Part shown: positions 1 to 64,000 of the stretch, in pieces
How the letters are laid out: each line of letters opens with the position of its first letter
How positions within the stretch are numbered: the first letter of the stretch is position 1
Assembly: GCA_002104945.1 (NCBI GenBank)
Contig: MCFH01000003.1
Span: 1,426,001-1,490,000, forward strand
Source of the DNA: Piromyces finnis finn
Taxonomy: Eukaryota; Fungi; Neocallimastigomycota
Reading direction: 5' to 3'
Length of the DNA stretch: 64,000 nt
The notes under the pieces: model-generated
Seen by the model: the letters and a program-made list of their open reading frames with translations, nothing else
Database searches by the model: none
What the model was told of the DNA's origin: nothing
Program-made: the position numbers and the translations under genes

Positions 1-3000
1 TATTTATTATAAAATAAACATATGATATTATTAGTATATATATCTTTTGAATTAATATTTATAAATAAATTCATACTCTTTCTTCTACAGGGTTTTCAAC
101 AAATGAAATACTTTTAGGGAAAACTGTGGTTTTATTGGTTTCTGCATTAATGTTATGTTGAATTTCATTTTTAGTTGTAGCTATTTTTTTAATTACTGGA
201 ATAGAAGTGACATTTATCTTTTGATTATCTTCTGAATACTCACTTTGAGTAATTGCACTATTTTGTGAATTATTTTGAATTTCAAAATTACTTTCGCAAC
301 CTATATTAATGAAGAAAGCACTATTAATATTTTTAATTCAACAAGACTAAAATATTTATAAATTATACCTAAACTAGAATCACCAATAGAAATTGATGAA
401 CCGTTCATTAAAGTACTTGCTGTATTTATTAAATAAAAATAGTAATATTTTACAAAAAGGTCTAAGTAACTAATTGATCTATCATATTTATAAAGAAAAT
501 TTATTATAATACTGATGATTAACTACTTACCATAAATATTATTATTAATATTATTATTTTTTATAATTGGTACAGACTTTGATTTTTGTTTAAGTTGAGT
601 ACTATTTTTATCATTATCATGTATTACCATATCCGATTTTTGTTTTGATATAATGGTATTTTCTGTCTTATTTAATTCATGAGAATCAGAAATTTCTGTA
701 AGATTTTCTGATGGTAGTCTTGGGAAACTTATACTAGAATCATGATTTAATGTATTTACAGATATTTCTTTTTTTATTACTGTGGTTTGTTGTGAATGAC
801 TACTGTCATTGACATTATTTGAATGTGACAATTCTGAATTACTTTCTATATCTACTTTTGAATCCCTTATCGTTGAATTATTGTTTCTCTCATTATTATT
901 TAAATGAATATTAATATTATTTGTGTTTGAATTATTGGAATTAATGATTGGTAGTGATTCCTCTTCTTTCTTATTAACCACTTCATTATTAACTTCTTTG
1001 GGAATGTTTGTATTAGATGTTGTTGTATTGTTAGATATAGTTGGAAATAATGTGTTTTCTTTGGATTTTGAAGTATCTGAAGTATTTTTATTATCGAATT
1101 TTGGTTCATCACTAAATAAAAATGATAGTTTACTTTCAACCTTTATTAATTAAATAAATATTTAATAAAATTATTATTATATGTTAATAAAAATTATTTA
1201 TATTATTAATATAATATGAAAAAAATATAATTTAATAATATAAAATTTTTATTAGAATCTTACAGGCTTTTTTTGTTGAACATTATCATCATCATCTAAT
1301 AAGAATGACGCTTTCTTTTTTTCCGGTTTAGTATTATTTATTGTATTAGTTGTTGGATTATCACTAAATAATGAATTAATAAAATTTTCTGTTGCATTAT
1401 TATTAGTATTTCTTCTAGAATTAATTGATGTTCTTCTACGACGTCCTCCACCCGCTAAAAAGGAAGGGATAAATGAATCATTATCATCTTCATTATTTGC
1501 TAAATTTATATCTAAACCTGAATCTTTTGTATTTTTATCATTTTCCTTTTTAATATTAGTACTTAAATCAAAAAGTGGGGATGAATTTTCATTATTATTG
1601 TTGTTGTTGTTGTTGTTGTTATTATTATTATTATTATTTAATGAAGATGAAAATGGAAAATGATAATTATCATCATTAACTTTTCTATTATTATCATTAA
1701 TATTTTCAAGACTATTTATATTACTATTCTCATAACTTTGCTCATAATTTTGTTCATAGTCTTGTTCATAGTTTTGTTCTTCTTCCCCATAATTATTACT
1801 ATTGATAGTATTATTATTATTACTTAAGGATGAGAATGGATAATGATAATTAGTATTATTTTCAATAGTATTGTTTTTAGAAATTGTATCTGAATTATCT
1901 TTTAAAAATGATGGAATATCATTATTTTCTTTTCTTGATGATGCAAACGGAAATTTATATTCTATATCATTTTCTTGTTTAGAATCATTACTATTAATGT
2001 TATTTCTTGTTGATGAAAATGGAAAAGTATTACTTTCTTTTTCGTTTTTATTAAAGTTAAATAAAGATGTTTCATTTTTTTCTTCTGATAAAAATGGTAA
2101 AATTGGTTTTTTATTTCTATTATATTGATAGTTATTTTTTAATTAGAATTATAATAATAGATATAATAGATAGGAACAAATTTTAATTATACATCTACTA
2201 TATTTTATGTATTTAAAATGAAAAACTTTCAAATAATATTTACTCTTGTTTATTATTATTTTTTTTTCCAAATCCCAAACCAGCTAATATATCATCGTCA
2301 TCATTATCATTTAATATACTCATACCTGAAAACTAGATAAAAATTCAAAAATATTTTTTAATGAGCATATTAAAATTGCATAGGGTTATTAACCCTTATA
2401 ACAATATTAAAATAATTATATAAATTTTAAATTTAATACTAACGGAATCATTATCTTTAATTGGTGAATTAAACCCTGTTGCTCTTCTTCCATCTAAACT
2501 ATTGTTAATATCACTTTTTCTGGATGGTGAAGTAATATTAATATTGGTATTATTATCATTTTTTAAAAAAGAAAAAGGTTCTGAATTATTATTATTTATT
2601 GGTTCTGGAGATTTTGTTTCAGTTGTATGATTAAATATGAAATTTTTAAAATTATTCTCTTCTGTTTTTGGTTCTGGAGATTTTGTTTCACTTGTATGAT
2701 TAAATATAAAATTTTTAAAATTACTTTCATCTGTTTTTGGTTCTTTATCTTTATTATCATCAAAACTCCATAATGGTTTTTCAGTATCCTTTAAAAAAAA
2801 ATTTATTTTAAATTAATATTAATCCAATTCAAACAAACAAATGAATTATTTTTTTTTTCTTTCTATCATTTGATTATATTAAATATTAATATTTTATACA
2901 TACTGTTACACCTTTTCAATTATTATTAATACATATAAATATTAATAATTTATCACAATGATATAATACAAAAAAAAATAAAACAACATTATTAAATAAT

Positions 3001-3428
3001 TATTAGTAAAAATATCAGATAATTTAATAATTAAACATTATTATAAATAATAATAAAAGTGAAAAATAGCTTTTTGATAATAACTTGGTTTTGGTTCTGG
3101 TTTATTTTGAAAAGTATTTTCAAATTTAAAATCATCATCAAAATCATTTAATGAATCTAATATTTTATTAGGATCATAATCATTATTTCCAAATAAAGTA
3201 TTTTCTTCCTTTTTACTTTCCTATTCAATTAAAAGCACAAAATTCAAAAGAAAATTTTACATTTAAATATTTTTAGCAATACATATAAATAATAAATATT
3301 AATCTCACTCAACTTACTTTATTGAATATGTTATAATCTTCTTTCTTTTCAGTTTCATTGTCAAATTTATCGATATCGGAACCTAATATATCATTAAAAT
3401 CATCATCATCAAAACTATTTATTGACAT
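1..3428 (-). CDS. Multi-exon hypothetical low-complexity (N/S/D-rich) protein, runs off the left window edge; possibly FBF1-like
   Basis: ATG at 3428 (MSINSFDDDDFNDILGSDIDKF...). Open N/S/D-rich exons (e.g. ORF 523-981) are separated by GT-AG introns. Peptides include DDDDILAGLGFG and FIPSFLAGGGRRRR. Exon boundaries not all resolved; family assignment weak. Confidence 0.6.
2601..2745 (-). repeat. 69-bp (23-aa) tandem duplication inside the coding exon of the left-edge gene
   Basis: ggttctggagattttgtttca... recurs at 2601 and 2670; encodes NFKNFIFNHT[S/T]ETKSPEP twice. Confidence 0.85.
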
Positions 3429-4723
3429 TTTTTATTTAAATTTGATATTATGAAAATATTATATTGATATGGAAATAAAAATTGGAAATAATCTAAATGT
3501 TTATTTATAATTATTTTTTACTATTAATAATCTCTCTCTCTTTTTTTTTTTTTTTTTTCTTATTTTTTTTATAATAAAAGATTTTAAAATTATTTTAAAT
3601 AAAATATTACAATTGTAATTAAATAATGTAAATTTAAAATATCAACAAACAATTTCACTATTTTTAATTAATAAATAGGATTGGAACTTTAATTATATCA
3701 ATTAATAAATTAAATGCTGCGCCTAACTTTATTTAATATTTTTTTTATTCTCTCAAATAAAATCTCAAAAAATAATAAAGTCGTGGTATTATACACATTT
3801 TAACTTCAATTCTATTTATATCTTAATATTAATAATATATATAATATTTTGATTCAATTAATTATAAGTTATTATTGATACTATTGATGATGTTATATAT
3901 AATTTTATTTATTTCTTTTTTATTTATTAAGAAATTGTTTTTCTTTTTCTTTTTTTTAATTAATATAAAAATGATAATAGCAATGAAATTTATAAAAAGG
4001 TAATTTATTATTATTTTATATTATATAAATGAGAAAGAATTTATTATTGATATTATTGTTATTGCTGTTATATAAAAATCAATACGTCATTCTTTTTGCA
4101 TAAAGAGTATAAAGTTTTTGATATATTTAAAATATTAATTTTTAAGTTAATAATACTTTATTTTTTTTTTATATGTATTTAAAGATATATATTTCTTTTA
4201 TTTAAAAGAAATATTATTATTATTTATTATATTTTGTATTATATATTATTTTTGCTTTATTTTATTCTATTCTATTCTTTTTTTTTTTTTTTTTTTTTTT
4301 GTTTCTATTGTAAAAATAAATGTAAAATTTATATAAAATTAAAATTATCTTTTATTAAAAATATTATATAATGATATTTGAATTATAAATAAGTTTTAAT
4401 AAATAAATAAATTAAATAAATAATAAAGTAGTATTTGTAATTTCTTTTTTCTTTTTTTCTTTTAATTTTTTTCTTACAATTTCTGTTTAATCGTATTAAG
4501 ATTTATTCAGGCTAACTTATATTACGAGAGGTTGAAAATTTTTCAAGCAATTATTATATAGGAAAATCAAAATTAATAGATTTACTAAAAAATTTTTCCT
4601 TCTGTTTTTCATAATTTCATCTACAATTTATATTAAGAGTATTTTCCTTTCTTAATAATAAAGTTTATTATAATTAATATAATTCTTATCCCCCTTTTTT
4701 TATGGATATAACTTTATACAGAT

Positions 4724-7700
4724 TTAAAAAAGCATTTTTGGGAATTTAGAAATTAACAATTTAGCTTTCTTTGCAATAGCTTCTGGAACAAGACCAAAGT
4801 GTTCAAAAATCTTCTTAGCTGAAGCTGACATGCCAAATGAATCAATACCAACAGACATATGAGCATATTTAGCCCAACCAAAGGTTGAAGCAGCTTCAAC
4901 ACTAAGAATTGGAATTCCTTTTGGTAATACCTTATTACAATAACTCTTACCTTGAGAATCAAATAAAGATAAGCATGGTAATGATACAACACGAGCTGGA
5001 ATATTATCTTTTTTTAATAACTCTGCAGCTTCAACACATAATGATACTTCAGAACCAGTACCAGCTAAAATAACCTTTGGATTTGGTTCGTCTTGTAAAA
5101 TATAACCACCTTTTAAAGCATTTTCAATAGATGATCCTTTTAAATGTGGTACATTTTGACGAGTTAAACACAAAACAGATGGTGTTTCCTTACTAGTTAA
5201 TGCTTGATAATAAGCAGCTGAAACTTCATTACCATCAGCTGGACGAATGACATTTAAATTTGGTTGAGCTCTTAAAGCTGCAAAAGTTTCAATAGGTTGA
5301 TGAGTTGGACCATCTTCTCCAACTCCGATAGAATCATGAGTCATAATATAAACAACTTGATGCTTAGATAATGAACTTAAACGAACAGCACCAGAAGCAT
5401 AACTTGATTAATATATTATTTTTGATATATATTAATTTTTTTATCAAGGTTTATAAAATAAATTTAAAATATAAAAGATAAATATATAATGTTATAAAAT
5501 AGTACATATATATATATTTAATTTAAAATTACTTTATAAAGTTTAAAAATGTAGAACCAAATGGAATAAGACCACATCCATAAGCAGCCATGCCATTCAT
5601 AACAGCAGCCATTCCATGTTCTCTAACACCATAATGGAAGTAACGACCAGAATAATCCCCAATACCAGAACCAGTCTATATTTTTTTAAAATGAAATATA
5701 TAATTAAAAATGTATATTTAAATAATACAATTTTTAAATATATAAATTGCATTTTAATATTATATTTTTAAATATTTCAAAATTTTCAAAATATATAAAA
5801 ATATAAAATAATAAAAAAAAAAAAAAAGAATTTACTGCTTGGAAATCCTTAGCATTAGTCCAACGAGTAAGATTTGAGCCAGTTAAATCAGCTGAACCAC
5901 CAATAAACTCTGGTAAAGCATCACAAATATTATTAAGGACACATTCAGATAATTTTCTTTTAAAAATATATTTGAATTAATGTTAATTTTAATATTTTCG
6001 ATAATAATAATTAAATATTTTTATAATAAATTATCAATTATTCATTTTAATTACCTAGTAGCCATTGGTTTATCAGCTGGTGTGTATCTTGGTAATAATT
6101 TTTCCCAACCCTTAACTAAGTCACCTCTTAAACGTCTTCTAATTTCTTTAGCCTTTTTAATATTAGAATATATATAATATTTTAATAAAAAAGGAAAACT
6201 AATAAATATTTTATCACTATTTCATAGTTTATTTTTTATTATTCAATAAGCAACTATTAAAAAAGTCTTTTCTATTGATAATCACTTCTTCTGGATATTG
6301 TATTGAATATTTGTCAAAAAGACTATTCCATTCCTTTTCATAGTTAACTCCTTTACGTGTAAGCTTATCATAAAAAGCACGAACCTAAAAAATTATATAT
6401 TCATTATTGTATTTTGTAAATCACCATCTGAAAAAGATAACTTTATATTTGAAATAAAAATAATTACATCCTTTGGAATATCAAATGTTTTAGTTGGATC
6501 TAAATTGAAAAGCTGCTTAACATTGGCAATTTCTTCGGTCTTAAGTGGGTTTCCATGAGCTTTTGGAGTACCTTGATTTTTTGAACCATAACCGATTGTA
6601 GTACTTTTAATTAAAAAAAAATAATTAATATGTGACATATTTTTTTAAATGCTATATTTATTGAATTATTAATTTATATTTTGGAATATATATATATATA
6701 TATACCGAACATAGATAAGAGTTGGTTTGCTTAATTCTTTTTTAGCTTCTTCAATGGCATTGGCAATAGCATCTAAATCACTATCACCATCGTCAACTTT
6801 AAGAACTTGCCAACCGTAAGCCTTAAAACGAGCACATACATCTTCTGTGAATTGTACACGAATTTCACCTATTATCATAATTAAATTCAATGTAATGTAT
6901 CATTTTTTTTTAAAAAATTTATAATTAATAATATATATTATTAATATTTCAATTATTTTAATTATCATGAATATTTTTTTAGTAAAAGAGAAAAAAAAAT
7001 TACCATCAATTTGAATGTTGTTGGCATCATAAAGAGCGATTAACTTACCCAACTTGAAGTGACTATTAAATTATAATAATAATAATAATTTTTGAAAAAT
7101 TCATCAGTACACGGCAATGCTATTATTAAAACGACTACAAATATAAATAATTACCCAGCCATTGAAGCAGCTTCAGAAGAAACACCTTCTTGTAAACAAC
7201 CATCGCCAACAATGGTATAAGTATAATTATTAAATAATTCAATTCCTGGACGATTGTAAATTGATGCTAAATGAGCTTCAGCAATAGCTAAACCAACAGC
7301 ATTACTAAAGCCTTGACCTAATGGACCAGTGGTAACTTCAATACCATCAGTAACACCACGTTCTGGATGTCCTGGGGTACTTTTATATAAAAATTAAGAA
7401 AATTTAATATTTTGTTTAATAAAAATGAAGAAAAGAAAAAATAGAAACTAACATGCTTAAATATTGTCTGAAATTTTTTAAATCATTTAAAGTTATTTTG
7501 TAACCTAATAAATGGTTTATTACATATTGAAGAGTACAACCATGACCATTGGATAAAACAAATCTATCACGATTAATCTATTAATTAAATTTTAAAAAAT
7601 TTTCGTAATATTCAATATGTTTTTTTTTTTTTTTTTTTTAAAATAAAAAAAATAAATATTGATTTTAATGAATATTTTTGAAATCATCATAATTTAATTA

Positions 7701-7949
7701 TTATTATTATTATTATAAAGGATTATTATCATTTTTTTTCATTTTTGTTTTTGCTTTAAAAAGATAAAATACCCATTTTGAATTAGTTGGGTTGCATTTA
7801 AAGAATCTAGAGAATAAGACGTGAGCCATTGGTGCACACCCCATTGGTGCACCCGGATGTCCCGAGTTAGCTGAATCAATCATATCGCAAGCAACAACAC
7901 GAATAGTGTTAATTGCACGTTTATCTATTTCACTGAATGGATCAAACAT
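4724..7949 (-). CDS. TKL1: Transketolase (multi-exon)
   Basis: AINTIR...[65 protein letters not shown] motifs across spliced exons; stop at 4724-4726. Confidence 0.97.
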
Positions 7950-10396
7950 TTTATAATATATATTGTATAGCTTCTATATAAAACTTTTAATGTTTAATAA
8001 CTTAATTATATAAATATATTAACATATTTTTAAATGAATTTAAATGCTTTTTTACGATTTTACAATTATTTTTAAAAGAAAAGGTTACAAAAATTATAAT
8101 TGAATTAATATATTTTTAATGAATTTTCTAGAATTATTAAATAAACAGCTTTTATTATTACTTCTTTTATTTTGTTTTTGTTATATTTTATATTTATCAA
8201 AATGTTTATATTATTATAAAAACATTGCTTTTTTACATGTAATTCTGTAATTCAAATTCTTGTAATTAATAAGTGATTTATAAAAAACGTTAAAGTTGAT
8301 GTTATTTTCTATTTTTTCTTTTTATATCTATTTTCATTAATGATATATTGTTTTTAATATAAATGTTTAAATATAATGTTTGATGTTTGTGGCATCTTTT
8401 ATAATAATATAAAAATTACTTTTATTGTTATTGTTGTTGTTAATCATATATCAGTAGTTTATTTCTATTTTCAAAATATAAAAAATATTTATTTTTTCAA
8501 TAAATGTTCATCTTGTTTTTTGATAGTCTTGTTTTTACTTTCTCATTGATATGACTATATAATTTTTTTTTTTCCTCTCTTTTCAACATTGTACTTTTTT
8601 TTTTTTTTAAATATTTATTCCTTTTTTTCAATCAATCGAAAATTTAATATTTAAAATAAAAAATAAAAAAAAAAAGAATACTAATAATACTAATACTAAA
8701 TTTACATTTTACATACTTTTTTTTATTAAATATAATACATTCGATAGAGTTCACTATTCCTTGAAATAATGAACAAGAAAAAAAATAATTTTTTTTTTTT
8801 TACATATAAAGATTTTCTTTATTCCTTTTTTTTTTTTTTTTTAGAGTTTTTTGTGTAAGATACAAATTAAAAAATAAATAAAAATAAATTAATTATTAAT
8901 GAATGGATAAGATATAAGATATATTATAAGTTTATTATTATATGTTATAGTAATATATTGATTTATGAATTGAAAGTTTTCATTTATTCCATATTTTATT
9001 ATATTCCTATTGGATAAAGTTCTTTTATTTTATTTACTATTTTTTATTTCAAAAAGTCAATTCATAATATATATATTTGTATATAATTATATAAACTAGA
9101 ACTTTTTTTTTTTTAAAATGTTTCATTCTTTTTATTAATACCTGCAAATTAATTTTAATATTTAAAATTAAAAATAAATATCCATTAATTAAAAAATGTT
9201 TTTTTTTCCGGTGGTATAATAATATATATATTGTTAAATTATTTATAATTACTTCTAAATAATCATTTCATTTAATGTAAACGTAGTATATTATTAATAT
9301 GAAATATATAATGAAAGAAAATAATAAAAACAATAAAATAAAAGCAAAAGGTAGGTTTATCTTAAAATAAATAAAGGCAAAGGTGGAGAAAAAATTATTT
9401 TTTCCAGAGTTCAGAGACGGTTATTATGCTATTGGTATAAATATATATTTTTATATTAAAAAAAAATTTTTTTTCCCTTTTTTTAATATAATATAAGGAA
9501 AATAATATATTTTTAAAAAAGTAATTTCTAATTACAAAGAATGAATATTAGTAAAAATAAGGACGCATATTATCATCATTTAATTATTTAATATAACACT
9601 ATCTATTTTTCCAACATTATTTTATAAAATGAAGTTTTATTTAATATCACTAATTTATTGATCTTGACCTCTTTCTATTACATTAATTTATTAGTATTTC
9701 ATATTATTGTTTAGATACAATTTTTGTATAATAAAACTAATTTCCCATTGTAAGATAAGATAGTGTAAGGAATACATTGCAATCGTTCAAAATTAAATTT
9801 ACTTTTTTCTTTTTGAATTAAACTTACATAGAATATTTTTATGTATTATAGATGTGCTTAAAGCTTGACTTTTAAGTTTTTTATTATATCTACACAATAA
9901 AAAGTATAAAAAGTTGAATAATGAAATATTTTTATTTAAAAAAATGAATAAACTAAATTCAATTTAATATTAAAATTATTTGTTTTCATCAAAGTACTCG
10001 ATAATTTTTCCTTTATCTCTTCAAAATTGTTTATTTATATTTTTATTATGATATGCTAATAAAAAAAAAAATACTATATATTTATAAAATATAAATATAA
10101 AAACTTATTTTATAATCGGAAATTAGAGTATCTATATAATTTTAAATATATTTATTAATAGTGAATAAACAAAAGCATATTTAAATAAATATTTGAATGT
10201 TCATTATCAATAAATTTCTAAGTGTTATGTACTATTTTATATCATTAAATAAAAAGAAAAAAATATTTGTAAATTTCATTCATAATAGATTTTTAAATTT
10301 ATTTTTTATATTATAAAATATTATTACTTTTTAGAAGATATTATATTGATTTTAAAAACAAAATGATAATTTATATCATTAAATAATTAAATTGAA

Positions 10397-13300
10397 TTAT
10401 TGATTAATTTTTCTTTTATCAATTTCAATAAAAATATGTTGATTCTTTTTTTCATTATCATATGGAATAGAAGTTAATTTAGTATTTATATATCTAGTAG
10501 CGAGCTGAAGTGAATATGACATATAATACGGCTTTTTTTCTGAGCCATCATTATATACAGTATCATCACCTTTATAAATTACATAAACATAAAATTAATA
10601 TTTTTAAATGAATAAATAAATTAATATTTAAATAGTAATATTTACAAAAACAAAAAAATATTGAATTGTTTATAGAATAAAAAGGATCTATTAATTGTTG
10701 TGCTAATCCAAATAACATATAATAACCAATCTTTTTTTTTTAGAATAAAAATATTATTTTTATAAAGATTTTTAAAATTAGTATAAAAAAATTAATAGGC
10801 AAAAATAATAAATTTTATATAATATATTGATTATTATTTTCTATTACCATAAATGGTGTAATTGTTGTTAGAACATCTTCAAACTTATTTCCATCAATAA
10901 AAAAGAATCCAATAATAAGTCCCAATGCAACAACAATTAATTTGATTAGCATTACTAATACAGTTGCTGTAGTATCTACAATAATTAGTCTTTTTAATGA
11001 TTTAATTTATATTAATAATTAGTTCCTATAATTCGTATTAAAGGTAATAAACTATATATTAAATTTATAAGGAACCTTTGTGAATTTTCCATTAAAAGTA
11101 AAAATGCTTTTTGTGCACCTTTCCAAAATGATCCACCATATATAGAAACCTATAATTTATTATATTCATTTCATTTTAATATATTAATGTTCTTTATTCC
11201 ATAATATTTTTAAAAAAAATCTAAATAAAATTATTAATAGTAATAGCAGTTGTATTTCGACTTATTTACCTCAACATATGAATTATTTGTAATTGAATAA
11301 ATAAATCTTATGAGAAAGAATAGTATTACTTTTAAAATATATAGCCAAAAAGTTAAAAAACTATCTTGTTGCTTATTAATTGAAAAAAGAGTGATGGTAA
11401 CAAGTTTTGATATTGTTTTAAAAATACTAAGATATAAGGAACCTTTTGATAAAGTTCCAATAGCTTTAGATACTACTTTTTTTAAAACTTTACTTAAAAT
11501 TTTGGTTCTTTGAATTATCTATTCATTTTTTTTTTTTTGAAATATATAATTAATATTTATATCGTATATAATTTTATTTAAAAATATTGAAAGAATTATT
11601 TTTTTTTAAATTCTCACTGTTTTATTAGTATCCCAATACCAAATTGCTGCACAAACTGATACTGTTACTTTACATATTCCAATTAAAAGATTCATAATCC
11701 AAAAGAAAAAAAATATAGTAAAAATTTCTATTACTGTAATAATACTTTTTTTTATATTTAAGAATGTAATAATTATTATTTTTTTTTTTTTTTTTAGTTT
11801 TTTTTTTTTTTATTATTGTTGTTGTTGTCGTATATAGTAATAATTATTATTATTTTTAATATTTAAATAAATAAATTAAACATACTAAGGATTTCCTGAT
11901 CCAACATCTCTGTTATATCGATTTGGTATTCCATCAATATTTGAATATAATAATCTATATTTTTTTTTAAGAAGAAAAAAATAATTTATAAACTATATTA
12001 GTAAAGCTGTATAAGTAGTAATTCTTTAAAAATATTCATACATCATAATATCAAAAAATATGATAGCTGCAGTACTAATAATAATAAATTGTATTATTGG
12101 AAAACAGAAAAAATATAAAATATATCTAAAACATCTAAAAAATTAGAATTAAAAAAAAAATTAGTCACTGAATATTAATATAGAAGAAAATAATATGATT
12201 GTTTTTTTTATCGATTTTTACTTGCTGGTTTCATATAATATTTTTAAACTTATATTTATCTTTACTCTTAAGCATACAATAATAAAAACTATTAATACTA
12301 GTATCATTGTTACACAAACACCTTTTTTTTATAATTATATATATAAAATAAATATATAAATATTTTTCATTTTAATTATCTACATTAATATATATTTATC
12401 TTTTTTCATATAATTAATGATTATCTTACAGAGCATTAATAAAACAGAAGGGTATCGTAATGATTTATTTATCCATGTAATATTAGAATTTAGATGAATA
12501 CCATTGATTGATTCTTCAGCTGTAATATAAATATACCATAAACTAATATCTAGCCCGCACAGAGATAAAAGTACACCTGAAAATATGGAATATATTGCAA
12601 TTTTTGGAGTATACACTAAAGCTAATAAAAACATATAAGTAATTATAATACATAGTGTTGCACATCTATTGTTTTTTCATTAGTATATTTCATAATTATA
12701 TATTTGTTTATAATTAATAAAAAAATGTTATTGTTAATAAATTATGCATTTTTTCAATAATATAATAGGTATATTAAAAAAAAAAATAGTTATTTATTCT
12801 TTCATTAATCATTACTTTAAATAAGTAAACCTATAATTTAAGGTATAAAAGCACACTTGTTCTAAAAAGCTGGATATATCAAATATTTTCTTAAGTTCTT
12901 TTTGATTCAATATTATTTTTCCATTAAAATAAGGTTTCAAACTTTCAATATTATCTTCATTAACAGTCGGAAAACATCGATTAAATCCTATTTTTATAAT
13001 AAAGTTGTTTTTTTTTTGGATTTTTAAAATTTATATTATGGTATAATTTTATTTCAAAGAATTTTTTTTTAATTATTTAAAATGTAAGTACATATTACTA
13101 AATCATACTTTCTTTGGAAGGTAATCTTAAAAAACATTTTCCTGATTCAATACAACTGGAATAATGAGATAAATCTTGATAATCTATAGGTATCCCTTCA
13201 ATATATTTTTTATTGTTATAAATGATAATCTTAGAGTTACACTGTTCAAAACAAACAAAATTCATTGAATTTGGTGTTATTACTAAATTTAATGCAGTTT

Positions 13301-14296
13301 TATCAATTTTAGCTCCATATCCACATATATTACCATCAGAATCGGTTGAATATAAAATTCTATATATTTTAACATAATATTACATACCATTTTTTTTGTT
13401 TGTTTTTTATAATTTTTATTATTAATATTTTTAATTTTATAAACAAGTATATGTTAATGCAAAGATGTATTTTTTTGATTTTTTTTTTTTTTTTTGTATT
13501 TCATTAGGAAATATATATATATATATTATTTATTTATTTTAATTTTAAAAATTATATGGAATTAAATAAACATTAGTATTATATTGAAACTTTTAAAATA
13601 CCTATATATATTTCCATATAAAAGGGAATAAGATGATATGATCAAGGTCAGTATTGTTGAAAATAATAATAGTAAAAAATAATTTCCATCTGAAAAAAAT
13701 CTTTTTAAACGGAGAATATTTGGGGGAAACTCGTTAGTATTATTAAGATAAGCCATTTTCTCTTCGTCAATAATCACCTCACTATACACTCGACTTTTGA
13801 TTCTTGTAATAGATTTTTTAACTTTAGTTAAAATTTTACCACTGAACGATTTATATGACTTTGAATCAGAATCTTTTCTTTCTATCTTCTTAAATAATAC
13901 AGATTCATTTTTATTAATTTCTGTATTTTTTATTTCATCCTTTTTTTCAAGTATTTTATTATTGGTGAATTCGGTAGATTTATTCTCATCACAATTATTA
14001 CCATTCCTTAAAAGTTTTGACTTATTCTTGTCTTTATAAATTGGAATATCTATTGAATCTTTATTTTTATCCTCATCTTTTGTTGTAATTGATAAGTTTT
14101 CTTTATTTATGTAATTATTTTGAGAAGATAATTGAGATAACTGTGATGAATTATCATCTATATTTTTACTTTTTAATATTGATTTCGTGCTATTTATTTT
14201 CTTAAAGGTCGACAATGAAAAAGATTCATCATCAACACTATTTTTCTTCATTTTATTAATTATGTTGTTATCTTCATCTTCCTTTTTATGTATCAT
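10397..14296 (-). CDS. Choline transporter-like protein (SLC44/CTL/Pns1 family), multi-exon, with a long charged N-terminal extension
   Basis: Spliced peptides YSTDSDGNICG, RCFP, multiple hydrophobic TM segments, SIYGGSFWKGAQKAF, and the C-terminal NDGSEKKPYYMS motif typical of the CTL family. ATG at 14296 (the ORF track starts at an upstream TTG). Confidence 0.8.
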
Positions 14297-15033
14297 TTTT
14301 TCCAATTAAATAATTTGAAGATATTTATATTTTCATTACTTTATTATTACTTGGTTAAATTATTTTTAGTATTTCAATTTATTATCTATTATTATAATAA
14401 TACATGTTCCAATGGTTTTATAAAAATCATAGTGAAGCACAGTACTGATTTTTTTAAAAAAAAAAAAATTAAAAATTATTTATAAAAGTAACTCTTAGTT
14501 AACTTATAATTTAATAATCAATATAAAATAATTATAATTATTACAGTTTTCAAGATTTTGGCGTTGATTAAAAAAAAACTACATATATTTATTTTGTTTG
14601 ATAAATTACTTTTTAAAAGTTTATTTTATATTTTCATTTCAAACATTTCAAAAAAAATTAATATATAATAAAATTTATTAAGTTTGTAATAATTCAATTT
14701 TTAATATAAAAGAAAATAAAAATAAAACTAGCCCATAAAAAATTAAAATAAAAAAAAGTATATAAAATACTACAGTTTTTAAAAAAAGTTCTAGAAAATA
14801 TAAAATAATAGGAAGACTATAATAAAATATCTTATTACTTTTATTTATTAATTTATTCATTTATTTACTTATTTATTTCAATGAAATATATAAATTATTT
14901 TATACACCTAACTAACCCCATAAGAGTTTATATATATTATTATAATAAATGTAATTAAATTACATTTATTAATAGATAAGTATTTTAACTATATAAATAA
15001 TTTTAATATTTATTTTTTTTCTTGGTAATTAAA

Positions 15034-16595
15034 TTAACGTGATTTAAGGTTCTTTAAGAAATTGGTAATACTACTGCTATGTCCACGATTATTGTTTTTA
15101 ACAAAAGCTTTAGAATCAGTTAAAATAGCTTCATAATCATTTTTATCTAAACTATATTCAAAATCATTATTATCATCTTTATGATTTTTATGTAATTTAT
15201 TATATATCATATTATTATTATTATTATTATTAACGTTTGTGGTTGCACTATTACTTATGGAACTTTTACTTTTTTGATGATGGATTTTTGAACTATTTTT
15301 ATTATAATTCTTAAGTTCTTTTTCTTCATCTTTTTCTAATTGAGATAATACATCAAGTAATTGTTCTTTATATAATTTAATTTTTTGGTATCTGTCTGAA
15401 ACATGAGGATTATTATTGACATTAGTATTACTTGGACTCTTTTTATAGGTTTTCATTATAGGAGTATTGATATTACTATTATAATTACTATTACTGTTAG
15501 TTCGTTGTACTGGTGCTTTATGTTCAACTCTATCATTACATTTATTAATTACTGGAGAATTTGGCATAGCAATTGGTTTTCTTTGATATATTGGTGAATC
15601 AGTAGTTGAAGATATTGGTACCACTTTTTTTATTATTGGATTATTATTGTTAATTGCTTGAGAAACAAAATTTTGTGGTGTATCTTCAATTAATTTAGTC
15701 TTAGTTAGTGGTGGTTCGATTTCTTGAACGTAATCTTTTGGTTTTCTGTTCTTTTTTATAATTTTTCATTAAAATATAAATAAAATATATATATAGTTAG
15801 TCGAACTTTAAATTATAGAATCTTATAGATTCAATTAAGATTTAAATAATACTATATAATTAATAATTTAATAACGTTAATACCTTTATATCGTTGCTGA
15901 AAATTCTTTCTTGAATTAAAACCCATAATTTCTGACTGACTTCAATTAACTTATTCTTTAATAAATATAAAACAGTTTCATATCCAGAATCAATTTGTTT
16001 TTCATACTTGTTAAGAAAGTTTGATATAAACTTATCAAAAATAAGTTGATATCCCTATAAATTTATTTATATTATAATAAATTTCATTTATTAGTTCATT
16101 ATTTACTTTTTATTTCCATCTTATTAATGATAAATTACATTTGTTTGAGGTAAAGCTAACCATAATACAAATACTGCTTTCATTTCATTATAAAATGGAA
16201 ACCTTTTTTTTTTATTCATTATAATTATGTAAATAATAATAATAATTCGTATTAACATTAATAATAAATATTAATTAATTTAAATTAATTTAATATATTA
16301 TTTATGATTATAAGAAAAATAAATAACTATCCATACCAAAATAATATTTTATCGGTAATAATTTGACACATTGTATAAGTACCTATAACAATCCTATTTT
16401 GAAATAAATTTTCGATACATAATAATTATAATGATAATTAATTAATATTATTCATTAAAATTTCTAGTATTTATACCTACCAATATACCAAAATTTTCGA
16501 TGATTCACTTGGATTGTACATAAATATTTTATATGATTTATATACTGGATATAAATATCCAGCTGTCGTACTTTTTAAAATGATACAATCATAAT

Positions 16596-16630
<35 letters not shown>

Positions 16631-16722
16631 TTAATAATGATATTGATCGATGTTATTCTTTTTATTAATTGATATTATTGTAATACTTATTATTACCAGA
16701 CTAGGGTTGAGATAATAGCCAT
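15034..16722 (-). CDS. TB2/DP1/HVA22 (REEP/Yop1-like) ER-shaping protein with a long N-rich C-terminal tail
   Basis: Exons give MAIISTLV..., GYLYPVYKSYK, ILVYW, WFPFYNEMKAVFVLWLALPQT, GYQLIFDKFISNFLNKYEKQID; last exon is ORF 15034-15624. Confidence 0.85.
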
Positions 16723-19700
16723 AATAAAATAATGTTATATTGATGATGATAAATCTATAAAATCTTATTTAAAAGTAAGTGTTGTAATGTATTATAATGT
16801 TGGTTATCTTTGTTGATTAAAAAATAAAAAAAAATTTATAAAGATTTTATTGAATTTGAATTTCAAAAATTATATATAAATTTCATAGTTTTGAACAATT
16901 TAACTTTTTGAATATTACCAACCATTTAATCATTAAAGTCTTTTAATTTTTTATTTATAATAAGTTAATTAAAGAATTAAAATTATTTAATAAAATTAAA
17001 GAAATTTTTCATTAATTTTTTGGATAATAAAATAATAACTCAATAATTTAATGAATATTAATATATATTATTTTTTCTTTTTAAGATATTCATATTATTA
17101 TATGAATATAAACGAATAATGATAACTTTATAATAAAAGAAAAAGTTTAATGGTAAGTAATTATAAATTTTCTTAATATAAAAGATCTTTTAATTAATTT
17201 ATAATATATTAGAAAGATAAATATATTAATTTCATTAATAGTAATTAAATTTTGGATTTAATTATACTAAAATATTGTATAATATTTATAGTAAGATCAT
17301 ATTATATTCAAAAGTAAAATAATAATAAAAGTTTAATAAACCATTAGTTTTAATTATAATTTTTCATTAATATTGCATACCATTGGTAATTATTTATATT
17401 ATAATATTTTAATTATTATGGTAGATACAAAACTATAATTATTACAATTTTTGTTAAGATTAATACTTTAACCAATATTTATTATAGAAATCATGCATTT
17501 TTTTTTTTAGTTGAATCAAAAAAAAAAAAAACATTTCATCCAAATTTATTATATAATTTCTTTTTAATAATATCATAATATCATATTATATATAATATAT
17601 TTATACCATAATGTTTCCTATATATATTTTCTAGGATACTTTTTTTTTTTACAATAGTAGAATAACAATATTAACCTTTTAAAAAAAAATATTTTTTTTA
17701 TTAATTAAAATTTTATTATTAAATAAAATTCAAAATAAAAAAAAAGCAATTTTATTTATAATATTTCTTGAGATAAAAATATAAGTTTTGTGAATTTAAA
17801 CTATATTTTATATGATATTAAATCTAATTTCTAGGATTTATCATTATAAAAAAGCGCGTTAAAAAAAAAAATCTCATATTAAAATAAATGAATAAAAAAC
17901 TATATATTTAAATAAATAATGTATAGATTAGTTAATAAATGTAATTATATATATTAAATAAATATAAATGAATGAATATATTATATGTAAATAAATTAAT
18001 TTTCTTTTATCCAGAATCATTCGTAACTTGATGAAAAAGTAAATAATAGAAAATAATAATAATAATAAGAAGAAGAAGAAGAAGAAGAAGATGATGATGA
18101 TGATGATGATGAAGAAGAAGAATATTATTGCTATTATATAAAATAAATATAATGAATAAAAATGAAAAAAAAAAAAAAAAAAAAAAACAATTACTCTAAT
18201 CGCTATTTAAAATAAACTTTAATCATGTAGTAAGAAAGGATAAATTTTTTGAATTTGAATTGTAATTACACAAAATAATACAGAAAACATTAATAAGAAT
18301 GTTTATTATATGCATTAATTCTATATTCTATAATTAGGTAAAAATTAAACAACTAAAAGCTTAATAATAAAATTTGAAAAAAAGTCCTTTTCCTCCTATG
18401 GAATATCCTCCAAATAAAAAAAAAAATTTTTTTTCTAATTTGATTCAATTAAAATTGAAAATTTTAACATATATTATTTAATATATTATTTAATAAAAAT
18501 ATTTTAGATTCAAATTTATTATTTTAATATATTTAAATATATTTAAATCGAGCATCGAGTATTTTTTTTTTTTTATTTTTTTAAATTTCTTATTTTATTT
18601 ATTATTACCAAAAATAAGAAAGGGCAATTATTTATTATATCAATTAAAGGATATCCTTTATATTTTTTTTTTATTATAAAAAGAAATAACAGAAATATAG
18701 AGATATAATATCCTTTTTTAATTAATGAATATTTTGTCAATTAAAATATCAATATAAATATATATTATTTAAGTGGTTTTCTTAAATAACCTTTTTTTTT
18801 TCTTTTTGTTATTAATAAGAACATAACAATTTAATAATTAAATACATGAAAGGGAATACATTTTGATATACAAATAATAAGTCAAAAAAAAATAGCCAAC
18901 TTATTCGCAAACAAATAAAACAAAATAATTAAAAACAAAAAGATATAGAAAATAATTAAATTATTTTTTTTATTATAGAGTTTTATTATTTTTATAAATA
19001 ATAAGTAGTGCCTTTTTTTTTTTTTTTTTTTTTTTTTTATGAAGTTTTATTTATTATATAGAGTAATTTTTTTTATTATCTATTCTAATATTTAAATATT
19101 TCAACAAAACATAATTTAAAATAATAAATTAAAATAAATTAACCAATATAAAACGTAAAATATATACATTTAATAATAAAAATAATAGTATTATTTATTT
19201 AAATTATCCAAAAAGAAAAAAGAATAAACTTTTTTTTTATAATTTTTAAACAAATAAATAATTAATACTACCTATATATTTATTAAAAAAAGAATAAAAA
19301 CAATAAAATAGAAATAAATGTAAAACAATAAAATAAAGCAAAGTAATTCAAATAAAGTTATTATTTCAAACATATAAATAGTTTTTACTAATAATACAAT
19401 TTTTCAAAACAATTATAAAAGGTATATGAAACTAATTTCATATAATATATATATTTATTTTTCAAATTTAAAAAAAAGTTTTGAAAGAAAAACTAATATT
19501 TATTTAAAATCATTAAAAGTATAAATATCATTTCAAAAATTCAAAATATAATATTTTTCATATTAACAATTTAAATTTGGATATAACATTTTTTTATTCA
19601 ATAATTTAAATATTTATAAAAACTAGTTATATATTAATTAATAATCTTTGATAAACATACAAGTAAGCATTTAATTTATATTTTGTCTTTTTTTTTTTTC

Positions 19701-19878
19701 TTCTTTTTTTATAATATTTGCTAAATCAATATAACATTTTAAAATGATTTCTCGACACTAATTATGAAATATTATATATACATTTATTTTCATATATCAA
19801 TTTAATACAATATAATATTTATATCATGGAAAAACAAAATATCATATTCTATAATTTTTAAAATTTTTATTATACAAT

Positions 19879-22666
19879 ATGACTATATTTGGTATTTTTT
19901 TATTATTATTTTAATTATCAAAAAAAAAAAAAAAAAAAAAAAAAAAAGTGTCAAGTTCAAGTTTGGCTGCCGAAGATGGGAATATACGTTCTTTAGTACC
20001 ATATTTCCATACTTATTCAGAAAAACTTTATGTTTCTGGATATTTATATAAAAAGAATGAATTCCAACCCGATGGAAAACCATTTGTATACAGTAATCCA
20101 AATAAGAAATGGACAAAATGGTGGGTAGAATTATGGGGTCCTGTATTAAAATTTTGGCAAGCACCATTAACAAATCCACCACCATCATCAACCGAAGAAA
20201 TTATTCAAAAAGAATTAGCACCATCACCAAAATTTATAGATGAATTAAAAGCAAATCAACAAGTTCCAAATTATATTAATATATCTGATTCAATTACAGA
20301 ATTATCTTCAGAATACTTAAATGAATCGGAAGAAAATCCTCCATATCCATATCGTTATACCTTTTCATTATCAACAACAAGATTAAATTTATTTGTTTTA
20401 GCTTCACCAACATTAGATTCAGCAAAAAGTTGGGTTGCTGCCATTCGTCTTTCCTGTTTTGAACAATCTAGATTGAATGAACTTTATTCCTATAAATTAT
20501 TAAAAGGTCCTAATTTCACACAATGTTGGTACGATTTTCATTATGATGCTAAAAATCCAACTACTCCAAAAAAGCCAATTTACTATGATGGTTATGTACA
20601 AGCCAGATTGAATTATGCTAAAGAATGGAAACGTTTCTATGTTGTCATTACTTCAGACAATAAAAAGAAAAAGAAAAATTTATTCCAAAAAAAATCAACA
20701 GTAATAAACTCATTAAGTGATTTAACTGCAGGTGAATCTGGTCATATTTGTTTCTATAATGAAAAAGAAGATGCTAAAAAAAAACAACCAATAATTGAAA
20801 TTGATGATGTTTCACAAGTATATGCTGTATGGCCAGAAAAACCAGAAATTGTTGAATCTGGTGCTGGAGGTGTTGTAAAGGTTGAAGGTAATATTCTTTT
20901 TGCTAAAGATCTCCCTCTTCCAGTAAGAGATTTCAGTAATCATCCAAATACAACCTATAAACAACGTCCAGAATCAGCATTTGCATTATTTATGCTTCCA
21001 AATATAACTGATTTAGCAAAATGTATTATTTCTGTGATGGGATCATTTTCATTATCTCCATATGGTTCTATTGGTAAGCAAGACCCAACATTAGGTGACG
21101 GATCAAGCGATATTGGTTTATTAACTGATAACCTTCCAGAAAGTGTTGATCCAACCGAAGTTGATATTAGAACTTGGGGTTTATTATTTTTATCTACTCC
21201 AGAAGTTCAAAGTACAATTAAAGCAAATGAAACATCACTTATTGATACAAAGAATGAATTTGCTAATATTTTAAAAGAAAAACGTACCTGCAGAATTAAT
21301 AAGGATCTTGAAAGTTTTAGAAATAAAGTTAATAAGAGTATTCATGAAAGATGTTCTAGAGAACGTGTTGCATTTGAAAATCATTGGAATGGTATTGATG
21401 ATAATGTAATAAACATTAATAACATGCAATTAAATGAAAAAGAAAATGAAGAAAGTGTTGAGGAAGAAAATGAAAGTATTGAAGAAAAAGCTATTAATGA
21501 AGAAGAAAATGAAGAAGAAGAAGAAGATGATGATGATGACGATGATGACGACGATGACGAAGATGATAATGATGATGACGACGATGATGATGATGACGAT
21601 GACGACGATGAAGAGGATGAACAACAAGTTCAACTTAATAATATGAATATGATGAATCCAATGATTATGAATAATATGCAAATGGGTCAAATGGGTCAAA
21701 TGGTAACTGCTAATGGACAACAATATGCTTTAGTAGCACAACCTGTTATGTCAGAAGATGGTACTCAAATTATTAATTGGACTTATAATTATCAATTAGT
21801 TGATCCAGCTCAATACCAGGTAAAAATTACTAAAATAAAAATAATTATAAAAACAATAATAATGTAATTCAGTATATGGAGGTTGTTTAATATTTAGAAA
21901 ACATTTTATTTATTTTATTTATTATAATATATATTTATATACTTAATTATTTTTAATATATATATTGCATTTCATATAAACTATATAATAATTAAATATT
22001 TTTATATAATATTTATTTTTATAGTTACAAATGCAACAGATGCAAATGATGCAAATGCAACAAATGCAACAAATGCAAATGGCTGCTATGCCGAAACCAG
22101 TATATCCAATGAGTAAAGTTGATGAAGATGAAAGCGATTCTGATGATTCTGATGATTCCGATGACGATTCTGATGATTCTGAAGAAGAAGAAGAAGAAGA
22201 AGAAGAAGAAGAAAATAAAGGAGAAGAAAAAGAGGAAAAAACAGAAAAAGATAGTGAACAAAAAGAATCTGAAGATAAAAATGAAGATTCTGAAAACAAA
22301 GAAAAAGAAATACCAACAATCAATAAAAATGCAGAAACTACACCATCTCCAACTGAAAAACAAAAATCACCAATTAAGGATAACTCAGGTGAAAATGATG
22401 ATAATCAAGCTAAAGATATTCAAGAAACTGCAGAAGACACCAATGAAACCAATGATAATGGAAATGCTCCAGCAAATGAAGAATTAAAAACTGAAGAAAA
22501 ACCAAAGGATATTAATAATGTTGAATCAAAGGATGTCAAAGAAGAAAAAGACAAGGAAGAAGTTAAGGAAGAAGGTGAAGAAAATGAAGGAGAAAATGCA
22601 AACGAAAATGATGAAGGTAATGATGATAAAGAAGAAGATAATGATGAAGATGATGAAGACGATGAC

Positions 22667-22705
<39 letters not shown>

Positions 22706-24471
22706 AATGATGATGATGATGACGACGATGATGATGACGATGATGATGACGATGATGATGACGATGATGATGACGACGAAGATGATGATGACGATGATGA
22801 TGAAGAAGAAGAAGAAAATGAAAATGTTGCTAATCCAATGTTATATAATCCAATGATGCAACAGCAATTAATGATGCCGGTTATGCCGCAAATTGCCAGT
22901 ATACCTGCCTATCAAAGTAAGTAAATAAATAATTAAATAAATATTAAATTTTAGTTTGATAAATAAAAAATATATGAATATTTATATAATATCAAATAAA
23001 ATCTAACTATAATTAATAATGTTTAAAATCAAAATCATAATTATTTTCTTTTTTTATTGTATTATTTTTTAAAAAAAAAATATTATAGATAGAATGTCAA
23101 TGATGGTATTAGATCCAAATCAAATGGCTGCTCAACAAGCCATGTTACAAAATCAAATGATGACAGCTAGTAGTACTACTCCAAAACCTGATTCAAAGGA
23201 TACTGCTCAAGGACCACAACCAGTTCCACAATATGTTCAAAATACTTATTTACAAATGATGAAAGGTGGATCTCTTGATGTATTTCAAGATATGGATCCA
23301 ACAAGTAGTGAATTTATGAATATGCTTCAAGCTCAACGTGCTTCTGTGTTAGGTTTACCTCAACCTCAAACTCCTGTTTTACCTTCTCAAAAAAGTGAAG
23401 ACGACGATGACGATGACGATGACGATGATGATGATGATAGTGACAACTCTCAAAATATTGAAGCTGAAGGTGAAAAGCCTTCTAATTACCCATTATTTGC
23501 ACCAAATTCATTGATGGCCCAAAGAGAAAGAGCAAACGCCCAAAAGAAGTTATTAGAAGAACAACAACAAAAGCTTAGAGAAGAATATGGTGTTGCTCAA
23601 ACTGGTCCTCTCCTTGGTACTGTTAAGAAGGATGGTGGTAAGCCAAAACTTGAAGGTGGTTTAGTTGGTGAAGTTGATCGTAGAGCTCGTGAAAAGGAAA
23701 TGTTAAAGAAAATGGGTATTTATAAGCCTCCACCACCACAAGAAAGACTTCCATCCTATGTTCAAAAGCCAACTGGTAGTCCAATGTTAGGTGGTATGAG
23801 ACCAATGAGCATGATGAGTGGTGCAGGCATGAGACCAATGTCTGTCATGGGTGGTAATTCATTACACCCAGGAGCACCAATGCCACATCCAAGTGGTTCA
23901 GTATATGGTAATGATTATGAAGTTGAAGATCAAAATACCCTTCGTAACCGTGATATGCTTGCTAGAACTTGGTTAGAAAAGGAACGTGAAAAGGAACGTC
24001 AAAGACAATTTGAACGTAATATGGAAATGATGTCAAATAATATGCTTCATCCTCCAAATTCGGGTCACTTAGGACCATATCCAATGCCTCCAAATGATCG
24101 AAGAAGTTTTATGCCACCACCACCACAATCACCATTCAATCCAATGCATATGGGTAGTGGTGTAAATGGAATGTTAACTGCTAAAAAGTATTCAATTACC
24201 AATATTCCAGATGATGATGATGATAGTACTGATGAAGATAAGCCATTAGGTATCATTGCTAGAAAAAACAATAATGATGATGATGATGATGATGATGATA
24301 AGCCATTAGTTGGTATGCTTAAAAATAAAAATAAAGCCAATGCCAAGAAAAAGAATTCTTTAAAAAAGAAACGCGGAAGCAACGATGATGATGACGATGA
24401 TGAAGAAGAAGAGAATTCCAGTAGTGGAACAGAAACAGGAACATCTTCTGAAGATAGTGATGAAGATATTG

Positions 24472-24502
<31 letters not shown>

Positions 24503-26378
24503 TTCTAGTAAAAAAAGAAGAAATAAAAGACGTGGTATTGAAACTAATGAAGAAGAAGATTCTAGTAGTAGAAGAAGAAGAAATAGAAGACGTAATAAAG
24601 ATGAAAGTGAAGATGAAAGTGAAGAAAGTAGTGAAGAAAGTAGTAGTGAAGATAGTGAGGATAATTACAGAAGAAGAAGAGGAAAGGATAAATATTCACG
24701 TTCTAAATATAAGAAAAGTAGTAAAACAAAATCAAAACCTAAATCTAAATCTAAATCCAAATCCAAATCCAAGTCTAAATCTAAATCAAAGTCAAGACAT
24801 CATGGACGTTACAGAGATGAATCTGAATCTGAAAGTGAATCAGAAAAGAGTAGTGAAGAATCATCTGAAGAAGAATCCTCTTATGATGAAGCTCCAAGAA
24901 AATCTAGAAGAGGTAAAAAGTACGAAAGAAAATCAAGTAAATCTTCCAAATCAAAGAAATATAAGAGTAAAAGTAGTAGAAATAATAGTGAAAGTGAAGA
25001 GTCATTAGATGAAATTCCACCTCCACAAGAACAATCCTCTAGTCAAGAATTAGAAGAAAATAGTTTTGAAGAAATAAGCGAAGAAATACTTGAAAGTAAA
25101 AAGAATAAGAGTAGACGTGGTTCTCAAAAAAGCCAAAAATCAAGACGTAGAAAGCATGAAGAAACAACAGATGAATCCGAATCTGAATCTGAATCCGAAT
25201 CATCTGAATCTGAATCTGAGTCTGAATCCGAATCCGAATCTGATTCTAATCACAGACGTTCAAAAAAGAAGGGTAGAAAAGGTACCAGTAAAAAGGATAA
25301 GAAGAAGGGTAAATCATCTAAATCTAAAGTCAAATCTTCTAAATCAAAAAATCGTCGTCATGATGATAGTGATGATGATAGTGATATAAGTGACAAAGAA
25401 ATGTCACCTTCTCAAAGAAGAAAGAGCAAAGATAAACAAATTAAATCTCCAAGTAAGCAAAGCAGTAAACATTCTCCATTATCCTCACCACGCAGAGGTA
25501 AAAATTCTTTAAAATCGCCAAATCTTTTAAATACACAAATGGTGAAATCACCAAAGGTAGTTAGTGCCCATTCTGGACGTTCCTCTAGAGCCTCATCTAG
25601 ACACAATTCACCAAGAATATCACCAAGAAATTCACCTAGAGCAATTTCTCCAAGAAATGAATCCTCCTTACGTTCTCCTAATAGATTACGTTCACCACAT
25701 CCATCTGCTGTACCAATTTCTGCCATTTATAATGACAGTGAGAGTGAAACCGAAACCGAAACCGAAACCGAATCTGAATCTGAATCTGAATCTGAAAAGG
25801 AAATTGTTCCACCACAAGAACAACAACCAGAACCAGAACCAGAACCAGAACAACCTTCTCATCGTCTTTCCTATCAACAACAATATCAGTCATCACCAAG
25901 AAATAGTCCATTCATGCCAATTAAAACCTCATCTTCCAATTCTAATCAATTCTTAGACACTAGTCGTGTAGCACCAAGATCACCAATGAAATCACCATTA
26001 AGATCTCCAACACGTTCACCTATTCGATCTGATTTCCAATCACAACCTACTCCTTCTCCAAAATTAGCCTCACCTGTAGCAAAACCAGCCAAACCTATCT
26101 ATCCTATTAATGTAATTTATGATCAAGTGGATGCTAAATTTGATAGTTTTGTTAAACAATACATTAAAATACGTTCACTTTCAACATTATCACGTAACAC
26201 CTTATATGATCGTTTCTTGAGATGGTGGAGTACCGTTAGAAGTGAAAATGAAGAACCAAATCCACCAATAGAAGTCTTGGAAGAAATTATGATAGATAAT
26301 GGTTTTATGTTAAAGAGATCAGTAAACCCCATTACCGGTATTACCGATAAGGTTTGGAATAATCTTCAATTACTTTAA
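19879..26378 (+). CDS. Skg3/Caf120-like PH-domain protein, ~2,021 aa, 4 exons (19879-19891, 19949-21819, 22025-22916, 23089-26378)
   Basis: Exon lengths sum to 6066 nt (in frame) with GT-AG junctions. N-terminus has YVSGYLYKKNE...KWWVELWGPVLKFW, NYINISDS, WVAAIRLSCFE, YDGYVQARL...EWKRFYVVI, QVYAVWPEKP...VKVEG, matching the recalled Caf120/Skg3 PH-like architecture. Remainder is low complexity. Confidence 0.75.
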
Positions 26379-27304
26379 AAACTAATAAAATAAAAACAAA
26401 AAAATAAAAAATAAAAAATAAATCAATAATAGATATAAAAAAATATATATATAAATTTATAAATTTTAAACAAAAAATAGAACAACAAGAAATAATTACA
26501 TAATAATTTTTAATATCAATAACTAATAATAATAGATAAAATAATAAAATAAATTATAAAAAAAAAAAAAACAAATTCAAAAAAAAAAAATAATAATAAT
26601 AAAAAAATAAAAATAAAAATAAAAATTTTATAAAAAAAAGAGTAATATACTAAATAAAAAGAATATTAATTATTAATAATATTATAAGTGTTTGCCTCTA
26701 TTTATCTTTTTATATTTTTTTTCTTTTCTATTTAGTTTTATTTTACATATTTTAACAAAAGAATATTTTTTTTTTAAAAAAAAAAAGGATTTATTAAAAA
26801 TGAATGATCAAAGTGTACTTTTTTAAAAAAAATTCCAATATTTCATCATTTTCTTTCATATTAAAATATTAATATATAAATTATATCTATTTAGTCAATA
26901 TACCATTAATAAAAAAAAAAATAGTATTTTTATACCATTTTAATGAACCATTAAAAAAAGAAATAGTGGTGAGTATGTTCAAGCGTTAAAATATTTAAGT
27001 GATTTTGGACACTATTTTAAATGTAAAATTTAACATAAAAAAAAATAAATTTAATATATTTATATTAAATTAATAATTATAAAAAAAAATAATATTGTTA
27101 TATATTAATTTTTTTAATTTAAAATTATTATAGAAAAAAAACTTTAATTATTATTAATTTTTATTAAAAAATATTTGGGTTAGCTCTTCATTTCATTGGT
27201 TAAACAAATTAATAAATATATAATTTAATAAAAAAAAAAAAATTTTTTTATCATTTTTTTATTAAAAAACTATTTTTTGTTTAAAAAAAAAAAAATAAAA
27301 AACA

Positions 27305-28441
27305 ATGAAAGTATCATACTTACTTCATGTTTTTATAATATTTTTCATTTCCGTTTTTACTCATAATGTTAAAGGAAAAGATAGTATAATTGAATCTAAC
27401 TTAGTTAAAATGTAAAAAAAAAAAAAAAGAAATATATATTTTTTTTTATTATAATATTAAAATTTTAAAAATTTATTATCATTTTATATAGAACATTAAA
27501 ATATACCGAGGAAAGTGAACTTGATATTTATTACGACAATGAAAAAATAGACATAAAAAGACCTGTAATTATTCATGTACATGGTGGAGGTTGGGCCGAG
27601 GGTAAATTAATAATAAAGAGTTATTAATTATTATATAGAATATTCTTTATAAAATACAAAATAAAATTAAAAAAAAAAAAATGTAAATAAATTGGACACT
27701 AATTTATATTTAGGAAGCAAAGATAAAGAAGCTTATATGGGTGAATTTTTCCAAAAGAAGGATTTTGTTTCTGTTCTTATTAATTATAGACTATATTCAG
27801 AAATTAATGAATTAGATGATATGGTTGAAGATGTCTATAAAGCTATTCAATGGGTTGTTAATAATATAAATCAATATGGTGGTGATTCAGAACAAATAAC
27901 TTTAATTGGACATTCTGCAGGAGCAAATTTAAATACTTTAACTATGGTGAAAGCAGCACTTAATATGATGGTCAATGGAGTTCAACTTCAACCATTCCAT
28001 CTTAAACATATTATTTCATTAAATGGTCATTATGAAATTGAAAATGATAGTGAACTTTCAGTAAAAATCAATGTTCTCAAAGTCGCTGGTGTAATTCCAG
28101 GTCTTGGATTTCTTAAAGATTATGGAAAAGCAAGAGAAAAACTTTTAGTTGGAAAGGAAAATGATAGTAATGATCAATGTAAAATTTTAAAAGGAATGAA
28201 TGATAAATCAATAATATTCCTTGGTGCTGATAAATATACCTTTGTTGAATGTAATTTTGATGTTGTCGTTCCATATGGTACAGCAAAACCAATGATAGAG
28301 CAACTTGAACGTACAGTCGAACAAATAATTATTGATCATAAAGTATATCCTGGAGGTCACAACTATATTCTTGATGGAATTAAGAATAAAAATTCAAAAA
28401 TAGAAAATGAACTTTTATCTATTGTTGAATCTGTATACTAG
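27305..28441 (+). CDS. Secreted alpha/beta-hydrolase esterase (HSL-like / BD-FAE-like), 3 exons (~27305-27411, 27493-27601, 27712-28441)
   Basis: Hydrophobic signal peptide MKVSYLLHVFIIFFISVF, LDIY, HGGGW oxyanion motif, NYRL, GHSAGA nucleophile, candidate Asp (FDVVVP) and His (GGHN). Confidence 0.85.
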
Positions 28442-29141
28442 TTTTTTTCTCTTTTTACCCATTAATATTGATAATATAGTTTATCATGATTAATTTAAAA
28501 TTATACCATATTGCTATATTGTTATATATAATAATAACGTCAATAAAATGTAAATTATATATATGTTTTTAATTAGCATTTATTCAAGAGTTAATAATAA
28601 GAATAATAAAAAAGACATTGTTTTAATTAATATTTATTCAAGAGTTAATAATAAAAAAGGATATCATAAGATATCTGTCAATTTAATATTAATGAAAATT
28701 AATTATTAAAATATATAAAAAAGGGAAAAAAATAAAGGAAAAAAAATGACCATTTATATGAATAATATTCAGATTTTTATTAATATATGTATGGGATACA
28801 AAAAGTAAATTAAAATTATTAATAATCTTAATTGAATATACCGCCGATTTTGCCTTTTTAATTTAACTAACCATATTAAAAATACAAAAAAGTTTTATAA
28901 AATTTAGAACGACTTTTTTTTTTTTTTTTTAATTATATTAATATAATAATAAAAGAAAAAGTATATTTTTCGTACTATATATCAAGATATGAAAAAAAAA
29001 GCATATATATATATTAAAATTTACTAAATAATAGTAAATGAATATTTCCATAAAGAAAAATTTTGAGATGCTTATTCCATTTAGCTTTTTTTTTTTTAAA
29101 AAAAAAAGAGTAATTTACTCTTTTCCTATATATTTAATTTT

Positions 29142-30347
29142 CTAATATATTGGCGTATTAATTTTAATTTTTTTAAAATCAATATTATTGTTTTTTTCTT
29201 CATCTAATTTTCTCTTTCTTTGATAGAAATTTGCTAAAGCGTTTAATGTACCGTGAAAGACTTGTTCTTGTTTATTAAAACTTGAATTAATGTTGCTTTT
29301 TAAATTCTCATTATTATTATTATTTTTAAAATCTCCTTTTGAAATGTTATTACATAAAATATTATTTAAATATCCATTACGGGGATCAATTAAACTTAAT
29401 TTATGTGGAATTGAAGATAAATGATGATGATGATGATTTAGTTTGTTATTGTTTTTACTCAAGTATTTAATAACTTCTTTTTCTATTTCAGACAAATTAA
29501 TATTTTTAGTTTCTCTTTTATTATTACCATCTAATAATCTATAAAAATTAATTCTGAAATTAAAATAATCCTTTAATTTTTGAATTTTACTCTTATCATT
29601 AAATTCTTCAAATAATAAATTCATATAATACTCTAAATCATTGTTTTTTTCCATAATAAAATCTAAGAATTTATATTTTATTATTGAATTCTTTCTTTTA
29701 TAGAATTGTTTTTTATTGATAAAAGAAAAAAAATCGGAAATTTCAGTTACTTCTTTTTCTTTGTTGATAATGACAAAACAATATAATGTATCTTTCTCTT
29801 TAGCTTCTTCATTATGGAAATTTTTTCTCTCTTCCTTTAATCTAAAGTCCTTTTCATAATTTTCGAAACTCTCATTTTTAAAAATAATATTTTTATATTC
29901 CATTATATTATAAATCTTAAAGTTAGGTTTAACTTTTAAAATTTCATTTTTCAAATCACTTATTTTCTCAGATTTGGTAGAAAAGCCGGTAATGGATACA
30001 CTAAGTAAGCATTCATTATTTGATAAACCATGAATAAAAATTTTTGAGTTTCCACCATTTTCTAAATTTTCTGAGTAAAGAAAATGTTTTATATAACCCT
30101 TTTCATTATTTATAGTATTAATACTTTTATTTTCAAAAGAAGATGACAGCTTATTAAAAAGATAAAATATATTTTGTAAATCTTTAATGTACTTATAGTT
30201 AAATTTTTTCATTTCATTTTTAACAAAATAGTTTCTTATGGTGTAGAAACTGCTTTGTAGGTAATTACGTTCATAACATTGATAATTATGAATATAATTA
30301 ATAATAGATTCTTTAATTTTTAATTCTAAATATTTATCAACAATCAT
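29142..30347 (-). CDS. Intronless hypothetical protein, 401 aa
   Basis: 1.2-kb ATG-initiated ORF in ~80% AT DNA is unlikely by chance; no motif recognised; basic KRKLD...KKIK near the C-terminus. Confidence 0.6.
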   Translation of the reverse strand: MIVDKYLELKIKESIINYIHNYQCYERNYLQSSFYTIRNYFVKNEMKKFNYKYIKDLQNIFYLFNKLSSSFENKSINTINNEKGYIKHFLYSENLENGGNSKIFIHGLSNNECLLSVSITGFSTKSEKISDLKNEILKVKPNFKIYNIMEYKNIIFKNESFENYEKDFRLKEERKNFHNEEAKEKDTLYCFVIINKEKEVTEISDFFSFINKKQFYKRKNSIIKYKFLDFIMEKNNDLEYYMNLLFEEFNDKSKIQKLKDYFNFRINFYRLLDGNNKRETKNINLSEIEKEVIKYLSKNNNKLNHHHHHLSSIPHKLSLIDPRNGYLNNILCNNISKGDFKNNNNNENLKSNINSSFNKQEQVFHGTLNALANFYQRKRKLDEEKNNNIDFKKIKINTPIY

Positions 30348-31103
30348 TTTATTAGATCAAAAATACAAATAAAAATTATAATTGAGAGAAGGTAAAAAAA
30401 AAAAAAAAATCATTTTTATATCAATTTCATTCAAATAAAAAAGTATTGTGTCCATTTTATATATATTATTTTTTTTATTATAAAACTTTTTATTGAACAC
30501 TTTGACGCCCATAATATTCAAGATCATTCTAAATTATTCCTTTTTTTTTAATATGTTATAAATATATTAAAAAAAAATAGACATTTAAAAATTTTTTTAT
30601 TTTTAGATGATTATTCTATTTTTTAAAAAAAAAAAAGAAAAAGAAGCCTAAAAAAAAAAAAGTATTACATTATTAATAAACGATTTAATTATTATTCATC
30701 ATCCTATTTTATAATAATAATATAAATAATAATATGAAATACATATTAATAAAAAAAAAAAAAAAAAAAAAGGCACTATATTATAATTATTAACTATTAA
30801 ATAAAAAATATAAAACTACAACTATTTTTTTATTTAATGGGTAAACTCTGAAATATTTTATAATAAAATGATAAAAAAAAAAATATTTTTTTTTGTTTTA
30901 TTTTTTTTATTTTATTTATTATTAATATTTACGATTTTATTTACGATTTTATTTATTTGCTTATTTGTTTCATATTTTCATTATTAAAAAATACTTAACA
31001 AAATCAAAAATTAAAAATATATATTTATATCAATTATAATTAGTATATTATTTCTACTTTAAACAATTTTTAAGAGTATAAATATATAATACTACTTTAT
31101 TTA

Positions 31104-33560
31104 TTAATAGATCTTTGAGCATTTTGAATTAATTTCTTGACATTTAGAAGCTAAACTTTCAGTGTATGGTTGTGACCAACAGTCATTTAATTCTTCGTAA
31201 CATAATTTTGCCATCTTATTCTTACAGTCATAATCGTTTGAATCACAACTGTAATAATCAATTTCTGGTGATGAGGTTGGAGCTATAACTGTTGTTGTTG
31301 TCTTGGTAATAGTTTTAGTTCTTGTTGTAGTTGGAATGGATTTGGTACTTGTAGTGGTTGGAACGGATTTAGTACTTCTTGTAGTAGTTGGAATGGATTT
31401 GGTAGTAGTAGTGGTTGGAATAACCTTGACAGAGGTGGTAGTAGTAGTTGGAATAACCTTGACAGAGGTGGTAGTAGTGGTTGGAATAACCTTGACAGTG
31501 GTGGTAGTAGTGGTTGGAATAACCTTGACAGAGGTGGTAGTGGTTGGAATAACCTTGACTGAGGTGGTAGTAGTAGTTGGAATAACCTTGACTGAGGTGG
31601 TAGTAGTAGTTGGAATAACCTTAACAGAAGTGGTAGTAGTTGAAATAACCTTGACTGAAGAAGTGGTGGTAGTAAATGGAATATTAGTTAATGGACTTTT
31701 AGTAGTAATTACTGGTGGTGGATTCTTAGAAGTAGTAGTTGAAGTATATGGAACTTTAGAAGTGATGTAAGTAGTTGGTGGAACCTTAGTAGTAGTGGTG
31801 GTTGGTGGTGGGGATTTAGTAGAGGAAGTTGAGGCAGAGGAAATAACAGTGGTGGTAGTAGATTCACTTGAACTTGAAGATTCGACTTCAATGTTTACAC
31901 TGGAATCAGCTGTCCATCCGTAAAGAGTTTCAATCTCTTCAATAAGTTCATAAGCAGCTTCAACATGAGATTGGTGAGCTGGATGCCAGTCAACAGCCTT
32001 ACCATTCTTTGCAATATTTTGAACATTAAATTTGAAGGCATTAACCTTTTCATCACCAGTTTCTGCTTTGTAATTATTAACAGCTTCTTCAACTTGTGGA
32101 TAAAGTTCTTGACCCATAATACCAAGAGTACAGAGAATTTCTGAATCTGGATAAGTGGATCTGATTTTACCTATAAATTCTTGGTATTCAGCAACAAAGG
32201 CAGCAACTTCTGACTTCTTCTTTTCTGAACTCTTAATTCCTTGCATGTATGAATTATCATTAGTACCAAGATTAATAACAATAAGATCTGGAATAAAGTC
32301 TTCAGAGTTCCATGAAACAGTCTTAATTTGAGTAATATCACTTCCAAATTGGTTCCAGTAGGAGAAACCAAGTTTGTCGTAATATTGTGGAAGAGCTGAA
32401 ATAGTGTTTCTTTCACCATCAACAGTATAACCAGAAATTATACCGAAACCACTGTAGGAAACCATACTATAATCAGCATTAAACTTCTTAGCAACCTTGT
32501 AAGCAAAAGACTTAGTACCATCTTCATTCTTAGTTGAGAATGTATCTTTATCGGTACCATCAACACCATAAGCACAAGTAATAGAATCTCCAATAAATTC
32601 AATCTTCTTACTATTAGCTGAAGTTGGTTCAATCTTATCAGAATCAGATTTAATACCATAAATTCTAACTGTACTTTGAGCACATTCAGAAATCTTAATA
32701 AGACTAACAACATGTTCAGAAGCTTCATCAAAAACAATATCTACTTCTTCCTTCTTTGAAAGAAGAGTTACAGAATAAAGTTCTCCATCAGTAAAGATCT
32801 TAAAACGAGCTGGATCACCATCAACTTCAAGATCAATTGTTGTTTGTTTACCTGTAAATTTATATTCAATTCCACTGTCAGTAAGACCAAACCAAAGGAA
32901 TCCCTTTTCTTCGTCATAATTAGCTCTACCAATGATTTTTACATTGTCCTTAGTTGGTTTGAATATGCCATTACTTGAGGCACTTGAAGTTGGCATAGTT
33001 TTAGTGGAAGTAGTAGTAGTTGGAATAACCTTAACGGAAGTAGTGGTAGTTGGAATAACCTTGACGGAGGTAGTGGTGGTTGGAATAACCTTGACGGAGG
33101 TAGTGGTAGTTGGAATAACCTTAACGGAAGTAGTGGTAGTTGGAATAACCTTGACGGAGGTAGTGGTAGTTGGAATAACTTTGACGGAGGTAGTGGTGGT
33201 TGGAATAACCTTGACGGAGGTTGTAGTAGTTGGAATAACTTTGACTGAAGTAGTGGTGGTTGGAATAACTTTAACTGAAGTTGTGGTAGTTTTGGCTGTA
33301 GTAGTTATTACATTTTGTTGTGGACTACCAGTGTAAGACCAAATTTCATTACATATGCTATTTAATTCATTACATTTAGAATAATCAGTTTCAGTTTTCC
33401 AGCATTCATTTGCTTTTTCAAAACAAAGAGTGCTTTGTTTTTGCTTACAAGAATAGTCTGAAGCTTCACAAACAAGATATGGATTGTTTGCTCTTTTTTC
33501 TATAATTGGAATTGCAGATACTGCACTTAATAAAGTAAATAGTGCAAAATTTAATTTCAT
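31104..33560 (-). CDS. Secreted CE2-type SGNH acetyl-esterase flanked by Thr-rich linkers and two 6-Cys modules (818 aa, intronless)
   Basis: Signal peptide + IIEKR. Catalytic region ~31910-32975 has KIEFIGDSITCAYG, SYSGFG, VINLGTND, DWHP (SGNH blocks I, II, III, V) preceded by a beta-sandwich-like CE2 N-domain (KIIGR...SGIEYKFTG). Confidence 0.88.
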   Translation of the reverse strand: MKLNFALFTLLSAVSAIPIIEKRANNPYLVCEASDYSCKQKQSTLCFEKANECWKTETDYSKCNELNSICNEIWSYTGSPQQNVITTTAKTTTTSVKVIPTTTTSVKVIPTTTTSVKVIPTTTTSVKVIPTTTTSVKVIPTTTTSVKVIPTTTTSVKVIPTTTTSVKVIPTTTTSVKVIPTTTTSTKTMPTSSASSNGIFKPTKDNVKIIGRANYDEEKGFLWFGLTDSGIEYKFTGKQTTIDLEVDGDPARFKIFTDGELYSVTLLSKKEEVDIVFDEASEHVVSLIKISECAQSTVRIYGIKSDSDKIEPTSANSKKIEFIGDSITCAYGVDGTDKDTFSTKNEDGTKSFAYKVAKKFNADYSMVSYSGFGIISGYTVDGERNTISALPQYYDKLGFSYWNQFGSDITQIKTVSWNSEDFIPDLIVINLGTNDNSYMQGIKSSEKKKSEVAAFVAEYQEFIGKIRSTYPDSEILCTLGIMGQELYPQVEEAVNNYKAETGDEKVNAFKFNVQNIAKNGKAVDWHPAHQSHVEAAYELIEEIETLYGWTADSSVNIEVESSSSSESTTTTVISSASTSSTKSPPPTTTTTKVPPTTYITSKVPYTSTTTSKNPPPVITTKSPLTNIPFTTTTSSVKVISTTTTSVKVIPTTTTTSVKVIPTTTTTSVKVIPTTTTSVKVIPTTTTTTVKVIPTTTTTSVKVIPTTTTTSVKVIPTTTTTKSIPTTTRSTKSVPTTTSTKSIPTTTRTKTITKTTTTVIAPTSSPEIDYYSCDSNDYDCKNKMAKLCYEELNDCWSQPYTESLASKCQEINSKCSKIY
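31390..31660 (-). repeat. 30/33-bp coding tandem repeat, (TTTT[T]SVKVIP)n, second linker
   Basis: Same unit as 33005-33280 with one extra Thr codon in most copies. Confidence 0.95.
33005..33280 (-). repeat. 30-bp coding tandem repeat, (TTTTSVKVIP)n, about 9 units
   Basis: Unit gtagtggtagttggaataaccttgacggag seen on the + strand. Confidence 0.95.
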
Positions 33561-35028
33561 CTGTTATATTGATATTGATGATTTTTTTAACATATTATGT
33601 GTGTAATAGTTTAATCATTATATTTATTGTTTTTGTACAATTATTATTTATAATTTGAGAATTCAGAATTTTATTTGTTTTTATGTTTAATAAAAAAAAA
33701 AAAGAAAAAAAGAAATGATAATAATACAATAATTAATATAATTTTTATCAATTTTTATTTTTATCTTTTTATACAATATATATATATATTGTTTTTATTA
33801 CCTTGATATTATATATATTTTTTTTATTGCTATTATTATTGATAACTGTTTTTTTTTTTTTTTTTAAATATATAAGTTTTGTTTTTTTTTTTAAAAAGAA
33901 ATGAAATAAAAAAAAAAAGTAAATTGATATTTCAACTTTTTTATTATAAATTGAGTATCTAATTAATAATTGGAAAAATAACCTTTATTATTAATTTAAA
34001 GGTGCTTCTTAATATACTTTTTATTCTTCCAGAGAGTAAAGTTATTTAGAAGTTAATTATCTAACAAAAAATATTATTAATATAATTATTAATCAATAAT
34101 ATTATATCAATATTACTTCAATATTTAAATGTTAAATATTTTTATTCTAAAAAAAAATGAGAAATAAAAAATTATATATCACTTTTTTTTTTTATGTTTC
34201 AGATTATTAATTTATATATCATGGTAGTACAAAAATTAATATTATTATATACAAAATTTCACAATAAATAATTATTTAACTTTTCTATTAATATAATTCT
34301 ATACATTGGTCACAGTGCATATATTTAATATATGATAAATTATATTTGGTATATATTATAGAACCATTCATTTTTACCGCATGAATTAAATGTTTATAAT
34401 AATATCTAAAAATAAATTAAAACTATCCTTTTAATTTTTTAAATAATGAAATTGTTTAATAACAAAATTTATATTTAATAAAGTTTAAATGGATGGAAAA
34501 TTATTTATTAATTAAAACTCTTGATTTCAATATTATAATAAACACGGAAAATTTCAACTTTAATAAATATTATTTCAATTATAATATTAATTCTATTTGT
34601 GAATTATACTAAAAAAAATGATAATAATATATATGTCCTCCGTAATTTTTATTAAATACTTACCAACCATCTCTTTTTTGTTATAATTGTTTTTTTATAT
34701 ATATTGAAAAAGTAAATGAAATAAATAATGATTTGAAATAAAAAAAAGGTTTTATGCTATAGGATAATAGAATTCATTGTTATATGTAACATAAAATTTA
34801 AAAAATGCATATATTTATAGTTATTTATGTAATAAATATAATATTTTTTATTTAAAACATTATATACATAATAATTTGTTGACATTTTATGATATTATTT
34901 ACTATTGTTGAAATATTTTTATCATAATTAATATTAGTAATAATATCTTTTTTTATATCTTTAAAATATATTTAAAAAAAAAATAAGAATTTTAGAACCA
35001 TTTATATATTTATATACATACATATATA

Positions 35029-35032
<4 letters not shown>

Positions 35033-35095
<63 letters not shown>
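35033..35095. repeat. (ATT)n microsatellite
   Basis: About 20 perfect ATT units. Confidence 0.95.
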
Positions 35096-35096
<1 letters not shown>

Positions 35097-35816
35097 TCTT
35101 TTGTTTTATCATTGTTGATCATTTAATATTTGAAAACCTAATTTTATTTATTTAATAATAAATAAGGTTTATTATTAAATTTATACATTTTATTTGAAAA
35201 TTAAAAAATAAATTAAAAAATCTTATTTATAATAATTTATTCATTTTATTATTACCACATGATTTGAATTTACAAAACATAAAAAATATGGTTAGGTTAA
35301 GAATTATAAAAGTATCTGTTCTGTATATTTATTCTTTTATTTTTTAATTATTTTTAAATTATGTATAGGGATTAATAAAATATAAATTACTAGTTTACCA
35401 AGGATGACTTCAATAAGTATACCTCTGGTAGTAAATAATAATAAATAATAATATATATTATAAATATTGGTTTTTAAAATATAATTTTTAATCCTCTTAA
35501 AAAAAATTATCCACTTTCTATAGATGACATATTATACTAAAAAGGAAAAAAGATCGTTTTAAGAAACTTTAATTATTATATAATTATATATTTATTTTTT
35601 TAATTAATTAGAATTATAAATTATATTTAATAATAATAAAATGTATTTTTTAAAAAAAAAAAAAAAAGACATTTTATTAATGAATTATTTAATCCTTTTA
35701 ATAATGTAAATTGAGCCTGTTCATCATTTGAAAATTATTTTACCACGGCTAAAACAGTTTCATTATTGTTATTCAATATATATATGTTAAATATATTTAT
35801 TTTTTTAAAAATATAT

Positions 35817-36479
35817 TTAACGAGATTTTTTATATATAAAACATAAAATCTCTTGTATCAGTTTCTTGTTGGAATTACGTTGACTAAAAAAAATAAATAA
35901 TTGGACTATGGAATCGTAATATTTAATACGGATATCTTTAAATGTTGAACAATCTAATAACCAATGCTTAATACTTAGATCTCCATTTTTGCAACATGGA
36001 CAGTAGTTAGGACAAACTGGATCAACAAATTTAGCAGCTTTTGCAACTCTAGCATCCAACTTGTATCCGCCTAATTTGACATTAGCCTTAAATATTAAAT
36101 ATAAATTTTTGATAAATTGTAAACTCTTACCTCGGATTCCTAAACAATCTAATTTATGGAGAATATTACCGATTGGGACTGAATCGAATGCTTTCCTAAG
36201 ATCTAAAAAGGCCAAATATGTCTCTTTATTATCTAATTGACATATTATCTATGACATATTTCTTGGATTGAAATGAAAAGACTGATACTTTCTTCCTTTT
36301 TTCGAAAGTCAAATTGTTCTGATCTAATGAAATTATTCTTGAAAGCATAAAAAATAATGGTTTGAAAGTAGCTGTGAGATAACTAATACTATCTCTCTTT
36401 TTGTGATTCCACCCATTGGTGTTCCAACTAAGACAAAAAGAAATGTTATCAGGCTTGTTGGATGAGGAAGAATCGTTGC

Positions 36480-36539
<60 letters not shown>

Positions 36540-37460
36540 AGGCATCATTATTAATGGATGATGAGTCAGAGGAATTAGTTGTATTATTATTAGATGGTTG
36601 TGAAACTGAAGAACTATCTACTATTGAACTGTTATCAGAGTTGATAGAACTATTAGAATTAATTGTTGAATGTTGAGGTTGAAATTGTGATTGTTGTAGA
36701 TCTGGAATATTGTCATGTTGGAAATCTTGTTGAAGATCTTGTTGAAGATCAGATTGTTGATGAGATTGTTGAACTGGCTGTTAGATTGATTGTTGATGTT
36801 TATTAGAAACTAAAATTTTACGTTTGAGTAAGGAAAAAAAGTATTTGTGATTCCTTCTACTACAAGCTGAAAAGGAAATTGAAGCAACGGAAGGTTTCTT
36901 CTTTAACATGTGTAAGATTTTAATATAACCTTTCGTTGAACCATGAACCTTGACTAAGAAATAGTGATCATTGAAAATCTGAAAATATTTAACATTAATA
37001 ACTGAATTAAATTTATCCTTCAGAATAACCTCGAGTTTTTCCCATAGCATACTAACTGACCATGATCGAATACCACGGATAAAGAAGGAGCTAATATTAT
37101 CTAAGGGGATACTACAAGAGCGGGTACCACGACTGATATAATTCTTATCTTTAATATAAAAGATTTTCATGATAATTAATTCTAATTAAAAATATTGAAT
37201 ATTAAATAAATACTAATAAAAATTATAAATATAATATATATGGGGGAAAAAACTGTATCTTTCTTCTTAAAAAGTACTGGATAGTACAAAAAATTGTTTC
37301 AATGTTTTGATTATAATTTCTTTTGAAATTCAATTTGTAAATTTTCTTTGTAAATTCTAGTTTTGGTTTGTTGTTTGTTGTTAGTAAATTCAATTCGCTT
37401 TTTTGACTCTAAAATTATTTGACTTTACTTTTCATTAAATATTTAAATTGGAAAAAAACT
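35817..37460 (-). mobile_element. Internally deleted non-LTR retrotransposon (LINE, APE-type), copy C
   Basis: ORF from ATG 37170 (in-frame TAA at 36781), Q/N-rich linker, endonuclease start CLSWNTNGW...LCFQE, then RT start (EQFDFRKKEE...EIC...YLAFLDLRKAFDSVP), then GYKLDARVAKAAK...CPCC-x8-H-x4-C. Its 3' part is near-identical to 40730-40930. 5' limit approximate. Confidence 0.85.
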
Positions 37461-37642
37461 CTGAATCAAGAATGTCGACAACAGAAAGCTTATGAATAGT
37501 ATTTTTACATGATGTAGAGTGAATCAGTCTCTTACAAGAAACAATACAACAATAGCTACATGAATATAAAGATACAATGCAAATGCTAAAGTTACCTACA
37601 TTGGATTCTTACAAGAGAAGAGTAATACTACATGAATACATA

Positions 37643-37771
37643 AATAAAAATTGGGTATAATGTATTCTGGTAATTTTAATTAAAGTAAGAAAACCACTAT
37701 TATACTAAAGTATAATAATTGTATTTGACTTCCAATGGGACACCGAGCCAAAGATCAAAATTTTGTCATGG
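37643..37771 (-). mobile_element. Isolated 129-bp LINE 3'UTR fragment (copy D), same family as copy A
   Basis: Matches 40016-40144 with 3 mismatches; begins at the element's stop codon (CCA TGA). Confidence 0.9.
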
Positions 37772-37862
37772 TAAAACAATTATTTAATTTACATAAAAGT
37801 TTAATTTAGACTTGGAAAAGAATACACTTCTAGTATATATTTATTTAATTTGAAATATTACA

Positions 37863-39859
37863 CTATATTAGGTGATAATACATATTGATATAATAATTAA
37901 TAAAAATAATAAAATATATATATAAAAATATAAAAATAAAATAATTATTAAAGTTGCATAAATGTTCAATGAACTCTGCAATTTGTACTATGTGGGATTG
38001 ATCCCTACCTAATAAATTAAATGAAATAAAAAAGAGAAGTAACAGGTATAATGGTGTGGTGTCCACTAAACTCTCCCATGAGTTCATAATGTTTTCATTC
38101 GAAGAAATACTAACATTGAACCCTGTGTACAGAACACTGAGAATGTTCCTTTGCCATATCGGTACGACGTCGTCGCTCTTGATTACGTTAGGTGTCTTAC
38201 TAAACCTATCAAAAAGTAGCCTCATAGAGCTACTAATGATAGGGACTGTTTTAGTAAGAGAAGCCGCGAGACCCTCTACATATGAAACATGAGACCCCGA
38301 TGAACTGTAAAGCTGTTCATTCAAATGTCTTTGTTCAGCCTTATTGAGACCCTCTACATATGGAACATGAGACCCCGATGAACTGTAAAGCTGTTCATTC
38401 AAATGTCTTTGTTCAGCCTTATTGATTCGTAGCTCATCATAAGCTAAAGTTCCACCAAGAAGGAACGTAAAAATATAGTTATAAATTGTTTTTCTTACTT
38501 CCATTTCAGGGAGTAAGTATGTGATGAATTGATTCTTATATTTATTGTAAAAAAGGGTAAAAAAAATCGTCAAGAAAGCTAAGTGAAGAAGTTCTGTATT
38601 CAGAGAATGCATGACATTCTAAAATCCAATGATAAAAAGATTGTTCATCATATCCACAACATGGACAGACACGAGGGCAGTCAGGAGTAACTCTATTACT
38701 GGCAATAGTAATTCGGGTAGTATTTTCATAACCGCATCGAATACGAATAATCCAGGTAATTCCTAAATTTAAGTGAGGTTTGTTGAGACCGATATGCATT
38801 AGGCGATTTGAATTAAGGAATTTGTTGTTAGTATATCTGAGGGCTTTACTTCCATTATTTAGGCTACTATTATTCCAATAATATTCTCTAATATCTTTAG
38901 TACTTTTAATATTTATTTTCATAAGCTTCTTATGTAGTGAACAAGATTCTTTGGCCCAAAAGTAATGAGACATGGGAGGAATAGATCGGACGAGATCTTT
39001 AATTATACAATTTGATTTTCTCCATTTAACAAAGCATTTCACTTGTTGCGCAGCACAAATACCTGAAAGGGTAGGGATCTTCATATCTCTTGTAAGAGCA
39101 TACAGACTAATAAATGAATTTCGTTCAAAAACAAAATCTTTGTTATTAAAACTTTTATTGTGAAAGCTATTGACACTCCATAAAACAGCAGTATTGATAA
39201 GAGATTGGACTCTTCTAGTTCTATTTTTGTTGGAACCAAGTAAAGGAGCATAATAAGAGACTTTGCTTAAAATATAAGAATGAATTACTATGTTTTTTAA
39301 GCCAATAGGAACACAATTGTTGGTGAGGAAGTTCTTAAAAGAGAATAAAGATTTCTGAACTTTTATGTACATATTAGACAGAATAGGAGTCAAAGAAAGA
39401 TCTTCGTCGAATGGGATTCCAAGATAAGTATAGCAAGAAACCTTTGGAATCGAGTGCATACCGATGTAAAATGTTGGGTCGACATAACTAGGGGATCTAT
39501 TAAAGTTGATAGGTTTAACAACAATAGTTGCACATTTATTTATTCCAAAAGACATTTCATTTAAATTAGCCCAATCAAGGACTAGATTGAGAATCTTTTG
39601 AAGGTTCTTCTTACTAGGAGCAATCAAAACAATGTCATCAGCGAAAAGGCCACCACAACAACGTTTATTACCTAAGCTAACTCCAAGCCTTTCACATTTA
39701 TTTAAAATATCATTGATAAAGAGGTTAAACAGTATAGGAGAAAGAGGACATCCTTGTCTTACACCACGGTTTATAGGGAATTCATTGGAAAGCATATCCA
39801 AGAAACGTGCACGAGCTTTAGAGGTTGAGTAGAGATTATTGAGAAAATCAAAACATTTA

Positions 39860-39862
<3 letters not shown>
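37863..39862 (-). mobile_element. LINE copy B, 3' part: RT core, thumb, CCHC knuckle, C-terminal region
   Basis: RGVRQGCPLSPILFNLFINDIL, GGLFADDIVL, YTYLGIPF, CPCC-x8-H-x4-C. Continues by frameshift at an A-run near 38550 into the 249-aa ORF (IFTFLLGG, aligning with IFKFLLGG of copy A). Confidence 0.92.
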
Positions 39863-39901
<39 letters not shown>

Positions 39902-41659
39902 GGCATCAAATATTTTAAGCTTTATTATTAATTTAATTAAAATTATAATACATGTAATAAAAAAATTAAAATTAAAATAAAAATAAAAAAAAATATGTTT
40001 AAATAAACACAAATGAATAAAAATTGGGTATAATGTATTCTAGTAATTTTAATTAAAGTAAGAAAGCCACTATCATACTAAAGTATAATAATTGTATTTG
40101 ACTTCCAATGGGACACCGAGCCAAAGATCAAAATTTTGTCATGGAACAAAATTATGATCTCCATTGGTTGCGCTGGCCCTCGTGGCCTGTCTTACTGTTT
40201 CTTCAGCATTGACGCTCTTGGATGTTGCTTCAAACCTTTTGAACATTGACCATTGCTGGCCAATAGCAAAAGGCATGATTTTGGTTAGAAGTTCCGCTGT
40301 TACCGTCAAGAATGGTGTTCCTTCATTAGTACCAGATTGAATCTGATGCTTACAAAGTTCTTTCCATTCCCTTGAATTGTAATTGATATTGTTAAAACTT
40401 CTTCCCCCAAGAAGGAATTTAAATATTTTACTGCACACACTAGAATAATCATACACATTAATATTCACCGGATTATTAGAACTATTACTATCATTAACTA
40501 AATTACTATCTAAATTAGAATTATTATCTTCACTATTGCTATCATTACTAATATTGTTATTTCTATTATTGCTATTATTACTATTGTTACTATTACTATT
40601 GTTACTATTACTATTGTTATTACTACTATTGTTACTATTACTATTGTTATTACTACTATTGTTACTATTACTATTAATGTTATTACTATCTCTACTGATA
40701 TTATCAATTTCATTATTATTGATAGGACTATTGGAATTACGTTGACTGAAAAAATTTAATAGCTGGACTATGGAATCATAATGTTTAATACGGATATCTC
40801 TAAATGTTGGACAATCTAATAACCAATGTTTAATACTTTGATCTCCACACTTGCAACATGGACAGTAGTTAGGACAAACTGGATCAACAAATTTAGCAGC
40901 TTTGGCAACTCTAGCATCCAACTTGTATCCGCTTCTTGCTTTCAATAGCCAGTAGAAGCCATAGGCAAACTCTGGGTACTCATAACATAATTTAATAAAA
41001 TCTTTAGTTTCAATAAATTTATTATCATCATAATATTGCGCTTTGATTGAATTCCCTTTGAGATCTTTCCAATAAAAGTTTTTAACTGCTTTAACATCTC
41101 CATGTTTCTTTAATTTTTTATCAAGTGTCCTACTTGATTTGCACCACGTGTATTTTCTAAATTTAGGAATGTAATTGACAAGGTGTGAGATAATACAATT
41201 TGAGTTTTTCCATTTGTTAAAACATCTAACCTGAGCTAACGCACATTTGGCTGACAATGGAGGAATATTCAAATCTTTTGAAAGAGTATAAAGATATAAA
41301 CGATACAGCTTTATGAACTCCGGCAACCCATCGTATTCCTTTGTTAACATGCTTCTGAGCAATCCTAGACCTAGCTTTGTTGGATCCAAGTAATGGTGCA
41401 AAGTATGAAACTCTGCTAATCACTTGTGAGTTAAGTACTAGTTTTTTGAAAGGAATAGGAATATTAGGATTTCTTAAGAATTTACTGACTGAGAAAAGCC
41501 CTTTCAAAACCTTGTTATTAAGAGCTTTAATTACTGGTTTAAGGGACAGATTCTTATCAAATGGAACACCAAGATAAGTATAACAATCAGTAGTTGGAAT
41601 GGGTTGTCCTGCTAAGTAAAATGTTGGATCTCTCTTGATCTGATTTTCTATTGATTCAG
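39863..41659 (-). mobile_element. 5'-truncated LINE copy A inserted into copy B, with a 36-nt poly(A) tail and 13-bp TSD
   Basis: T36 at 39863-39898. Direct repeat AAAACATTTACCA at 39850-39862 and 41660-41672. Encodes thumb (YTYLGVPF), LLGSNK, CCHC knuckle, stop at 40139; one frameshift near 41290. Confidence 0.95.
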
Positions 41660-41802
41660 AAAACATTTACCACGTATACCTAATTTATGTAACTTTGTAA
41701 GGATATTAAAAATAGGAACTGAGTCGTATGCTTTTTTAAGGTCTAGAAAGGCGACATAAGTGGCTTTTCCTTTAAATTTTCTTCTTTGACAGATTTCTCT
41801 AG
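41660..41802 (-). mobile_element. LINE copy B, 5' stub (RT N-terminal motifs)
   Basis: EICQRRKFKGKATYVAFLDLKKAYDSVPIFNILTKLHKLGIRGKCF joins in frame, across the TSD, to GKCFDFLNNLY at 39862. Confidence 0.92.
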
Positions 41803-42406
41803 AGTAATGAGACATGGGAGGAATAGATCGGACGAGATCTTTAATAATACAATTTGATTTTCTCCATAAAAGTTTAATGAACTCTTCAATTTGTACTATA
41901 GCTAATAATAGATCTCTTCAATGACTAACCAAATATCCATTCCCAATTCTTGGATACCCTTAAAAACAAACATTTTTTTATAATATTTATAATTATTTTT
42001 AAACCTTATTAATATAAATCAAATTTAAATAAAATGAAATAAAAAATTTTTATTATTTATATTATTAATAATTTATACTTTATTTGATGATAGTTTAGTA
42101 GTAAAATTTAAATGTTAAAAATTATTAAAATGAAATAAAATAGAACCATTTTTAAAAAAAAATATTTTTTTAATATTAAAAATATTTAACTTTTATTATT
42201 AAATAAAAAAAATAATTATATATATATATTTATATATATACATTTTCTTATAAAATATTATTTATATACTATAATATATTTTAATTAATTATACAATTGA
42301 TAATGTTTTATAATATTTCTTCCTTAAAAATACAATATTAAAATAATACTTTATATTAAAGATTAAATGTTTAATATGATAAATAAATTCTTTACATTAA
42401 ATCCAT

Positions 42407-45145
42407 TTAAGCGTAGATTTTAGAACATTGAGCATTAATAGCATTACATTCAGAAGCTAAACTATCAGAATATGGCTTCTTCCAGCATTCTTGAAGATCG
42501 GCATAGCATTTTTGAGACATTTTGTTCTTACAATCATAGTCATTAGCACCACAGCTAGTGTAGTCAGTTGAAGTTGAAGTTGATGGAACATTTGGTTGAG
42601 AGGTAGCAATTTGTTTAGTAGCAGAAGTAACAATTTGTTTAGTAGCAGAAGTTGTTGGGAGTTGCTTAGAGGCAGCAGAAGTTGTTGGGAGTTGCTTAGA
42701 GGCAGCAGAGGTGGTTGGGAGTTGCTTAGAGGCAGCAGAGGTGGTTGGAAGTTGCTTAGAAGCAGCAGAGGTGGTTGGGAGTTGCTTAGAAGCAGCAGAG
42801 GTGGTTGGGAGTTGCTTAGAAGCAGCAGAGGTGGTTGGGAGTTGCTTAGAAGCAGCAGAGGTGGTTGGGAGTTGCTTAGAAGCAGCAGAGGTGGTTGGGA
42901 GTTGCTTAGAAGCAGCAGAGGTAGTTGGGAGTTGCTTAGAGGCAGCAGAGGTAGTTGGGAGTTGCTTAGAGGCAGCAGAGGTAGTTGGGAGTTGCTTAGA
43001 GGCAGCATTGTTAGTGGTTGGGAGTTGCTTAGAAGCAGCAGAGGTAGTTGGGAGTTGCTTAGAGGCAGCATTGTTAGTGGTTGGGAGTTGCTTAGAAGCA
43101 GCAGAGGTAGTTGGGAGTTGCTTAGAGGCAGCAGAGGTGGTTGGGAGTTGCTTAGAGGCAGCAGAGGTGGTTGGGAGTTGCTTAGAGGCAGCAGAGGTGG
43201 TTGGGAGTTGTTTAGAGGCAGCAGAGGTGGTTGGGAGTTGCTTAGAGGCAGCAGAAGTGGTTGGGAGTTGCTTAGAGGCAGCAGAAGTGGTTGGGAGTTG
43301 CTTAGAGGCAGCAGAAGTGGTTGGGAGTTGCTTAGAGGCAGCAGAAGTGGTTGGGAGTTGCTTAGAGGCAGCAGAAGTGGTTGGGAGTTGCTTAGAGGCA
43401 GCAGAAGTGGTTGGGAGTTGCTTAGAAGCAGCAGAAGTGGTTGGGAGTTGCTTAGAGGCAGCAGAGGTGGTTGGGAGTTGCTTAGAGGCAGCAGAGGTGG
43501 TTGGGAGTTGCTTAGAGGCAGCAGAGGTGGTTGGGAGTTGCTTAGAGGCAGCAGAGGTGGTTGGGAGTTGCTTAGAGGCAGCAGAGGTGGTTGGAAGTTG
43601 CTTAGAGGCAGCAGAGGTGGTTGGAAGTTGCTTAGAGGCAGCAGAGGTGGTTGGAAGTTGCTTAGAGGCAGCAGAGGTGGTTGGAAGTTGCTTAGAGGCA
43701 GCAGAGGTGGTTGGAAGTTGCTTAGAAGCAGCAGAGGTGGTTGGAAGTTGCTTAGAAGCAGCAGAGGTGGTTGGGAGTTGCTTAGAGGCAGCAGAAGTAG
43801 TTGGAAGTTGCTTAGAGGCAGCAGAGGTGGTTGGGAGTTGCTTAGAGGCAGCAGAGGTAGTTGGGAGTTGCTTAGAGGCAGCAGAGGTGGTTGGGAGTTG
43901 CTTAGAGGCAGCAGAGGTGGTTGGGAGTTGCTTAGAGGCAGCATTGTTAGTGGTTGGGAGTTGCTTAGAAGCAGCAGAAGTGGTTGGGAGTTGCTTAGAG
44001 GCAGCAGAAGTGGTTGGGAGTTGCTTAGAGGCAGCAGAAGTGGTTGGGAGTTGCTTAGAGGCAGCAGAGGTGGTTGGGAGTTGCTTAGAGGCAGCAGAGG
44101 TGGTTGGAAGTTGCTTAGAGGCAGCAGAGGTGGTTGGAAGTTGCTTAGAGGCAGCAGAGGTGGTTGGGAGTTGTTTAGAGGCAGCAGAGGTAGTTGGGAG
44201 TTGCTTAGAGGCAGCAGAGGTGGTTGGAAGTTGCTTAGAGGCAGCAGAAGTAGTTGGAAGTTGCTTAGAGGCAGCAGAGGTGGTTGGGAGTTGCTTAGAG
44301 GCAGCAGAAGTAGTTGGGAGTTGCTTAGAGGCAGCAGAGGTAGTTGGGAGTTGCTTAGAGGCAGCAGAGGTAGTTGGGAGTTGCTTAGAGGCAGCAGAGG
44401 TAGTTGGGAGTTGCTTAGAGGCAGCAGAGGTGGTTGGAAGTTGCTTAGAGGCAGCAGAGGTGGTTGGAAGTTGCTTAGAGGCAGCAGAAGTGGTTGGGAG
44501 TTGCTTAGAGGCAGCAGAAGTGGTTGGGAGTTGCTTAGAGGCAGCAGAGGTAGTTGGGAGTTGCTTAGAGGCAGCATTGTTAGTGGTTGGGAGTTGCTTG
44601 GAAGCAGCAGAGGTGGTTGGGAGTTGCTTAGAAGCAGCAGAGGTGGTTGGGAGTTGCTTAGAAGCAGCAGAGGTGGTTGGAAGTTGCTTAGAAGCAGCAG
44701 AGGTGGTTGGAAGTTGCTTAGAAGCAGCAGAGGTGGTTGGAAGTTGCTTAGAGGCAGCAGAGGTGGTTGGAAGTTGCTTAGAGGCAGCAGAAGTGGTTGG
44801 GAGTTGCTTAGAGGCAGCAGAAGTGGTTGGAAGTTGCTTAGAAGCAGCAGTAGTAACAATTTGCTTAGAAGCAGAAGTAATTTGTGGTTGAGATGGTTGA
44901 ACTGGTTGTGGATTTCCAGTGTAAGACCAGATTTCATTACATAAGTTGTTTAATTCAGAACATTTTTGGTAATCACCAGAACTCCAACATTCATTGGCCT
45001 TTTGTTGGCAAAGACTAGCTTGTTCTTGCTTACAACTGTAATCTTCAGTTCCACAAATAAGGTATGGGTTGCTAGCTCTCTTTTCCATAATTGGAAGAGC
45101 AGAAACACAACTGGCAACAGCTAATAAAACTAAACTGAATTTCAT
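42407..45145 (-). CDS. Secreted mucin-like protein with no catalytic domain: 6-Cys module, (TTSAASKQLP)n, 6-Cys module (912 aa, intronless)
   Basis: Signal peptide + IMEKR. N- and C-terminal Cys modules align closely with those of 31104-33560 (NPYL[VI]C...CNEIWSYTG; DYxSC..NDYDCKNKM..C...CSKIY). Confidence 0.92.
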   Translation of the reverse strand: MKFSLVLLAVASCVSALPIMEKRASNPYLICGTEDYSCKQEQASLCQQKANECWSSGDYQKCSELNNLCNEIWSYTGNPQPVQPSQPQITSASKQIVTTAASKQLPTTSAASKQLPTTSAASKQLPTTSAASKQLPTTSAASKQLPTTSAASKQLPTTSAASKQLPTTSAASKQLPTTSAASKQLPTTNNAASKQLPTTSAASKQLPTTSAASKQLPTTSAASKQLPTTSAASKQLPTTSAASKQLPTTSAASKQLPTTSAASKQLPTTSAASKQLPTTSAASKQLPTTSAASKQLPTTSAASKQLPTTSAASKQLPTTSAASKQLPTTSAASKQLPTTSAASKQLPTTSAASKQLPTTSAASKQLPTTSAASKQLPTTSAASKQLPTTSAASKQLPTTNNAASKQLPTTSAASKQLPTTSAASKQLPTTSAASKQLPTTSAASKQLPTTSAASKQLPTTSAASKQLPTTSAASKQLPTTSAASKQLPTTSAASKQLPTTSAASKQLPTTSAASKQLPTTSAASKQLPTTSAASKQLPTTSAASKQLPTTSAASKQLPTTSAASKQLPTTSAASKQLPTTSAASKQLPTTSAASKQLPTTSAASKQLPTTSAASKQLPTTSAASKQLPTTSAASKQLPTTSAASKQLPTTSAASKQLPTTSAASKQLPTTSAASKQLPTTSAASKQLPTTNNAASKQLPTTSAASKQLPTTNNAASKQLPTTSAASKQLPTTSAASKQLPTTSAASKQLPTTSAASKQLPTTSAASKQLPTTSAASKQLPTTSAASKQLPTTSAASKQLPTTSAASKQLPTTSAASKQLPTTSAASKQLPTTSATKQIVTSATKQIATSQPNVPSTSTSTDYTSCGANDYDCKNKMSQKCYADLQECWKKPYSDSLASECNAINAQCSKIYA
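42648..44849 (-). repeat. 30-bp coding tandem array, about 73 units
   Basis: Unit gaggtggttgggagttgcttagaggcagca on the + strand; variation almost all synonymous; four 33-bp TNN variants at 43006, 43069, 43942, 44575. Confidence 0.98.
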
Positions 45146-45983
45146 CTAAATTATTATAAAAACATATATTATTAATATTCATTATACCTTATATTTTTAT
45201 AATTTTTATACTTTCTCTAAAAAAAAATATTTATTATTTACTTTTAGAATTTTTTGTAAATAATGAAAAATAATAGATTTTTTAAATAGAGTTTATTGGT
45301 TAATTAAGGTTTAAAATATTCCTGCTTTTAAACTGTAATTATTTTTAATATTATTGTATAATATTTCTAAGGAAGTCTTTTTCTAATAAATTCTTAAAAA
45401 ACTTTAAATTCTTCCAGAGAATATAAGCTTATTAAGAAAAAATAAAAAATTAATATTTATTAATATTATATTAATAAAACGGATGAATAAATAAAAAATG
45501 TAATCTTTTTTTTTTCTTTTTATACTCTTATTCAAATATATTTAATTAAAAAATTAAAAAGTTTATTTAATAATATTTTTTAAATATTATCATTTTAATT
45601 ATTAATTTAATATAAACGGATAATTGAAAAAAATTATTTTGTTACACAAATTTAATATTGATTTTCATAAAAATTTAATTTATTCATATATTAAAGTATC
45701 CAATAATATTGACTAATACCTATTTATAATTAATTATATATTAATATTTTATTTTTATCATATATATTATTAAATTGATAATTAATTAATTAAATTAAAT
45801 AAACTGGTACACCTCTTTTTTTTTTTTTTATTAATGATGATAAATATATCATAATCTAAAAAAACTCTAAAATATAAAATAAATACTTCATTTTAAAAAT
45901 ATATCAAAATAAAAAGATTTAACAAAAAAGTTTTATATTTCACTTTTTTATAACCCATAACACAGTTCAATATCTATTCTACC

Positions 45984-46018
<35 letters not shown>

Positions 46019-47382
46019 TAATATTTTAGTTAATTTTTAGTCAACCTAAAAAGGAAAAATCGTTAACCTTTAATTAGTGTTAATATAAAACAATTTAATA
46101 TATGTTTTAAAAAATTAAATTATAAATTAGATTGATATGATTTTCATAAATGTTATTGGTGATGATTAAATGTAAATAAAGTTTAAATCCTAAAATTAGT
46201 TTTAACCGCAAAAATACCACCAAAATAATTTGAATATTTATTGAATCAATAGTGGTTGTTGTTGTGTTGCTTTAAATTATTAAACCTCTACTAATTATAT
46301 AATATTTTGGGTTTACCAAATATAAACATCAATTATGAAAGATAAATTAAGCGGGAATATCACTTTTTATTAAAATTCAATAATATAAATTTTATAAATT
46401 AAATTTTATAATTTTATAACACTTTTTTGGAAAAAAAAGTTTTAAAATGCCTTAAAATTTAGTTTCATTTGATGTTTATTCATTTATGCATACTAAATAT
46501 TAAAACCACACTTTTTAAAACTTTAATTCTTATTTTTTTCCTATTAGAATTGAAAAAAAAAAAAAAGAAAAACCTAATATTATAAAAAAAAAAACTTTAA
46601 AAAACAGAAATTTCAAGATAAAGTTAAGGCATATATTGAATTTAATATTTTTAATATTTTATTTATTAGAAATAACCATTTGACCTAGAATTGGTTAAAA
46701 AAATTGTTTCATTTTTATATATAGTATGATTTTAAATATACTAATAAAAAAAAATTAATAGATTGAAATGCAATAGCATTTTTATTAATGTTTTAAACCA
46801 CGGTTTCATTGAAATTATTTTTTGTTTAGAAATCAATATTTTCTACTATTTTCTATCATTATTTACTTTATTAACAACTTTGTTTTTCTAGTTCGTAAAA
46901 AATATATTCTTTTTACCTTTCTATATTTTTAATAGAAAAATACTTATAAAAACTTTAATTTATATTATTTAATTAATTAATTATTAATTTAAACTTTATT
47001 TAATAATAATTTTATTTTTTTATTTGTCAAAAAAAATTCATAAAATCTATATTTATATATATTATATTAAACTGTAATATATGTGTAATTAAATGAATAT
47101 ATTACATTTCATATAATAAAATAATCAATTATAAAAAGAAAAATTAATTTTTTTTTCCTTGTAGTGAAAAAAAAAAAACTAAATTCAAATGGGCAACAAT
47201 TCAAATTAATATCTTTAGTTTGTTGTTGTTGTTGTTGTTGTTTTTTTATAGTTTTCTCGCTATTTACAATATTTTGTTTACTTTTCATTAAAATTAATTT
47301 AATAATGTCTTTTTAGTTTTTTTTATTAAATATTTCTAATTTTTATTAGTATAAATGAACAGTTACAACTGATGATGTGTAG

Positions 47383-47685
47383 TTTTTATTTATTTATTTA
47401 TTTTATTTATTTATTTATTTATTTATTTTATTTTATTTTATTTTATTTTATTTTATTTTATTTTATTTTATTTTATTTTATTTTATTTTATTTTATTTTA
47501 TTTTATTTTATTTTATTTTATTTTATTTTATTTTATTTTATTTTATTTTATTTTATTTTATTTTATTTTATTTTATTTTATTTTATTTTATTTTATTTTA
47601 TTTTATTTTATTTTATTTTATTTTATTTTATTTTTATTTTATTTTATTTTATTTTATTTTATTTTATTTTATTTTATTTTATTTT
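47383..47685. repeat. (TTTA)n followed by (TTTTA)n microsatellite, about 300 bp
   Basis: Directly visible, near-perfect. Confidence 0.97.
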
Positions 47686-50060
47686 GTTAAAAAAAATTAT
47701 ATTCAATAGAAATGAAATGAATTACTTTTTATAAAATAAATAATTGTAGTAATACTATGGTTGATTTATCAAAAGTATTTCTTTTATGTCTTTAAAATTT
47801 TTTATAAAACTATTACTATGGAATTGATAGCTTAGCTTTTTAAAAATTTAAATGGGATACTTTTTTAAAATTAAAAAAATAATAATAAATAAACTTTTTA
47901 ATCTATTTCATATAAATTTTATTATAAATTTTAAAATTTACTTTAAAAAAAAATATTTTTTAATTAATGCCCTATACACAAATAATTATGTGATATTATA
48001 AGATTGTATTACAATATCATGAATGGTATCAGTGTGTATTTGTAAGTTGTTGATGAATTTTCTCTGTATAATAAAAATTTAGATTTTTATAAAAATATAG
48101 TATCATAATAATAAGAAATATATATACAAATGATATTAACTATGATACAATAATTCTTAATGATACCTTTTTTTTTTAATCTGTCCATCATTACAATAAT
48201 AATGTGAAGGTGATGATGCACTATGGTGCCCCATACCTTTTATTATTATTCGTTTCAAATGGTTTATATATAAAATATATAAAATTTTAATTTCATAAAA
48301 AAATGTTCAAAATTTAATATATTTTTAATTTGAATTTAGTATCCAATAATTTTGACATTTTTATTGGTGTGTAAAATGCTTTTTTAGGAAAAAAAAAATT
48401 TTTTTTAAATTAATTTTCCAAATTAGTAATGAATGTTTGAGAATAAATATAAAACAAAATTTTGACTTTTTTAAATAATAATATTTAACCTAATCAAATA
48501 TATAAATACACTATCTATATTATCCGAGTTTGTTTTTTTTTTTTTTAATAGCAATTTTATTAATAATTTTATTATTTATTTATTATTTATTTTACTTCAT
48601 ATTAAAACTAGGTGAAGAGAGAAAATAGGGAGGATAAAAGGATAAAAATAAAAGAAATTATTCTATTCATAATTTATTTGATTTACCTAAAAGTTAATCA
48701 AGAATTTATTAAAATTAACCACCACTATCACCACTAATTTTATCCAAAAAATTGAAAAATTTATATTCATTTATTTTAAAACATTAAAAAAAAAAGATTT
48801 TCATAAAATAATTGCGGTTAATGATAAGTAATTTAAACCAGAGGAATGTTCCTATTTAACCTATCAACTATTAACGATTAAGGGGAAATAATAGGATTAA
48901 ATAATAATTTTTAGTTAATTGAAATTTTGGTTAAACACAAAATAATTATAAAATAATTGTATATCCCATCTCAACAAAAAAATAATAAGAAATAAATATC
49001 AATTAAAATAATATATATACACATAATATCATAATCGTATTCAAAGTATTCATACCTATTGACATTTCTTAGTTGAAATTTATTAAAAAAAAATACCATA
49101 AAAATGAAAATTTTAAAAAAAAAAAAATTCAATTTATGACTCGTTTACTTATATATTTATATAATATAAAATAGTATATTAATTCAATATATTATTTATT
49201 AGTTTTAATATTAAAATTTTAAAATAAAAAAAGACGGTGAAAATTAAAAAAAAAATTTTTAATTATTAATAAAGTAAGAACGTTTTTAATTTATATAAAT
49301 TAAATTTAATAACTTTATTTATTATTAAAATGAATAAACTTTTTTTAAAAAATGAACTATATAATATGAAATATTAATTGCAATAAAGGAATTTGAAACA
49401 ACCTAAAAAACTAAATAAAAAATAATTTAAAGTTTAATATAACCAATAATGGTGAATTAAAAATAAATTCATTGGAACTATATTCCTTATAAAATGATGT
49501 ATACCACAATTATTGGTAATAAAATTGTTTTAAATTATTATTGTGTAATATTACTTTTGGTAATTATTTTATGAAATTATTATGGACAAAATTAGTAAAA
49601 TTAGGATAAAATATGGTTGTTTTTTTATAAAAAAGGATGCAATGATTTTGAAAAATATATAGATGTATATATATAGATGTATATACTTATAAAAAAAGTT
49701 TATGAATGATATCCATTATAATTATTTTAAAATAAAGAATAATTAATATTTCATAGACCTTTGAGAATCTAGAAAATCAGGTTCTATAGATTTGTTTTCA
49801 TTTGTTTGTTTGTTTTAAACTTTTTTATATAATAAAGAAAATTTTTGTCAATTTTATATTTTTGTCAATTCTTTTTTTAATTTTACTACGATAGAAAAAG
49901 AAAATTTAATAAAGTATAAATACTATGAAAGAATTTAGGTTAATTATATGGTATTATTAAATATAATCTTTTTTTTTTTTAATTTAAAATACTTTTTTGT
50001 TAGAAATATATGTTTAAATTAATGATACAAATTAATTTAATATATTTCTAATACTTCTGG

Positions 50061-50062
50061 TT

Positions 50063-50133
<71 letters not shown>

Positions 50134-50135
50134 TT
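50061..50135. repeat. (TTTA)n microsatellite
   Basis: Directly visible. Confidence 0.95.
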
Positions 50136-50933
50136 AAAACCGACGCCAAAGTAGATTAATTGATATAATAATTGTATTGTTTTTTTAAGATAATACTAAA
50201 AAAAAAAAAAAAAAAAAAAAAAAAACTTGACAAGTCTATTTTAATGGACTTACTGTCAAAGTTCAATAACTTTATTATTTCTACTCGTTATGATAATCCC
50301 AAAAAAAAAAAAATAGTTTAAATTACCTTTTACATGTTTTTAAAATTAAAAAAAATCTGCTTTTATTTATTTTCCTAACTACTGAAATAAAAAAAAAAAA
50401 GAATTATCTATTCTATTTTAAAATTGAAATTATCTTTTTTTAAAAGGTACACTACTATAACAAAAAATGGAATATTCTACTCATAAAATGAAATAGAAAT
50501 TAAACAATATTAGTCTATAGAGACATTATCACCTATTTATTAGTTATAGAAATTTCTTTTATTATAAAAAAATTTATTCTTTTCAGAGTTGAATCAATAT
50601 GAATAATGTATACATTTATATTCATAGATGTATTCATGATGTGTGTTACTTCATTAATATTAACAAAAATAAATGAAAAGGATGAAAAAAAAAAAAAAAG
50701 TGATATGGTATTTACAAAAAAGATATGAATAGTATTGTATTATCAAACTTTTTTTTTTTTCTTTAAAAAAAATAATTCATGAAATATAAAAGATATAATA
50801 AAAAAAATTAACTAAAAAAAAACTACTAATTTGATATGCATTTCACCCCACAAGTATACATTAAAAAACTTTTTAATTTAATATACGTTCTCTTGTTCTT
50901 TTTTTTTAAAAAAAAAAAAAAAGAAAAAAAAAC

Positions 50934-52963
<2,030 letters not shown>

Positions 52964-53887
52964 TTTATTATTATATTATTATTATATTAATATTATTATT
53001 TATTTGTTATTCCTTTTTTTATTATTATTTGTTTAAATTAAAAAAAAATTGCAATGATTTAACAAAATGTATTTTATAAAAATATATTTTATATTCAACA
53101 AATTTTAATCTAAATTTCTTAACAAATATAACTTTCTTTTAAAATTAAGAAAAAAAATAAAACTTTAATTTTTTTTTTCAATCTATTTTTTTTAATACTA
53201 TAAATTTAAATTTTTTAAAGTGTACAATGAAATAAGTAAAATTTATTTGTTAAAAATGTTTGTATACATTATACATTACATTAATATAATATAAAATGAA
53301 AAATAAATCCATGAATACTTTGCCACCAGTATCTAATGGAAAAAATTTTTGAAAAAATAGTTATTATATTTTCTGTATGTTAATTATTTTTTTTAAATAG
53401 TATTAACATAATGAATTGATGTTGTTATACAATAGGACTTATTAATAATAAAAACTGGTATTATTATTATCAAAAGGTATAAATAAGGAATATACAAAAT
53501 AGGCATAATTTTTTAATAAATGATAATTTATTTATAAAAGTCAACAAAAATATGAATCATATTATGGGTTAGATTATAATTAAAAATTTTTAAATAATTA
53601 TTGTTGGTTAAAATTCCTCAATTTGAAGCTTTTGAAGTTATTAACCATTCTAACATAGTTTGGTTTGATATATCTTTTTTTTTTTTTTTTTTTTTTTTTT
53701 GAAAAAGTTAAGATTATATAGGAGCTTTTTAGCCTTTTAAATTTTCACATAGTAGTGATAAGAAAACAACTTTTAAATATCGTCACATTTTTAAGTATAC
53801 TGCTTTATTAATATAATTTTAAATTACTTCAAAATGTTACTAGATTAATAAAATTAATAAAATAATATCGTTTATTTATTTATTGTT

Positions 53888-53918
<31 letters not shown>

Positions 53919-54166
53919 TTTGTTTTGTTTTTATAAATCTTTATTATTCAATAATAGCTTATATAATAGTATATTTGACAAAATCTTGGAATACTTCAGT
54001 AGTAAATATAAATAATATTAAAGAACTATATATAAAAATTATTAAATGAAATTTATAATATATGTATAAAACTATATTAATTTTCTTTTTTTAAATTAAT
54101 TATAAATAAAAATTTAATAGTATAATAAAATAATTTATAAAAAAAAGTCAAATTTATTATATAGTC

Positions 54167-57807
<3,641 letters not shown>

Positions 57808-58347
57808 ATGATTAAATAAAAATTAACTAGCAATATATATATATAACATAATTATCATCAATAATCATTATAACTATAAACATAACCATTATTATAAATT
57901 GAAAAAGTTTATACTAGTATTAGTAATACTAATAATCATTGTAATTACACTATTTAAATTAATCTACTTGATAGTAAATTTTTTTATTGATTTTATTATA
58001 ACATTTTTTTAATAAATATTATATATGTAAATATTTAAAGAAAAGGAATATTGAATGTATCAATATTTTTAATCTCTATTAAACCAGAGAAATATTATGA
58101 AAATAAAAATAAATAAAATTTCATAAATCATCAATGAATTTTAATATTAAGATATGTATTGGTTATACTATTGAAAATAATAAAATATAGACAACTATTA
58201 AGGATATTAACAAAATAATGGAAATAATAATTATTAATTAAAAATAAATATGTAAAAAAATAAAAAAAATAAATAAATTATCAGATATAAAAGTGAATAG
58301 GTCATGTTTTGTTTTAAAAAAAAAAAAAATAATTTTTTTTTCCACTA

Positions 58348-60679
58348 CTATATAAAAATAGTTCCTATTATAACAAAAAATAATAAAGTCATAAATAGGT
58401 GATGCATTTTATATGATGGGAAAGCACTAGAGGTAGACAATAAATGTTCAAGCATTAAATTATCTTCATATTTCCAATGACAATTAGTATTATAAAATTC
58501 TGAATTCAATGAAGTAAACTTATTACAAATATTATCTTCTGTTTTTATTATTGTCTTCATCATTTTATTATTCTTTTTTCTCTTATCGTCTATCGCTACT
58601 GATGTTTTATTATATTGTAAACTATAATCGATCTTTAATAATTCATTGACATAGTTAACAATTGAATATTGAGGAAGTTTAGAATCTCTTCCTAATTCCC
58701 AGTAAAATATACCACCTAATCCTTTATCAATTATAAAATTAACTTTGGGTAATACACCTTTTTTTGATTCATATGTTGCGTAAATATGTGTGTTTGGGTT
58801 GTATAAATAACTTGCTATTGAATATACATAATTTAAATATATATATATATATTAATATAATTTTATATAATGTAAAGTTTTAATGGGATGGTTTTTTTTT
58901 TTTTTTTTTAAATTACCTTGAGCTTCAGGATCGTAGTAATCAATAAAACCATTATTTAAATATTCTTCCATTAATACATTATAACCGGATGTCCCTAGAG
59001 CTATATCCTTATTAAATGGCATGTTTAATCCAGGATATTCTGTTGAATTATTACGAACAGCGTAATATTCTCTCGAAAAGAAAGGAATTCCAATAATTAA
59101 TTGTGTTAATTTAAATGACGACTTTGTAAGATACTTTTTTTTTTTTTTTATGTTTGTTTAATTTATAAATATTATTATATAGAATTATAAAATTAGAGAT
59201 TAATACTTTATTTAATTTAAATAATTTACTTTATTGCTAATTAATATTTAATATATTACAGATTCTAGGCATTGATGTACGCAACGATATTTTGCTTCTC
59301 CAGTGTCTTTATTAACATATAATAAATATATATATATATATATTTATTTTGCAATATATAATTAATATGTAAATATTATATTTTATATATATTTATAAAT
59401 GAATTACCATGACTGGAAGGGCTCCAATTTGAATTATGTCTAGTGACTGATGTTCCATAGGCTAATTCATACAACTATGAAAAAATTTTAATTTTTTTTT
59501 ATAATAATTTTTAAATTATAATGTTATTGCAATGTTAATTCTTTTTACATTAAATTTTAATTATTAAATATTTTACCATAATTAAAATCCAGTTAAGATT
59601 TTCTACAAAAATGTTCATAACACTAATATTATTTGCTAAATAATCAGGAATAGATGCTGGAAGAGCTAAAGTAATATACCAATCTTGATGGCCAGTTAAA
59701 TTCCAATATTCTCTTAATTCTTTTATAAAGGCAGCTAAATTAATACCATCATTTTCATTATGGTTTGTTCCTACATCACCACCTGATACTGGATATTCCC
59801 AATCAATATCTAATTACAGGAAAGAAAAAATATCATAATTTTATATAGAATTATTTTTTTATTATTATTATTAAAATATCGAATATAATTTCAAAGAAAT
59901 GATTAAATACTAATCTATCTATCTATCTATATTTACCAACACCTTCAAAAATAGGAAATTTTGTAAACCAATTTGTGATAGATTGTATAAATACTTGTCG
60001 TGATTGAGGCGTTAAAAAGGTATCTGAAAATCTTTGAGAATTACCCCATCCACCGATAGAGAGAATTATTTTTAAATGAGGATACTTTTGTTTTAATAAA
60101 AATAATTGATAATAACTACCTATAAAATATTTTTTTTTTCATAATCATTCAATACAAGAAAGTATTAAGTTTTTTTTTTTTTAATAAATTCATTAATACG
60201 TATATATATATATATAGCTGTTTAATTTTTTTTCATATTTTTCTTTTTGTATATACCTTTTAAGCAACTAATACAATTATTTTGACTTTGATGATAAATT
60301 CTTTCAACATCTTCATATTGGTTAAATGGTTGAACTTGATTATTACTATCTATTGTCCCGAAAGCATAAATGATATGTGAAAATTTCGAACCATCAATTG
60401 ATAATGGATCATTTAATGATCCTATTTTATTGAAAATTATAATAATAATTAAATACACACAGTTTATTAATATATTATTTTAGAATTAATGCAATATCCT
60501 ATATTTTTTTAGTTAAGTAAATCTTTATATATTAATTATAGTTGGTTGTTAATACCATCAAAATATCCAAAAGATAGTACTTGGTTTGAATTTTCACTTC
60601 TAACATCTGATATAAATATTGAAAATATTAAAAGTATGAAAGTCTTTAACAGAAATGTGTTTGAAATTCCCATTAACAT
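58348..60679 (-). CDS. GH18 chitinase with signal peptide and putative GPI-anchor signal (multi-exon)
   Basis: N-terminal hydrophobic leader; FSHIIYAFG, KQKYPHLKIILSIGGW, FEGVDIDWEYP (DxDxE intact), LIIGIPFF, GLGGIFYWE; C-terminal SSA...LFMTLLFFVIIGTIFI*. Confidence 0.9.
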
Positions 60680-62376
60680 GGTTGACTAGATAAGATAGCT
60701 ATGAAATATTGTTAAATATTATTTTTATGTTATTTTTATAATATATATTTCTGTTAATGGATTGATGATATTTCCTTGCTCCTTTCTTTTTTTTTTTTTT
60801 TGTTAATTGTAATAATTTAACAGGGTAAACATTTAATCACAGATATTATTATTCCTTTTGGTTAATAATTCTCAATGTTAACTCCATATGAATTCAATAA
60901 ATGAAAAATATTAATAAAATAAAAATTAAAAAAAGTTTAATATATATATTTATTAAGAATAAGAAATTAATTAAAAAAATATTAAATATAAAAAATTTAA
61001 ATTAAATTAAAAAATTAAAATTATTGGTTTTTAAAAAAGAAATTTGAAATGTTTAAACTATTGAATTGAAGTTGAGGGATGGAAAAAGAGAATACGATTA
61101 AAAAAAAATTGAGAAAATGTATGGTTATATTCTGTTATATTGTATTTTATAATGATTATATTCATAAAAGGAAAGAATATCATTATTACTAAAATTATAC
61201 AATAATATATAATTAATTAGTTTTTTTTTTTTTAACTTTAAAAGAATATTAAGAAATCATTCTCAAAAGTTATATATTACCATCATTAATAATAATAATA
61301 TTTCTAGCTCATGAAACTTTTTTATTATTATTAAAACTTAGTGTTAATTTATATATAAATAAATTTGTTTTTTTTTTTTTAAAAAAAACGATAAACTTTA
61401 TAAAATTATAAATGACATGTTTTATAAATTTTGTAGATTAAATGAAAATTTTATTACATTTTAAAGATATAATGTCATAACTTGATAGTTATATACTCAT
61501 AGAGTGTATTAATGATGATGATCACAATCAACTTGTAATCTTTTAATAATTATGAATATCTCCTACAGAGACATCATTATATTTCAATTAATGTTTGTAT
61601 GTTATTGTATCAAATAATTAAAAAATGTAGAAAGATAAAAATCCTTTACCTACATTCATTAATTGCAACGTTTTTTTTTTTTTTATCTAAAATTAGTTAT
61701 CTATTATTATCTTTTTTTTTTTTTTTTTCCATATATCATAGATATCATTATTATTAAATTTTTTTTATTTTTTATTTTTATTTTTTTAAAAAAAAAAAAA
61801 ACAAATTATAAATTTAGTTTAAATTGTTATTTAGATATATTATATTTTTACTTGTTTTTTTTTTTTTTTTTATTCATTATAATATGTAATTATGATTAGG
61901 TTTATTTTTGTATTAAAATTAATGCTACATTTATACCTCTATTAATTTAGTATTTTCATATTTAAAAATTCTTTTTTTTTTTAAATTATTTCTTTTATTT
62001 TAATTAATATTGTTATAAATGTTTTGTTTTGTTTTTCTATTTACTTTTTTTTTTGAATTTTGAATTTTGTATTAACCATAATTATTTCTTTTTATGATGA
62101 TGATGATGATGATGATTTTATTTATTCTTTAATGAAAAAAATACCTATAATTTTATGGTTCTAAATAAAATTTTATATTTAAATAGCTTTGATTTAAAAA
62201 AAAAAAAAAAAAAATTTAATTTAAATTACAATTATAAATAATTAATGATAACTTCATAAATATAATTAGTTTTTAATGAATTATTCTCAACATAAAACAT
62301 AAAATAGAATATGAAAAAAATAAAAAAAAAAAAAAAAGAGAATAAATTTATTGAAGAAATATTAAATATTTAATGT

Positions 62377-63810
<1,434 letters not shown>

Positions 63811-64000
63811 TTTTTTTTTTTTAGTTGTTATTGTTAAAAATATTAAAATATAATTTTATATTTATATATCCGGATTATTTGAAATTAAATTGTTGAAAAA
63901 ATTTCATTTAAATTATGATAGTATAATATAAACATTTTATAAAGCAAAATATATATATATATAATAAAAAAAATTAATCGTTTCATTCAAATTACTTTTA

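What the first reader, a model, noticed from the sequence alone, without database searches (positions are those of the whole stretch)
31104..45145. Unrecognised 6-cysteine module capping both ends of two secreted proteins: candidate non-dockerin attachment or assembly system
Four copies (~33336-33482, 31107-31260, 44927-45067, 42410-42565) share C-x3-DY-x-C-K-x6-C-x6-C-W-x7-11-C-x6-C-x2-I-[WY]. The roughly heptad Cys spacing suggests a disulfide-stapled helical hairpin. It does not fit the patterns I know for the fungal dockerin/CBM10 (CW...GYPCC...WGVEN..WC), CBM1 or CBM18. N-terminal copies resemble each other, and C-terminal copies resemble each other, more than N resembles C, so the two ends may be specialised. 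The module sits exactly where dockerins/CBMs sit on anaerobic-fungal CAZymes. It could be a new CBM, or an N-to-C interaction pair able to chain proteins into a complex parallel to the cellulosome.
Basis: partly seen in the sequence, partly recalled or inferred. Interest (0 to 1): 0.85.

Follow-up and report, generated by a model that had tools for sequence, protein, structure and literature searches.

The report
New terminal six-cysteine module, gut fungi
Two neighbouring secreted proteins of an anaerobic gut fungus carry, at both ends, a small disulfide-locked two-helix module that matched no Pfam family or solved structure; the same module sits on cellulases, xylanases, esterases and mucin-like proteins of gut fungi where a dockerin would normally be, so it is probably a new surface-targeting or binding module.

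Summary
Four copies of a ~50-residue six-Cys module lie at the reported coordinates and cap both ends of two intronless secreted proteins. One is a CE2 acetyl esterase; the other is an enzyme-free protein with 73 ten-residue repeats.

The module is a real family. A profile of the four copies found 27 true protein clusters among 1.84 billion proteins. Every cluster whose source names an organism comes from Neocallimastigomycota. A DNA-pattern scan of metagenome contigs added 56 loci.

Partners are CE2, GH5, GH11, S8 proteases, Agd3-type deacetylases (two tandem copies) and many enzyme-free proteins with K-x-[LIV]-P repeats. None of the 32 scanned proteins has a dockerin. Pfam and PDB sequence searches gave no significant match, and fold searches returned only generic helical hairpins.

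AlphaFold2 predicts an N-terminal arm plus a two-helix hairpin (pLDDT 94). N-terminal copies form one separate branch (support 99/98) and occur only with a C-terminal copy.

A natural N-linker-C protein folded as two independent domains (pTM 0.36), so an N-to-C pairing system gains no support.

My best reading is a lineage-specific, dockerin-independent targeting module for an insoluble surface. The closest known kind is CBM104, which is also a disulfide-bridged helix pair. The ligand is untested.

Other first-reader notes from this scan flagged what may be the same module on GH5, GH10 and CE18 genes of this genome.

The parts
31104..33560 (-). Gene 1, 818 aa, intronless. Order: signal peptide and KR site, N-type module, TTTTSVKVIP repeats, CE2 esterase (CE2_N + GDSL/SGNH), Thr/Pro/Lys repeats, C-type module, stop.
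   Evidence: ORF. Pfam CE2_N 2.3e-09 and Lipase_GDSL 5.5e-16. Nearest solved chain is 2WAO, the CE2 domain of C. thermocellum CelE, 1.7e-33. Neocallimastix relatives with the same N-module / CE2 / repeats / C-module order: P0002 and P0033.
33330..33491 (-). N-type six-Cys module of gene 1 (ANNPYLVC...CNEIWSYT), starting at the predicted mature N terminus after EKR.
   Evidence: Pattern match 33339-33470; alignment; 89.5 bits to the module profile; inside the N-type branch.
31107..31271 (-). C-type six-Cys module of gene 1 (..DYYSC...CSKIY-stop), the last 55 residues.
   Evidence: Pattern match 31107-31247; 96.3 bits; AlphaFold2 model m130efc650598, pLDDT 93.9, arm plus two helices.
32932..33329 (-). 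N-side linker of gene 1: about 9.5 copies of a 30-nt unit encoding TTTTSVKVIP.
   Evidence: Tandem repeat at 33006-33291, period 30, 9.5 copies; translation.
31272..31770 (-). C-side Thr/Pro/Lys-rich linker of gene 1, with ..SVKVIP.. and ..KSIP.. units.
   Evidence: Tandem repeats at 31314-31683, periods 27-33 and 96; translation.
42407..45145 (-). Gene 2, 912 aa, intronless. Order: signal peptide and KR site, N-type module, about 73 copies of SAASKQLPTT, C-type module, stop. No catalytic domain.
   Evidence: ORF; only an insignificant Pfam row (Dicty_spore_N, E 2.4); tandem repeat 42644-44850, period 30, 73.2 copies, 95% matches. L035 has the same N-module / repeats / C-module layout with a different repeat unit that keeps K-T-L-P.
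44915..45076 (-). N-type six-Cys module of gene 2 (ASNPYLIC...CNEIWSYTG).
   Evidence: Pattern match 44927-45055; 82.6 bits; inside the N-type branch.
42410..42574 (-). C-type six-Cys module of gene 2 (..DYTSC...CSKIYA-stop).
   Evidence: Pattern match 42413-42553; 97.7 bits.

Best explanation
The four copies belong to a domain family that I found in no Pfam family, solved structure or searched paper. It appears confined to anaerobic gut fungi (Neocallimastigomycota).

The domain is about 50 residues: a short N-terminal arm packed on a two-helix hairpin, with six invariant cysteines that probably form three internal disulfides. It comes in two positional forms. The C-type ends the protein (..C-x-K-I-W plus 0-3 residues). 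The N-type begins the mature protein (A-x-N-P-Y-L-[VI]-C..).

I read it as a non-catalytic targeting or binding module. Connected by long, probably O-glycosylated linkers, it would tether secreted enzymes and mucin-like glycoproteins to an insoluble extracellular surface, independently of the dockerin-scaffoldin cellulosome. The surface would most likely be a polysaccharide: plant cellulose, or the fungus's own wall or matrix. In that role it would work like CBM1 or CBM104 on the free enzymes of other fungi. Proteins with a module at both ends, or two in tandem, would bind bivalently.

Shown here: the family, its fold prediction, its architectures, its taxonomic range and purifying selection. 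Inferred: the disulfides, the glycosylation, any binding, and the ligand.
For: 1. It is a real, conserved family. The profile search found 28 hits in 1.84 billion proteins, 27 of them true. The DNA-pattern scan found 69 loci, 56 of them with the module. dN/dS is 0.27.

2. Every hit whose source names an organism is from Neocallimastix, Anaeromyces or Pecoramyces. The unnamed loci average 34% G+C and are about the size of single transcripts.

3. The fold is confidently predicted and independent. pLDDT is 93.9 for the single module. The same arm-plus-two-helix fold appears in both N and C types inside P0003.

4. It has the positional grammar of an appended binding module. It is always at an extreme terminus, behind Thr/Ser/Pro/Lys linkers. 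Partners are GH5 (nearest solved chains 3AYR and 8GHX), GH11, CE2, S8 protease and Agd3-type deacetylase, plus many enzyme-free repeat proteins.

5. No dockerin (CBM_10) was found in any of the 32 family proteins scanned.

6. Copy number varies as it does for avidity-driven binders: one C, two C in tandem (L037 cluster), or N plus C.

7. Aromatic content is high, about 5 per 47 residues in the C-type. Aromatics are conserved at alignment columns 15, 26 and 33 of helix 1. These positions are i, i+11 and i+18, so they fall on one helical face with a conserved small residue (Ser/Ala) at column 22 (the geometry is my inference).

8. There is a precedent. CBM104 is a pair of alpha-helices fixed by disulfides, appended C-terminally to CAZymes, and binds crystalline cellulose I only when the disulfides are present (PMC12678898).
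Against: - I could not tell whether the aromatic stripe is exposed or buried under the N-terminal arm. The disulfide pattern is undetermined.
- Partners such as S8 proteases and Agd3-type deacetylases are not typical carriers of cellulose-binding modules. The ligand could therefore be the fungal wall or matrix, or a protein.
- The N-type lacks the middle aromatic (Gln at column 26), so the two types need not share a ligand.
- Fold searches return only generic helical hairpins, which also serve as protein-protein interaction units.
Confidence: 0.55

Rival explanations
1. A second, dockerin-like protein-docking system. The module would bind a protein receptor, such as an unidentified scaffold, or possibly the K-x-[LIV]-P repeat units of the mucin-like family members themselves. 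This would assemble enzymes on a glycoprotein scaffold in parallel to the cellulosome.
For: - The module is terminal, sometimes tandem, never seen together with dockerins, and sits on the same catalytic families that elsewhere carry dockerins.
- The partner range is broad and includes proteases, like that of fungal dockerins.
- Helical hairpins are common protein-interaction units.
- K-x-[LIV]-P or K-x-P-P motifs occur at 2-8 per 100 residues in about 25 of 39 family proteins, against 0.09 in other window ORFs. The K-x-L-P core is kept while the rest of the repeat unit changes: SAASKQLPTT in gene 2, GSQPTAAKTLP in L035.
Against: - No receptor has been identified.
- GH5, Agd3-type and S8 members lack the K-x-[LIV]-P linkers.
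- In the P0003 model the linker, which contains one AKTLP, stays disordered and undocked.
- I could not check whether the motif is simply a common anaerobic-fungal linker type.
Confidence: 0.2
2. An N-to-C pairing system. N-type and C-type modules would bind each other, chaining the two-ended proteins head to tail into polymers. Enzymes with only a C-type module would dock onto free N-type ends.
For: - N-type and C-type are distinct, conserved subfamilies, separated by a split with support 99/98.
- Every complete protein with an N-type module also has a C-type module: window genes 1 and 2, P0002, P0003, P0017, L018, L035, L046, L070.
- One conserved position is Glu in the N-type and Lys in the C-type (..EIW versus ..KIW).
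Against: - AlphaFold2 folds the natural N-linker-C protein P0003 as two independent domains: pTM 0.36, linker pLDDT below 50. This is weak evidence, because the alignment had only 9 rows and no multimer run was possible.
- Most members are C-only, and Agd3-type enzymes carry C-C tandems.
- Each chain would offer a single N-type acceptor, which makes a poor scaffold.
- Both types are net acidic: -3.5 for the N-type and -1.7 for the C-type.
Confidence: 0.1
3. Purely structural end caps. The disulfide-locked termini would protect the extended glycosylated linkers from exopeptidases in the protease-rich gut, or form intermolecular disulfide cross-links in a wall or matrix network. They would have no specific ligand.
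For: - The module sits strictly at the extreme ends of the mature protein.
- Many carriers consist of nothing but repeats plus the cap.
- Six cysteines are invariant.
Against: - Non-cysteine surface positions are strongly conserved (D14, K18, W33, I55, W56 and the aromatic stripe), beyond what a cap would need.
- Tandem C-C copies add nothing to capping.
- Enzymes such as GH5 would gain nothing from a long linker that ends only in a cap.
- An even number of cysteines and a confident monomer model point to internal disulfides.
Confidence: 0.1

Closest known systems
CBM104 (cellulose-I-specific binding domain of Gloeophyllum trabeum LPMO9A-2 and other Agaricomycete AA9/AA8/AA16/GH131 proteins; PMC12678898)
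   Same: - Small, fungal, appended to secreted plant-cell-wall enzymes through a linker, usually at the C terminus.
- Predicted as two alpha-helices held in fixed orientation by disulfide bonds.
- The same module serves several catalytic families.
   Different: - CBM104 has four conserved cysteines (two disulfides). This module has six, plus an N-terminal arm.
- CBM104 was found only in Agaricales, Gloeophyllales and Russulales by tblastn over JGI fungal genomes (PMC12678898).
- I could obtain no CBM104 sequence for a direct comparison.
- This module also occurs at N termini, in tandem, on proteases and Agd3-type enzymes, and on enzyme-free repeat proteins.
Fungal dockerin / CBM10-type non-catalytic docking domain of anaerobic fungi
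   Same: - Same organisms.
- About 40-50 residues, six cysteines, terminal, sometimes tandem.
- Attached to the same catalytic families (GH5, GH11, CE) through linkers.
   Different: - No Pfam CBM_10 match even at E<=10.
- Different cysteine spacing and conserved residues.
- Predicted all-helical. My recollection, not checked here, is that the solved fungal dockerin is a small beta-sheet fold.
- Never found in the same protein as a dockerin in the 32 proteins scanned.
CBM1 (fungal cellulose-binding domain)
   Same: - Positional grammar: a small disulfide-rich module at the extreme N or C terminus of free secreted enzymes, behind an O-glycosylated Ser/Thr/Pro linker.
- Rich in conserved aromatics.
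   Different: - No Pfam CBM_1 match.
- CBM1 is a 36-residue beta wedge with four cysteines.
- The partner range here includes proteases, Agd3-type enzymes and mucin-like proteins.
Acanthamoeba Leo-S cyst-wall lectins (PMC11423589)
   Same: - Architecture of gene 2: a secreted protein with a lineage-specific cysteine-knot domain at each end of a long Thr-rich spacer.
- N-terminal and C-terminal domains fall in separate clades.
- No Foldseek match for the domain.
   Different: - Unrelated fold: 8-Cys sets of four disulfide knots linking short loops, not helices.
- Cellulose binding through three aligned tyrosines was shown by mutation for Leo-A; nothing has been shown here.

Membership tests
Fungal dockerin (Pfam CBM_10, PF02013) | Significant match to the CBM_10 profile | tested here: not met
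   hmmscan of the four modules and both full proteins at E<=10 lists no CBM_10. None appears in 30 further family proteins.
CBM1 / CBM18 (hevein) / CBM52 | Significant match to Pfam CBM_1, Chitin_bind_1 or the CBM52 model | tested here: not met
   No such rows for the modules at E<=10. A sub-threshold Chitin_bind_1 match (E 0.003, 18 bits against a cut-off of 27.8) lies elsewhere in protease P0022, not in the module.
CBM104 | Two alpha-helices bridged by two disulfide pairs | tested here: inconclusive
   AlphaFold2 predicts two helices with three cysteines on helix 1, two on helix 2 and one on the N-terminal arm. The cysteine count differs: six here, four in CBM104 (PMC12678898).
CBM104 | Detectable sequence similarity to GtAA9-CBM104 | tested here: inconclusive
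   No CBM104 sequence could be obtained for a direct comparison. Indirectly negative: the module profile returned no named protein outside Neocallimastigomycota in 1.84 billion proteins, and the CBM104 authors' tblastn over JGI fungal genomes returned only Agaricomycetes (PMC12678898).
CBM104 | Specific adsorption to native crystalline cellulose I | not testable with these tools
   Needs recombinant protein and cellulose adsorption assays.
Carbohydrate-binding module in general (CAZy definition) | A contiguous, independently folding sequence within a carbohydrate-active enzyme | tested here: met
   Confident stand-alone fold. Found on CE2, GH5, GH11 and Agd3-type (CE18) enzymes.
Carbohydrate-binding module in general (CAZy definition) | Demonstrated carbohydrate-binding activity | not testable with these tools
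The aromatic stripe on helix 1 is an inference from the alignment.
CE2 acetyl esterase (catalytic part of gene 1) | N-terminal CE2 jelly-roll plus SGNH/GDSL domain with the GDS motif | tested here: met
   CE2_N 2.3e-09 and Lipase_GDSL 5.5e-16. The GDS motif is seen in ..IEFIGDSITCAYG... Nearest solved chains are CE2 domains: 2WAO 1.7e-33 and 3U37 2.1e-27.

The most novel reading that the evidence does not exclude
Anaerobic gut fungi may run a second extracellular assembly system beside the cellulosome. The six-Cys terminal modules would be its docking units, and the mucin-like proteins built of dozens of K-x-[LIV]-P units, such as gene 2 of this window, would be its scaffolds or matrix. Enzymes (GH5, GH11, GH10, CE2, Agd3-type, S8) would then be displayed on a glycoprotein coat at the rhizoid or plant interface through module-repeat or N-type to C-type contacts.
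Probability: 0.12. Interest if true: 0.9.

Novelty: new variant of a known kind. Interest (0 to 1): 0.62.

Why it matters
Anaerobic gut fungi are among the strongest degraders of plant fibre, and only one enzyme-targeting system, dockerin-scaffoldin, is recognised in them. This module marks a separate set of secreted proteins: cellulases, xylanases, acetyl esterases, exopolysaccharide deacetylases, proteases and many mucin-like glycoproteins.

If it binds cellulose or the fungal wall, it is a candidate new CBM family. It would be a compact (about 50 residues), disulfide-stabilised tag useful for enzyme engineering. It would also explain how enzymes that lack a dockerin stay at the fibre or rhizoid surface.

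It matters for annotation as well. Public gene models of the CE2 relative are truncated before the repeats, so the module has been missed.

Tried and rejected
- Word-indexed protein searches, using the module region of gene 1 and of P0016, found only self or a near-identical paralogue. They are too insensitive for this short domain.
I replaced it with a degenerate DNA pattern.
- The PDB sequence-profile search gave no hit. Foldseek gave nothing at E<=0.001. VIA-align against all representatives gave a best Z of 6.2, all generic helical hairpins and below the tool's stated noise level for helical models.
- The weak Pfam rows (Dicty_spore_N, Psg1, BAP, DNA_pol3_delta; E 0.05-2.4) were rejected as noise.
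- P0009, a 1316-aa TPR-repeat protein, was rejected as a false positive of the profile search.
- Charge complementarity between N and C types was not found.
- Internal cysteine-rich units of P0017 align to the module only weakly (hhalign probability 13%, E 0.002), so I did not count them as members.
- A first alignment for the two-module fold placed all pieces on the N-type module. I replaced it with full-length N+C proteins.
- Five literature searches found no description of the module.
- Earlier-findings look-ups by words and by sequence returned nothing.
Full report
**What is in the window.**
The region lies in very AT-rich DNA, 13-25% G+C outside coding stretches. It holds two uninterrupted ORFs on the minus strand, 31104-33560 (818 aa) and 42407-45145 (912 aa).

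Both begin with a signal-peptide-like sequence followed by a dibasic site (..AIPIIEKR, ..ALPIMEKR; read by eye).

Gene 1 runs in this order:
- an N-terminal six-Cys module;
- about 9.5 copies of TTTTSVKVIP;
- a CE2 acetyl esterase (CE2_N 2.3e-09, Lipase_GDSL 5.5e-16; nearest solved chain 2WAO, the CE2 domain of Clostridium thermocellum CelE, 1.7e-33);
- further Thr/Pro/Lys repeats;
- a C-terminal six-Cys module that ends the protein.

Gene 2 has the same two end modules around about 73 copies of SAASKQLPTT and no catalytic domain.

The 9 kb between the genes carries reverse-transcriptase fragments of non-LTR retroelements.

**Check of the observation.**
The four copies share 13 invariant columns. 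The two N copies are 68% identical; N versus C copies are 38-45% identical. Between the two paralogues the N modules have dN/dS 0.27. The C modules have saturated synonymous sites with pN 0.22. These are old duplicates under purifying selection.

**A family, and whose.**
A profile of the four copies was searched with HMMER against 1.84 billion representative proteins. It gave 28 hits at E<=0.001, 13 of them at E<=1e-10. One hit, P0009, is a TPR-repeat false positive.

Every hit whose source names an organism comes from Neocallimastix californiae, N. lanati, Anaeromyces robustus or Pecoramyces ruminantium. The rest come from JGI metagenome or metatranscriptome contigs about the size of one transcript.

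A degenerate DNA pattern for D-[WY]-x-C-K-x6-C-[YF]-x5-C-W found 69 metagenome loci. Fifty-six of them encode the module and average 34% G+C; they fall into 19 protein clusters.

No named protein from outside the anaerobic fungi appeared. I did not test that.

**Architectures.**
Pfam scans of 30 family proteins, plus the two window proteins, show the module on:
- CE2, single or double (L070, 1508 aa);
- GH5 endoglucanases, nearest solved chains 3AYR and 8GHX;
- GH11 xylanases;
- S8 subtilases;
- full-length Agd3-type deacetylases (CBM87 + Agd3_CE + Agd3_C; nearest 6NWZ), which end in two tandem C-type copies;
- at least ten clusters of enzyme-free proteins made of a signal peptide, Thr/Lys/Pro repeats and one C-type module.

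None carries a dockerin.

The C-type module always ends the protein within 0-3 residues after K-I-W. The N-type always starts 1-3 residues after the predicted signal-peptide or KR cleavage site.

Every complete protein with an N-type module also has a C-type module. The reverse is not true.

Public gene models of the Neocallimastix CE2 relative stop at the end of the catalytic domain, and an old 392-aa partial sequence lacks both ends. That may be why the module went unnoticed.

**N-type versus C-type.**
Mean identity is 50.5% within the N-type, 39% within the C-type and 34% between them. Fixed differences include NPYL[VI]C against DY[YF]SC, Gln against Met/Lys at column 21, Gln against Tyr at column 26, and E-I-W against K-I-W.

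In a maximum-likelihood tree of 43 modules, the 11 N-type copies form one split with support 99/98.

**Fold.**
AlphaFold2 on a 32-row alignment gives mean pLDDT 93.9 and pTM 0.71. The model has an ordered N-terminal arm (residues 1-13, carrying Cys1), helix 14-32 (Cys2-4), a short loop and helix 38-52 (Cys5-6).

Coordinates are not returned, so I could determine neither the disulfide pairing nor solvent exposure.

Searches against known families and structures found nothing specific:
- Foldseek against the PDB finds nothing at E<=0.001.
- An exhaustive structural alignment to 48,161 representative chains gives a best Z of 6.2, all generic hairpins and below the tool's stated noise level for helical models.
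- A sequence profile against all PDB chains gives no hit even at E<=10.
- Pfam gives only noise for the modules.

**Test of the N-to-C pairing idea.**
P0003 is a natural 160-aa protein made of signal peptide, N-type module, a 33-residue linker and C-type module. Folded with an alignment of nine full-length N+C proteins, it gives two separately confident domains (pLDDT about 80-85), a linker below 50 and pTM 0.36. There is no predicted packing.

Net charges are -3.5 +/- 1.0 for the N-type and -1.7 +/- 2.3 for the C-type, so they are not complementary.

Most members are C-only, and Agd3-type enzymes carry C-C tandems. Taken together, this makes an obligatory N-C pair unlikely. It is not excluded, because the alignment was shallow and no multimer prediction was possible.

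**What it most likely does.**
The module behaves like an appended binding module:
- it is small, disulfide-rich and strictly terminal;
- it sits behind long, probably O-glycosylated linkers;
- it is shared among unrelated catalytic domains;
- it is sometimes duplicated;
- it was never found with a dockerin in the proteins scanned.

The C-type carries about five aromatics in 47 residues. Alignment columns 15 (Trp/Tyr), 26 (Tyr/Phe) and 33 (Trp) are i, i+11 and i+18 on helix 1. They therefore lie on one helical face about 16.5 and 10.5 Å apart, with a conserved Ser/Ala at column 22 between them. That spacing is close to three and two glucose units of a beta-1,4 chain. This is my inference, and the face may instead be covered by the arm.

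A precedent exists. CBM104 of Agaricomycetes is a pair of alpha-helices fixed by two disulfides, appended to AA9, AA8, AA16 and GH131. It adsorbs only to native crystalline cellulose and loses binding when the disulfides are absent (PMC12678898).

The two-ended gene 2 resembles the Acanthamoeba Leo-S lectins. Those have a cysteine-knot domain at each end of a Thr-rich spacer, with N and C domains in separate clades; their close relative Leo-A binds cellulose through three aligned aromatics (PMC11423589).

On the other hand, the Agd3-type partner acts on the fungus's own exopolysaccharide, and the S8 partners are not fibre enzymes. The ligand may therefore be the fungal wall or matrix, or a protein.

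I put about 0.55 on 'targeting or binding module for an insoluble surface'. Polysaccharide is the most likely ligand class. The remainder is about 0.2 for a dockerin-like protein-docking role, 0.1 for N-C chaining and 0.1 for a ligand-free cap.

**Comparison with known families, and novelty.**
Membership in CBM10/dockerin, CBM1, CBM18 and CBM52 was tested by profile and not met.

CBM104 is the closest known kind, but it differs in cysteine number, in lacking the arm, and in taxonomic range. Neither my profile search nor the CBM104 authors' tblastn over JGI fungal genomes links the two families. A direct comparison was not possible because I could not obtain a CBM104 sequence.

Five full-text literature searches found no description of this module.

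I therefore class it as a new variant of a known kind: a new domain family within the known concept of appended non-catalytic targeting modules.

Other first-reader notes of this scan flag what looks like the same module on GH5, GH10 and CE18 genes elsewhere in this genome. I found GH5 and Agd3-type (CE18) carriers independently in metagenome contigs, which agrees with those notes. I did not see those windows.

Noticed in passing
window 42644-44850 and 33006-33291; loci L014, L016, L018, L026, L031, L035, L046, L060, L007: The linkers of most family members are built from repeat units of different length and composition that all keep a K-x-[LIV]-P (or K-x-P-P) core: SAASKQLPTT, TSVKVIP, NAKTLPVT, GSQPTAAKTLP, TKTIP, KAPP/KNPPP. 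Density is 2-8 per 100 residues, against 0.09 in other window ORFs. It is absent from GH5, Agd3-type and S8 members. It might be a glycosylation or cross-linking site, or a binding motif. I could not test whether it occurs outside this family.
   Followed up: partly
L037:145-2787:+ (also L011, L045, L049, L068): Anaerobic-fungal transcripts encode a full-length homologue of the Aspergillus galactosaminogalactan deacetylase Agd3 (CBM87 + Agd3_CE + Agd3_C; 6NWZ 1.2e-81) that ends in two tandem C-type six-Cys modules. This suggests a GAG-like exopolysaccharide pathway in gut fungi.
   Followed up: partly
P0030/P0031 (NCBI KAL6623780.1, ORY62832.1) and P0032 (UPI000006A258): Public gene models of the Neocallimastix relative of gene 1 are 'partial' and stop exactly at the end of the CE2 domain (..LYGW), before the repeats and the C-type module. 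A 392-aa older entry lacks both ends; I suspect it is the BnaB cDNA of N. patriciarum, which I recall from the literature and did not check.
   Followed up: partly
window 35817-41666: The spacer between the two genes holds reverse-transcriptase (RVT_1) ORF fragments of non-LTR retroelements, with poly-T/poly-A and Asn/Ser-rich low-complexity stretches. The two module-bearing genes are therefore an old tandem pair split by retroelement insertions.
   Followed up: partly
L070:78-4601:-: A 1508-aa relative of gene 1 carries two CE2 units (two CE2_N + GDSL stretches) between an N-type and a C-type module.
   Followed up: no
P0022 residues ~466-506, P0024 (Anaeromyces robustus S8 subtilases): Between the protease domain and the linker lies a hevein-like cysteine motif. 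Its Pfam Chitin_bind_1 match is sub-threshold (E 0.003, 18 bits against a 27.8 cut-off). These proteases may therefore carry a chitin-binding unit as well as the six-Cys module.
   Followed up: partly
P0017 residues 124-585 (Pecoramyces), P0027, P0025: These proteins hold internal, repeated six-Cys units with altered spacing (C-x4-C-K-x6-C-x2-C-x13-C-x6-C) between KSLLPGVPNPS linkers, flanked by regular N-type and C-type modules. They align to the module only weakly (hhalign probability 13%, E 0.002). They may be degenerate internal copies.
   Followed up: partly

What the first reader, a model, noticed from the sequence alone, without database searches (positions are those of the whole stretch)
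42407..45145. Dumbbell protein: two 6-Cys modules separated by ~730 aa of O-glycosylatable repeat, with no enzyme
The protein is only signal peptide, KR site, module, ~73 x TTSAASKQLP, module. If heavily O-glycosylated and extended (about 0.25 nm/residue, an estimate), it would be a tether of order 150-200 nm. It could be a bivalent cross-linker, spacer or adhesin joining cell wall to substrate, or joining enzymes carrying the same module. Repeat variation is almost all synonymous, which suggests selection on the peptide (concerted evolution could contribute).
Basis: partly seen in the sequence, partly recalled or inferred. Interest (0 to 1): 0.75.

Follow-up and report, generated by a model that had tools for sequence, protein, structure and literature searches.

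The report
Enzyme-less mucin-like dumbbell protein
An anaerobic gut fungus encodes a secreted protein that is only a very long, sugar-attachable, positively charged repeat thread capped at both ends by a small six-cysteine two-helix domain found only in these fungi; it is probably a tether or matrix protein, and its binding partner is unknown.

Summary
Window 42407-45145 (-) is one intact 912-aa ORF: signal peptide, KR site, N-terminal six-Cys module, 75 decapeptide units (68 are TTSAASKQLP) and a C-terminal six-Cys module. It has no catalytic domain. All DNA differences among the 68 canonical units are synonymous.

The module is a confidently predicted disulfide-stapled helical hairpin with no Pfam, PDB-sequence or significant fold match. 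A profile search of 1.84 billion proteins found 48 clusters. All those checked come from anaerobic gut fungi or rumen samples, apart from one spurious hit.

The C-type module also ends GH5, GH10 (with a dockerin), GH11, PL1, CE2, S8 and Agd3 enzymes, and many K-x-L-P repeat proteins. A distinct N-type occurs only in dumbbells.

The genome holds four enzyme-less dumbbells plus the neighbouring CE2 esterase version. The four are absent from the public protein collection, while the esterase is present. The copies are old and under purifying selection, so this is not a decayed esterase.

Function is inferred, not shown: most likely a bivalent, O-glycosylated tether or matrix protein.

This scan met the same module before on other DNA of this genome (s1-173786). 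New here are the N/C specialisation and the enzyme-less dumbbell subfamily.

The parts
42407..45145 (-). Complete single-exon coding sequence of the 912-aa dumbbell protein, including the stop codon at 42407-42409
   Evidence: uninterrupted ORF from ATG to TAA. Both ends have homologues.
45098..45145 (-). Signal peptide (residues 1-16, MKFSLVLLAVASCVSA)
   Evidence: Read directly from the translation: a basic start, a hydrophobic core and a small-residue cleavage motif. No signal-peptide predictor was available.
45077..45097 (-). Short propeptide LPIMEKR ending in a dibasic KR site (Kex2-type; inferred)
   Evidence: The esterase paralogue has IPIIEKR at the same place. The C178 paralogues lack it and start the module directly after the signal peptide.
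44915..45076 (-). N-type six-cysteine module (residues 24-77; NPYLIC...CNEIWSYTG) at the predicted mature N-terminus
   Evidence: Own-genome search gives E 2.6e-35 to itself and 4.5e-23 to 2.8e-15 for the four other N-type copies. Alignments A1 and A3. The N-type is one side of a 100/99 branch in the tree.
42572..44914 (-). Linker of about 780 aa: Ser/Thr/Ala-rich, one Lys and one Pro per unit, no acidic residues. Presumed O-glycosylated and extended.
   Evidence: 300 S/T, 76 K and 0 D/E over residues 83-852, and no N-x-S/T sequon anywhere in the protein. The linker of the homologue P0001 has pLDDT below 50.
42644..44850 (-). Tandem array of 73.2 x 30 bp encoding TTSAASKQLP
   Evidence: TRF. 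One search shows 19 DNA variants in irregular order and a longest exact self-match of 170 bp.
42410..42571 (-). C-type six-cysteine module (residues 859-912; DYTSC...CSKIYA) at the extreme C-terminus
   Evidence: E 3.8e-36 to itself, 1.2e-19 to the esterase copy. AlphaFold2 on alignment A1, with this copy as the query, gives pLDDT 94.5 and helices at 12-30 and 36-50.
31104..33560 (-). Neighbouring paralogue of 818 aa: the same N-type and C-type caps, with T-rich K-V-I-P repeats flanking a CE2-type SGNH esterase
   Evidence: translation. Its Neocallimastix-type orthologue P0004 has CE2_N and Lipase_GDSL domains. The exact sequence is in the public collection.

Best explanation
The gene encodes a secreted, non-catalytic, mucin-like tether of an anaerobic gut fungus, probably Piromyces finnis.

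Inferred biogenesis and shape:
- After signal-peptide removal and probable KR processing, the mature protein carries an N-type six-Cys module at its very N-terminus and a C-type module at its very C-terminus.
- Each module is an acidic, aromatic-rich helical hairpin of about 52 residues. It is presumably locked by three disulfides.
- Between the modules lies a thread of about 770 residues with 39% Ser/Thr and one Lys and one Pro per decapeptide. I infer that it is densely O-glycosylated, extended and polycationic.

Inferred function:
- Both caps are binding modules and the thread is a spacer.
- The protein would therefore act as a bivalent linker in the fungal surface or extracellular matrix. 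It would tie the fungal wall or matrix to itself, to plant material, or to other module-bearing proteins.
- The C-type cap would be the same address tag that places about 25 secreted enzymes and K-x-L-P repeat proteins at the same ligand.

Shown: the architecture, the predicted fold, the family range, the N/C subtype split, purifying selection and the absence of an enzyme.

Inferred: secretion, processing, glycosylation, any binding and the ligand. My split for the ligand is carbohydrate about 45%, protein (including N-to-C pairing) about 30%, other about 25%.
For: - Architecture.
- Module fold: AlphaFold2 pLDDT 94.5, N-loop plus two helices.
- Conserved features: six invariant Cys, and conserved aromatic residues at alignment columns 4, 12, 30 and 53, plus column 23 in the C-type only.
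- Charge: modules are net acidic and the linker has 76 K and no D/E.
- Range: the profile search of 1.84e9 representatives found only 48 clusters. The named ones are Neocallimastix, Anaeromyces and Pecoramyces; the rest are short JGI/ENA contigs; one is a spurious fish protein.
- Appendage behaviour: the module sits at the extreme C-terminus, usually after a linker, of GH5, PL1, Agd3 deacetylase, GH11, S8 protease, CE2 esterase and a dockerin-GH10 protein. It also ends many enzyme-less K-[TSQ]-[LI]-P repeat proteins. This is how targeting or binding modules are placed.
- N/C specialisation: the N-type occurs only together with a C-type, and the two types are separated by a 100/99 branch that includes several genera.
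- A conserved gene class: there are four enzyme-less dumbbells of 849-1026 aa built from different repeat units, a 160-aa mini-dumbbell P0001 and the Pecoramyces protein P0014.
- Selection: N-module dN/dS is 0.27 at dS 0.88, and the repeat varies only synonymously.
Against:
- No ligand is known.
- Helical hairpins are unusual for carbohydrate-binding modules and more typical of protein-protein docking.
- The GH5 members lack K-x-L-P linkers, so the parts are not strictly coupled.
- P0001 has only a 40-aa linker, so a long spacer is not essential to the family.
- The rumen is strongly reducing, so disulfide formation is assumed rather than shown.
- Array length rests on one assembly.
Confidence: 0.55

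Rival explanations
1. Head-to-tail self-assembly or docking. The N-type cap binds the C-type cap by pairing of two helical hairpins into a four-helix bundle. Dumbbells would then polymerise into a glycoprotein gel or matrix, and enzymes carrying only a C-type cap would dock onto free N-type caps. This would be a second, non-dockerin assembly system.
For: - The N-type never occurs without a C-type in the same protein, and the two are anciently distinct subtypes.
- A helical hairpin is a typical dimerisation or docking fold.
- In the AlphaFold model of the natural mini-dumbbell P0001, a few structural hits align across both modules at once (68-74 residues spanning about 20-160). This hints that the model packs the two hairpins together.
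- P0037 (four modules plus a true CBM1) has the layout of a small scaffoldin.
- A dockerin-GH10 protein also carries the C-type cap.
Against: - The P0001 model has pTM of only 0.44 and module pLDDT of about 80. No PAE or coordinates were available, so packing is not established.
- Only 5 N-type modules exist for about 25 C-type ones in this genome.
- Both subtypes are net acidic, so there is no obvious charge complementarity.
- Eight sequences are too few for a covariation test.
Confidence: 0.2
2. Decayed derivative. The gene is a non-functional remnant of the CE2 esterase dumbbell that lost its catalytic cassette and is drifting.
For: Its C module groups with the esterase-type C modules (98/93), and its N module shares the short-loop form with the esterase copy. 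The esterase gene lies 9 kb away, with LINE remnants between the two.
Against: - The 2.7-kb ORF is intact, with signal peptide and stop.
- The duplicates are old (dS 0.88 to saturated), yet dN/dS is 0.27 and all six Cys of both modules are kept.
- All variation among the 68 canonical repeat units is synonymous.
- Three other enzyme-less dumbbells exist in the genome, and others in further genera.
Confidence: 0.05
3. Assembly artefact. The array length of about 73 units is inflated or mis-assembled, and the true gene is much shorter.
For: Tandem 30-bp repeats at 95% identity are hard to assemble. A homologue from another source (P0009) runs into a frameshifted repeat after the N module.
Against: - The array has 19 distinct DNA variants in an irregular order, with local runs, and no exact self-match longer than 170 bp.
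- Three paralogues on another contig have arrays of similar length built from different units.
- The reading frame is kept over 2.2 kb.
- The gene sits inside a 1.65-Mb contig of a 232-contig assembly.
Confidence: 0.07
4. Protective end caps only. The modules are inert, protease-resistant plugs that protect a functional glycosylated thread (for lubrication, hydration or charge) from exopeptidases in the rumen. They would have no ligand of their own.
For: The modules sit exactly at the mature termini. Their fold is compact and presumably disulfide-locked. The thread itself is under peptide-level selection.
Against: - Adding a linker plus an inert cap to the C-terminus of GH5, GH10, GH11 or PL1 enzymes would serve no purpose.
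- Internal tandem copies occur in P0037 and P0014.
- Six conserved aromatic positions in about 52 residues (five in the N-type) are more than a two-helix core seems to need (inference).
Confidence: 0.1

Closest known systems
Six-cysteine C-terminal 'end-cap' module of anaerobic gut fungi
   Same: It is the same domain. The C module scores E 1e-12 to 1e-19 against the other copies in the genome. It has the six invariant Cys, the same two-helix prediction and the same restriction to Neocallimastigomycota.
   Different: Here the protein has no enzyme and carries a second, N-terminal copy of a distinct subtype (NPYLxC...NEIWSY, with Gln in place of the aromatic residue at column 23). This N-type occurs only in dumbbell proteins.
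Pherophorins and related hydroxyproline-rich glycoproteins of the Volvox and Chlamydomonas extracellular matrix
   Same: [quoted passage not shown] They form a large lineage-specific family, and some members polymerise into an insoluble network (PMC9818292).
   Different: There is no sequence relationship and no Pfam pherophorin hit. The end domains here are 52-residue helical hairpins. The rod is Ser/Thr/Ala/Lys-rich with one Pro in ten residues, not a polyproline rod. Cross-linking has not been tested here.
Repeat linkers of anaerobic-fungal enzymes, e.g. Neocallimastix patriciarum xylanase B with 57 octapeptide repeats (Black et al. 1994; only the title was seen, in the reference list of PMC3177772)
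   Same: Both have a long non-catalytic tandem-repeat linker in a secreted anaerobic-fungal protein. From memory the XYLB unit contains K-T-L-P, like the K-x-L-P core seen throughout this family.
   Different: XYLB has a catalytic GH10 domain. The paper is not held, so I could not check whether XYLB ends in this module. A GH10 protein with the module does exist in this genome (L050).
Fungal dockerin (CBM10) and scaffoldin cellulosome system
   Same: Both are small Cys-containing modules attached through linkers to secreted plant-cell-wall enzymes of the same fungi. Both are plausibly targeting devices.
   Different: There is no CBM_10 match for the module. The Cys pattern differs and the predicted fold is helical. 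The module can coexist with a genuine dockerin in one protein, so it is not a dockerin substitute with the same partner.
Gel-forming mucins, lubricin and insect salivary glue proteins (from general knowledge)
   Same: Secreted proteins with a central Thr/Ser-rich O-glycosylated tandem repeat, flanked by small Cys-rich terminal domains that mediate assembly or attachment.
   Different: There are no VWD, CTCK, SMB or glue-family domains. The only related signal is a sub-threshold New_glue hit on a relative, P0028 (E 0.0014). This is an analogy, not homology.

Membership tests
Anaerobic-fungal six-Cys end-cap module family (unnamed) | Six Cys spaced C-x6-C-x7-C-x6-C-x8..12-C-x6-C, with D at column 11, K at 15, aromatic (mostly W) at 30 and I-[WY] at the end | tested here: met
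   Alignment A1 of 30 genomic copies has C7, C14, C22, C29, C42, C49 and I52 invariant. Both modules of this protein fit.
Anaerobic-fungal six-Cys end-cap module family (unnamed) | Significant sequence similarity to other members | tested here: met
   The N module scores E 4.5e-23 to 2.8e-15 against the four other N-type copies. The C module scores E 1.2e-19 to 1e-12 against at least 10 copies. The profile finds 47 related clusters elsewhere.
Anaerobic-fungal six-Cys end-cap module family (unnamed) | Two-helix hairpin fold | tested here: met
   AlphaFold2 gives pLDDT 94.5 with helices at 12-30 and 36-50, using this protein's C module as query. The N and C modules of P0001 are both two-helix. 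This is a prediction only.
Fungal dockerin, CBM10 (PF02013) | Match to the CBM_10 profile; a module of about 40 residues with the dockerin Cys/Trp/Gly pattern | tested here: not met
   No CBM_10 hit at E<=10 on the whole protein or on either end. A true CBM_10 is detected in L050 as a positive control.
CBM1 fungal cellulose-binding domain (PF00734) | Match to the CBM_1 profile (about 29-36 residues, 4 Cys) | tested here: not met
   No hit on this protein, nor on P0013, which UniRef labels automatically as 'CBM1 domain-containing'. The true CBM1 of P0037 is detected at E 8.4e-11.
CFEM domain (8-Cys fungal extracellular domain) | Eight conserved Cys; match to the Pfam CFEM profile | tested here: not met
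   The module has six Cys. No CFEM hit was found, although UniRef gives that automatic name to the relative P0002.
Pherophorin / HRGP dumbbell ECM proteins | Pherophorin globular domains flanking a hydroxyproline-rich rod | tested here: not met
   No Pfam pherophorin hit, and the rod has only 10% Pro. This is an architectural analogy only.
GPI-anchored fungal wall glycoproteins | C-terminal hydrophobic GPI-attachment signal after an omega site | tested here: not met
   The protein ends ...CSKIYA directly after the last Cys of a folded module, with no hydrophobic tail. No GPI predictor was run.
Mucin-type O-glycoprotein (functional class) | Dense O-glycosylation of the Ser/Thr-rich repeat | not testable with these tools
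   Composition is compatible (300 S/T in 770 residues). PMC6883316 reports O-mannosylation genes (PMT1-4) in these fungi. Glycosylation itself needs glycoproteomics.

The most novel reading that the evidence does not exclude
Anaerobic gut fungi may possess a second modular assembly system, independent of dockerins. In it, N-type and C-type six-Cys helical hairpins pair with each other, or the acidic aromatic caps bind the cationic K-x-L-P repeats. Enzyme-less dumbbells would then polymerise into a long-range glycoprotein scaffold or gel on rhizoids. C-capped GH5, GH10, GH11, PL1, CE2, protease and Agd3 enzymes would be displayed on it. The four dumbbell genes, which are apparently unannotated, would be the missing scaffold of that system.
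Probability: 0.15. Interest if true: 0.85.

Novelty: new variant of a known kind. Interest (0 to 1): 0.6.

Why it matters
How anaerobic gut fungi hold enzymes and themselves onto plant fibre is only partly understood. The cohesin partner of the fungal dockerin is still debated, and how cellulosomes attach to cells is unresolved (PMC8262932).

This work describes a lineage-specific binding module that tags about 25 secreted proteins. It also describes a set of long enzyme-less proteins that carry one subtype at each end. Together they are a concrete, testable candidate for a wall, matrix or adhesion layer, or for a second tethering system.

The four enzyme-less genes appear to be missing from public protein sets. 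Proteomic and transcriptomic studies that map onto those sets would therefore not have seen them.

The module is small and is predicted with high confidence as a compact, probably disulfide-locked fold. It could be expressed and screened for ligands quickly, and could serve as a part for synthetic enzyme display.

Tried and rejected
- **Pfam** on the whole protein and on both ends found nothing meaningful. The only hits were Dicty_spore_N at E 2.4 and BAP at E 0.0064, both below threshold.
- **PDB sequence search** with the profile gave only a chance hit to a twin-Cx9C complex I subunit at E 0.06.
- **Foldseek against PDB and VIA-align wide** returned only generic helical hairpins: best Foldseek E 3.8, best Z 6.6. 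That is below the level the tool itself calls meaningful for helical models.
- **The word-index protein search** on residues 1-95 gave nothing. It also missed the 68%-identical esterase paralogue, which is in that collection, so this blank is uninformative.
- **ESM Atlas** gave a best score of 0.75, which is noise.
I therefore could not inspect the short JGI contigs for poly(A) tails as evidence of expression.
- **Black et al. 1994** (XYLB) is not held under its DOI or PMC id.
- **Literature searches** for the module, for K-T-L-P repeats, and for anaerobic-fungal mucin, adhesion or secretome proteins found no description of it.
- **Codon bias as an expression proxy** was dropped. PMC6883316 states that AT-rich codons are preferred even in highly expressed genes of these fungi. 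The raised GC3 of the repeat (0.39 against 0.14-0.28 in the other ORFs measured) is left unexplained.
- **Charge complementarity between N and C caps** was rejected because both are acidic.
Full report
**1. What is in the sequence**

Window 42407-45145 on the minus strand is a single uninterrupted ORF of 912 codons. It lies in DNA of about 13-25% GC with higher-GC coding islands.

The whole assembly is 56.46 Mb in 232 contigs. From memory that matches the published Piromyces finnis assembly. I take the organism to be an anaerobic gut fungus, probably P. finnis.

The protein reads as follows:
- MKFSLVLLAVASCVSA, a signal-peptide-like start.
- LPIMEKR, ending in a dibasic site.
- A 54-residue six-Cys module (residues 24-77).
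- A short Pro/Gln-rich stretch, then the repeat.
- A short Ser/Thr stretch, then a second six-Cys module (residues 859-912).
- The stop codon, immediately after ...CSKIYA.

TRF reports 73.2 copies of a 30-bp unit at 95% match. Cutting the peptide gives 75 units: 68 are TTSAASKQLP, four are TTNNAASKQLP and three are edge variants.

The two long plus-strand ORFs inside the array are frame-free by-products of the repeat.

**2. Is the repeat under selection, and is it real?**

The 68 identical peptides are encoded by 15 DNA variants. These differ at six sites, all third codon positions, and every change is synonymous. Under neutrality roughly a quarter of point changes would be synonymous. The peptide, not only the DNA, is therefore being kept. 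Concerted evolution spreads variants but cannot by itself filter out non-synonymous ones.

The order of the 19 DNA variants is irregular, with local runs (for example BBBBBB, JJJJJ, FFFF). The longest exact self-match is 170 bp. That is the signature of local unequal exchange in a real array, and long reads can resolve it. I could not inspect reads.

The linker (residues 83-852) holds 300 Ser/Thr, 76 Lys and no Asp or Glu. The whole protein has no N-x-S/T sequon. It is therefore an O-glycosylation-type, strongly polycationic thread. PMC6883316 reports O-mannosylation genes in these fungi and Thr-rich runs in their secreted enzymes. Glycosylation of this protein is inferred, not shown.

**3. 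The end modules**

Searching the window's own genome with either end finds about 30-40 copies. An alignment of 30 copies (A1) has six invariant Cys, an invariant Ile, and near-invariant Asp11, Lys15 and Trp30.

AlphaFold2 on that alignment, with this protein's C module as query, gives mean pLDDT 94.5. The model is an N-terminal loop plus two helices, at 12-30 and 36-50.

From the helix positions I infer that Cys22/Cys29 face Cys49/Cys42, and that Cys7-Cys14 ties down the N-loop. Using 100 degrees per residue, the conserved aromatic residues 12, 23 and 30 fall on one stripe of helix 1, about 120 degrees away from the Cys face. This is inference, because no coordinates were available.

The modules are net acidic (-1 to -5) and carry 5-8 aromatic residues each.

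Nothing known matches:
- Pfam.
- PDB by sequence.
- Foldseek against PDB (best E 3.8).
- VIA-align over 48,161 chains (best Z 6.6, generic hairpins).
- ESM Atlas.

**4. Range of the family**

A profile search of 1.84 billion cluster representatives found only 48 clusters at E<=0.001. The sequences I read, together with source names where available, place them as follows:
- Neocallimastix californiae and N. lanati, Anaeromyces robustus and Pecoramyces ruminantium.
- Short JGI/ENA contigs from environmental samples.
- One hit (P0032, a fish immune-receptor-like protein matching only profile positions 7-26), which is spurious.

No paper in the searchable library describes the module.

Automatic UniRef names on two relatives ('CBM1 domain-containing', 'CFEM domain-containing') are not supported by Pfam.

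The same module was already noted by this scan on a GH5 cellulase elsewhere in this genome (s1-173786). My census agrees with that note and was made independently.

**5. What the module is attached to**

In this genome the C-type module ends these proteins:
- GH5 cellulases (L010, L012, L013, L048, L049, L053).
- A PL1 pectate lyase (L017/L052).
- An Agd3-type deacetylase that has a second module copy just downstream (L032/L051).
- The CE2 esterase.
- A protein with signal peptide, true dockerin (CBM_10), GH10 and the module (L050).

In other genera it ends a GH11 xylanase (P0015), S8 proteases (P0035, P0036) and CE2 esterases (P0004, P0020).

It also ends at least eight enzyme-less proteins made only of signal peptide, K-[TSQ]-[LI]-P repeats and the module.

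P0037, from environmental contigs, has four internal modules followed by a genuine CBM1.

The module therefore behaves like a targeting or binding appendage. It is not simply an alternative to the dockerin, because the two coexist in L050.

**6. The dumbbell subfamily**

The five best hits to the N module are all N-terminal, directly after a signal peptide, and all sit in proteins that also end in a C-type module.

Four of these proteins are enzyme-less:
- This one: 912 aa, unit TTSAASKQLP.
- L041:2878-5676: 933 aa, unit TSSGKTLPV.
- L042:2619-5696: 1026 aa, unit TSAGKTLPV.
- L047:413-2959: 849 aa, unit TTTTSAVKTLP.

The fifth is the 818-aa CE2 esterase 9 kb away in the window. It is separated from this gene by reverse-transcriptase remnants.

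Elsewhere there are:
- A natural 160-aa mini-dumbbell with a 40-residue linker (P0001).
- A Pecoramyces dumbbell with internal Cys modules (P0014).
- N-type-capped esterases (P0004, P0034, P0045).

In a maximum-likelihood tree of 50 modules, the N-type and C-type are the two sides of one branch with support 100/99. N-types from several genera lie together. The N/C specialisation therefore predates the divergence of these genera.

N-types replace the aromatic residue at column 23 with Gln in 4 of the 5 copies in this genome, the esterase copy keeping Phe. They end NEIWSY rather than SKIW.

This gene's C module groups with the esterase-type C modules (98/93). Against the neighbouring esterase, the N module has dS 0.88, dN 0.24 and dN/dS 0.27. 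The C module is saturated at synonymous sites, with dN 0.29. The two genes are thus old duplicates under purifying selection, and this gene is not a recently decayed esterase.

The four enzyme-less proteins have similar total lengths built from units of 9, 9, 10 and 11 residues. That hints at selection on length, but n=4 and P0001 is short.

**7. Annotation status**

An exact-sequence look-up in the collection of about 15 billion proteins finds the 818-aa esterase (sources NCBI, UniRef, EukProt; contig 1.65 Mb). It finds none of the four enzyme-less dumbbells.

No representative of 850-1030 aa with two module matches appears in the exhaustive profile search.

The simplest reading is that gene callers skipped or broke these repeat genes. 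P0009 from another source shows such a break. Differently drawn public models cannot be excluded.

**8. How it most likely works**

I commit to a secreted, O-glycosylated, extended polycationic thread whose two different end caps are binding modules. The protein would be a bivalent tether or matrix element at the fungal surface. The C-type cap would address many enzymes to the same ligand.

What favours binding over inert capping:
- The module is added, usually via a linker, to otherwise complete enzymes.
- It occurs as internal tandem copies next to a CBM1.
- It has more conserved aromatic residues than a two-helix core seems to need.

On the ligand I cannot decide:
- The aromatic stripe, the enzyme partners and the Agd3 link fit a polysaccharide, either the fungal wall or matrix or the plant wall.
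- The helical-hairpin fold, the strict N-with-C co-occurrence and the scaffoldin-like P0037 fit protein-protein pairing.

AlphaFold2 on P0001, with an 8-sequence alignment (A2), gave two helical hairpins (pLDDT about 80), a disordered linker (below 50) and pTM 0.44. A few structure hits span both modules. This is a weak hint of packing and is inconclusive.

The closest architectural analogue is the pherophorin dumbbell of Volvox extracellular matrix (PMC9818292). From general knowledge, mucins, lubricin and insect glue proteins share the plan of Cys-rich ends plus an O-glycosylated repeat.

**9. Verdict**

- The module is an undescribed, lineage-restricted domain that this scan has already met.
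- New here are the N-type subtype, the enzyme-less dumbbell gene class (apparently unannotated), the polycationic K-x-L-P thread under peptide-level selection, and the coexistence of the module with a dockerin.

Noticed in passing
L050:673-2508 (+) = G000:C171:304673-306508: A 612-aa protein combines a signal peptide, a genuine fungal dockerin (CBM_10, E 9.8e-08), a GH10 xylanase (E 2.7e-65) and a C-terminal six-Cys module. It links the cellulosome tag and the new module in one polypeptide.
   Followed up: partly
L043 (G000:C174:144000-153999), e.g. 2932-6180 (+): A gene cluster encodes secreted proteins that alternate a divergent form of the module (YLTC...CW..Y....C..LS..C..I) with a second Cys-rich domain (PSG..IP.SLL.YL.CPIGD..CKNGK). 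They end in very basic Lys/Thr-rich tails. Relatives P0002, P0003, P0007 and others occur in Anaeromyces.
   Followed up: partly
P0037 (environmental JGI/ENA contigs): A 424-aa protein has four tandem six-Cys modules separated by Thr runs, followed by a true CBM1 (E 8.4e-11). This is a scaffoldin-like or adhesin-like layout. Five near-identical copies occur on contigs of 1.5-2.7 kb.
   Followed up: partly
window 37863-41401 (-): Reverse-transcriptase / LINE-like ORFs lie between the two dumbbell genes. They contain stops and a long Asn/Ser-rich low-complexity insert.
   Followed up: no
window 42644-44850: The repeat has GC3 of 0.39 and strong GC skew (0.55). The gene's own non-repeat ends have GC3 of 0.22-0.24 and the other ORFs measured have 0.14-0.28. 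It uses ACC, GCC, CTC and AAG codons that are otherwise rare here. This is unexplained; it could reflect biased gene conversion in the array or selection.
   Followed up: partly
L051:1778-2068 and 2175-4049 (-) = G000:C200: An Agd3-type galactosaminogalactan deacetylase homologue (CBM87, CE and C domains) ends in a six-Cys module. A second module copy lies in a separate 97-codon ORF about 100 bp downstream. This could be a second exon or a duplicated fragment.
   Followed up: no
P0013, P0002 (Anaeromyces robustus ORX84523.1, ORX87060.1): UniRef automatic names ('CBM1 domain-containing protein', 'CFEM domain-containing protein') are attached to family members in which Pfam finds neither domain. 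This is likely mis-annotation caused by the Cys pattern.
   Followed up: yes
L006:332-1381 (+) = G000:C30: One module-capped repeat protein has units of poly-Asn interrupted by single Trp residues ([11 protein letters not shown]...GSKTLPTTTTTKSIQQT). This is an odd Trp-in-poly-Asn periodic motif.
   Followed up: no
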